Notes under the pieces: generated by a model
The model's database searches: none
Told to the model about the DNA's origin: nothing
The model's input: the letters and a program-made list of their open reading frames with translations, nothing else
Shown here: one piece after another, positions 1 through 32,630 of the stretch
How the letters are laid out: the number at the start of each line of letters is the position of its first letter
How positions within the stretch are numbered: the first letter of the stretch is position 1
Assembly: GCA_964564255.1 (NCBI GenBank)
Contig: CAZMAZ010000004.1
Span: 1 to 32,630, forward strand
Length of the DNA stretch: 32,630 nt
From: an uncultured Clostridium sp.
GTDB lineage: Bacteria; Bacillota; Clostridia; Oscillospirales; CAG-272
Direction: 5' to 3'
Program-made: the position numbers and the translations under genes

Positions 1-146
1 CAGAATATTCAAAGAAAACGTTTTGTCCAGAGTGCAAACAAGAAACGATGAAGGAGCACGATGGAGAAATGGTTTGCGATAACTGTAATTTTGGAGCATT
101 GGAATTGCTTCAAAGAGACGAAAAAGATACCTATTACCCATGGTAA
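1..146 (+). CDS. small zinc-ribbon protein, 5' partial (runs off the window start)
   Basis: Frame 3 is open from the window edge to TAA 144-146. It translates as ...KKTFCPECKQETMKEHDGEMVCDNCNFGALELLQRDEKDTYYPW, with two CxxC knuckles. The stop overlaps the next start (ATGGTAA). It is absent from the ORF track because it is truncated. Confidence 0.45.
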   Translation, partial: EYSKKTFCPECKQETMKEHDGEMVCDNCNFGALELLQRDEKDTYYPW

Positions 147-259
147 AGAAATGTCCGGAATGTTCTTTACTATCAAAGAAGGAAAATGGAACTTGGATTT
201 GTGAAAACTGTGGTCACGGAACACTTGATTTGTTGAAGCATAAAAAGTTATGCTCATGA
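140..259 (+). CDS. small zinc-ribbon protein (39 aa), paralogue of the preceding ORF
   Basis: ATG 140 to TGA 257-259 gives MVKKCPECSLLSKKENGTWICENCGHGTLDLLKHKKLCS. It has the same CPEC...CxxCGxG...L(E/D)LL pattern as ORF 1-146. It is below the 60-aa cutoff of the ORF track. Confidence 0.45.
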   Translation: MVKKCPECSLLSKKENGTWICENCGHGTLDLLKHKKLCS

Positions 260-369
260 ACGTTTTCAGAAGACCATCAGTAGGACGTCACACATTCAAG
301 GTTGAACACACTGAAATAAAAAATCACGATTCGATTCAGGGCGATATTGAAGTTCTTCTGGTAGATTAG
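256..369 (+). CDS. possible 37-aa ORF coupled by ATGA overlap to the zinc-ribbon gene
   Basis: ATG 256 overlaps TGA 257-259 and the ORF ends at TAG 367-369 (MNVFRRPSVGRHTFKVEHTEIKNHDSIQGDIEVLLVD). The only support is the coupling geometry. It is antisense to open minus-strand segments, so it is uncertain. Confidence 0.25.
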   Translation: MNVFRRPSVGRHTFKVEHTEIKNHDSIQGDIEVLLVD

Positions 370-564
370 AAAAGAAATCCATCCAGGTTATTCTGGATTA
401 AGAATCCGATCATCAGTTTCGGATTCTCCTGGACATAAATCACCTTGAAGAAAGGTGTCTGGCACTACAAGTTGACCTTGCCGTGTAATTTCCTTTTTTA
501 AGGAATACTGAGCCAGTGATTACCACTACCGCCTTGTATTTGGTGGAGAGAAGTTTTACGGCAT

Positions 565-819
565 TTACCAAGCGTTTCCAGATGCCTCTATTAAGCCCGG
601 TCTCTGCGGAAAGATATTACTCATTGGGAACGAATTATTCATTGCTTCTTCCGAGAAAATCATATCCTCTACCGGAGTCAGGTGTTCCCCATCAAATCCG
701 CTACAGTTGTAGTCTTTAGTAAGAACAACTTCTCCGGGAACTTTCGGATCGGATTTGAATAAACTGTTACATTCTACAACTTTGTACTCGACTTCTTCGG
801 CAGTGAGGATATAACTCAC
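565..819 (-). CDS. hypothetical protein (84 aa, GTG start), possibly a remnant of a larger decayed gene
   Basis: This is an ORF-track entry with a protein-like acidic composition. It has no ATG start and no clear SD. It is flanked in the same frame by other open segments separated by stop codons (see the finding for 260-960). Confidence 0.35.
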   Translation of the reverse strand: MSYILTAEEVEYKVVECNSLFKSDPKVPGEVVLTKDYNCSGFDGEHLTPVEDMIFSEEAMNNSFPMSNIFPQRPGLIEASGNAW

Positions 820-828
820 CTACAAAGA

Positions 829-960
829 TTATTTGTGTTCTTTGGAATACCCTAAAGCAAATCCTATCCGGTTGATAACAGTATCTGTTTCTTTGGGGAT
901 TCTGTATTTTAGATCGTCTGTTTCGGAAAAACAGACGAGAAACAGTAACAATTTTTTCAT
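829..960 (-). CDS. possible 43-aa hydrophobic N-terminus peptide
   Basis: ATG at 960-958 gives MKKLLLFLVCFSETDDLKYRIPKETDTVINRIGFALGYSKEHK and ends at TAA 831-829. The N-terminus looks like a signal or TM segment, but FLVC is not a canonical lipobox. It lies in the same frame as ORF 565-819. Confidence 0.3.
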   Translation of the reverse strand: MKKLLLFLVCFSETDDLKYRIPKETDTVINRIGFALGYSKEHK

Positions 961-1106
961 TTCAAGGTACTTTCTAATAAGATATTGCTGTTCAAATAGA
1001 AAAGCAAACTCGAAACGGAAAGACTTTATATATTACTGGACATGTTGAAAAGAAAAACAAAGAATTGAATTTTTGCAAATATTTCTTCATTAAGTGATTC
1101 TGATAA

Positions 1107-1135
1107 TTGACTTTGCTATTACATGGTGATATATT
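1107..1135 (+). promoter_or_regulatory. sigma70-type promoter for the 1216-2030 cassette
   Basis: TTGACT (1107-1112), a 17-nt spacer, then TATATT (1130-1135). TG at 1127-1128 gives an extended -10. It sits about 80 nt upstream of the ATG at 1216 in an AT-rich intergenic region. Confidence 0.55.
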
Positions 1136-1215
1136 ACTATCGACTTAAGGTTAGGAAAATATATAGATGAAAATCATAAAAACAAAATTTGTTTCTATAA
1201 TAAGAGGTTGATTAT

Positions 1216-1668
1216 ATGCCAAGTGATATTAATTCAAATGACAGTGACTCAGGTAGTGTTCCTTTAGAAACATCAGGGAAAAAATCGATCAATGTGTTCT
1301 CATCTTTGCCACGGGAAATTACAGAGGATGAATTACAGAATTCGTCTGGAGCATTAAAACTACTTCTTTCTCATTATGATAGGTTGCTTTCTGAAAATGA
1401 AAAGATGAATGATATGTGCGCAGACTACCATAAAAAAGACAAAGAAAACGCAGTGTTAAATGAACGTTTATCAGAATTTAAATCAAGATGGATTTTAATC
1501 GATATTTCAAAGATGGTAGGTTCTTTGTTGATTGGCATTACCCCGTGTATATGGGATTATTCGAAAGGATTTTCTTGGTATATTATAATACTTGGAATAT
1601 TATTAATCGCCGGTTCTTTTGTTGCACAACGGTATTTTAGCTTCAAAGCAGAGGAAAATAAAAAATGA
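1216..1668 (+). CDS. membrane protein with a coiled-coil-like N-terminal half and two C-terminal TM helices
   Basis: SD AAGAGG lies 8 nt upstream. The C-terminus contains WILIDISKMVGSLLIGITPCIW and WYIIILGILLIAGSFVAQRYF hydrophobic segments. The stop overlaps the next start (ATGA). Confidence 0.7.
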   Translation: MPSDINSNDSDSGSVPLETSGKKSINVFSSLPREITEDELQNSSGALKLLLSHYDRLLSENEKMNDMCADYHKKDKENAVLNERLSEFKSRWILIDISKMVGSLLIGITPCIWDYSKGFSWYIIILGILLIAGSFVAQRYFSFKAEENKK

Positions 1669-2030
1669 TGTTGTTAGAAATACAATATATAAAAGATGCA
1701 GGAGACATTGAAAACGAAAGAATAGTAATGAAGGCATTAGCTGATTGTGATATTGGAAATTACTTTACGTTTTTGTCGCACTATGTGGATAAAACAAGCG
1801 TTTCTACAGAAGTTGTTTCGCCTTTTTGGTTTGTTAGTACAACGGTGTGTAAGGGTGATATTGTTGTAGTTTATACGAAGGAGGGAAAACGATCATCGAA
1901 AGTCAATAAAGATGGTTCAACGTCATATTTCTATTATAGAAATGAAACTCAAGCCTTATGCAAAAATGAAAATGTTTGCGCTGTATTATTAGAAGTTGCT
2001 CATTGGAAATCATCTGGTAAGAAACAATAA
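1665..2030 (+). CDS. hypothetical small beta-rich protein (121 aa), translationally coupled
   Basis: ATGA overlap with the upstream gene. The pattern ENERIVMKALADCDIGNYFTF...KGDIVVVYTKEG...NENVCAVLLEV is loosely reminiscent of lamin-tail-domain-like beta sandwiches. This was not verified. Confidence 0.65.
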   Translation: MMLLEIQYIKDAGDIENERIVMKALADCDIGNYFTFLSHYVDKTSVSTEVVSPFWFVSTTVCKGDIVVVYTKEGKRSSKVNKDGSTSYFYYRNETQALCKNENVCAVLLEVAHWKSSGKKQ

Positions 2031-2040
2031 TTTAATCGGA

Positions 2041-2175
2041 GAAGGGTAAATTCCCCGTCCCTTGGGGCGTAAAAAGATCCCGCACCGGCACGCTGCTGGG
2101 CGTGGCCCAGCAGTGAAACGCTGGTCGCGGTAACGCCGCGAAATCCCCGACACCGCGCATGCTCGTATCGCGGTT
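2041..2175 (+). ncRNA. GC-rich multi-hairpin element (candidate structured RNA or 3'UTR element), class unknown
   Basis: My hand count gives about 64% G+C over 135 nt against clearly AT-rich flanks. There are four GC stems: 2053-2056/2064-2067, 2093-2101/2105-2113 (9 bp perfect), 2126-2130/2136-2140 and 2152-2157/2169-2174. There is no SD-led ORF. Strand was assigned only from co-orientation with the upstream cassette. Confidence 0.35.
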
Positions 2176-2370
2176 ATTCAATAATAGCTTTGTTCTCGAC
2201 AGAATGGAAAAGGTTGGGGTGTTTTTGAGAAGAATTTCTGTGGGAATAACGAATCGCCACAAAGTGTCACTTGAATATGCTTATGATCATGTTTTGAGGC
2301 GGCTACGGGGCTACCAGAAATTATCTCACGGATTCAGAAAGCTGTTTTACACCTAAAGAAATCTTATAAG

Positions 2371-2712
2371 TTAAATTTTCTTAGCGAACTCCTTTTGTTC
2401 TTCAACTGTCATTTCTTCTGACACTAGATGCTCCAAAAAATACCGACAACCTTTTTTGACATGAAGGTTCTTCAAGAATATATGGCTGAAATTTATGCTT
2501 TCCGGAACGTCATGCACAGGATCACAAATAAGTTCACAAGCTCTCCTGGGAATCACGCTAAAATGATAATATTCACTTGAAGGCATATCAAAGTCTTCAT
2601 TTGTATTTCCAACAGCCAATTCTTTTCTTATTGTCAAAATTCTGCATTTTTCCTTGCAAATAAACGGATTCACAACTTTAGCCCTTTCGCTATTTTCATA
2701 AATACCATTCAT
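2371..2712 (-). CDS. hypothetical protein (113 aa)
   Basis: ORF-track entry. Its start overlaps the stop of the upstream HAD gene (ATGA at 2709-2712). It is the last gene of the long minus-strand block. Confidence 0.6.
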   Translation of the reverse strand: MNGIYENSERAKVVNPFICKEKCRILTIRKELAVGNTNEDFDMPSSEYYHFSVIPRRACELICDPVHDVPESINFSHIFLKNLHVKKGCRYFLEHLVSEEMTVEEQKEFAKKI

Positions 2713-3230
2713 TTCAGATACTCAATAGCCTTGTTTGTGATTGACTCCGTAATCCCGATATTAAAGTTAGTCTTGAAAAATTTTCCGATTTCAGACTTTA
2801 ATTCAGCTCCAGGATCGTCATCAATGATGGCGAAACGTTCGATATTCAAAGAAGAATGCTCGACGAGGTATTTCTGAATTTCTTCCCAACGTCTTCCAAG
2901 GAAAATATTGGGAGTCCTGTCAATCAAACGGTCTCCAGGCAATCCGCGACGGTCAAACATTGCCTTCGCATCGTTAAGGTTGCGGTATTTTTCGATGATT
3001 CTCCATTTCGAACTCCAAACGATGTTGCAGTCTGTCTCTTTCACGATCCTTGAGATCCGTTCTGCTAATTCAGGAATCACGAATTCCTACATCTGATCAA
3101 ATTCTTCGTAAAAAGCGTGCATGGCTTGAAGGTGATTGACCTTGTGCTCCTTCTTGTAAGTGGAAATCCAATGTCTCTGATGGTGAAAACCGTTTACGAC
3201 ACCGTCCATGTCAAGAAAAATTACCTTCAT
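2709..3230 (-). CDS. HAD-superfamily phosphatase (resembles the RNA-repair-associated HAD type), interrupted by one in-frame TAG at 3087-3089
   Basis: SD GAGGA precedes ATG 3230. The N-terminal part is MKVIFLDMDGVVNG (DxDG motif I). After ...EEFDQM-TAG-EF the same frame continues as VIPELAE...NIVWSSKWR (motif II Ser), then K and IIDDDP (motif IV). The track splits this into 3087-3308 and 2709-3080. Confidence 0.6.
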
Positions 3231-3367
3231 TTCTTTCCTCTCTTGTAATCCGGGAAGAAAATTCTGATAACCCGAGTCCCAAAGCCCACATATCGAAATT
3301 TCGTCCACTCTTCATGCTGTTTTGTTTCAGATTTGATGATTAAAAATCGTAATATTTCTTTGTATTT

Positions 3368-3562
3368 CTAGTCACTTTGATAAATCTGCCAAATAAAATC
3401 ATGATCATTTATTTTATCTACTGCTCCGTAGCCGTATTCAGGACAAATGAACGTTTTCTCTGAATCTTTCATGGGGAAATCACACTCCGGGCAAGGAACT
3501 TTCATTCCTAAACGATGAAAATAGAATACTTTCTGTGCAAAATCAAAATCCAAACGCCTCAT
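3368..3562 (-). CDS. small zinc-ribbon-like protein (64 aa)
   Basis: ATG 3562 with AAGGA upstream. It contains VPCPECDFPMKDSEKTFICPEYGYGAV and belongs to the CPxC...C..(C)GYG family, with the second knuckle partly degenerate. It ends in TAG. Confidence 0.6.
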   Translation of the reverse strand: MRRLDFDFAQKVFYFHRLGMKVPCPECDFPMKDSEKTFICPEYGYGAVDKINDHDFIWQIYQSD

Positions 3563-3573
3563 CACCGGGTCCT

Positions 3574-3769
3574 TTATTGAAAATTCCCAAGAAACATGTC
3601 ATTTTCGCATAATTCTATGACTCCGTAACCACATTTCTTGCAGACAAACTTGAAATTTATGATTTCCATCTCATTCTGACAGTCTGGACAGACAATTTTT
3701 ATGTCGTCGCAATGATAAAAAATTGTTTCCGATCACATTTCTCAGTTTGTCTATGTCTTCTCTTTCCAT
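3574..3769 (-). pseudogene. zinc-ribbon paralogue needing a +1 shift at a T6 run (frameshifted gene, programmed shift or homopolymer error)
   Basis: SD GAGG lies 6 nt before ATG 3769, and this frame stops after 32 aa. The +1 frame encodes ...YHCDDIKIVCPDCQNEMEIINFKFVCKKCGYGVIELCENDMFLGNFQ up to TAA 3576-3574, but has no start codon upstream of its first CPxC knuckle. The frames meet at the A6/T6 run 3717-3722. Confidence 0.4.
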
Positions 3770-3777
3770 TTTCTACC

Positions 3778-4125
3778 TCAAAACGGAACTTCGGAGCGAT
3801 ATCGCTCGATAGATTGTTGAGCATAGGTCAAAATCCAATCAGCATACTTGGATTGACAGCTCTTTCCTGCGATCAAGCAATTCAAAATTCTCTCGATTTC
3901 TTTCCGTTTGACTTTCGTTTTGAATTTTCTATATTTTATACTGCATTTTGCTTCAAAATCAGAACATAAATCCCTATACCACTGGCAATTCGAACTCGAA
4001 GCAACACGAATACACGCCCCAATATTAGGTGGATCGTTCTGTGGCACAAGAATTACTTTAAGATGATGTTCCATAAAGTCATAATACATATCTTGAAGGG
4101 CAAATTTCAGATGCTCTGAAAGCAT
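3778..4125 (-). CDS. hypothetical protein (115 aa)
   Basis: ORF-track entry. It is the first gene of a minus-strand unit that diverges from the plus-strand gene at 4209. Confidence 0.6.
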   Translation of the reverse strand: MLSEHLKFALQDMYYDFMEHHLKVILVPQNDPPNIGACIRVASSSNCQWYRDLCSDFEAKCSIKYRKFKTKVKRKEIERILNCLIAGKSCQSKYADWILTYAQQSIERYRSEVPF

Positions 4126-4208
4126 TTTGAGTCTCCTTTAGAACTTTTCTTTGCTTTTCCGCAGATATATGAAGTAAATTCAGAATTTTAGGAGACGACT
4201 TCATAAAA

Positions 4209-4976
4209 TTGGTAAATTTAAGGTTAGAAACATTGAAAATAGTTGAACATAATGGTGTCAGGTTGACCTTTGACCCGGAAAATCATTCTTATATCGACTC
4301 AAACGGTGTGGAATACGCTTCTGTCACGAGATTGATTAGCAGGGCTTTTCCGATTTTTGAAAAAGAAGCAATAGCAAAGAGAAAATCCGCAGAAACCGGA
4401 ATTCCTTTTCAAAATTACATTGACGAATGGGAAAAAATCGGAAAAGAAGCGGCATTTGAAGGCTCTTTGATGCACGAAATCGCTGAAAAAGTCATTCGAA
4501 AACAGGAAAAGTTCGTTCCAAGAAACCGGAATGAGAGACTCAACCTTCAAGAGATCCAAAATACAGTTTCTATCTTGGAACAACGATATTCTCTTGAACC
4601 GGAAATCATTATTTTTTCTCCGAAATACCGAGTCGCCGGAACGGTTGACTTGTTAGGATCAGGAAAAGACGGTTTTTGCATCTTCGACTGGAAAAGAATT
4701 TGCAGACTGGAACGAAGTTCTAGAAAATTCGGAACGATCCTGCCGACAATGAGGTTGATGGATTGCAATTTCGTTCATTACTCCTTACAGACTGCCTTAT
4801 ATGAGATAATCTTAAAAGAAGAGCAGTATATCCCTGCGGATTCTCAAGTAAATCGTTTCCTTTTGGTAAGAAATACGTTTGGGGGATCGTTCAATCCGAT
4901 CTGTTGTGGGGATTTTCTTTATGAAGCTCAAGAACTCCTCAAGTGGCACCGCCATTTTTCCAGTGACTATCTCTAA
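4209..4976 (+). CDS. PD-(D/E)XK nuclease (RecB/Cas4-like exonuclease fold)
   Basis: The motifs are AGTVDLL (Asp), CIFDWKR (D-x-K) and HYSLQTALYEIIL (QxxxY), in the canonical order for RecB-family nucleases. The start is uncertain, either TTG 4209 or TTG 4233. Confidence 0.65.
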   Translation: MVNLRLETLKIVEHNGVRLTFDPENHSYIDSNGVEYASVTRLISRAFPIFEKEAIAKRKSAETGIPFQNYIDEWEKIGKEAAFEGSLMHEIAEKVIRKQEKFVPRNRNERLNLQEIQNTVSILEQRYSLEPEIIIFSPKYRVAGTVDLLGSGKDGFCIFDWKRICRLERSSRKFGTILPTMRLMDCNFVHYSLQTALYEIILKEEQYIPADSQVNRFLLVRNTFGGSFNPICCGDFLYEAQELLKWHRHFSSDYL

Positions 4977-5099
4977 TGAATTTGTTTTCAGGGAAATAGG
5001 CATCCGAAGTTCTTTCTGCGAACTTTTTGAATAGTTGGAATTTTTCAATTTCACAACTTTTGCTTATAATGAACTCAAAACCAAAAAGGAAATTCGTAA

Positions 5100-5504
5100 A
5101 TGAGTGCGGAAAAAATCGACAACCTCAAAGTAGTCTTGGGACAAATGATCCGCGTCGTGAATCAGAACAAGAAAGCGTCTGAGAACGAAAAATACGTGTC
5201 GTTGCAGGTTGAAGATGAGTCTGGTAAGGAAGACACCGAACGCTGTTTGCTATTTACCGAGTCTGAAATCGAGAAAATGGAGCAAATCCAATTCCCACTC
5301 GCCCTCAAGGAGATGAAAGCAGGAAGACTTTATAAAGCCTGTATTGACAAGAAGAATACGTTCCTTGTAAAAGTTACGAATTACTTTGGCGAAGATATGA
5401 TCCTGAGAGTTTCAAACACCCAGCTTCAGCTGGCAGAAAGTCGTGGAAGTAGAAATCCCGAAGACCTTACAGAAAAGAGCTGGTGGACAGATCTTTCAGA
5501 TTAA
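5100..5504 (+). CDS. hypothetical protein (134 aa)
   Basis: ORF-track entry with AAAGGA about 9 nt upstream of the ATG. It is the second gene of a two-gene plus-strand islet. Confidence 0.65.
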   Translation: MSAEKIDNLKVVLGQMIRVVNQNKKASENEKYVSLQVEDESGKEDTERCLLFTESEIEKMEQIQFPLALKEMKAGRLYKACIDKKNTFLVKVTNYFGEDMILRVSNTQLQLAESRGSRNPEDLTEKSWWTDLSD

Positions 5505-5533
5505 AAAATATTGGTATTGTTGTTGCGTTACAA

Positions 5534-5592
5534 TCACCCTTGAGAAGTCTGGTTTGTTTGAGCCATGGGTTGGATTTCTCAAGGGTATCTTT
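5534..5592 (+). terminator. possible terminator hairpin at the convergent junction
   Basis: ACCCTTGAG (5534-5542) pairs with CTCAAGGGT (5576-5584) and is followed by ATCTTTTT. The loop is large at 33 nt, so this is only a weak intrinsic-terminator call. Confidence 0.3.
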
Positions 5593-5805
5593 TTACTTCC
5601 CATTCAATTCATCATTCTTTGAGGCATCAGAATGATCACTCCAAGAAAAAGACTTCCCTGGACAATTAGGATTAGGGCAGATTAGCATATTGAAAGCCGA
5701 ACTCCACATTAAGTATTGACCACAATGTTTGCAATATTGTTGATTGAAAAATCCAGAATCAACAAAAAACTGCATGATTGGTTTTACGGCTAATGTGTCT
5801 GACAT
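5593..5805 (-). CDS. small zinc-ribbon protein (70 aa)
   Basis: A strong SD GGAGGA lies 7 nt before ATG 5805 (MSDTLAV...). It contains CKHCGQYLMWSSAFNMLICPNPNC. It overlaps the 3' end of the upstream gene by 47 nt. The track ORF start at 5835 is probably too long. Confidence 0.55.
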   Translation of the reverse strand: MSDTLAVKPIMQFFVDSGFFNQQYCKHCGQYLMWSSAFNMLICPNPNCPGKSFSWSDHSDASKNDELNGK

Positions 5806-6094
5806 TATTTTCTTCCTCCAATACGAACTCTTCACAAGGGAGTCCGTTGAAATTTATTTTCTGTTCAACAGAAACAAGGAAATCTTCATCTATGCTTGGT
5901 TCTTGCAGAATAGAAATCAAACCACTACCACAGTTTGAACACACCGTCTTAAGAGTTCCAATATCAACAAGACTATCCACTGTCCCACAATCCGGGCAAA
6001 TTCCTTCTTTGAATTTTGCGATAAGTTCTCCTATTTCGTCCCAGACCTTCTCAAATTCCAAGATCATTTCGCTGTCTTCGAGATCATTGTTCAT
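5759..6094 (-). CDS. zinc-ribbon protein (111 aa)
   Basis: SD AAAGGA precedes ATG 6094. It contains ICPDCGTVDSLVDIGTLKTVCSNCGSGLISIL and belongs to the same family as the other CPxC ribbons. Confidence 0.6.
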   Translation of the reverse strand: MNNDLEDSEMILEFEKVWDEIGELIAKFKEGICPDCGTVDSLVDIGTLKTVCSNCGSGLISILQEPSIDEDFLVSVEQKINFNGLPCEEFVLEEENNVRHISRKTNHAVFC

Positions 6095-6587
6095 TCTTGT
6101 TCCTTTCGTAATTTTCCCGACACTCTTTGCAATTTGGAGTAGAGTCCAAAAGATCGCAATTCATTCCCGGAGGACATTCTGCATCTTGTTTGAAACGTTT
6201 CTTTGCAATTTCAATATGAGTCATTGCTTCTCTGATATTCCATTCTATAATCGCATCCAGAGCGTCGTCGAACAACTCACATGAATTTTCTTTAATAAAT
6301 TCCAATTCCGCTTGGTCGTTGTCTTCTGTGCAAATCAAAGAACTTGGACAAACCATGAAGAACTTTCCCGCAATAGAATTATACCGCAGCTGTGGATTAC
6401 ACTGGCAAGCGATTTCCGAACAAGGGAGAACATAGTAACGGTAGTTTACGCTCTCAATGAAAACATCTAACGGATTTTCTTTACTCTGCATGAGTAAAAT
6501 GCTGTTCCCGTCCGGTCGATTCCAATGGTGAAAGTAGAAAGTCTCACTTTCTTTAGTATTTACGTTTTCTTTAGGAATAAAAATCAT
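6084..6587 (-). CDS. Cys-rich protein with a Lar-like (restriction-alleviation) zinc-ribbon signature
   Basis: It contains LPCSEIACQC...FMVCPSSLIC followed by DALDAIIEWNIRE. This matches the C..C/C..C plus A(I/L)xxWNxR signature of the Rac-prophage Lar family as I recall it. The SD overlaps the rtcB stop. Confidence 0.55.
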   Translation of the reverse strand: MIFIPKENVNTKESETFYFHHWNRPDGNSILLMQSKENPLDVFIESVNYRYYVLPCSEIACQCNPQLRYNSIAGKFFMVCPSSLICTEDNDQAELEFIKENSCELFDDALDAIIEWNIREAMTHIEIAKKRFKQDAECPPGMNCDLLDSTPNCKECRENYERNKNEQ

Positions 6588-6591
6588 ACGT

Positions 6592-7761
6592 TCACCCTTT
6601 CACGACCGCTAACGGTCTTAGTTTTACGAGAATTTCAACGAGATCTTTCTGCTCTTCCATTACAACGTCGATATCTTTGTATGCTCCGGGAGCTTCGTCA
6701 AGATCGTTGATGCTGGAAATACTATGAACAATTCCTTTACTTTCCATTTCTTCCTGAACCTTGGAAAGTTCGAAAGTTTGCTTCGCTTTCATCCGGGACA
6801 TCTTTCTTCCTGCGCCATGCGAGCAGGAGCAGAGGGACGCTTCATTCCCTTTACCCTTGACAATGTATGAGAACGAACCTTGTGACCCTGGAATAATCCC
6901 GAGAACTCCTTCTCTGGCAAGAGTAGCCCCTTTACGGTGAACAATTACATCTTTGCTGTAGTGATGCTCAAACGCGGCGTAATTATGATGAATTGAAATT
7001 CCGTGGAATGGTACCATTTCCGGAATATGTTTTTGGATAGCGCATTTTACAGAGTGGGCTATCTCTGACCTATTCTGTTCCGCAAAGGCAAGGCAAAGAT
7101 TCATTTCTGCCCAATATTGTTCGAATAATTCTTCCCCTCTGGGGATGAACGCAAGATCATTTTTTACAATATCGTTGTAATACCAACGTTTGCAAAGTTC
7201 TCTTGCTTTTTCAATATAAAAATCTGCAACTTTCTTTCCGAGATTTCGAGAACCTGAATGAATCATAAACCAAACGTGACCGTCGTCCCCGTATTGGATT
7301 TCAATGAAATGATTTCCTCCACCAAGAGTCCCTAATTGGAGTCGAGCATGATCTAACTCATCAAAGCAAATTGGAGCAGATGCCGATCCTTCTTCGTACC
7401 AATGAACTTGATCAAAGAATTCCGTTTCAACAGGTTCTTTATGCCAAGTCTGACCAAGTGGAACTTTCGAGTGAATTGTTCCAACAATCTTTTCTAAAAC
7501 AGAACGTTCTGGAATTTCTGTCAAATTGGTTTTTACTGCCAGCATACCGCAGCCGATATCTACACCGATCGCATTTGGGCAAACGGCGTTTTCTAAAGCA
7601 ATTACACCACCAATCGGCATACCGTACCCTTCATGTGTATCAGGCATCAAACAAACATTTCCGATGAGACAAGGAAGTTGAGAAAGGTTTCGAGCTTGTT
7701 CAATCGCTCCCGGTTCCGGACTCATGCACCAAGACAAGATTCTATCGCCATATTTAATCAT
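6592..7761 (-). CDS. rtcB: RtcB 3'-phosphate/5'-hydroxyl RNA ligase
   Basis: Hallmark motifs are MPDTHEGYGMPIGG, GCGM, GGGNHFIE, HSGSRNLG, HHNYA, HRKGAT and CSHGAGR. The start is probably ATG 7761 with AAGGA 9 nt upstream. The track ORF extends to TTG 7779. Confidence 0.9.
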   Translation of the reverse strand: MIKYGDRILSWCMSPEPGAIEQARNLSQLPCLIGNVCLMPDTHEGYGMPIGGVIALENAVCPNAIGVDIGCGMLAVKTNLTEIPERSVLEKIVGTIHSKVPLGQTWHKEPVETEFFDQVHWYEEGSASAPICFDELDHARLQLGTLGGGNHFIEIQYGDDGHVWFMIHSGSRNLGKKVADFYIEKARELCKRWYYNDIVKNDLAFIPRGEELFEQYWAEMNLCLAFAEQNRSEIAHSVKCAIQKHIPEMVPFHGISIHHNYAAFEHHYSKDVIVHRKGATLAREGVLGIIPGSQGSFSYIVKGKGNEASLCSCSHGAGRKMSRMKAKQTFELSKVQEEMESKGIVHSISSINDLDEAPGAYKDIDVVMEEQKDLVEILVKLRPLAVVKG

Positions 7762-7784
7762 GATCAGTATTCCTTTCAAGATTC

Positions 7785-8081
7785 TTAATTAAAATCAATC
7801 CAAGAAATTTTAAAACACAACTCTCCCAGCTTTCGAGCAGTTCCAAATTCAACTCTGTAGCCATATTTTTGAGTTAGAATTGCCTTGAAGATATTGCCAG
7901 AGTTGTTTTTCAAATGGTTTTCGAATGGAGCTTTGCGTGTGGTAACATAGAAAGCAATCTTATTCTTTCCTTCGTTTGAAGCTTTTCTGATTTCGCTTTC
8001 AACTTTCGCGAACAAATCTTCGTGTTTGTTCTCAAAAGACTCAAAGACATATTTAGCAATATCGTTTGCATGTGTTATCAT
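7785..8081 (-). CDS. hypothetical protein (98 aa)
   Basis: ATG 8081 overlaps the upstream TAA (TAATG coupling). The track's longer start at 8102 is unlikely. Confidence 0.6.
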   Translation of the reverse strand: MITHANDIAKYVFESFENKHEDLFAKVESEIRKASNEGKNKIAFYVTTRKAPFENHLKNNSGNIFKAILTQKYGYRVEFGTARKLGELCFKISWIDFN

Positions 8082-8353
8082 TATCTGTTCTCCGGGTAAC
8101 AATCAAATTCGATGATAATGGTATCTTCTTTCTCACAGAGATGACCGTTACAGAAACAACCACGATAGTAAAAATTTACATCACCATCATGTTCTTTCAA
8201 GTAATTGAGGAGTCTCAAATCTTTTGTTTCCATATAACCTGAACGGAAACAGATTTCATCTGATTTAAGATGTTCAGCCTTGTAGTCCGTCATACTTTTT
8301 AAGACTGCAATAGCATACTTCTTGTCAAGATAATTTTGGAACCATTTCTTCAT
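8081..8353 (-). CDS. hypothetical Cys-containing protein (90 aa)
   Basis: ORF-track entry, coupled to the downstream gene. Confidence 0.6.
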   Translation of the reverse strand: MKKWFQNYLDKKYAIAVLKSMTDYKAEHLKSDEICFRSGYMETKDLRLLNYLKEHDGDVNFYYRGCFCNGHLCEKEDTIIIEFDCYPENR

Positions 8354-8407
8354 TTCAAATCCCTTTCGGTCTGCTTAGATTCTGTAATTGTATGAAGCAT
8401 TTGAGGA

Positions 8408-8866
8408 CTATGGCTTGATTTTATATTCCTCTACCTTGAAATCCCCACAAGTTTCACACTTAAATTCAATCGTAACAACATAATGAGAAACGCTTCCAAA
8501 GAATTTGACTCGTGTTTTCTCCCGATTCGTTTCCACCCATTTATGTTGATGGAGAAATTTGTTCAGAATTTTTTCAAGTAGCGTTTCTTGAATTCCTGAC
8601 TCTCTTAAATATTCTTTACTAGAACTGCCTACCGCGTGAAGGTAGGCAGCAATGTCGCCAAGTCTCAAATCTTCATCTTCTCCATGCTCAATATAGTAAA
8701 TGCGCTTCAAAGGAATACCAGATTTTTCGGCAACTTGTTTTTGAGTCAAACCCGACTTTGCTCTCTTTCCTATCATATACGAAACAAGGTGACAACATTT
8801 ATCTTTGAATTCTTTTTGAAGTTTCGAATCATTCACTAACTTAAGAAGTTGTTTTTTAATTACCAT
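8408..8866 (-). CDS. XRE-family helix-turn-helix protein with a C-terminal extension
   Basis: GLTQKQVAEKSGIPLKRIYYIEHGE is a typical HTH_3 (Cro/C1) motif. The start overlaps the stop of the upstream ATPase gene (8860-8866). It ends in TAG. Confidence 0.7.
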   Translation of the reverse strand: MVIKKQLLKLVNDSKLQKEFKDKCCHLVSYMIGKRAKSGLTQKQVAEKSGIPLKRIYYIEHGEDEDLRLGDIAAYLHAVGSSSKEYLRESGIQETLLEKILNKFLHQHKWVETNREKTRVKFFGSVSHYVVTIEFKCETCGDFKVEEYKIKP

Positions 8867-9723
8867 TCATCATCCCCTCTTGTTAATTCAAATTGTTCTA
8901 TTTCATAAGATTCCAAAATCTTAAAAAATCCGTGTTTAACAAAGAACTCACTTTCTTTCAGAAGTTGTTTCTTGTTTCGCTCCATTTCTTTGATCGCTGC
9001 TTTTTCTGCAATCTCTTTCTTGCGATATTCTTTCGCGCGAGAACAAGAATCAATTACATTCCCAACAGCTTTTCCCAGATAACAAGCTGTATTGGAATTT
9101 GCAACTTTGAATTTTACCCGATATCGAACATTTTTCTCAAAATGGTCTACGACCTTCAATTTCTTTCGAGTCTTCTGAGAACGAAGAAAATTCCTTGTCT
9201 TCATCCAACGTTTGTGTTCGATGGAAAGAATTTCCGGAACCATCTCCATCATAGTTTGAGAATGAATCGCGGCAATAATCTGGCATCCATTTTCGAGCAT
9301 TTTTTGGAAAATTTCAAAAAGACGATAACATGAACGAATACTTAACGCCTGATCTGGCTCATCAAAAATAAAAAGAGTGTTCTTGAGTTCGGCAAAACCG
9401 TTAACAAAAGTGTTCATATTCGTTTCACCATGAGACATGTAGCGAGAAAAAATGGAAAAGAAAGATACTCTACTTTTATCATTAAGTGTTCTGGGATTGT
9501 CTTTTTCAAAATCAACAAACAAGAAACGTTCAAGTCCAGATTCATCCACAATATATTTCAAATGGCAATCATGCTTTTGAATGGCTTCTTTTAGCTCCTG
9601 TAGGAGCGTTGTTTTCCCCGATCCATTATCTCCTACGATAAACGTTAAAGGACGGATAGAATACGTTTCTCCTGTCCTAAAGAGCTTTCGTATAGGTTTT
9701 TCAATTTTAATTTCTGTGATCAT
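8860..9723 (-). CDS. small ABC-type (AAA_21-like) ATPase, stand-alone
   Basis: Walker A is GDNGSGKTTLL, the signature-like motif is MSHGE, Walker B is LFIFDEPDQALS and the H-loop is AAIHSQ. A basic C-terminal tail of about 90 aa follows. Confidence 0.75.
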   Translation of the reverse strand: MITEIKIEKPIRKLFRTGETYSIRPLTFIVGDNGSGKTTLLQELKEAIQKHDCHLKYIVDESGLERFLFVDFEKDNPRTLNDKSRVSFFSIFSRYMSHGETNMNTFVNGFAELKNTLFIFDEPDQALSIRSCYRLFEIFQKMLENGCQIIAAIHSQTMMEMVPEILSIEHKRWMKTRNFLRSQKTRKKLKVVDHFEKNVRYRVKFKVANSNTACYLGKAVGNVIDSCSRAKEYRKKEIAEKAAIKEMERNKKQLLKESEFFVKHGFFKILESYEIEQFELTRGDDEW

Positions 9724-9726
9724 TAT

Positions 9727-10176
9727 TCACCACTTTAAAAGTTTTCCACTCTCGTCTTTTACCTCTTCAAAATTCTTTTCAAGAGTCCCTTTACAGTATG
9801 AATTCCAATTACTCCGTAGATCGTTTGTATACCCCTCAAGAGTCCCATGATTCGTATAGTAACTCATGATGGACTCTGCACGGATCGAGAACAAATTATA
9901 TTCAGTATAATAACATCCGCAAGCCGTGTATTCCCCATTGTTAAAACTCCATACTAACGGCTTGAATCCGCACTTTGGGCAACGTTCCCATGTTTGAACA
10001 TCCTCAGGAATCTTATAGAAAGAAAAATCTCTGATCTTCAAATTCACTGGAAAAGGATTGATATTCAAAATCCTGAAAACAAAATCAAAATCTTTACACT
10101 TAGAAAGTCTTCCAAGAATCTTTTCCGCTTCAGTTCCCTGAAGCAGTTTTTCAATCGCTATCCCATCAAGGTTCAT
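9727..10176 (-). CDS. zinc-ribbon protein with a partial Lar-like signature
   Basis: It contains RCPKCGFKPLVWSFNNGEYTACGC...DLRSNWNSY. The start overlaps the upstream exonuclease stop (ATGA). Confidence 0.55.
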   Translation of the reverse strand: MNLDGIAIEKLLQGTEAEKILGRLSKCKDFDFVFRILNINPFPVNLKIRDFSFYKIPEDVQTWERCPKCGFKPLVWSFNNGEYTACGCYYTEYNLFSIRAESIMSYYTNHGTLEGYTNDLRSNWNSYCKGTLEKNFEEVKDESGKLLKW

Positions 10177-10841
10177 TTTCTTTTTTCTTTATCAACAAGT
10201 TTTTCTTGCATCTGTTTTTCAACGATTTCCCATTCAAAATCATCCAACGGAATCGGCTTTGAATTGTTCCAACATTTTTTCAAGACTTCGAAAGTCAGAT
10301 AAACGTCTTCCATTGAGTCGTGAAGTTTATCAAACGGAACTTTTGCTCCGAGCATTTCAGCTACGCTGCCAAGTTTGAAGTTCCGCATATACGGTCGAAC
10401 GTTTGCGAGAATCCTTGTTGCATCGGACATGAGATCGATCGTATTCACCCAGAACCAAGACCCGAAATATTTATCACCACAATCAGTAAACCACTGCCGA
10501 AGAACTTCTTTATCGAACTGGACATTATACCCGATCATAGTAAACTTGTCTTCTGGATCGAATTTGTCGACATTCTTTCCAAGTAACAAAATAAACTGCT
10601 TGAAAATTTCCAAAGGGTCTGGATAGGAACGGAGTTGTTCTATCGTAAGATTTCCGATCGCCAATGCGCTTTTCACGACCTCTTTTCCTTTGAACGGTCG
10701 GACTCGATAGTCAAACTTGTCCAAAACCAAAAAACGATTTTCCTCTTGGTCATAATCTAAAACCAACCCAGACAACTGGTGAAGTCCGCATACAGCCGTA
10801 TTCACGCTTGTTGTTTCTGTATCATAAAGAAGATATTTCAT
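10173..10841 (-). CDS. DEDDh 3'-5' exonuclease (DnaQ/epsilon-like)
   Basis: Exo I is LLYDTETTS, Exo II is GYNVQFDKEVL and Exo III is HDSMEDV, in the canonical order and spacing. Confidence 0.8.
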   Translation of the reverse strand: MKYLLYDTETTSVNTAVCGLHQLSGLVLDYDQEENRFLVLDKFDYRVRPFKGKEVVKSALAIGNLTIEQLRSYPDPLEIFKQFILLLGKNVDKFDPEDKFTMIGYNVQFDKEVLRQWFTDCGDKYFGSWFWVNTIDLMSDATRILANVRPYMRNFKLGSVAEMLGAKVPFDKLHDSMEDVYLTFEVLKKCWNNSKPIPLDDFEWEIVEKQMQEKLVDKEKRK

Positions 10842-11173
10842 ACTGCACCTTTTGACAATGCTTTTACAATTTCAGATTTGGAAACTTTTTGCATCTGACC
10901 ATCAAGAAAAATCCCGTGCCAGGACACAGAATTACCACCTCGAAAATCTTTCTGACCGTAAGCGACATAGTCGCCATCAGAAAAGTAACCCATAATAACT
11001 CCACCGCTGCCTTGTTCCTCTTCGTCCGGAACAAAAGCCTCTTCGATAAAATTATATTTCAACTTCACTGATCCCGGAATCCCTTCCAGCTTAGCAAGCC
11101 AAGGTCGACCGTATCGTCGATGGTTATAGGCTCCGAACTTTGCCACTGTTACCAATACAGGCTCTTTGTTCAT
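10838..11173 (-). CDS. hypothetical protein (111 aa)
   Basis: ORF-track entry. It has an ATGA overlap with the downstream exonuclease gene and AAGAAAGG upstream of its ATG. Confidence 0.6.
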   Translation of the reverse strand: MNKEPVLVTVAKFGAYNHRRYGRPWLAKLEGIPGSVKLKYNFIEEAFVPDEEEQGSGGVIMGYFSDGDYVAYGQKDFRGGNSVSWHGIFLDGQMQKVSKSEIVKALSKGAV

Positions 11174-11256
11174 TTTTTACCTTTCTTACAATTTGATGTT
11201 GGTTGATTTCTGTAGTATATGAACCGTTCTCTGATTTGCGGCGATTTCATCTACAG

Positions 11257-11282
11257 AAAAAGTGCCGGATTTTCACCGGCAC
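11257..11282 (-). terminator. rho-independent terminator (minus strand)
   Basis: GTGCCGG (11262-11268) pairs with CCGGCAC (11276-11282) around a 7-nt loop. On the minus strand the hairpin is followed by T5 (11257-11261). It lies 18 nt after the stop of gene 11300-11797. Confidence 0.65.
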
Positions 11283-11299
11283 GATCTTATTTTCTGTAA

Positions 11300-11797
11300 T
11301 TATTCTTCCGCTGTAGGAACTGCCGGGGGATTTGGACTCAAGATGTTTCTCATGTCACTCTTATTAAGGAGCTTTAGGGTATCATCAGGAATTTCACGGT
11401 TAAGGAAGACACTGAGACCGTTTTCTGTTTCACTTACGCAAGTGTAGGAACTACCGCAGTTCACATTGCTTTTCTTCCAACGAGTGAGTCGTTGAAAGGT
11501 TTTAGGATTCATTGCAATGCCGACATAATTGAGCATGCTGAGTTCACGAGCTGTCGGAAACGGTAATTTGTTCTTTCCGTTCCAAAGAGCGATCGCACAT
11601 TCAAAGTTTTTGATACTGGGTGTTTTGTGATTTTCCTGGCAAGAACATGCGAAAGAACTTGCAATTTCTCCGTCAAAAATTTCACGGATGAGAATTGGCA
11701 AATCTCCACAGTGCTTGCAAGGAATGATTTCTTCGATTTCCTTCGTTTGGAAATACCCGATTTTCTTGTGGAACGAACAGTTCTTTTCTTTCGTCAT
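11300..11797 (-). CDS. protein with an N-terminal Lar-like (restriction-alleviation) zinc ribbon and an unknown C-terminal domain
   Basis: It contains IIPCKHCGDLPILIREIFDGEIASSFACSCQ...ECAIALWNGKN, which gives CxxCG, CxC and AIxxWN in Lar-like order. Confidence 0.6.
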   Translation of the reverse strand: MTKEKNCSFHKKIGYFQTKEIEEIIPCKHCGDLPILIREIFDGEIASSFACSCQENHKTPSIKNFECAIALWNGKNKLPFPTARELSMLNYVGIAMNPKTFQRLTRWKKSNVNCGSSYTCVSETENGLSVFLNREIPDDTLKLLNKSDMRNILSPNPPAVPTAEE

Positions 11798-11882
11798 GAT
11801 AATCTCCTTTGACTATTATTTGTTACGCTTCAATCATTTAAAGCTCTGGAGATTTATGAACTGAATTGAGAACCTAAATGAA

Positions 11883-12632
11883 TTATTTCCAATTTATAGG
11901 TTGTAAGGAAGTTCCTGGAGCAAATACGGCATAAGCAAAACCGCCATTATTATTATCAGCGTGATTGTGGCGACGCATTCCCGCCCCCGTTCCTCCGCCA
12001 GAAAAGTCGATTGCGATATTACCTTCTTGAACCATTAAGACGTAAACTTGCTGAACCACCGGAGTCACGAATTGTTTTGCATCATTAGCCGACCCCCCAA
12101 CAGTTCTCAGTCGTTCCCAAGTAACCTGGGCAGAGCAGAGAAGTTTGATAGAGTAGTTATCCAAGTCAACTTCTTCAAGTTTGTCGTTTTCAAACTTTAG
12201 AATCTTTGTTCTATCGTATTCGAAAGCCCCAAGAGAATCTTTCTTCAAAGTATTATTTTTTTCTGACAAATTTGTCCAGAAAATGATATTCACTCCCGGA
12301 CGACCTGGTAAGTTTCCGAGCGTTGGAGTTATCACTTCGTACAAAGGGGAAATGATTTGTGTAGTATCCCCTGCCGCATCATAGTAAACAAATGGAACAA
12401 CCCTCGGAGTTGCTTCCAGAATACCGTTAGGTAAATATCGAGCGTAATGTAATGCCCGATACTTTTTCTTTTTTTCAATTTCTGAAAATTCAATCCGGTA
12501 CTTTGACTTTTCGATATGCTTCTCGTAGTAATTGATTGTTGCCTTATTTTCTATTTCTGCATTAAAAAAAGCATAGACGTCACCATTGGGCGCAGACAAT
12601 GTACAAGCAGTTCTTCCGACGTCAGCTATCAT
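11883..12632 (-). CDS. virion structural protein candidate (tail fibre or baseplate-like), function unassigned
   Basis: It has an ATGA overlap with the upstream gene and a Gly/Asn/Thr-rich, beta-type composition. It sits in a coupled block with the 895-aa protein. Confidence 0.5.
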   Translation of the reverse strand: MIADVGRTACTLSAPNGDVYAFFNAEIENKATINYYEKHIEKSKYRIEFSEIEKKKKYRALHYARYLPNGILEATPRVVPFVYYDAAGDTTQIISPLYEVITPTLGNLPGRPGVNIIFWTNLSEKNNTLKKDSLGAFEYDRTKILKFENDKLEEVDLDNYSIKLLCSAQVTWERLRTVGGSANDAKQFVTPVVQQVYVLMVQEGNIAIDFSGGGTGAGMRRHNHADNNNGGFAYAVFAPGTSLQPINWK

Positions 12633-13429
12633 GCGAAAGTTCCTTCAATTTTCAAAACAATCTTTTTCCCGAGAGTCCCGGAATTGGTAACGGAAATTGC
12701 ATTCCCTTCAATTTTACAAGCGACTGTCCCAACCGTTGTTTCCTCCACCATTGCTGTAACAAATAACGGTGTTAGTCCTTCAATTTGAACAACAGTTGGG
12801 GTTGATCCGGTGCTACTCTCAATTGTAAAATAAACGTAAGGATAAATATCGTGATTTTTAACTTTCAAAGAACTCAACACCTCCAGAATACTCTGATGGA
12901 GCGTTGTTCCGTGAGGATTTGTCGAGTCCATCGTGTGGGCCGCAATGTTAGTTAAATACTGCTTGTCAGTATCAGTGTCAAGAACAGGATTCGTGGCAGT
13001 GCAGTCAACTGTAGCGAGTAACAAATGCCGCACATCATCAATCGGTGTTTCGCTCAAAACAATACGGCAAAGAGAAGGATCAACATCCATTCCTTCTTCA
13101 ACGGCAAAGAGGTAAATATAATTCATCTTCTCTGACTGAAGTTGTACCGTTATAGGTTCCTCACGGTATGCCAAACGGTAATTCACGATAGCCATTATTA
13201 CGAATTCCGTTCCTGCGGTAGTAATCGAAAGAGCATGGGTTCCAGCAGATTCCCCTGCAATCAATGTATATTCTGCGTCTTCAATAATTGCTTTTGCAGC
13301 ACCGTAAGTGGCAACATAAAGTAAATTATCGATAATTTTCGCCCTGCGTTCTTCTTCCGCTTCTGTCAAGTAATCATTCACTTTCATATACGGAAGACGG
13401 TAAAAAGGGGTCTTTCCACTGTATGCCAT
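12629..13429 (-). CDS. virion structural protein candidate, function unassigned
   Basis: ORF-track entry in the coupled structural-looking block. It is Thr/Val/Ile-rich. Confidence 0.5.
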   Translation of the reverse strand: MAYSGKTPFYRLPYMKVNDYLTEAEEERRAKIIDNLLYVATYGAAKAIIEDAEYTLIAGESAGTHALSITTAGTEFVIMAIVNYRLAYREEPITVQLQSEKMNYIYLFAVEEGMDVDPSLCRIVLSETPIDDVRHLLLATVDCTATNPVLDTDTDKQYLTNIAAHTMDSTNPHGTTLHQSILEVLSSLKVKNHDIYPYVYFTIESSTGSTPTVVQIEGLTPLFVTAMVEETTVGTVACKIEGNAISVTNSGTLGKKIVLKIEGTFA

Positions 13430-13432
13430 TTA

Positions 13433-13654
13433 TCACCTACATCTTTCTATATTTTCTGGAATTGTTTCTGTATCATCAAGCAAGCGGCACTGAGTTGCTC
13501 CACATTCAATTCTCGTTAAAAGCGGTTCCTGTTGACGTTCACTGGAATTGTTTGCCCGATAAGAACTTCCAAATGTCGCCATGTTATAACTTGTCTGGAG
13601 ATTTTGTTCGGACATTTTTCCTTGATAAAAATCGTATAAAGACGTACCCTTCAT
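13433..13654 (-). CDS. hypothetical small protein (73 aa) in the structural block
   Basis: It has an ATGA overlap with the stop of the 895-aa gene and ends 3 nt before the next start. Confidence 0.5.
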   Translation of the reverse strand: MKGTSLYDFYQGKMSEQNLQTSYNMATFGSSYRANNSSERQQEPLLTRIECGATQCRLLDDTETIPENIERCR

Positions 13655-16338
13655 ACTGCAGCTCCCACCTCAAATTGTGCAACAGAGAGCTGAGTGATCC
13701 ATTCTTTCTGTTGAAGGTTGATTGAATGGTTTATTCCTGTTATGTAGAAAATGATTGATCCGACTTTTATCTTGTCAAAAATGTGGAACCCATACCAACC
13801 AGGAACAGTGATTGTACCAGTGAAAATCAAAGATTGTCCAAACCGAACATTTGTCTTATGAAACTTCTCTAAGTCTTTTATTGTTACTAGCCCCGGTTCA
13901 GAAGTTGTTATAATTCTACTCCAAGGATAATCACCTACGCCAATATCTGCTTGAGTAAACTTCATTCCAGGCATTTCTCCATCAGGAACGAGTTGAGTGG
14001 ACTCGGTGTCATTTTTAACAAGCAGACCGAGGGTTAAGAAGGTATTATATCTATTTTCAAGATAAGGTGCAATGTCCATCGAAATAATGTTGCTCTCTTT
14101 GTAAGTTCTGACAATAGGTCCGTTTTTAACCCACGTTGGACAGCCATATTCATCCATGTAGTAGAAATACCCGCACCCGTCTGGTTGAATTATGAACTGG
14201 TGATTAATTTTCTTTGCGATCTCTTTCAAAGCATCTAAAACTGGAGTTCCAAGTACAAAATTTGTAGAAGGAGCTTGCCAGTCCCAAGACCTTGGAAGAA
14301 TTATGTTCGACACTGCCCCTGCACCGGAGGAGAAATCAGGAACGTATTTTAACTTGCAACCGGAATAGGACACCATATAATTCAAAACACCATCCATTCC
14401 ATTTTCAAAAACTTGATCTCCATCCCAGAAAGGACAGTTCACGAGTTTCATGTCGGACAATTTCTTTTGAATTCCTACAAGTTTTACAGTAAGTTGAGAA
14501 CTACCTTCACTTACTTGGTCTTGGATTTCCATTGCGTATCCTTTGAAGATTTGACCATAGTCGGTTTCATAATGAGAATCAGAGGTTGTTGGTGTGACTT
14601 CATTCAAATCGTAAAAACCGTTTTTGGCAACAAGGGTCAAAGCTCCGATGGCTTGAGTTGGGGCGTCTGATATGTCCATCATCATATATTTATCGAGAGT
14701 AAGGGTGCCGGATGTTCCGTCCAAACCGTGAGCAATGCTTATGTTGGTTATATAGTCTTCCCATTTAGTTCCGGAAGTCTCTGTGCCACGGTAAACAGAG
14801 AGTTTGTTGTTTACATTTGTTTGGAAATCCTTAGAAAAGTTGCCGTCACCATTCAGGACATCTGTTAGCCTTCCAGTATACTTTGTAACATGAATTATCC
14901 CGAACAATTCAAAAGCGTTTAGTTGTAATTCAGAATCATCAGCCCTGAATTCAAAATCCACACGAAAGATAGAAGTTTGAGTATCTTCGTCATAGTGAAC
15001 TTTTTTGGATTTGTATTTCTTACTCAAGCCACTGTATCCGAAATTCTTTCCACCAACTTCAAGGCAGTAATAATCCTCCATACCACCATTTTCAGAAACA
15101 TTGGTATCTGTTTGCTGCCCAGACATTTTGAAAAAGTAAGAAAAAGAGACAACAGGACAGAACCTTAATGCTGCAAAAGCAAAGTTTCCTATACAGTTAT
15201 TGAACGTTGCCTGAACTCTGTTTCCAAAGTTCACGTAAACATTCTTTGAGGTCAACTTAATGTTGTCAGCATTACCTTTTTTGTGCTCAGCAGGAAAACA
15301 GTTTAATGCTGGTTCTGTCTCGTTCAGAATGTCAAGGTCTTTATTTTTTTTACAAATCAGGTTCTTTGAAGTCTGTTTCGGATTTGTTACCAAATCTCCA
15401 GTAACGATCAAACTATTCATCAAAGAATAGAAGAAGATTACATTCTTATTTAACAAATCGTTCGAGTTGACGTGAAGAATTTTTTGCCCCATCTGGCTGA
15501 AATTCAGAGGCCCGGAAACGGTGTTATCTTTATTGATACTTACTGAAACTTCTCCCGTAGGATTGGCTCTCAGCTCAACATAGTCTCCGTTCGTAGAGTT
15601 GAAAGAATTACTACTGCTTTCAGTGTAGAACTTGAATGAAGCATAGCAAGGATTCTTTCCGGTTTCATCGTCTTCCCAGGAAGTGAAATCTAACAATAAG
15701 GCGAACACTCCAGTAGGATTGAAATTACTGACAAAGGTTCTATTGAAAGATTCCTTGTCCATATAGGGATTTTTCCCGAGGATAGAGATATAGTCAGCAG
15801 TCAAAGTATTTGCTACGTCATATTTTACTCCGTAATTTTTCAAAGTATCGACCGCTTTTTTCCATTCTTCCGAAGCATCAGTTTTAGCTTTCGGTTTAAG
15901 CGGAGACCACAGATAATACTTCCATTCGGTAGCAACTGCGTAATCTTCAACTGAAGCGTCAAACTTCAATTCGTTTCTTCCGAAGTCCCAAGGATAAATG
16001 ATTTGGGGAATCAATGTTCCGTTAGGTGTAATGAAACCAGAATCTTTTTTCCCCGCTTCATTCATGTCTACGTAGACATTGCTGTAATTCTTTTCGGAAA
16101 ACTTTTCTACAACACTCTTGACGTTCTGAAAACAGATCATACTGTTTGCGTTCTTCGGAAAAAACTTCAAAGCGTCTTCACCCTTCTTGGGATCGAAATC
16201 ATCCGGCAAAGTCACAACAGGTATACCAGAGAAATTAATATGTTCAAAAGCATATCTTTTTCCATTAACAACCTGTGGCGTCAATACAGACCCAGTTTCA
16301 ATATATAAAGGAGTTGGAGCGTTGTTATCGTAAGCCAT
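13651..16338 (-). CDS. large (895 aa) virion structural protein candidate (tail, baseplate or receptor-binding type)
   Basis: It is the longest ORF in the window, with an Asn/Thr/Ser/Gly/Tyr-rich composition typical of tail or baseplate proteins. I recognised no catalytic motif. Confidence 0.65.
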   Translation of the reverse strand: MAYDNNAPTPLYIETGSVLTPQVVNGKRYAFEHINFSGIPVVTLPDDFDPKKGEDALKFFPKNANSMICFQNVKSVVEKFSEKNYSNVYVDMNEAGKKDSGFITPNGTLIPQIIYPWDFGRNELKFDASVEDYAVATEWKYYLWSPLKPKAKTDASEEWKKAVDTLKNYGVKYDVANTLTADYISILGKNPYMDKESFNRTFVSNFNPTGVFALLLDFTSWEDDETGKNPCYASFKFYTESSSNSFNSTNGDYVELRANPTGEVSVSINKDNTVSGPLNFSQMGQKILHVNSNDLLNKNVIFFYSLMNSLIVTGDLVTNPKQTSKNLICKKNKDLDILNETEPALNCFPAEHKKGNADNIKLTSKNVYVNFGNRVQATFNNCIGNFAFAALRFCPVVSFSYFFKMSGQQTDTNVSENGGMEDYYCLEVGGKNFGYSGLSKKYKSKKVHYDEDTQTSIFRVDFEFRADDSELQLNAFELFGIIHVTKYTGRLTDVLNGDGNFSKDFQTNVNNKLSVYRGTETSGTKWEDYITNISIAHGLDGTSGTLTLDKYMMMDISDAPTQAIGALTLVAKNGFYDLNEVTPTTSDSHYETDYGQIFKGYAMEIQDQVSEGSSQLTVKLVGIQKKLSDMKLVNCPFWDGDQVFENGMDGVLNYMVSYSGCKLKYVPDFSSGAGAVSNIILPRSWDWQAPSTNFVLGTPVLDALKEIAKKINHQFIIQPDGCGYFYYMDEYGCPTWVKNGPIVRTYKESNIISMDIAPYLENRYNTFLTLGLLVKNDTESTQLVPDGEMPGMKFTQADIGVGDYPWSRIITTSEPGLVTIKDLEKFHKTNVRFGQSLIFTGTITVPGWYGFHIFDKIKVGSIIFYITGINHSINLQQKEWITQLSVAQFEVGAAV

Positions 16339-16481
16339 TAAAATCTTTTATTCCAATTCAGACGAGTTTTCTTGAGAAACAATTCTACGCTATCGTCAAG
16401 ATAGTGTTTGAAGTTGTCTATGATTCTTTGCGCTTCAGATTCGTTATTTGCAGAAGCAACTGTATAGTTGAATTTCAGCAT
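16338..16481 (-). CDS. small protein (47 aa) coupled to the 895-aa gene
   Basis: SD AGGAG lies 6 nt before ATG 16481 (MLKFNYTVASANNESEAQRIIDNFKHYLDDSVELFLKKTRLNWNKRF). Its TAA overlaps the next ATG (TAATG). It is below the ORF-track cutoff. Confidence 0.5.
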   Translation of the reverse strand: MLKFNYTVASANNESEAQRIIDNFKHYLDDSVELFLKKTRLNWNKRF

Positions 16482-16540
16482 CGTCAGCTCCTGTTTTTTA
16501 TTTTGAGATAGAAATAATCAGCCACAAGAATTCACGACAT

Positions 16541-16575
16541 AAAAACTCCCATGAGTTTGTTAGACTCATGGGGAG
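16541..16575 (-). terminator. rho-independent terminator (minus strand)
   Basis: A stem of at least 9 bp pairs 16548-16556 with 16564-16572 around a 7-nt loop. On the minus strand it is followed by T5 (16541-16545). It lies just after the stop of gene 16582-17136. Confidence 0.65.
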
Positions 16576-16581
16576 ATCAGC

Positions 16582-17136
16582 TTACAAGGAACGAATTTGC
16601 TCGGAGATTTCTTTCGCGTCAACATTCACGGAGTCGAATGCACGGCAATCATACAATCCAAGTTCCCGGTGTTTTCGAAAAGCGACTTGTGCTCCTTCTA
16701 CCCGATCAACGATTCCAGCTTGACTGATTTTCTTTCCGCCATTCCGGAAAAGGACTCTTGAAACAGAGGTGAAAGCATTTGTATATAGCAAACACACTTT
16801 CACGTCACGTTTGTGGGCGAATTCCATTTCCATCAGGAACTTTGCGACATTTCCGTAAATTCCGGAAATCAGGATTCCTTCAAGGTAAATATCATAATCT
16901 GGATACTCTTTAGAGAGATGGTCGGCAAGATTGTAGACCAAGAAAGTAGACTTGATTCCGTCGCAACCGCCGCAAGCGTTGTCGTACTTTCCAAGTGCGA
17001 TTACCTTTCGTTCTCTGGAAACGGTGTACTTTCCAAACGGGTGGTCGAGAACCTCAAATTCTGGACCGATGATACCTCTCATCACAGTTGATTTTCCAGA
17101 GCCGTTTGCTCCGATAATCAAAGTTAGTTTAGGCAT
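16582..17136 (-). CDS. P-loop NTPase or kinase-like protein (184 aa)
   Basis: Walker A is LIIGANGSGKST and a Walker-B-like DIYLEG is present. There is an unusual ACGGCDG segment. The start overlaps the end of the upstream small ORF. Confidence 0.65.
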   Translation of the reverse strand: MPKLTLIIGANGSGKSTVMRGIIGPEFEVLDHPFGKYTVSRERKVIALGKYDNACGGCDGIKSTFLVYNLADHLSKEYPDYDIYLEGILISGIYGNVAKFLMEMEFAHKRDVKVCLLYTNAFTSVSRVLFRNGGKKISQAGIVDRVEGAQVAFRKHRELGLYDCRAFDSVNVDAKEISEQIRSL

Positions 17137-17362
17137 GATTCAGATCCTCGAAGTTGTAGGCGATTTCTTTGATTTCGGAAAGACCGAGAAATTTCTTGAC
17201 CGCTTCGGTTTGTTCATCGGTGAATTGAATCACCACCCGATTTCTGGATGGATGATACTCCTTAAGGTAATAATCCGGGATATTGTCCTTGGAAAGACCC
17301 TCTTCCGGCATCATTTTATCCTCGGCAAAAAGCGATTGAGTCTGATAATCTTCTTTCTTCAT
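17129..17362 (-). CDS. hypothetical small acidic protein (77 aa)
   Basis: It has an ATGA overlap with the radical-SAM gene stop and an 8-nt overlap with the downstream P-loop gene. Confidence 0.55.
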   Translation of the reverse strand: MKKEDYQTQSLFAEDKMMPEEGLSKDNIPDYYLKEYHPSRNRVVIQFTDEQTEAVKKFLGLSEIKEIAYNFEDLNHA

Positions 17363-19830
17363 TTTCCTACCCCTTCAAAGAAATTTCCTCTGTCAATATA
17401 TTTGTATACGATGTCCCCATTTTCATCTTTGACGATGTTTTTGTTTTCGTCATACATAGGGACAAGGGAGCCACGAAAGATACGATAAGGAGAATTTCCC
17501 TTTTTCGGACTGTTCCAAAGATACCGCATGTGTTCTTCCATTGTCATACCGAAAAAATTTGCACGATTCTTAGTGGAGTTCGTGTTCAATCCTTCTCCGT
17601 TGACATACGGGAACCCGGAGTAAATCGTATGGATATCTTTTGAAATATCAGAGTAATGGACAACGCCATTCTTCTTGGCAATACAGATCGCATTGGTCAT
17701 CTGTCCTCTGGAATAGTTCCAATCCTCGGAAAGACCGCAACAACAACCATTATGGCAAGCATCCTTGAAGTCCATATCGGAAACGTAAAACCGGAGTCCG
17801 GTCTCGTTGCAAGTTTCCAACATTCTCTTTACGAAAGGTGCTTTGACTTTGCGGTTTAAACGCAAGTATCCGGAGCCAATGGAATAGCGGCGATAAAACT
17901 TCACAATATCAAATCCGGCAAGTTCAGAGATTGTTTCAAACTTTTTGATCGCCGGGAGATTTCGAGTTTCAACACAGAAAAATTCTGTAGAAACGGCGGT
18001 TGCTCCTGCTTTTGCGCAGTCCTTGATAAGATCAACGTAACCGAGATTGGAAATACCGATAATGAAAGGACGGAGTCTCAAAGTTGCTCCACCAGCGTTC
18101 AGGTTGGCATATTTCTCGATTGCGGCAATTCTCTTTTGAGGAGAATCAACTCCGGCTTCGATAATACGGGCATGATCTTCACGATTGGTAATGATGGAGA
18201 ACTTACAATTCCACTTCTTGTTGCCTTTAAACAGCTCAGTATACCGAGGATCATCCAACCACCAAGTTGCTTTCGTAGAGAAGCAAAGCGGATAATCGAT
18301 TTCTCGGAAGAACTTCAAAAGTTCCAACGTCACACCGTAACGACGTTCAAATTCATCAAACTGGTCAGAAAGACCACCCCACTGCATAACTTTGCGAGCC
18401 TTGATATAATCGCCGAACTGCGAGTCATCCGGTTCGAGGAACATACGCTTGATTTTCTCAACATTGACGGCGTGAACTTCTTTACGGAGATATTTCTCTT
18501 TTGCGTTACCCAGACCTCTCTGAAATTGGGAGAAGCAGTTGTGACTCACCATTCCATTAGCAATGAAGTTTTCTGTTGATGTAGTAATGTCGTACATTTT
18601 CTGGAAACGTGCAAGACTTTCAATAGAAACGATTTTGTTCCCTTGAGGGGTTGGTTCTTTGATTGAAATTCCTTCGATATTGCATTTCGCCAAATCCATT
18701 CCGGTAAGATTCTGGAAGCGAATTTTTTCTTTCATTCCACCGAAATAGACGATCTTCTGATCCCCGTCATCCGCATGATACTTGTGTTGGAATCCTAATT
18801 TGTCCAAGCAGAAGCAAAAGTCATCGAGCATCTTCTGATCGGTATTTCCGAAACGACAAGATTCAATAGTTGTTTCTCCTTCCACATCGTAAGCACCTGC
18901 AAGGAATCCTTTGTAAAAATCCTCGTTGTCCTGCCACTTGATAATTCTCTTAATGGAATAGTAATCATTAGCATTTTGCGCTCTGATTGCCCTGGTTTTG
19001 ATTTCTTCTTTCGTTTTTCGATCAATCATCGGAAAATCGAATTCTTTCGCAAATATGCCAAAACGTTCAAGATAACGTTTTGCTTTCATTACGGCAGAGG
19101 TCAATTTCATAGCCAGGCGGAAACGATAGCACAGTCCATCGTTAGTCTGATATTCCGCAAGATTTCCATCTCCACGAATGATGCCGTTCAGATATCCGGA
19201 CATGTAAGCATCATTTTCAACATACCCCTTTTGAGTGTCGATTTTGAAACTTACAATACTGTTTTGGGTCGTCAAACGAGTTTCACCGATAGTACGTTTC
19301 GGCAAAAAGGTTTTCTTCCAACCTCTTTCCGTATACCAACGGTGTTCGGAAGAACAGATCGCATAACGACCATCAGCAAGCGTAACTTTGAACGCTTCTT
19401 TTTCTTCCGTGATCCATTTATTCAGAACAACGGACTTTTTGATTTTCGGGAAAGTATTGAATTGAATATCGACTCCAACAATTTCATCTCCAATTTCGAG
19501 ATCTTTAATCGCTTTGGTAGAATGATCCCACATAGTAATCTGGGTGTCTCCATCAAGGCAATACAAGCATCCATAATAACAGTTGCTGTAGGTGTCAAAA
19601 GTCATAGGCATCGAGCAGTCCGGATACTCCGCTGTCCAACGAGGAGAAGAATAGTCATGAACAATGACTGACCCGTCTTTTTGAGCAGATATAACCGGGG
19701 CGACATCGGTCTCATCTTCGGAAATGTTAATGTCCTCTTCGATCACGGCCTCATCTTCTGGATTGGTAAGGGACTCCAACTCCTGAATTCTTTTTTCATT
19801 TTCTTCCAACATTATTTTCTGTCCTTTCAC
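17359..19830 (-). CDS. radical-SAM enzyme (SplB / DNA-photolyase-like family) containing an intein
   Basis: The N-extein ends ...TYSNCYYGCLY and the C-extein begins CFSQFQRGLGN.... The joined sequence gives the CxxxCxxC [4Fe-4S]/SAM motif. The exteins total 482 aa and the intein is 341 aa. Confidence 0.8.
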   Translation of the reverse strand: MKGQKIMLEENEKRIQELESLTNPEDEAVIEEDINISEDETDVAPVISAQKDGSVIVHDYSSPRWTAEYPDCSMPMTFDTYSNCYYGCLYCLDGDTQITMWDHSTKAIKDLEIGDEIVGVDIQFNTFPKIKKSVVLNKWITEEKEAFKVTLADGRYAICSSEHRWYTERGWKKTFLPKRTIGETRLTTQNSIVSFKIDTQKGYVENDAYMSGYLNGIIRGDGNLAEYQTNDGLCYRFRLAMKLTSAVMKAKRYLERFGIFAKEFDFPMIDRKTKEEIKTRAIRAQNANDYYSIKRIIKWQDNEDFYKGFLAGAYDVEGETTIESCRFGNTDQKMLDDFCFCLDKLGFQHKYHADDGDQKIVYFGGMKEKIRFQNLTGMDLAKCNIEGISIKEPTPQGNKIVSIESLARFQKMYDITTSTENFIANGMVSHNCFSQFQRGLGNAKEKYLRKEVHAVNVEKIKRMFLEPDDSQFGDYIKARKVMQWGGLSDQFDEFERRYGVTLELLKFFREIDYPLCFSTKATWWLDDPRYTELFKGNKKWNCKFSIITNREDHARIIEAGVDSPQKRIAAIEKYANLNAGGATLRLRPFIIGISNLGYVDLIKDCAKAGATAVSTEFFCVETRNLPAIKKFETISELAGFDIVKFYRRYSIGSGYLRLNRKVKAPFVKRMLETCNETGLRFYVSDMDFKDACHNGCCCGLSEDWNYSRGQMTNAICIAKKNGVVHYSDISKDIHTIYSGFPYVNGEGLNTNSTKNRANFFGMTMEEHMRYLWNSPKKGNSPYRIFRGSLVPMYDENKNIVKDENGDIVYKYIDRGNFFEGVGK
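18538..19560 (-). mobile_element. intein with a LAGLIDADG homing-endonuclease domain (residues 91-431 of the host protein)
   Basis: It starts CLDGDTQITM (TGC at 19560-19558). Block B is AICSSEH. The two LAGLIDADG motifs are YLNGIIRGDGN and FLAGAYDVEGE. It ends NFIANGMVSHN (AAC at 18540-18538), followed by Cys+1 (TGC at 18537-18535). Confidence 0.85.
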
Positions 19831-19835
19831 AGTTA

Positions 19836-20249
19836 TTAAAAGAATCTGTTTTGACTCATCAAATCTTTGAAATTGTAACCGTCATTCTTGATGTAATGGG
19901 GAAGATTAAACATCTCCATTACGTTTTTGACATCTTTCGGCTCGAACAGAACGATGATATAATCTGGATTTTCGTTGATGTATTCAGTGTTCTGAGCGTT
20001 CTTTTTATCTCGAAGCTCTTCATAATAGAAAGTGTTTTTCTTTCGGCGCAGGAAGTTGTATCCGATGAATTCGTTAAGCAGTTTAGACTCACCTGCACCG
20101 TATTTGATAACAGCATATTGATACATACGTTCAGCTTCGATATTGATGGTCGGTAAGTCATCAGGTTCCAAGTCGATTTCCCGAAGTTCTTTTGGTAGAA
20201 ATGGAAACTCCGTAAATTCTGTCATTTTGAATTGATCAAACAAATCCAT
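19836..20249 (-). CDS. hypothetical protein (137 aa)
   Basis: ORF-track entry, 5 nt upstream of the radical-SAM gene start. Confidence 0.6.
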   Translation of the reverse strand: MDLFDQFKMTEFTEFPFLPKELREIDLEPDDLPTINIEAERMYQYAVIKYGAGESKLLNEFIGYNFLRRKKNTFYYEELRDKKNAQNTEYINENPDYIIVLFEPKDVKNVMEMFNLPHYIKNDGYNFKDLMSQNRFF

Positions 20250-20319
20250 ACAAATTACCTCTTTTAGTTTTAACTGTGCTACGACAGTTATGAAGCGATT
20301 ATCAATTCAAAGTAGATTT

Positions 20320-20730
20320 TCAATATTCGTAATCGCTGAAACGGTAGTCCTCGTCGTCATAATCCGATTTTTCACGGTCTCTTTCGAAGTCGAATTCTTC
20401 TTTGATTTTCTCTTCCAAAGTCTCCAAGTTGACGCAAGAAAGTTTTTCAATATCGATTTCTCTGAAGATATCTTTCATTGAAATTGAGCCGTTTTTGTTC
20501 TTAACGATGTTTCCGTTTTGGTCTTTCTTTGGAAAACTCTTGAGAACTTCAATGCCGGTAATTACAACATCTTCGATATAATCTGTACCAGCATCGTAAC
20601 ATTTTGCTCCCCAGTATTCGTAAGGACCTATTCCGTCGTTTCCAATAGTGTAATCAAATTCAATCGCCAGTTCGTGCTCGTGGTTATTCGTTGATTCAAT
20701 ATAAAGATGGATGTTTGCCATGAAAATCAC
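20320..20730 (-). CDS. hypothetical acidic protein (136 aa)
   Basis: ORF-track entry with a highly acidic C-terminus (DYDDEDYRFSDYEY). Confidence 0.6.
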   Translation of the reverse strand: MIFMANIHLYIESTNNHEHELAIEFDYTIGNDGIGPYEYWGAKCYDAGTDYIEDVVITGIEVLKSFPKKDQNGNIVKNKNGSISMKDIFREIDIEKLSCVNLETLEEKIKEEFDFERDREKSDYDDEDYRFSDYEY

Positions 20731-20776
20731 CTTTGATTTTGTCTTGTCTTGTTTATATGATGCGAAAAGGAAATTT

Positions 20777-21427
20777 TTACGACAACTTCAAATTCAGGGT
20801 AATCTGCAAGTTTTTACCGTCTTCAAGTTCCTTTACGGAAATACCGGGAATTTCATGAGTCTTCTTTTCCAATTCCGATGCCTTGACAAAACGGAAATTG
20901 TAAGACTTCAATAAATCTACGAAATCCAACGCAGAGAACTCTTCTAAATCCTCCCAAAGGAAGTCTTCAGGTTTTCCACCGAACTGTTTTACCCATGCTC
21001 CAAAGTCCCTGGAAGCCATCTCAAAAGAGGAAAGAGCGTTCAATAGCTTATCATCCGGTAAACGAAGCAGAAAATCAAGAAGCTGATTTTTCTTTTCGAA
21101 CTTGATAGGAGTCGGATTTTCTTCAGGGGATTTACGATTCATGATATCAAGAATAATATCGGTAGGACGATTAAAGTCTCTCAAAGCACTTTTTAACGCG
21201 ATCCAAGATGCCCAACAATACCTTGCTCCAGGAAATCTATAACGACTGTCAACAAACATCGTAAAATTCCTCGGCAGTTTCAAGGTTCTAATGAAATCGG
21301 AAATCCGGTATAACCGATAATGTTTTGAAGTGTTTTCAACGTAATTGATTTCTCCAAGAATCGTATTCCCGGAACTGAGAGAAAATACACCAGTGAAAGT
21401 GTAGTCTTTGAGATTATCCTGAGTCAT
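20777..21427 (-). CDS. hypothetical protein (216 aa)
   Basis: SD AGGAGG lies 6 nt before ATG 21427 (MTQDNLKDY...). The track's start at 21499 adds a basic leader and overlaps this SD region, so the shorter form is preferred. Confidence 0.6.
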   Translation of the reverse strand: MTQDNLKDYTFTGVFSLSSGNTILGEINYVENTSKHYRLYRISDFIRTLKLPRNFTMFVDSRYRFPGARYCWASWIALKSALRDFNRPTDIILDIMNRKSPEENPTPIKFEKKNQLLDFLLRLPDDKLLNALSSFEMASRDFGAWVKQFGGKPEDFLWEDLEEFSALDFVDLLKSYNFRFVKASELEKKTHEIPGISVKELEDGKNLQITLNLKLS

Positions 21428-21502
21428 CTTTGACCTCCTGAAAATGTTTGTTGTTTTGCTCCTCCATTGGAGCTTTGTTTTTCTATGAGGTCTTCTCAAA
21501 AG

Positions 21503-21775
21503 TTACAGATATTTTGTAATTTCTTTCGCTTTTTCCTGGTCAATTACCAGACCGTATTCCAACTCATCATCTGCTTCCTCAAATTCTCTTTCTGCTTCAA
21601 TATATAGCTGAAAGATTTTCCGACGTGAATATCCGGCAGCTTCGAGTTCTTTATTCAGAGCATTGTACTCTTTCATCAGGCTTTTGTACTTTGGAGTTTG
21701 TTTGCAATAGTCTTCCTCCGGTAGAACATGGAACTTCTTTTGCAGGGCTTTTACTTTTTCTTCGAATGTTTTCAT
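21503..21775 (-). CDS. hypothetical coiled-coil-like protein (90 aa)
   Basis: ORF-track entry with an ATGA overlap with the upstream 525-aa gene. Confidence 0.6.
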   Translation of the reverse strand: MKTFEEKVKALQKKFHVLPEEDYCKQTPKYKSLMKEYNALNKELEAAGYSRRKIFQLYIEAEREFEEADDELEYGLVIDQEKAKEITKYL

Positions 21776-23349
21776 TTTGTTACCTCTTTCAGTATGTTGT
21801 GGTTTGAAAAACGATATTTCTTTTTCGAATGCTTTGTTGTTACTTTGAACGTTGCGAGTCTTTTGTCTCCGAACACTGTTCGGTAGGACTCTGATAAAGC
21901 GTATAATGCTTCTATTTCACGTCCTTCCGGGACGATTAAGGCATTGTTAGTAACAATCATAGGAATTGGGTTACTCAACCTTAAAATCGTTCCCAGAAAC
22001 GCTTGTATTCCCTTTTTGAAGAAATTGTCTTGAGAGATGAATTTCTTGTAACGCTTTTTGATTTGAAACTCACGTTCAGTGAGGAAGTAGAAAAACGAGT
22101 TGATTTCCCTTTTGGTTGCTCCGAGTTTCACATATTTGTGATAACGTTCCCTGAAACTCTGTCTGGCTCTCTGAGGAGTATTTCCATACTGAAACAAAGA
22201 GTCCAAGGCTATGTCATACATCAAGGGATGATAGTTTGAATCAGTCTTATCGAGTAAAGCATTGGTGAACTTGTTTTCGTCTTTTTTTCGTTTCAGACAG
22301 GACTTCAAGTAGAGAACTTGGAGATGTTCGATTTCAATGACTGCGCAGGATTGTTCTCCGAAAGTTACTTCTGTCCAGTTCTTTCTCCTGATTTTAGAAA
22401 CAGGACATTCGAACTTCAACAAATGAGAAAGTCTGGAGTCATTGTATTCCAGACGAGTCTGATTTGGAAGCATTTCACCGTTGAATCGAATGTCAGAATT
22501 CATTTTGTTCAAAAGATCTAACGGCTGGCTGATGGAAAACCTATCTTTGGAGAAATCGTGAGTGAGATTTCCTTTTTCCTTCGGAACTCTTTTGTTCCAG
22601 ACAATTTTCTTTGCCTTGTGAACGAGTAAATCTTCTTTTTGTTCCTGATACTGTAGGGACTTAGAGACGGTATTGATTGATTTCACTTTCAAAACATAGT
22701 CATGGTAGTCATTCAAATTCTTTCCGTGTTTGAAGACTTTTTTGGAAGCGAATTTTCGGACAAGCGAACGGACTACTCTGTCATTCTTCCATTCGCCGTT
22801 AGGGTAGAGGGACTGTTTGAACGGCTGTAAGAGTTCAATTTCGTCGAGCTGTTTTAAGTCAACGACTTCTTGACCACAGATGCCTAACAGGTAAATGAAA
22901 GCCCCGGTATAGGCGATATTGATTCCGAGTTTTCTATTTTCGATCCAGAAGTCTTTTCCTTGGATTTCTGCGTTAAATTCTTTTTGAAGTTCTTCCAACT
23001 GCGTAGAGATGTCATAGGAGTAGATCCGTCCAGGCTTCAAGTTGAAAACACAGGAAACATCCGTGATTTTGATGAGCTTGATTTTCCTTAAGGCTTCGGC
23101 GAAAGCATTCAGGTAAAATCCTCGTTTTTCTTCGAGGTATTTCACTTTGTCGATACGACAAAAGAAATTCAGGAATTTGCTCGGAGTCAGGCAACGTTCC
23201 TCAAGCAGGAAGAAGAATAGAAGTGTCTCAAATGCGTTGAGGTCTTCCGGAACGGAGAGACTATACCGAGCCCGCAATGAATTCACCAGAGTTTCGTCAA
23301 AGTGTTTTTTTCCCATTAACGCAATGACAATGTTTCGAGAATATTTCAA
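21772..23349 (-). CDS. large basic orphan protein (about 525 aa), function unknown
   Basis: A long ORF that is Lys/Arg-rich throughout. It is the first gene after the terminator cluster. The start is uncertain, either TTG 23349 or the first ATG 33 nt downstream, and there is no clear SD. Confidence 0.6.
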   Translation of the reverse strand: MKYSRNIVIALMGKKHFDETLVNSLRARYSLSVPEDLNAFETLLFFFLLEERCLTPSKFLNFFCRIDKVKYLEEKRGFYLNAFAEALRKIKLIKITDVSCVFNLKPGRIYSYDISTQLEELQKEFNAEIQGKDFWIENRKLGINIAYTGAFIYLLGICGQEVVDLKQLDEIELLQPFKQSLYPNGEWKNDRVVRSLVRKFASKKVFKHGKNLNDYHDYVLKVKSINTVSKSLQYQEQKEDLLVHKAKKIVWNKRVPKEKGNLTHDFSKDRFSISQPLDLLNKMNSDIRFNGEMLPNQTRLEYNDSRLSHLLKFECPVSKIRRKNWTEVTFGEQSCAVIEIEHLQVLYLKSCLKRKKDENKFTNALLDKTDSNYHPLMYDIALDSLFQYGNTPQRARQSFRERYHKYVKLGATKREINSFFYFLTEREFQIKKRYKKFISQDNFFKKGIQAFLGTILRLSNPIPMIVTNNALIVPEGREIEALYALSESYRTVFGDKRLATFKVTTKHSKKKYRFSNHNILKEVTK

Positions 23350-23385
23350 TCTTCAAGATCTTTCTACTTTTTCTGTTTCTTGTCA

Positions 23386-23403
23386 CCGGCAATAAATTGC
23401 CGG
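23386..23403 (-). terminator. GC hairpin (second of two) after the patatin/lipoprotein unit
   Basis: CCGGCAA and TTGCCGG form a perfect 7-bp stem with a TAAA loop. The flanking U-tract is weak. Confidence 0.4.
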
Positions 23404-23421
23404 GATTGTAAAGAATTTTAA

Positions 23422-23445
23422 CAGGGTCGGCTAAACCCGACCCTG
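23422..23445 (-). terminator. terminator hairpin after the patatin/lipoprotein unit
   Basis: CAGGGTCGG (23422-23430) pairs with CCGACCCTG (23437-23445) as a 9-bp perfect stem. On the minus strand it is followed by TTAAAATTCTT. Confidence 0.5.
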
Positions 23446-23587
23446 AAAATTCAAACAATAAATTTCATATCTGTTTTATGCCTCCCTTAACGGGAGTCAA
23501 AAACAGAGACTCACGTTTCCTTGTGTTTCTTCAAAGGCTACTTTCGTCACCAGTATATGAAGCAATGGAAAAATTTCGGAAAATATA

Positions 23588-23779
23588 TTAACCTAAAGTA
23601 AAAATAGTTTTAATATAGTATCGCGTACGCGCGAGGAAATCCGGGACGGATTCGCCTTTGTCGATCTGTTGTTTGATCCAGATTTCGTCTTTGGATTCGT
23701 TAAAATCCAAAGAGTTTACACAACCTGATAAAAGCGTTGTTGTTACCGTCAGAGCAAGGAGCAGAAGAATCTTTCGCAT
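23588..23779 (-). CDS. small secreted lipoprotein (63 aa precursor)
   Basis: MRKILLLLALTVTTTLLSGC is a textbook lipoprotein signal peptide with lipobox LSGC. SD-like GAGG lies about 11 nt upstream. The start lies inside the 3' end of the patatin gene in another frame. Confidence 0.65.
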   Translation of the reverse strand: MRKILLLLALTVTTTLLSGCVNSLDFNESKDEIWIKQQIDKGESVPDFLARTRYYIKTIFTLG

Positions 23780-24560
23780 TTTTCAGTGCCTCAAGTGTTA
23801 ATTGTTTACATTCTTCACGGACTTTGAATCCGTCAGACCATTTGAACAAATTACCGCCGTGAGCGGATTTTGGTCGAATCAAAGTTAGGTTTGGAAGATT
23901 CAAGTATCCAGCTTCTTCCAGTTGCGTTTCTTCCCGCATCATTACGGTGAGTAACAGTTGGGCAATTCCCGTCAGACCGAGTTCTTTGCCGTTGTAATCG
24001 GTCTTTGGAGCAAGGAACAGGATAATTCGTTCGTATTTCTGGCAGTCTTCCAGAGACGGTAACGGAACGTTGTTCAAAACTCCACCGTCGCCCCAGAAGG
24101 AGTCGTCTTTCTTTAACGTTTTGAAAACAAACGGAATAGAAGTAGCTGCAAGCGTCCAATCTGGTGTGGCAGGTTTGATATGGGTGGAATAATCGTCCAT
24201 TCTGGTAACGGAGACCTGGACTCGCTTCGACGCTTCGAAACTCATTTCTTCGAGAAGTAGTTCTTGGATTTTTGCGTTATCCAAGCAATAGTTGGATTTT
24301 CCCAAGGCGGTTTTTACCGCCTGGTAGGGAACAACGTCAACCCAGTCGAACGGACTTGTTTGTTCTTGAAGGTTGCTCATCCGTTTTGTAGTAAATCCAG
24401 AGTAATAGAGAGAACAGAACAGTGCTGATCCTGAACTAGCTATAGCTTTCTCTGGAACACAGTCGAGTTCCTCGAGAGCTTGGAAAATCCCGGTATCGCA
24501 CTCTACGGCTTGAAATCCTGCTCCTTGTCCTACAAAAAGCCAGTTCTTCTTGAAGTTCAT
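23700..24560 (-). CDS. patatin-like phospholipase, divergent
   Basis: A Gly-rich N-terminal loop VGQGAGFQAV is followed by IASSGSALF at the nucleophile-elbow position (not a canonical GxSxG). A clear catalytic-Asp motif FWGDGGVLNNVP is also present. Confidence 0.7.
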   Translation of the reverse strand: MNFKKNWLFVGQGAGFQAVECDTGIFQALEELDCVPEKAIASSGSALFCSLYYSGFTTKRMSNLQEQTSPFDWVDVVPYQAVKTALGKSNYCLDNAKIQELLLEEMSFEASKRVQVSVTRMDDYSTHIKPATPDWTLAATSIPFVFKTLKKDDSFWGDGGVLNNVPLPSLEDCQKYERIILFLAPKTDYNGKELGLTGIAQLLLTVMMREETQLEEAGYLNLPNLTLIRPKSAHGGNLFKWSDGFKVREECKQLTLEALKNAKDSSAPCSDGNNNAFIRLCKLFGF

Positions 24561-24844
24561 TTCTTTGTCCTCCAGTTTTGTTTACGCTTTCTCTATTTAG
24601 AAATGAAGCGATTATAAGAGAAAGAACTCCCTTACGAAATTTTTCAGAGAATTCTTCCTGGAAATTTTCAAAAATCAGAAATTAGAAATCGCCGACCGTC
24701 GTGTTTCCTATTTAGAACAAATAGAGATTTTGCTTCGAGAACTTCCCTGTAATTTTCTTTTGATCAGAAAGATTCTTCAAGACTTCATATAAAGGCAACG
24801 GCAGTCAAGGTGACAGCTGAAACAAAAAACCAATGGAGGTTAGT

Positions 24845-25180
24845 ATGATAAAGGTGGAAAATGCTTTGATTCTCGAAGCCGACGAGTTCAGACATCGTGG
24901 GCAATATCGAATTTCCGTGTCGCGCTTTCCTAAACCATTCAAGAAGAATGAACTTGTAAAAGTTGAAATGAGAAGAATCGACTGCGGCGAAAGGATATTG
25001 GCGATTTTCTCCCAGGCAGAACACGAATGGGAGGAAGGAGTGTATAGAGTTACCAAACGTGGACAGTTGTGTTTTACTCCACCAAAAGGAATGATCGCTG
25101 ACTATGAAGAAATTGAGCCGAGAGAAAAAAGATACAAGACTCTCAAGGCTTCAGAACTGGATTTTTCAGAGTTCAAATAA
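24845..25180 (+). CDS. hypothetical protein (111 aa)
   Basis: SD GGAGG (24835-24839) lies 5 nt before ATG 24845. The track's ATG at 24833 is inside the SD and is unlikely to be used. Confidence 0.65.
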   Translation: MIKVENALILEADEFRHRGQYRISVSRFPKPFKKNELVKVEMRRIDCGERILAIFSQAEHEWEEGVYRVTKRGQLCFTPPKGMIADYEEIEPREKRYKTLKASELDFSEFK

Positions 25181-25190
25181 GAGGTAAAAT

Positions 25191-25403
25191 ATGAAAAGGT
25201 ATTTTATTGATGGAGTATCGGAAGTTAGCGTTTCTGATGATGGCAGCGTAGTCTCGATAACTTGTGGAAATTTTTCCGAAGGAGAAATGAAACCTGAATT
25301 TCAGATCGTTCTCCCGGCAAGATCGTTTGTCTCGTTATCCAAGTTTTTCAACCTGGCAATAAATAGGCTGACTTTTCCACAGGAAGAAGTAAAGAAAGAC
25401 TAA
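25191..25403 (+). CDS. hypothetical protein (70 aa)
   Basis: SD GAGG lies 6 nt upstream, and the gene starts 10 nt after the previous stop. Confidence 0.6.
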   Translation: MKRYFIDGVSEVSVSDDGSVVSITCGNFSEGEMKPEFQIVLPARSFVSLSKFFNLAINRLTFPQEEVKKD

Positions 25404-25495
25404 CAATCCATCGAAAAATATTTCCACATCATATATTGATATGAGAAGCAAAGAAAAATTCTCGAAGGAGAGAAAGTCAGAAAGGAATGTATCAC

Positions 25496-26638
25496 ATGAA
25501 ATGGTGGGATCGGTCGTGGAATCCAATCAGTGGTTGCTCGGAGTGTAGCGAAGGTTGTAGAAATTGTGTGGCTTTGCAAAATCTTGTGAAGCAAGGGCGG
25601 TCGTTGAAACCGTCGTTCAATGAAAAAGCGTTTCAGAATAATCTCCGCAGTAACATGAATTACATGGTTTGTTCGCTTGGGGATATTTTCCATCCCGATA
25701 ATTCTTGCGAGAATATTGATGCTATTTTTTCAAAGATGGCAAAGAGAAACACAAACCGTTATTTCGTGTTAACGAAATATGCTTCAGAAATGTTTGAGTA
25801 CTTCAATGATGAGCAACTCCCAGAAGATATCAAGGGAAATGATTGGAAACATCTCTGGGTAGGAGTTTCTGTTGAAAGCGAAAAATATCTCGATAGAATC
25901 GAGAGTCTCATAGATTCTCCTGTGATAAATCACCGTTTTATCTGTCTCGAGCCATTACTTGAGGAAATCAGCATTTCGGAGTATCTCTCTTCCGGGAAGA
26001 TTGAATGGGTGGTAATCGGTGCAGAGACCGGAAAACAAGCGAGAAAAGCTGATCCTGAATGGTTTCGGAAGATTATTTCTGAGTGCCGTCAGTTCAATGT
26101 TCCGGTCTACCTTGATCAGATTGAAGTTGACGGGGAAGTAAAGACAGAAATTGACGATTTCCCGGAAGAATTTCAAATCCGTGAATATCCTTGGATCAGG
26201 GAAGAATTGAATGAATATCACAAAAATTACGTTTTGAGCGGAGTAGGATTTGTTGGTTCAAAGAGAGAACACGGCAAACTTGAATTCTTGATAAAGGCTC
26301 CGGAATACGTTTACAGATACTGGGTAGAGAATTTTGAGTGGACGGGGTGTAAGCAGGAAATTCGTCCAATTTCATTTGCTCCCCAATCTAATGCTTCTTT
26401 CAAAAAGATTTTTCAAGAAATTCATTCTTGCCTCATTAAAGCAATGAACAATCTTGAAGATCGGGGAGCGTCAAAGACTCAGATCGATAAGTTGATGACA
26501 AACGACGTCATGGTTCAGTTTAAGTGGATTCCTCGCGATTTCAATCCCGATAAAATCCCCGAGAACAATGAGAACAAAGACATCAACGTATATTTGAAAA
26601 CCGTAAAACAAATCTTTCAGAAGGAGTATAACCAATGA
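25496..26638 (+). CDS. phage Gp37/Gp68 (DUF5131)-family protein with a C-terminal extension of about 140 aa
   Basis: The N-terminus MKWWDRSWNPISGCSECSEGCRNCVA matches the family hallmark WNPxxGC...GCxxC. The start is probably ATG 25496 with AAAGGA upstream. The stop overlaps the clamp-loader start (ATGA). Confidence 0.7.
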   Translation: MKWWDRSWNPISGCSECSEGCRNCVALQNLVKQGRSLKPSFNEKAFQNNLRSNMNYMVCSLGDIFHPDNSCENIDAIFSKMAKRNTNRYFVLTKYASEMFEYFNDEQLPEDIKGNDWKHLWVGVSVESEKYLDRIESLIDSPVINHRFICLEPLLEEISISEYLSSGKIEWVVIGAETGKQARKADPEWFRKIISECRQFNVPVYLDQIEVDGEVKTEIDDFPEEFQIREYPWIREELNEYHKNYVLSGVGFVGSKREHGKLEFLIKAPEYVYRYWVENFEWTGCKQEIRPISFAPQSNASFKKIFQEIHSCLIKAMNNLEDRGASKTQIDKLMTNDVMVQFKWIPRDFNPDKIPENNENKDINVYLKTVKQIFQKEYNQ

Positions 26639-27684
26639 GCGGAGTAGTGAGCCGAGGACAAAAGGCAATCAATGAGCGTTATCGTCCGATGAGGCTGTCG
26701 GAATTGATTGGCAATGATTACAACAAAGTCTGCCTCAACAAGTGGATTGAAAAAGGGAATTTGCGTAGTCGCGCATTACTACTTTCTGGTCAGACGGGAG
26801 GAGGAAAAACTACTACCGCAAGAATTCTTGCAATGGGGCTGAATTGCGAAAAAGGGGAAACAACAGAACCTTGTTTGGAATGTTCGGCTTGTAAAGCGGC
26901 AATGAACGGTATGGCTTTTCATATTGTTGAGCACAATATGTCAGAAGCGAATACGAAAGAAGCAGCAGAAGCGATCGTTGCTTCAATGAATGATAGAACT
27001 ATTACAGGTCGTCATAAGGTATATATTCTAGACGAGGTTCAGAAGTTGACGAACTCTTCCCAGAATTTGCTTCTGAAGGCGGTAGAGAATCCCCCAGAGG
27101 GAGTTTATATTTTCTTCTGCACAACTGAAGCGGATTCTCTTATCAAGACTCTCCGCAACCGTTGTGAGCATTATCGGTATGAGCTCCCGAATGATAAGGA
27201 CATTTCTTCTCTCTTGGCTTCGGTTGTAAAGCAGGAAAATATCGAATTGACCGATGACCAGAAGCGAGAATTGTTCAGTTTCGTAAAAGGAATGTCCTAT
27301 CGTGAAATTCTTTTTACATTGGAACAATTCAGTGCCGGATTAAGTGTTGATCAGATGGGTGGCAAGATTGTTGACAAAACCGGGACGGATGTCTTTACTC
27401 TCGCAAAGGAAGTTATCTATAACGGAAACTTTGATGCCTGGGTGAAAGCCATGAACAGTGGTCAGAACATGGAATTCGAGGGATTCCGATTGATGATCCG
27501 TAAAATGGCGGCAAAGGAAATTGAGAAAGCGGGATTCAAAAAGACTTCTCGTGCGGCGCTGTATTATGACCTTGTTGATATTATTGACGCAAAGAAATTC
27601 TACGACGCTCAGCCTCAGCCGATTGCAACAGCAATGGTGTGGAGGATTTGTGCTGAGATAAAAGGAAACAGAGACAAACTCTAA
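26635..27684 (+). CDS. dnaX: clamp-loader ATPase, DNA polymerase III gamma/tau (DnaX)-like
   Basis: It has RYRPMRLSELIG, Walker A GQTGGGKTTTARILA and the zinc module CEKGETTEPCLECSAC. Walker B is YILDEVQKLT and the sensor/SRC-like motif is LRNRCEHY. SD AAGGAG is present upstream. Confidence 0.85.
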   Translation: MSGVVSRGQKAINERYRPMRLSELIGNDYNKVCLNKWIEKGNLRSRALLLSGQTGGGKTTTARILAMGLNCEKGETTEPCLECSACKAAMNGMAFHIVEHNMSEANTKEAAEAIVASMNDRTITGRHKVYILDEVQKLTNSSQNLLLKAVENPPEGVYIFFCTTEADSLIKTLRNRCEHYRYELPNDKDISSLLASVVKQENIELTDDQKRELFSFVKGMSYREILFTLEQFSAGLSVDQMGGKIVDKTGTDVFTLAKEVIYNGNFDAWVKAMNSGQNMEFEGFRLMIRKMAAKEIEKAGFKKTSRAALYYDLVDIIDAKKFYDAQPQPIATAMVWRICAEIKGNRDKL

Positions 27685-27692
27685 TCGAAGCA

Positions 27693-27722
27693 ATGCCCGA
27701 TTTTTCGGGCATTTTTCTTTTT
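27693..27722 (+). terminator. rho-independent terminator
   Basis: ATGCCCGA, a TTTT loop and TCGGGCAT form the hairpin, followed by TTTTCTTTTT. It lies 9 nt after the dnaX-like stop. Confidence 0.8.
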
Positions 27723-27780
27723 AGTTCATAGATTTACAGAAGTCAACAAAGATTTTAAAAAAGTCAAAGGAGGCTTTGTT

Positions 27781-27948
27781 ATGTTTGGTGATACGAATGA
27801 CATTGTAGTGTCGATCAAATTAAAGGATTTGAAAGACCTGAAGGATCTGGCAGATTATTACAAAACGGCTTCGGAAGAGCGTGATCGACTTCAGAAAGAA
27901 GTTTATCGTTTGGAAGAAGTAATCGTTAATCTTAAAAAGGGGAAATAA
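27781..27948 (+). CDS. small coiled-coil protein (55 aa)
   Basis: SD AAGGAGG lies 7 nt upstream. The product is MFGDTNDIVVSIKLKDLKDLKDLADYYKTASEERDRLQKEVYRLEEVIVNLKKGK. It is below the ORF-track cutoff. Confidence 0.55.
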   Translation: MFGDTNDIVVSIKLKDLKDLKDLADYYKTASEERDRLQKEVYRLEEVIVNLKKGK

Positions 27949-27950
27949 TA

Positions 27951-28106
27951 ATGAGATGCGAAGATTGCAAACATTTTGAATCGTGTTTGATTGAGTTCTT
28001 TCCTTGTTCCGATTACGATAAAGATAACTCTGAAGAATTGGATGAAGTAGACATTCAAGATCATATAGGAGAGGAAGATGAGTATGAAGACCGAGAATTC
28101 GAGTAA
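27951..28106 (+). CDS. possible small Cys-rich acidic protein (51 aa)
   Basis: The ATG is 2 nt after the previous stop. The product is MRCEDCKHFESCLIEFFPCSDYDKDNSEELDEVDIQDHIGEEDEYEDREFE. It overlaps the next gene by 29 nt. Confidence 0.4.
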   Translation: MRCEDCKHFESCLIEFFPCSDYDKDNSEELDEVDIQDHIGEEDEYEDREFE

Positions 28107-28338
28107 ATTAAGAACTTACAATCTCTCTGATAACGGAATTGTTTCCGTCTTTATTTATCCGGTTCTTGAGCAAAAAGACGGATTAATAAAAACGGCAGGG
28201 ATATGCATTCATGAGTCAGAATTGAATACTATTCGCAATTTTGGAAGTTCATGCTCCATAGTAACCTTTCTGACGAACACTGATGAAATCATTGAAATGA
28301 TGAAAGAAGAAAGAAAAAAGTTCTTTTCTAATTCTTGA
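28078..28338 (+). CDS. hypothetical protein (86 aa)
   Basis: SD GGAGAGG lies immediately upstream of the ATG. This is an ORF-track entry. Confidence 0.6.
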   Translation: MSMKTENSSKLRTYNLSDNGIVSVFIYPVLEQKDGLIKTAGICIHESELNTIRNFGSSCSIVTFLTNTDEIIEMMKEERKKFFSNS

Positions 28339-28363
28339 AATTCTATTCCTGATAATGTATAGT

Positions 28364-28393
28364 AATGCGCTTTCCGATGAACGGGAGCGCATT
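28364..28393 (+). terminator. probable terminator hairpin
   Basis: AATGCGCT (28364-28371) pairs with AGCGCATT (28386-28393) around a 14-nt loop, followed by TATTTTA. Confidence 0.45.
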
Positions 28394-28416
28394 TATTTTA
28401 CAACAGGAGGATTGAA

Positions 28417-28701
28417 ATGGCAAAAGGAAAAAAACCAGAGTCTGTTGAATTCAAATCTGTTTACGAAGGATTCTGTTCCCTTTCAGAGGAAGAACAGGCA
28501 ATGTTTCGCAGCAAGGTTTTCTCAAAAATCTGTACCGGTCTTACCAAAGAACAGAGAAATGAAGTGAAAGCAGAGCGTAAAGCCCTTCTGAACAAGATTG
28601 AGAGCGAAAGGAAAGTTGCTATTCAACTTCAAGCAGTTTCCGCTATTTCTACTGAAACTCTCGAAAATATCCTTGCAGAGAGAAAGAAAACTTCAAAGTA
28701 A
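28417..28701 (+). CDS. hypothetical Lys/Glu-rich protein (94 aa)
   Basis: SD AGGAGG lies 6 nt upstream. This is an ORF-track entry. Confidence 0.65.
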   Translation: MAKGKKPESVEFKSVYEGFCSLSEEEQAMFRSKVFSKICTGLTKEQRNEVKAERKALLNKIESERKVAIQLQAVSAISTETLENILAERKKTSK

Positions 28702-28726
28702 TTTTTTGTAATAACAAGAAAATTTA

Positions 28727-28779
28727 AATCCGCTTCATATATGTTCAGAAATATTGAACATGATGGAGCGGATTTTTTA
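28727..28779 (+). terminator. compound hairpin plus T-run abutting the next start codon
   Basis: The outer stem is AATCCGCT (28727-28734) with AGCGGATT (28767-28774). The inner stem is ATGTTCA with TGAACAT. The hairpin is followed by TTTTT and then directly by ATG 28779. Confidence 0.45.
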
Positions 28780-29720
28780 TGCCTTATATACCTACTGGGT
28801 GTAGGTTCGGATTCCTTACCGATACCCATTTTTCTGTAGTCCGAAATGATTTCAGGACAGATTGCTTTTTTGAAAGTGTCATATCAAAATTTTCGCAGTG
28901 TTATGACTATTTCAATTCTTCAGGCTGTGAATTCATTATTCACGGCGGTGACATGTTCGACAAGTATCGTTCATATTTTCATCCTATGCTTTTGCGTGTC
29001 CGTGAGACTATCGTAAAAAGCAAGATCCCTACATATTTCATTTGGGGGCAGCACGATCTTCTTGGTTATAACCGGGAGAGCTCCAAGAATTCTAATCTTG
29101 AGTTCCTTAAAGAAATCTGCGATGGGAAACTAATTGAAATAACTAATCACATTGAAACTGGTTCGGTTTATTTGTATGCTTCCCATGTAGACCAGAATCC
29201 GGCAGAAGTCCTCCAGGGCATCAATAAACGAATCCTGAAGCCAACGGTTGCTATAGTACACGCTCTGCTTCATAATGCAACAAGCAATTTTGGAACAATA
29301 GATATTTGTTCATTTGGGAAAGTGAAGCCAGTTCTTGTCCTTTCTGGGGATCTTCATTGCGGATTTGATTATACAAAAATAAATGACACAGTGTTTTACA
29401 ATCCTGGATCATTAGCAAGAACAGAGCGTACAGAAAGAAAGCCGAAGTGCGCAATAATTACTCTTCAACCGTGGATGACGGACTGGATGATCGATATTGA
29501 AGAGTTCTTCCCCCGTTGCGAAGATTATCCGTTCCCGAAGGAAGAAACACCAGAAGTCAAAGTCTCTGACCAACAAGACTCAGAAGAATATATTGAAGCC
29601 TTTGAGAAGTTTAAATCCGAAACAAAAGATATTATCGAACGTCTCGAAAAGGTTGGGGAACATCATAAGATAGATAAAGAAGTTTTAGAATACATTAAAT
29701 CCAAAAGGGGAACAAAGTAA
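28779..29720 (+). CDS. calcineurin-like metallophosphoesterase, Mre11/SbcD-like nuclease
   Basis: The motifs appear in the canonical order for the phosphoesterase family: LTDTHF (DxH), HGGDMFD (GDxxD), WGQHDL (GNHD-like), IVHAL and SGDLHCG. Confidence 0.75.
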   Translation: MPYIPTGCRFGFLTDTHFSVVRNDFRTDCFFESVISKFSQCYDYFNSSGCEFIIHGGDMFDKYRSYFHPMLLRVRETIVKSKIPTYFIWGQHDLLGYNRESSKNSNLEFLKEICDGKLIEITNHIETGSVYLYASHVDQNPAEVLQGINKRILKPTVAIVHALLHNATSNFGTIDICSFGKVKPVLVLSGDLHCGFDYTKINDTVFYNPGSLARTERTERKPKCAIITLQPWMTDWMIDIEEFFPRCEDYPFPKEETPEVKVSDQQDSEEYIEAFEKFKSETKDIIERLEKVGEHHKIDKEVLEYIKSKRGTK

Positions 29721-32630
29721 TGGCGACAGCGTTTGTTGATTTATTACACCGTGATGAGTTCTCATTGAAACAGGCTCTCGGAAATACGAAAAAGATTTTA
29801 CCGATACTCAAGGAAAGAAATCATAGTCATTATGCTGTAGCGAACTACTGTGAGATTTCAAATTGGGTTCAACAGCTTTTTACTTGCAAGAAAGCCGGGA
29901 TTATCCCGATACTTGGAATGGAAGCATTCGTGAATAATTATCGTTGTCGCGTTGAAGCTCCAGGACAAGTATCCGTAAAAAACCTTGTTTCCGGAGAAGA
30001 AAAATCGGTATACGATCTTGATGAAACGAGCCGGGACTTGACGACCTTGGATTATCCGATAGACCTTTTCGCGTTGACGGTTGAAGGGTATTATAACATT
30101 ATCAAAATCCATAATGATTCGCAACTGTTCGGTGTCGATAAAAGACCGAGGACTTCAGACCCTTACCTTAAGGAACACGGAAAAGGAATTGTCGCGGTAA
30201 TGCCCACTCCGTTTAGCGAAGTGTCTTCTCTTGTTTTCAACGGAATGAGAAAAGAAGCGTTTGAAAAATTCAAATTCTATTCTGAAATTTTTGATCAGGT
30301 ATATCTCGCTGTTACGCTGGTAGAGGATCGGGAATACAAAGAAATCAACGATGGAATCATCTCTTTCGCAAGAGAGAATGGAATTAAAATCGTTCCGGTA
30401 TGCAATTCGCATTACATAAATCCAAGTGACGAAGAAGCGTTTCTTACGCTGCGAAAATTGTCCAGGCTCCGTGGAGGTATGTCTTACGAAATCGACGTGT
30501 GTCCCGGAATGTATTATCGTTCCAGAGAAGACGTGGATCTCCTTTTCAAAAAATTGAAGACGGATATTTTCACGGAAGAAGTCTATGCTGTAGCCATGAA
30601 GAATCTTGACGAGTTGCTTGCACAATTCAAAGAGTTGGAAATTGATACAACGATTAAACTTCCGAAATTTGAAAATGGTCCAGAGAATCTCAGAAAAAAA
30701 GCATGGAAAGGATTCCTTGAAAGAGGTTACGATCAAAAGGGACAAATCTATCTTGACCGTTTCAATTATGAGATGGAAAATATTGTTGGAGCAGGTTTTG
30801 CCGATTACTTCCTTGTCCTTGAGGAAATGTTCAACTGGTATCGCAATGATTTGAATTCTATTTCAGCATTCGGAAGAGGTTCTGCTGCAGGTTCTCTTGT
30901 TCTGAATTGTATTGGTTGTACAAACATGGATCCGATAGAACACCACCTGCTTTTCGAACGATTTCTTGATGCTGAGAGATTCGCTAACATTGTTAAAGCT
31001 GGTGGGCAAGTGTCTGGAGGAGATTGCCCGGACGTCGATAGTGACTTTGCGACAAACAAAAAAGAAATGGTTAAAGATCATTTCATTGAAGTTTACGGTG
31101 AAAAATGTACAGCGTCAATCGGGACTTGTGGTTTGATGAAGACGAAATCCGTGCTTAAAGACCTTGCGAGACTTTATGAAGTCCCTATGGAAGAGATCAA
31201 TTCTGTTACCGCAGGTGAAATGGCAGGGTATTTTGACGATGATGAAAACCCGATGCCACTAGAAAAACTCAAGAAGGAATTTCCAGGTCTCGAAAAGTTA
31301 CTGAACAAATATCCTCAAATGGGAAATACGTTTGAGAAGCTCCGAGGTTCGATCACGAACTGGGGGAAACATGCCGGAGGTGTTCTTATAACTGACTTTG
31401 ACCTTACGGAACAACTTCCACTCCGTAGGGATCCGGAAGGAAAATTGGTAACTTGTTGGCAGGAGGGTATTGCTTCCCGTGAACTCGGGATGATGGGATT
31501 TATCAAGTTTGATATTCTGGCTATAGACCAACTGAATATCTTTGAAGATACGGTTCGATTAATTAAAGAAACAACCGGGAAAGAAATTGATGTCAATAAA
31601 ATTCCTATAGATGATTACAAAGCATTAAAACTTCTGGACGAGCATGACGGTGTTTGTGTTTTTCAATTCGATACCGATTTGTCGGGTAGAGTAATTGACC
31701 ACATGAAAGGTATCAAGAAGTTTGAAGACCTGGGATCGCTTAGCACATTGATGAGACCCGCAGCTCTCGCAAATCGTTTTGACAGTGAGTTTGGAAAAAG
31801 AAGAACAAATAGTTCTGGAGTCTATGTTCCAGATTGTTTGAAGCCTTATCTTGCCGAAACTTTTGGGCTTCCGATTTACCAAGAGCATATTATGCAAGCA
31901 GGAATGTATATGGCTGGATTTGATAAAAATACTGCTTACAAGTTTATGAAACTTCTCTATAAAGGAAAAATGACAAAAGACATTGTCCCTGAATGGAGAG
32001 AAAAATTTTTGAACGGTTGTAAAGAAAAAGTTGAATCCGGCGAGGTGAAGTCAGGATATCCAGAAGAAATGTTTGAACAGCTTCTTGCTTTTCAGGGCTA
32101 CGGATTCTGTGCAGCTCACGCAAAAAGTTACAGCATGTATTCTGCCGTAGGATTGTGGTTCAAAGCCTACTATCCGCTTCAATATATGTGTGCAAATCTT
32201 TCCGTAACGGAACGTTCATCTGCTAGACTTGCTCAAAGGGTGAGGTATTGCCAGGCAAAGGGGTTTAAGATTTATCCTCCGGATGTTCGATATGCCGGTC
32301 ATAAATGGACGATTCACGAGGGTGGACTCATGGCTCCGCTCGGAAATATTAAAGGATTTGGTGTTAATGACGTTGAAAACGTTGTCCGGAATCGCCCCTA
32401 CAAGTCGGCAACAGATTTCATGGACAAGACCAAACTCGGGAAATCGAAGTTCGAGTCTCTTTGTATGAGTGGAGCATTGGAATGCTTTGGGGAGCGAGAA
32501 TACCTCTACAACTGGTATACTGAATTCTATGCAAAGAAGTCAAAGACTAAAAAAACGCAGCGAATGGAATTGTTCTTTGAAGATTTTGAACAAGAAGATA
32601 TTTTCGACATCAAGAAAACGTTTTCCAAAG
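29720..32630 (+). CDS. dnaE: DNA polymerase III alpha subunit (DnaE-type), 3' partial (continues past the window end)
   Basis: The ATG overlaps the previous TAA (TAATG). I checked the frame as open through about 30900 and read it through to the window end. Motifs are GRGSAAGSLV, CPDVDSDF (catalytic Asp pair), KHAGGV, IKFDILA, YQEHIMQ and GYGFCAAHAKSY. It is absent from the ORF track because it has no stop in the window. Confidence 0.9.
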   Translation, partial: MATAFVDLLHRDEFSLKQALGNTKKILPILKERNHSHYAVANYCEISNWVQQLFTCKKAGIIPILGMEAFVNNYRCRVEAPGQVSVKNLVSGEEKSVYDLDETSRDLTTLDYPIDLFALTVEGYYNIIKIHNDSQLFGVDKRPRTSDPYLKEHGKGIVAVMPTPFSEVSSLVFNGMRKEAFEKFKFYSEIFDQVYLAVTLVEDREYKEINDGIISFARENGIKIVPVCNSHYINPSDEEAFLTLRKLSRLRGGMSYEIDVCPGMYYRSREDVDLLFKKLKTDIFTEEVYAVAMKNLDELLAQFKELEIDTTIKLPKFENGPENLRKKAWKGFLERGYDQKGQIYLDRFNYEMENIVGAGFADYFLVLEEMFNWYRNDLNSISAFGRGSAAGSLVLNCIGCTNMDPIEHHLLFERFLDAERFANIVKAGGQVSGGDCPDVDSDFATNKKEMVKDHFIEVYGEKCTASIGTCGLMKTKSVLKDLARLYEVPMEEINSVTAGEMAGYFDDDENPMPLEKLKKEFPGLEKLLNKYPQMGNTFEKLRGSITNWGKHAGGVLITDFDLTEQLPLRRDPEGKLVTCWQEGIASRELGMMGFIKFDILAIDQLNIFEDTVRLIKETTGKEIDVNKIPIDDYKALKLLDEHDGVCVFQFDTDLSGRVIDHMKGIKKFEDLGSLSTLMRPAALANRFDSEFGKRRTNSSGVYVPDCLKPYLAETFGLPIYQEHIMQAGMYMAGFDKNTAYKFMKLLYKGKMTKDIVPEWREKFLNGCKEKVESGEVKSGYPEEMFEQLLAFQGYGFCAAHAKSYSMYSAVGLWFKAYYPLQYMCANLSVTERSSARLAQRVRYCQAKGFKIYPPDVRYAGHKWTIHEGGLMAPLGNIKGFGVNDVENVVRNRPYKSATDFMDKTKLGKSKFESLCMSGALECFGEREYLYNWYTEFYAKKSKTKKTQRMELFFEDFEQEDIFDIKKTFSK

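Follow-up and report, generated by a model that had tools for sequence, protein, structure and literature searches.

The locus analysed here raises the question of why a compact, GC-rich island full of hairpins stands between two convergent genes of a phage-like genome, and what kind of genetic object it is. The original prediction had offered four options: a processed 3'UTR RNA, a solitary CRISPR-repeat-like unit, a riboregulator with alternative folds, or a horizontally acquired fragment such as an att core. As a physical description of the island, that prediction stands. In the whole stretch of DNA that was analysed (32.6 kb, hereafter the window), G+C is 39.4%, against 63.7% at 2041-2175, where about 64% over some 135 nt had been counted by hand. 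Across the window, 135-nt G+C has a mean of 39.4% and a standard deviation of 4.6%; its maximum, 64.4%, falls at 2038-2172, and the runner-up region reaches 52.6%. The features that had been read in the sequence are all present on the + strand as listed: a stem CCCC/GGGG (2053-2056/2064-2067), a perfect 9-bp stem that was also recovered in the repeat scan (2093-2101/2105-2113), a stem CGCGG/CCGCG (2126-2130/2136-2140), a stem ACCGCG/CGCGGT (2152-2157/2169-2174), an alternative helix with one bulge (2081-2088/2121-2129), TGAAAC (2114-2119) and the repeated AAAT(T)CCCCG box, which takes the form AAATTCCCCG at 2048-2057 and has AAATCCCCG at 2141-2149 as its direct-repeat partner. The proposed comparison with shuffled sequences also came out as expected, with an RNA fold of the + strand at -63.5 kcal/mol (z = -2.95) that none of 200 dinucleotide shuffles equalled. 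The fold of the - strand is weaker (z = -2.26), and the + strand folded as DNA gives z = -2.31. Folds of the island contain three separate hairpins, not one, and in the + strand fold TGAAAC forms the internal loop of a longer hairpin spanning 2080-2129.

Upstream of the island is a 121-aa gene on the + strand (1665-2030), whose TAA stop (2028-2030) lies directly 5' of the motif TTTAAT, 6 nt before what we describe below as an insertion point. This gene belongs to a two-gene cassette. The downstream gene (2371-2712, - strand) is convergent with it, and the pair is without a consensus terminator; no U-tract terminator was found at the island, either in the terminal hairpin or by a terminator scan. 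The absence of a credible ORF, noted from the start, holds: none crosses the island, and the nearest (65 aa, 2159-2356) has its start inside the last hairpin and no Shine-Dalgarno sequence, where many other genes of the window have a recognisable one, and is probably not real. The island is single-copy in the window. Homologues of the 121-aa protein were found in three clusters. A 62%-identical homologue (L002) is followed by an unrelated AT-rich spacer without the island, and two 59%-identical homologues (L003, L004) are followed after 29 nt by the next gene, again without it; at 59-62% protein identity these loci are too diverged to compare the insertion junction. Since the island is absent beside the closest homologues of the 121-aa gene, it is not conserved with its neighbour. 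BLAST of the first 8 kb of the window and of the intergenic region against 50,697 phage records gave no match, and no relatives of the 121-aa protein were found in viral contigs. An exact-protein look-up of both flanking genes returned one contig of 2.5 kb, which is identical across the intergenic region (99.8% overall); it is the sole other contig with the locus, and an exact empty site for the insertion was thus not found. ARAGORN reported no tRNA or tmRNA over the window, and a tRNA-derived att core is therefore unlikely.

It is the left part of the island that reveals its relationships. In a permissive BLAST of the island against plasmids (7.3 Gb), 26 of 27 bases (2043-2069) matched an unannotated spacer of Trichlorobacter lovleyi pIAE1 (E = 0.04), and this spacer in turn matches two Xenorhabdus plasmids over ~100 nt; all of these matches were found by BLAST before any pattern was picked. 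The four-way alignment has a 5' module, ..TTAATC..GAGGGT.A.ATTCCCCG(Y)CCCTTGGGGCG, and a 3' module composed of ATaCCCCG, a hairpin and then ..TGTTCATT. Exact copies of the 20-mer ATTCCCCGYCCCTTGGGGCG (2050-2069) are present in three plasmids, in one viral contig and in at least 120 metagenome contigs; if the 241 million records searched have an average length of a few kb, chance alone would account for roughly one. From the 20-mer matches listed, 127 oriented copies were extracted. The family was collected with a pattern taken from the window, so that membership of a left end means 20-mer identity plus flanks and carries no independent score. A literal search of papers for the left-end sequence did not find it.

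Some members of this family carry their own transposase. In 12 loci among the matches listed, the left end is directly followed by an ORF starting MSEYIHKSHNVTVLLYHLVFPAKYRR, and two full-length ORFs match the Pfam family Y1_Tnp, 'Transposase IS200 like', with E = 2.6e-39 and 6e-36. Two loci, L143 (3380-4027) and L156 (476-994), are complete elements with left end, tnpA and a right end finishing in ..ATACCCCGCTGCTTGCGGCGGGGTAGTTGATT; in L156 the order is ..TTTCAAT, then CTCTTTTGGGTTTGATTCCCCGCCCCTTGGGGCG, tnpA (147 aa) and TTCATACCCCGCTGCTTGCGGCGGGGTAGTTGATT, after which the flank resumes with CCC.., and L143 is of the same build. BLAST of the full element of ~520 nt recovered plasmid copies in cyanobacteria, Ca. 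Megaera, Pantoea, Edwardsiella and Piscirickettsia, most of which overlie a gene annotated as 'IS200/IS605 family transposase'. On the Pseudanabaena PCC 7367 and Ca. Megaera plasmids the genes annotated in this way are flanked by similar ends, and the left hairpin reads CGCCGC-TT-GCGGCG in place of CGCCCC-TT-GGGGCG, a compensatory two-sided change that keeps the stem. Other members, at least 63 of them, are gene-less, with the right end ~30-135 nt after the left-end hairpin and a total length of ~85-173 nt, a range into which the 146 nt of the window element fall. Their middle segment varies in both length and sequence across the family and often has a hairpin of its own. In the right-end hairpin, 97.6% pairing holds across 42 distinct sequences, and two of its pairs show compensatory changes. 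The hairpins at the two ends of the family are homologous and have the same orientation, and the six bases just before the element follow the consensus TT[T/A/C/G]AAT. The traits of the family agree with those published for IS200/IS605 elements (PMC5027513, PMC10055086), namely a transposase of the Y1 type, hairpins lying subterminally on a single strand, integration 3' of a target of 4-5 nt and neither inverted repeats nor target duplication, and the gene-less copies fit non-autonomous miniature elements of the kind called PATEs or MITEs.

The termini of these elements are fixed by a natural comparison of filled and empty sites. A metagenome CRISPR array (L150), with the repeat GTTTCCATTCAATTGATTTCCCCAGCGAGTGGGGAC, contains three repeats that are each split by a ~95-nt copy, in the order GTTTCCATTCAAT, element, TGATTTCCCC.., beside 22 intact repeats in the stretch read. 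The copies run from CTCATAAAGGGTCGATTCCCCGTCCC.. to ..GGAGTTGTTGATT. Intact repeats read ..TTCAAT followed by TGATTT.., and in the interrupted ones the element stands exactly after TTCAAT. Insertion thus takes place 3' of TTCAAT, ambiguous by 1 nt and without target duplication, and the element starts at the C after AAT and ends in ..GATT or ..CATT. The short copies of the family are demonstrably mobile, with these termini, and the three insertions are an unusually clean natural demonstration of the target and ends of the element. A rare T in the left hairpin is common to these copies and to the window.

When the window is read against this family, sequence identity locates the left end at 2037-2069 on the + strand, comprising CGGAGAAGGGTAA, ATT at 2050-2052 and the hairpin CGTCCC-TT-GGGGCG at 2056-2069. 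It lies directly 3' of TTTAAT (2031-2036, + strand), the target or transposon-adjacent motif, which abuts it with a boundary ambiguous by 1 nt. The 20-mer at 2050-2069 is identical, with a Y at one position, to the left end of the tnpA-carrying copies, and the alignment to the family extends outwards, in the form TTTAAT, then C GGAGAA GGGTAA ATTCCCCGTCCCTTGGGGCG, to take in the target together with the first base of the element and the GGGT block. The flank motif AATC-N5-8-GGGT-N2-3 has two sites in the window when both strands are counted, one of them exactly at the left end; an HMM built on just the 24 nt that precede the 20-mer holds too little information and did not detect the window flank. 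Downstream of the left end, a variable segment at 2070-2140 (+ strand), which may be regarded as cargo, contains the hairpin 2080-2129 with the inner 9-bp stem and an alternative small hairpin at 2126-2140. This segment has no similarity to other family copies or to the phage, viral, plasmid and genome collections searched, and the central hairpin was not found in viral contigs. It is followed by the box AAATCCCCG (2141-2149, + strand), the counterpart of the 5' half of the right end, for which the family consensus is GATACCCCG, and by a divergent right-end-like module at 2152-2182 (+ strand), consisting of the hairpin ACCGCG-(11 nt)-CGCGGT (2152-2174) and the 8-nt tail TATTCAAT (2175-2182). 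On this map, the two boxes that had been noticed as repeats would be the homologous 5' halves of the left and right ends; likewise, the first and fourth of the hairpins noted would be the end hairpins, and the second and third would belong to the variable middle segment.

Target, left end and right-end-like hairpin with its tail thus occur in the right order, on the right strand and at the right spacing, which places the putative element at 2037-2182 on the + (top) strand, on the strength of homology to family copies and of a right-end-like match that is unique in the window. We infer that these 146 nt would be one complete insertion, in which a GC-rich cargo hairpin, private to this copy, stands between the left-end hairpin and a divergent right-end hairpin with the tail TATTCAAT. 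The flanks, ..ATTTAAT and AATAGC.., are not duplicated, the two ends are direct and not inverted homologues, and the rise in G+C stops exactly at the predicted terminus, 2182. The element is without an ORF, and tblastn of the family TnpA against the whole 32.6-kb window gave no match. Our principal reading, to which we give a probability of roughly 85%, is that the island is a non-autonomous miniature derivative (PATE/MITE) of an IS200-group insertion sequence of the IS200/IS605 family. Among the four options that were first put forward, a 'horizontally acquired fragment' came closest to this, except that the ends are those of an insertion sequence and the island is not an att core. The excess folding energy and the high G+C would then be by-products of the end hairpins and the cargo hairpin and not signs of a dedicated RNA.

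The part of this map that calls for most caution is the right end, and here an alternative has to be weighed in which the island has only the left end of an insertion sequence, fused with unrelated GC-rich DNA when a larger insertion decayed or through illegitimate recombination. BLAST matches other copies only through the left-end part of the window element, and a covariance model of the consensus right end, run at E ≤ 10, did not detect the right end in the window and gives its 3' part no score. The window has the stem ACCGCG/CGCGGT with an 11-nt loop where the family has CCCCGCTGC/GCGGCGGGG, and a tail ..TTCAAT where the consensus has ..TTCATT. The assignment of 2152-2182 as a right end draws on a post-hoc descriptor (a GC-rich stem without mismatches and at least 6 bp long, 3-12 nt of loop and the tail NNTTNA[AT]T) and on an 8/9 match of the tail TATTCAAT to the family tails TTATTCATT (L225, L237), with ..TTCAAT also present in a further copy (L212), and it is a probable one. 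The descriptor matches 34 of 98 family copies within 250 nt of the left end; in the remainder of these loci its rate is 0.018 per kb. In the window it matches once on both strands together, at 2152-2182, where shuffles give 0.125 per window; from this shuffle rate, ~0.0005 matches are expected within 250 nt downstream on the same strand. That a box AAATCCCCG, a GC hairpin and the tail follow in family order and spacing, and that the G+C island ends exactly where the element is predicted to end, also speak against a truncated fragment, and we regard it as unlikely. A second transposon reading accepts both ends and assigns a role to what lies between them: the cargo hairpin and right end would encode an omega RNA or reRNA scaffold for a TnpB or IscB acting in trans, with the flank as guide. 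PATEs 'often encode omega RNAs' (PMC10055086), and the cargo is indeed a long stable hairpin next to the right end. The full-length relatives examined (L143, L156 and two annotated plasmid copies), however, have tnpA only and neither tnpB nor iscB, no TnpB-like protein is present among the window proteins scanned, and the cargo is not common to any other copy. Rfam, which includes HEARO and IS605-orfB RNAs as well as Y RNA, ribozymes and riboswitches, has no match over the element at either gathering score or E ≤ 10, and a guide-RNA role must be considered very improbable.

Turning to the readings in which the island acts as RNA, a dedicated structured RNA (processed from a 3'UTR, regulatory through alternative folds, or selected as a terminator or stabiliser) would account for the better-than-shuffled folding of the + strand, for a G-U pair in the left-end hairpin that is possible on that strand only, and for the position of the island, which comes right behind a stop codon where two genes converge without a consensus terminator. 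Yet three DNA hairpins that a transposon requires or carries would give the same folding excess, there is no U-tract, and the most conserved parts of the island are the transposon ends, which recur in hundreds of unrelated contexts while the island as such is missing downstream of homologues of the upstream gene. Membership of a structured-RNA family likewise found no support, with 0 Rfam matches at gathering thresholds over the window and only chance-level ones at E ≤ 10 (two over 1900-2450, of which the better, M23, reached 18 bits where the threshold is 41.2). That a transposon remnant was exapted as terminator or stabiliser is compatible with the data, but taken as a whole the dedicated-RNA explanation appears improbable to us. 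We are similarly doubtful, and slightly more so, about a version in which the phage-like genome has co-opted the miniature transposon, its three hairpins serving as terminator or 3' stabiliser of the upstream two-gene cassette or its cargo being functional; in the bolder form of this idea the cargo hairpin would, if it is true, be an RNA or single-stranded DNA passenger travelling between hosts on an IS200-type chassis, that is, a cargo-carrying PATE. Least credible of all is the solitary CRISPR-repeat-like decoy, an RNA anti-CRISPR that would titrate Cas proteins because its hairpin and TGAAAC look to them like a class 1 repeat, and we give it next to no weight. The likeness, a hairpin followed by ..GAAAC, is superficial: class 1 repeat handles are 8-11 nt long, whereas only 6 nt follow the stem here, and these 6 nt belong to an internal loop of the helix 2080-2129. 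A scan for the pattern CTGCTGGGC-NNN-GCCCAGCAG with exact stems, covering one genome each for 185,579 species, returned at least 120 loci, all of them single sites and none arrayed; they lie mostly in high-GC genomes and are chance palindromes, with no similarity beyond the hairpin among the matches listed. The suggested comparison with host CRISPR repeats thus yielded no array with this hairpin among the listed genome loci, and the window itself, as had been observed at the outset, has neither a repeat array nor a cas domain among the ORFs scanned.

The miniature IS200-type element that we favour can be placed within a well-described mechanism. IS200/IS605 elements, with IS608 and ISDra2 as their mechanistic models, transpose in single-stranded form, a process described as 'peel and paste'. 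Their Y1 (HuH) transposase TnpA binds imperfect hairpins just inside both top-strand ends and cuts next to short motifs, which are recognised via 'guide' bases at the feet of the hairpins; the circle is re-inserted 3' of a specific 4-5-nt target, with neither terminal inverted repeats nor target duplication. The copy in the window would thus have entered 3' of TTTAAT during replication, in a cell expressing a matching TnpA. Because no tnpA lies in the 32.6-kb window, a TnpA from the host or from beyond the window would have acted in trans to mobilise the element. The ATT at 2050-2052 (+ strand), just 5' of the left hairpin and complementary to the AAT of the target, is a putative left guide. 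If the element influences the host genome at all, for instance by terminating or stabilising the transcript from upstream, this would be a side effect. According to the published account of the mechanism (PMC5027513), the circle that TnpA cuts out after binding the hairpins of the top strand is single-stranded, and its insertion 3' of the target favours the lagging-strand template. As its right end departs from the consensus, the window copy is possibly a fossil and may no longer be mobile.

Compared with full IS200-group elements, the window copy has a subterminal left-end hairpin that is identical over 20 nt to Y1_Tnp-carrying copies and lies 3' of the conserved short target TT-N-AAT, and it likewise has no terminal inverted repeats and no target duplication (PMC5027513), while its left hairpin and putative right hairpin would be homologues in direct orientation; it differs in being without tnpA and only 146 nt long, where full-length copies have ~520-690 nt. 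PATEs, the MITEs derived from IS200/IS605 elements, were first named in Haloquadratum walsbyi and are also present in Geobacillus stearothermophilus (PMC3119063, PMC10055086). With these the window copy has in common a gene-less build of two IS ends around a short variable middle and a presumed mobilisation in trans, but its 50-nt cargo hairpin is private and unusually GC-rich, with no sign of an omega RNA, and the phage-like genome around it has no second copy within the 32.6 kb. REP and BIME sequences, which RAYT (TnpA-REP) mobilises, are also GC-rich intergenic palindromes at gene 3' ends and are related in mechanism to IS200/IS605 (PMC8266576). REPs, however, reach high copy numbers per genome alongside a domesticated tnpA-REP, whereas the window has a single copy, and its left end belongs to genuine IS200-type elements, which encode a TnpA themselves. 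Both class 1 CRISPR repeats and solitary repeat units resemble the island in the short GC hairpin and the ..GAAAC that follows it, and differ in that no array among the listed loci matches, the handle length is wrong and the window hairpin is part of a longer helix within a transposon. Two further comparisons were made and dropped. Integron attC sites consist of R''/R' core sites (RYYYAAC ... GTTRRRY) bounding one long imperfect hairpin, and the island has three separate hairpins and no GTTRRRY at its 3' boundary; hammerhead, HDV-like and group II domain V structures were dismissed by eye against their consensus features.

The window adds one more copy to a type of element already described, a copy whose right end is atypical and whose cargo is private. 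Its main value is that of a correction, in that an eye-catching multi-hairpin island turns out, in our reading, to be selfish DNA of a well-understood family, which speaks for annotating 2037-2182 as a mobile-element remnant. It also gives a modest clue to the host, since the genome would have replicated in a cell expressing an IS200-group TnpA. The end motifs, TT-N-AAT followed by C..GGGT..ATTCCCCGCCCCTTGGGGCG ... GATACCCCGCTGCTTGCGGCGGGGTAGTTCATT, offer a means of filtering similar candidate RNAs out elsewhere. Stop-codon recoding was also considered, on account of an in-frame TAG in the neighbouring HAD gene, and set aside, as it opens no ORF over the element; this TAG is the only case among the long ORFs with family matches or a clean operon position. 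With the 146-nt island removed, the expected junction reads ..ATTTAAT directly joined to AATAGC.., that is, GAAACAATAATTTAATAATAGCTTTGTTCTCG.

Copies of the miniature IS200/IS605-type element interrupt a CRISPR array on the metagenome contig Ga0209511_1002141 (locus L150, 8300-10400, minus strand). The repeat of this array is 36 nt long, GTTTCCATTCAATTGATTTCCCCAGCGAGTGGGGAC, and three repeats are split by copies of the element of about 95 nt, each lying after TTCAAT. The element's target is present within the CRISPR repeat sequence itself, which is why the array has been struck repeatedly. Another copy, on the plasmid of Xenorhabdus sp. TH1 (locus L133), lies 38 nt from the end of a group II intron domain V-VI (3139-3215, minus strand; Rfam Intron_gpII, 40.4 bits, barely over its gathering score), and an IS6 transposase adjoins this site, so that several mobile elements are nested here in one patch.

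In the loci L226 (around 8040-8080) and L246, the copies are about 60 nt long and have been reduced to a single hairpin, ATTCCCCGCCCCTTGGGGCGGG(G), with the right-end tail ..TTCATT directly after it, which suggests that the element has a minimal form with just one hairpin. The copy in the window carries a cargo hairpin (2076-2133, plus strand) that starts AGATCCCGC.. and ends ..GCGGTAA. Because this hairpin bears a loose, weak likeness to the family right end (AGATACCCCGC..GCGGGGTAG), with a much enlarged loop, it may be a second right-end hairpin that has decayed.

Upstream of the element lies a two-gene cassette (1216-2030, plus strand) encoding a 150-aa protein, hydrophobic at its C-terminus, and then a 121-aa protein of unknown function, the two genes sharing a 4-nt overlap. 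Neither protein has a match in PADLOC or Pfam. Distant homologues of the 121-aa protein occur in other contexts, among them one adjoining TatD in locus L002 and one on the L005 contig with TIR_2 and GmrSD_N genes close by. Further upstream, positions 1-1200 appear broken up into short ORFs; one of 84 aa (565-819, minus strand) matches the Endonuclease_NS profile, covering only positions 40-114 of its 223, and the fragments are possibly those of a decayed nuclease gene.

On the other side of the element, an RtcB RNA ligase gene (6592-7779; Pfam E=1e-108) and the gene for a HAD_SAK_2 protein ('Swiss Army Knife RNA repair'; 2709-3308), both on the minus strand, lie less than 4 kb apart, and this proximity suggests that the phage-like genome carries a module for RNA repair. 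The HAD_SAK_2 gene is split by one in-frame TAG stop (3087-3089) into an N-terminal piece of 73 aa and a C-terminal piece of 123 aa in a common frame, and the identical split is found in an independent Logan contig (L001). Since this is the sole in-frame TAG among the long ORFs that either match a family or are cleanly placed in an operon, the split gene is a pseudogene or a case of isolated read-through rather than a sign of genome-wide recoding.

Elsewhere in the window, an 823-aa ORF (17359-19830, minus strand) contains an intein at about residues 89-431, which includes a homing-endonuclease domain of the LAGLIDADG type (Pfam Intein_splicing, LAGLIDADG_3 and Hint), and the ORF directly downstream (16582-17136, minus strand) matches a PHROG whose annotation is terminase small subunit.

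Follow-up and report, generated by a model that had tools for sequence, protein, structure and literature searches.

The minus strand of the window, by which we mean the entire stretch of 32,630 nucleotides analysed here, carries a long open reading frame in which 341 residues are inserted within the CxxxCxxC motif of a radical-SAM protein. This raises the questions of what the inserted segment is, how a working enzyme could be obtained from such a gene, and whether the insertion serves the enzyme or only the inserted element itself. A sequence-only reading had proposed that the segment is an intein containing a LAGLIDADG endonuclease, that it is located directly before the third cysteine of the motif in a phage enzyme of the radical-SAM superfamily (SplB/COG1533 type), and that splicing and Fe-S cluster assembly would compete for the same cysteines. 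The reading we favour, and to which we give a probability of roughly 80%, is that the insert is a genuine class-1 intein, probably active, whose double-motif LAGLIDADG endonuclease is intact, that the clade to which it belongs inserts at the third radical-SAM cysteine, and that it is a selfish element residing in a host protein resembling spore photoproduct lyase (SPL).

The interrupted gene and its predicted products

The open reading frame of 823 codons plus a stop codon begins with GTG, with an in-frame ATG six codons downstream, and its translation is free of internal stops and frameshifts over the whole length (Table 1). Residues 91-431 of the precursor (CLDGDTQITM...NGMVSHN) coincide exactly with 1023 bp of in-frame DNA, and are flanked by ...SNC84YYGC88LY90 on the N-terminal side and by C432FSQFQRG on the C-terminal side. 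The coordinates of the insert and the motifs quoted by the sequence-only reading (AICSSEH, YLNGIIRGDGN, FLAGAYDVEGE and a terminal His-Asn followed by Cys) are exact. Removal of the 341 residues in silico results in a 482-aa protein with the arrangement C84-x3-C88-x2-C91, and it is only after this step that the CxxxCxxC of radical-SAM enzymes is obtained. By calculation, the spliced protein has a mass of 55.5 kDa and the intein one of 39.3 kDa, close to the ~55 and ~39 kDa given earlier, and the precursor has one of 95 kDa. We propose that the gene should be annotated as encoding an intein-containing SPL-like radical-SAM protein with a mature product of 482 aa, and not as an 823-aa hypothetical protein.

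Table 1. Positions in the window of the interrupted gene, its parts and the two genes downstream.
Feature	Position	Strand	Basis or remark
Precursor ORF, radical-SAM host protein broken by the intein	17359..19830	-	Translation
N-extein, residues 1-90	19561..19830	-	Residues 21-44 acidic, low-confidence; conserved core from ~residue 60
C84-Y-Y-G-C88-L-Y90, first and second cluster cysteines	19561..19581	-	C88 at -3 and Y90 at -1, counted from the intein
Intein (residues 91-431 of the precursor, 341 aa); LAGLIDADG endonuclease nested in a HINT splicing domain	18538..19560	-	HMMs, alignment, fold; same DNA absent in contig L001
Intein block A, CLDGDTQITM, with Cys1 nucleophile	19531..19560	-	Clade alignment
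Intein block B, AICSSEHRW (SxxH); His73 invariant	19336..19362	-	Clade alignment
First LAGLIDADG motif, YLNGIIRGDGN; Asp131 invariant	19162..19194	-	Clade alignment, fold
Second LAGLIDADG motif, FLAGAYDVEGE; Glu227 invariant	18874..18906	-	Clade alignment, fold
Intein blocks F and G, MYDITTSTENFIANGMVSHN, with Asp324, His340 and Asn341	18538..18597	-	Clade alignment
Cys+1 (C432), predicted splice nucleophile; third Cys of CxxxCxxC once spliced	18535..18537	-	Homologue alignment
C-extein, residues 432-823; most of the SPL-like radical-SAM barrel and a conserved C-terminal Cys-rich region, CHNGCCCG	17362..18537	-	Alignment, model
77-aa ORF	17129..17362	-	Overlaps the radical-SAM stop (ATGA) and the kinase start; 76-aa ORF at the same position in L001
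184-aa P-loop protein, 5-hmdU DNA kinase family	16582..17136	-	PF18748, E = 1.3e-10; downstream, operon-like array

Identity of the insert

Two Pfam families recognise the insert above their cut-offs, Intein_splicing (PF14890) with 39.9 bits (cut-off 35.8) and LAGLIDADG_3 (PF14528) with 38.8 bits (cut-off 22.5). In addition, the intein part of the NCBIfam model NF038136 aligns with it over profile positions 76-334 (E = 1.4e-35), and, among PDB sequences, an intein profile matches those of the gp41-1 intein, I-DmoI and PI-PfuI; the intein match is well beyond chance level. The AF2 model of the intein (pLDDT 86) matches the structures of TliVMA, PI-PfuI and PI-SceI (Foldseek E = 4e-13 to 1e-12), and its comparison with I-DmoI, also by Foldseek, gives a TM score of 0.74 (target TM 0.72-0.75) at an rmsd of about 3.3 A, the endonuclease part having the alpha-beta-beta-alpha-beta-beta-alpha fold of I-DmoI. 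As in class-1 inteins, the first residue is a nucleophile (Cys91 of the precursor), and the C-terminal end presents D324 in block F, H340 and N341, followed by C432 at +1. Both acidic residues of the endonuclease are kept (YLNGIIRGD131G and FLAGAYDVE227G), and C1, H73, D131, E227, D324, H340 and N341 are invariant in an alignment of six clade members. Its profile matches and its modelled fold mark the insert as a canonical intein that contains a LAGLIDADG homing endonuclease, which agrees with what had been proposed for it.

These data also bear on the view that the intein has decayed and no longer splices, in which case the radical-SAM gene would be an effective pseudogene or would encode a non-functional fusion. 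We consider this very improbable. Nothing specific argues for it, except perhaps a Ser in block B in place of the Thr of the textbook motif; however, this block reads S70-S-E-H73, and Ser in SxxH is the usual residue at this position within the clade. Decay is further at odds with the intact reading frame, with the retention of all catalytic residues that are invariant in the clade, and with the state of the exteins, which are up to 85% identical to intein-free homologues and keep all invariant columns.

Uninterrupted homologues and the origin of the insertion

The CxxxCxxC motif is uninterrupted, and the insert absent, in all of the 120 best extein homologues (identity up to 85%), and the same holds for the best 80 viral loci in IMG/VR. 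A MAFFT alignment displays one gap of 341 columns at the insertion point in each of the 11 homologues aligned, and the spliced C84YYGC88LYC aligns with the invariant C, C and C columns of 59 homologues. Translation and alignment agree that the insertion lies directly before the third cysteine, which places the junction within the cluster motif, and in none of the homologues is the segment retained as a conserved domain that is not excised. According to the sequence-only reading, the opposite result on either point would have spoken against an intein. At the DNA level, blastn against L001, a related contig of 200 kb in which the gene order is conserved, joins window position 19559 to 18537, with exactly 1023 bp missing. 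The empty site of the L001 type, ...GGATGTATATAT/TGTTTTTCTCAATTC... (centre GGATGTATATAT/TGTTTTTCTC; the slash denotes the junction), is a candidate target of the endonuclease.

It is hardly credible, in view of these empty sites, that the 341-aa segment is a permanent accessory domain, or else an intron or a free-standing endonuclease gene that is excised at the RNA level. None of the homologues and viral loci mentioned above has the segment, its boundaries are Cys1 and HN/Cys+1, it is in frame, stop-free and needs no start codon or ribosome-binding site of its own, and its model has a HINT fold. An intron or other RNA element was ruled out, since Rfam detects no such family anywhere in the window.

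The preferred reading, that of a mobile intein, implies that the endonuclease would have cut an intein-less allele at the DNA of the conserved motif and that repair would have copied the element in, close phage relatives still holding the empty site. The nearest intein found is just 42% identical to that of the window and hence identifies no donor; it is the absence of the element from relatives that suggests recent homing. The GC content of the intein (0.40) is near that of the exteins (0.43-0.44) and of the window (0.39), so composition gives no hint of a foreign origin, and we have dropped it as evidence. Co-conversion of the extein on the C-terminal side was also considered and is unsupported, as the 26 residues following C432 are identical to P0001. 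The sole oddity in the extein flanks is Y85, on the N-terminal side. Among 50,697 GenBank phages, neither megablast of positions 17000-20500 nor tblastn of the spliced extein found a relative, so the collection offers no named relative.

The host protein and its neighbours

The AF2 model of the spliced extein (pLDDT 84.6) has a partial TIM-barrel radical-SAM fold, and the top PDB match is SPL (E = 5.9e-9, target TM 0.59), further matches being MgmA, SuiB, PFL-AE and viperin. According to this model, the spliced host folds like SPL. A search of PDB sequences with an extein profile returned noise only, and the homology with SPL thus appears at the fold level only. At E <= 1, PF04055 does not match the spliced protein; many close homologues have a precomputed PF04055 match. 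The NCBIfam model PA0069 matches the spliced protein with E = 1.1e-10, below its cut-off. Together with the homologues and the viral loci in which related genes are found, the fold match upholds the assignment of the host to phage radical-SAM proteins of the SplB/COG1533 type.

The radical-SAM gene is located two genes upstream of a gene for a 5-hmdU-DNA-kinase-like protein, with the 77-aa ORF between them, and the same arrangement is present in L001; in the homologue P0018, the kinase is fused to the radical-SAM protein. It has been shown for Pseudomonas phage M6 that gp53 is a radical-SAM N-alpha-glycinylthymidine isomerase and gp54 a 5-hmdU DNA kinase (PMC8989533). The window kinase is 26% identical to gp54 (E = 3e-6), and hhalign aligns the window extein with gp53, cluster motif included, over 178 columns at a probability of 50% (E = 1.6e-4). 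The SPL-like fold and the kinase gene two genes downstream suggest that the spliced protein is probably a radical-SAM enzyme of DNA hypermodification. It should be noted that its tie to thymidine hypermodification in particular is weak, because of the hhalign probability just given, because no amino acid:DNA transferase (aGPT-Pplase/ADDT) was found in the window, and because tblastn with the window kinase detects an HMUDK-type kinase beside only two of the 80 best viral loci, which are more distant relatives. Likewise, a PLP decarboxylase and a dUMP hydroxymethylase were searched for in the window and not found, and tblastn of the spliced extein at 1e-5 gave no match in the phage collection that would support homology with gp53. 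Clustering of the neighbours in the best 80 viral loci gave a different P-loop kinase and a protein with a weak match to an amino acid:DNA transferase (PF18724, E = 7e-4), neither of which is detectable in the window.

A clade of inteins at the third cluster cysteine

The clade to which the window intein belongs is large: species-representative genomes contain 539 or more of its loci, and the clade as a whole amounts to 9297 hits. The pattern CxxxCxx/C...HN/C is present in 82 of 90 clade representatives and in 80/80 genome loci, and a terminus of the form HN/C was found in 51 of 53 clade members. The hosts are of several types (B12-binding radical-SAM, DUF5131, SPL and Fer4_12), and the insertion site of the clade is nearly always CxxxCxx/C across these radical-SAM families. 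NCBI already models one intein-carrying family of this clade, NF038136. The window intein is not unique, and its rarity was overrated by the sequence-only reading, since hundreds of radical-SAM genes have an intein of the same clade at this very site. In full-text searches of the literature, we found no paper on this clade, or on an intein at a radical-SAM motif, besides reviews that cite the redox trap of MoaA. The current understanding of inteins is not overturned by these observations; they add a phage enzyme, probably one of DNA modification, to the hosts of a clade that is specialised on a single catalytic cysteine of radical-SAM proteins.

Splicing and possible gating

Splicing would start with the attack of Cys1 on the Y90-C91 peptide bond, after which the N-extein would pass to Cys+1 (C432) and Asn341 would cyclise. 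The exteins would then be joined, placing C432 two residues past C88 and restoring the C-x3-C-x2-C that binds the [4Fe-4S] cluster. The unspliced precursor would be an inactive enzyme, given that its third ligand is 341 residues off and its active-site loop is occupied by a domain of 39 kDa. By analogy with gp53 and gp54 of M6, the mature 55.5-kDa enzyme, which would be co-transcribed with the 5-hmdU-DNA-kinase-like protein, would most likely act on phage DNA in thymidine hypermodification. The competition between splicing and Fe-S cluster assembly proposed earlier, which could make the enzyme conditionally active, is a plausible hypothesis by analogy with the redox-trapped MoaA intein described below.

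In a stronger form of this idea, the intein would act as a post-translational switch of adaptive value. C84, C88 and Cys1 would then form a pseudo-CxxxCxxC in the precursor, and the first splicing step would be blocked either by oxidation, through a C88-Cys1 (CxxC) or a Cys1-Cys+1 disulfide, or by binding of a metal or cluster, so that an oxygen-labile radical-SAM enzyme would mature only when reducing conditions permit Fe-S assembly. The catalytic Cys1 of the window protein is indeed paired with a Cys at -3 (C88-L-Y-C91). The intein of Pyrococcus abyssi MoaA, on which Callahan et al. have reportedly worked, offers a precedent; MoaA also has a C-terminal CxxC. According to two articles, a Cys-3/Cys1 disulfide acts as a native redox trap in the P. 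abyssi intein and blocks splicing until conditions become reducing, and the same pair forms the trap of an engineered Ssp DnaE intein (PMC3922620, PMC10663303). The switch may also be supported by the conservation of the geometry in the 80 genome loci and 82 representatives mentioned above, across unrelated radical-SAM families. However, the geometry is the automatic outcome of the insertion site and is therefore not independent evidence for regulatory selection. Moreover, all of the 120 closest homologues manage without an intein, and the samples in which the relatives were found are of gut or Bacteroidales type, with a cytoplasm that is reducing at all times. We therefore regard a switch as unlikely, and slightly more doubtful still is its extension to the whole third-cysteine clade (at least 539 genome loci plus phages), which may persist as a maturation gate sensing redox or Fe-S/metal status via the pseudo-CxxxCxxC. 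If this were true, the enzyme would be set free only once assembly of its cluster is possible, tying phage DNA hypermodification to the physiology of the host.

The selfish-element reading, which we prefer, holds that the intein would have settled at an indispensable residue, and that redox or metal gating via Cys-3, Cys1 and Cys+1, if it occurs, may be a side effect. As its Cys-3/Cys1 geometry is that of redox-dependent MoaA splicing, the window protein offers a compact and easily expressed system for studying interference between splicing and Fe-S clusters, and its intein may serve as a redox-sensitive splicing tool.

Comparison with known systems

The window intein has a fold in common with PI-SceI, PI-PfuI, TliVMA and I-DmoI, with a HINT domain in the case of the inteins and a nested double-LAGLIDADG endonuclease. 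PI-SceI, PI-PfuI and TliVMA differ from it in their host proteins and insertion sites, and the window intein, with 341 aa, is smaller and has no obvious additional region for DNA recognition. The P. abyssi MoaA intein is likewise located in a radical-SAM enzyme and has Cys-3 and Cys1, the cysteine pair that is also present in the window protein. Its host is an archaeal enzyme of cofactor biosynthesis, whereas that of the window intein is probably a phage DNA-modification enzyme. In M6, as in the window, an SPL-like radical-SAM protein of ~480 aa is encoded just upstream of a P-loop kinase of ~185 aa, and the CxxxCxxC and barrel core of gp53 align with the window extein, the radical-SAM homology being marginal; unlike the window protein, gp53 is intein-free.

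The closest parallel at the insertion site is NF038136, the 'intein-containing Rv2578c family radical SAM protein' of Actinomycetota and others. Its intein is homologous to that of the window, and its insertion point is identical, as seen in the NCBI-named member P0367 (CSHACVY/CVAGDT...VVSHN/CFARN); its host, like that of the window, is a radical-SAM protein of the COG1533 or 'DNA repair photolyase' type. The window protein nevertheless falls outside the family: against NF038136, which has a whole-protein cut-off of 700 bits, the intein scores 123 and the extein 10 bits, and the extein reaches 24 bits against NF038135 (cut-off 430), which sets it apart from the Rv2578c family. The window host is a phage gene, unlike those of NF038136, its intein is 31-37% identical to the actinobacterial inteins, and its extein is longer by about 60 residues at the N-terminus and by about 130 at the C-terminus. 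Compared at the sequence level, what the NF038136 family and the window protein have in common is only the intein and the site at which it is inserted.

An intein immediately before the third cluster cysteine

The sequence-only reading had proposed that an 823-aa ORF carries a LAGLIDADG intein placed exactly before the third cysteine of a radical-SAM CxxxCxxC motif. All the motifs that it quoted are present, and each could be placed in window coordinates. The precursor reads ...TYSNC84YYGC88LY90 before the intein and C432FSQFQRG... after it, and the CxxxCxxC of the host appears only once the intein is excised. The start codon lies 5 nt past the upstream stop; using an alternative ATG six codons downstream would shift the residue numbers and leave the DNA coordinates unchanged.

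Features of the window and of the related contig L001
Feature	Position	Strand	Remarks
Precursor ORF, 823 aa	17359..19830	minus	GTG start
Intein, 341 aa, residues 91-431	18538..19560		starts CLDGDTQITM, ends NGMVSHN
Residue Y85	19576-19578		follows first cluster Cys (CYYGC)
CHNGCCCG, extein residues 351-357	17650-17680 (region)		Cys-rich, near C-terminus
RtcB RNA ligase, full-length	6592-7779	minus	PF01139, E = 1e-108; no intein
HTH-domain protein	8408-8866
287-aa protein	8860-9723		P-loop/AAA and NACHT-like matches
895-aa ORF	13651-16338		downstream of kinase; no family matches; no L001 counterpart at that position
DUF5131 protein, 383 aa	25487-26638	plus	PF07505, E = 8e-42; N-terminal CSECSEGCRNC; no intein
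TET-associated glycosyltransferase	L001 9823-10665		PF20691, E = 4e-44

The insertion point is confirmed by the homologues. Among the 2263 found with the spliced 482-aa sequence as query, the 120 best (409-636 aa, identity up to 85%) all have an uninterrupted C-x3-C-x2-C, mostly CS[FY]GC[LMI]YC, and a MAFFT alignment of the precursor with 11 homologues shows a single gap, 341 columns long, with ...GC(L/I/M)Y on its N-terminal side and CF(S/A)Q on its C-terminal side. The closest homologue, P0001, is encoded on L001, a 200,931-bp metagenomic contig sharing with the window the gene order 134-aa ORF, radical-SAM gene, 76-aa ORF and kinase. By blastn, L001 470-1137 corresponds to window 20251-19559, and L001 1136-3037 to window 18537-16634. 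Since these blocks abut in L001, that contig lacks precisely the intein's 1023 bp, and the empty site reads ...GGATGTATATAT joined directly to TGTTTTTCTCAA... In IMG/VR, 307 viral loci encode extein relatives, the best 80 of which match over ~1.2 kb uninterrupted. The intein-bearing allele is thus rare in its own family (0/120 best proteins, 0/80 best viral loci). At position 85, where the window protein has tyrosine, each of the 120 intein-free homologues has Ser or Ala; the difference may be left over from co-conversion, may be adaptive to the intein, or may be due to chance.

The proposed nature of the insert is borne out by profiles, catalytic residues and predicted fold alike. It scores 39.9 bits with Pfam Intein_splicing (cut-off 35.8) and 38.8 bits with LAGLIDADG_3 (cut-off 22.5), and it matches NCBIfam NF038136, entitled 'intein-containing Rv2578c family radical SAM protein', over the intein portion of that profile (positions 76-334; E = 1.4e-35). 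An alignment of the insert and five relatives of full length (35-43% identity) has invariant columns that include, for splicing, Cys1 and Asp5/Thr6 (block A), His73 (block B, SxxH), Tyr323-Asp324 (block F) and His340-Asn341 (block G), and both LAGLIDADG acids, Asp131-Gly and Glu227-Gly, are invariant too. The AlphaFold2 model (pLDDT 86.1) matches TliVMA, PI-PfuI and PI-SceI (E = 4e-13 to 4e-12), which are inteins containing a homing endonuclease, and I-DmoI superposes on its central domain (TM 0.72-0.75). Rfam gave no intron or other RNA family in the whole window. By its anatomy, the insert is a canonical class-1 intein with an intact endonuclease active site.

An intein clade that crosses radical-SAM families

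With the intein alone as query, 14 relatives were found (31-42% identical, one mini-intein included), inserted in unrelated exteins (Rv2578c-type, DUF5131 and others). They have CxxxCxx↓C (↓, splice junction) wherever the N-junction is intact, and HN↓C(F/Y) wherever the C-junction is present. A clade profile of six sequences, searched against 1.84 billion cluster representatives, gave 9297 matches at E <= 1e-3 and 589 at E <= 1e-30. CxxxCxx directly precedes Cys1 in 82 of the 90 top matches with a complete N-junction, and 51 of 53 have HN↓C. In the PDB, the clade profile matches the sequences of the gp41-1 intein, I-DmoI, PI-PfuI and DnaB inteins. One member, P0166, lies before the second motif cysteine (GCPYR↓C...ISHN↓CNFC), that is, one cysteine earlier, so the clade has shifted register at least once.

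Once spliced, the hosts have the Pfam architectures B12-binding + Radical_SAM, SPL (PF20903) and Radical_SAM + Fer4_12, and DUF5131 is a further type, in one case fused to ParB_N. A one-genome-per-species scan yielded at least 539 clade loci; all 80 that were kept have CxxxCxx↓C. These are mostly from Actinomycetota (Micromonospora, Solirubrobacterales, Microbacterium), the remainder including Blastocatellia, Proteobacteria and one Prevotella MAG contig. Full-length members also occur within other phage radical-SAM genes on six IMG/VR viral contigs. Across families, the site DNA has little in common beyond the motif-imposed TGY-N9-TGY-NNN-TAY↓TGY-TWY; we conjecture that this shared DNA could let one endonuclease lineage reach paralogous families. 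The window has a DUF5131 gene of its own; such genes are invaded by the clade elsewhere (P0129, P0153), and the P0129 intein starts with an identical CLDGDTQITM.

The host protein and its phage context

With the extein as query, the PA0069 and Rv2578c radical-SAM models matched only below threshold and Pfam Radical_SAM not at all, although many close homologues do carry PF04055; several are labelled 'DNA repair photolyase' by JGI. The structure nearest to its AlphaFold2 model (59 homologues, pLDDT 84.6) is spore photoproduct lyase (SPL; E = 5.9e-9, TM target 0.59), followed by MgmA, SuiB, PFL-activase and viperin. The CHNGCCCG stretch is conserved across the family, with N353, G354, C356 and C357 invariant, and could be an auxiliary-cluster site or, as in SPL, provide the cysteine that donates H in catalysis.

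A 77-aa ORF overlaps both the radical-SAM gene and a 184-aa P-loop gene, the product of which matches PF18748 ('5-hmdU DNA kinase', E = 1.3e-10) and is 26% identical to gp54 of Pseudomonas phage M6; the extein homologue P0018 is a radical-SAM-PF18748 fusion. In M6, the kinase gp54 adjoins the SPL-like radical-SAM gp53, which isomerises N-alpha-glycinylthymidine in DNA (PMC8989533). The hhalign match between gp53 and the extein family is marginal (probability 50%, E = 1.6e-4), with the cluster motif within the alignment. Of the 80 best viral loci, only 2 have an HMUDK-type kinase. More distant viral relatives have as conserved neighbours a P-loop kinase of another kind and a protein weakly matching PF18724, the amino acid:DNA transferase family; no such transferase was found within the window. 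We infer that the host, as a radical-SAM enzyme, acts on phage DNA that carries modifications. The glycosyltransferase of L001, just past the region syntenic with the window end, suggests that the DNA of this phage lineage has glycosylated bases or bases hypermodified in some other way.

L001 5383-9572 aligns with window 29702-32630 (plus strand), and its DnaE (Pol III alpha) gene is broken where that of the window is continuous ('VSGGDCPDVDSDF', junction near window 31017-31030). The first L001 DnaE gene ends in a HINT N-half (CFPGETVV..., PF07591, E = 8e-6); then come a 106-aa ORF with a faint restriction-endonuclease-like match (PF18741, E = 0.0024, below cut-off), a short IntC-like '...DIDPIGIVCHN↓SDCPD', a frame change and DnaE-C. 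The arrangement has the look of a fractured gene in which a split intein is accompanied by a free-standing endonuclease, and hence two related phages carry different inteins in different genes. The window also encodes RtcB, a common intein host. Its radical-SAM/kinase block (16634-20251) and Metallophos-DnaE block (28806-32626) lie on opposite strands relative to L001 and ~8.5 kb further apart, indicating an inversion or rearrangement.

Predicted splicing, possible redox control and relation to known inteins

Splicing by the established mechanism would start with an N-S acyl shift at Y90-C91. C432 would then carry out the trans-thioesterification and Asn431 (intein Asn341) would cyclise, after which an S-N shift would join Y90 to C432, leaving an enzyme of 55.5 kDa and a free intein of 39.3 kDa. 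The unspliced enzyme is expected to be inactive because its third cluster ligand lies 341 residues away. MoaA is likewise a radical-SAM enzyme. According to reviews, extein Cys-3 and Cys1 of the Pyrococcus abyssi MoaA intein natively form a disulfide, and this prevents splicing as long as the surroundings are not reducing; the reviews read it as protection of an oxygen-labile enzyme (PMC3922620; PMC10663303). The precursor resembles it in the Cys-3/Cys1 pair, C88 at -3 giving C-L-Y-C, and MoaA is the closest precedent for the idea, raised by the sequence-only reading, that splicing and cluster assembly would compete. However, the cysteine geometry is an automatic result of the insertion site, close relatives do without it, and the hosts are probably anaerobes of the gut; we therefore regard an adaptive switch as possible but improbable, and as lacking support. 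By default, the intein is explained as a selfish element that shelters at a residue the enzyme cannot lose.

That an intein occupies a catalytic cysteine will not surprise a specialist; the interest lies in the clade crossing radical-SAM families, and the small system in the window allows a clean test of the redox/Fe-S question. Literature searches for inteins of radical-SAM proteins yielded no open paper describing the clade. What the window shares with known cases is intein class, endonuclease family and insertion site (NF038136 and hundreds unannotated), as in P0367, an NCBI 'intein-containing Rv2578c family radical SAM protein' with the same site (CSHACVY↓CVAGDT...VVSHN↓CFARN). Identity to the closest intein found is no more than 42%. 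What is new is the extein family, a phage SPL-like radical-SAM protein that misses the cut-offs of NF038135 and NF038136 by a wide margin, and also the genomic context, a kinase-linked gene that probably serves DNA hypermodification.
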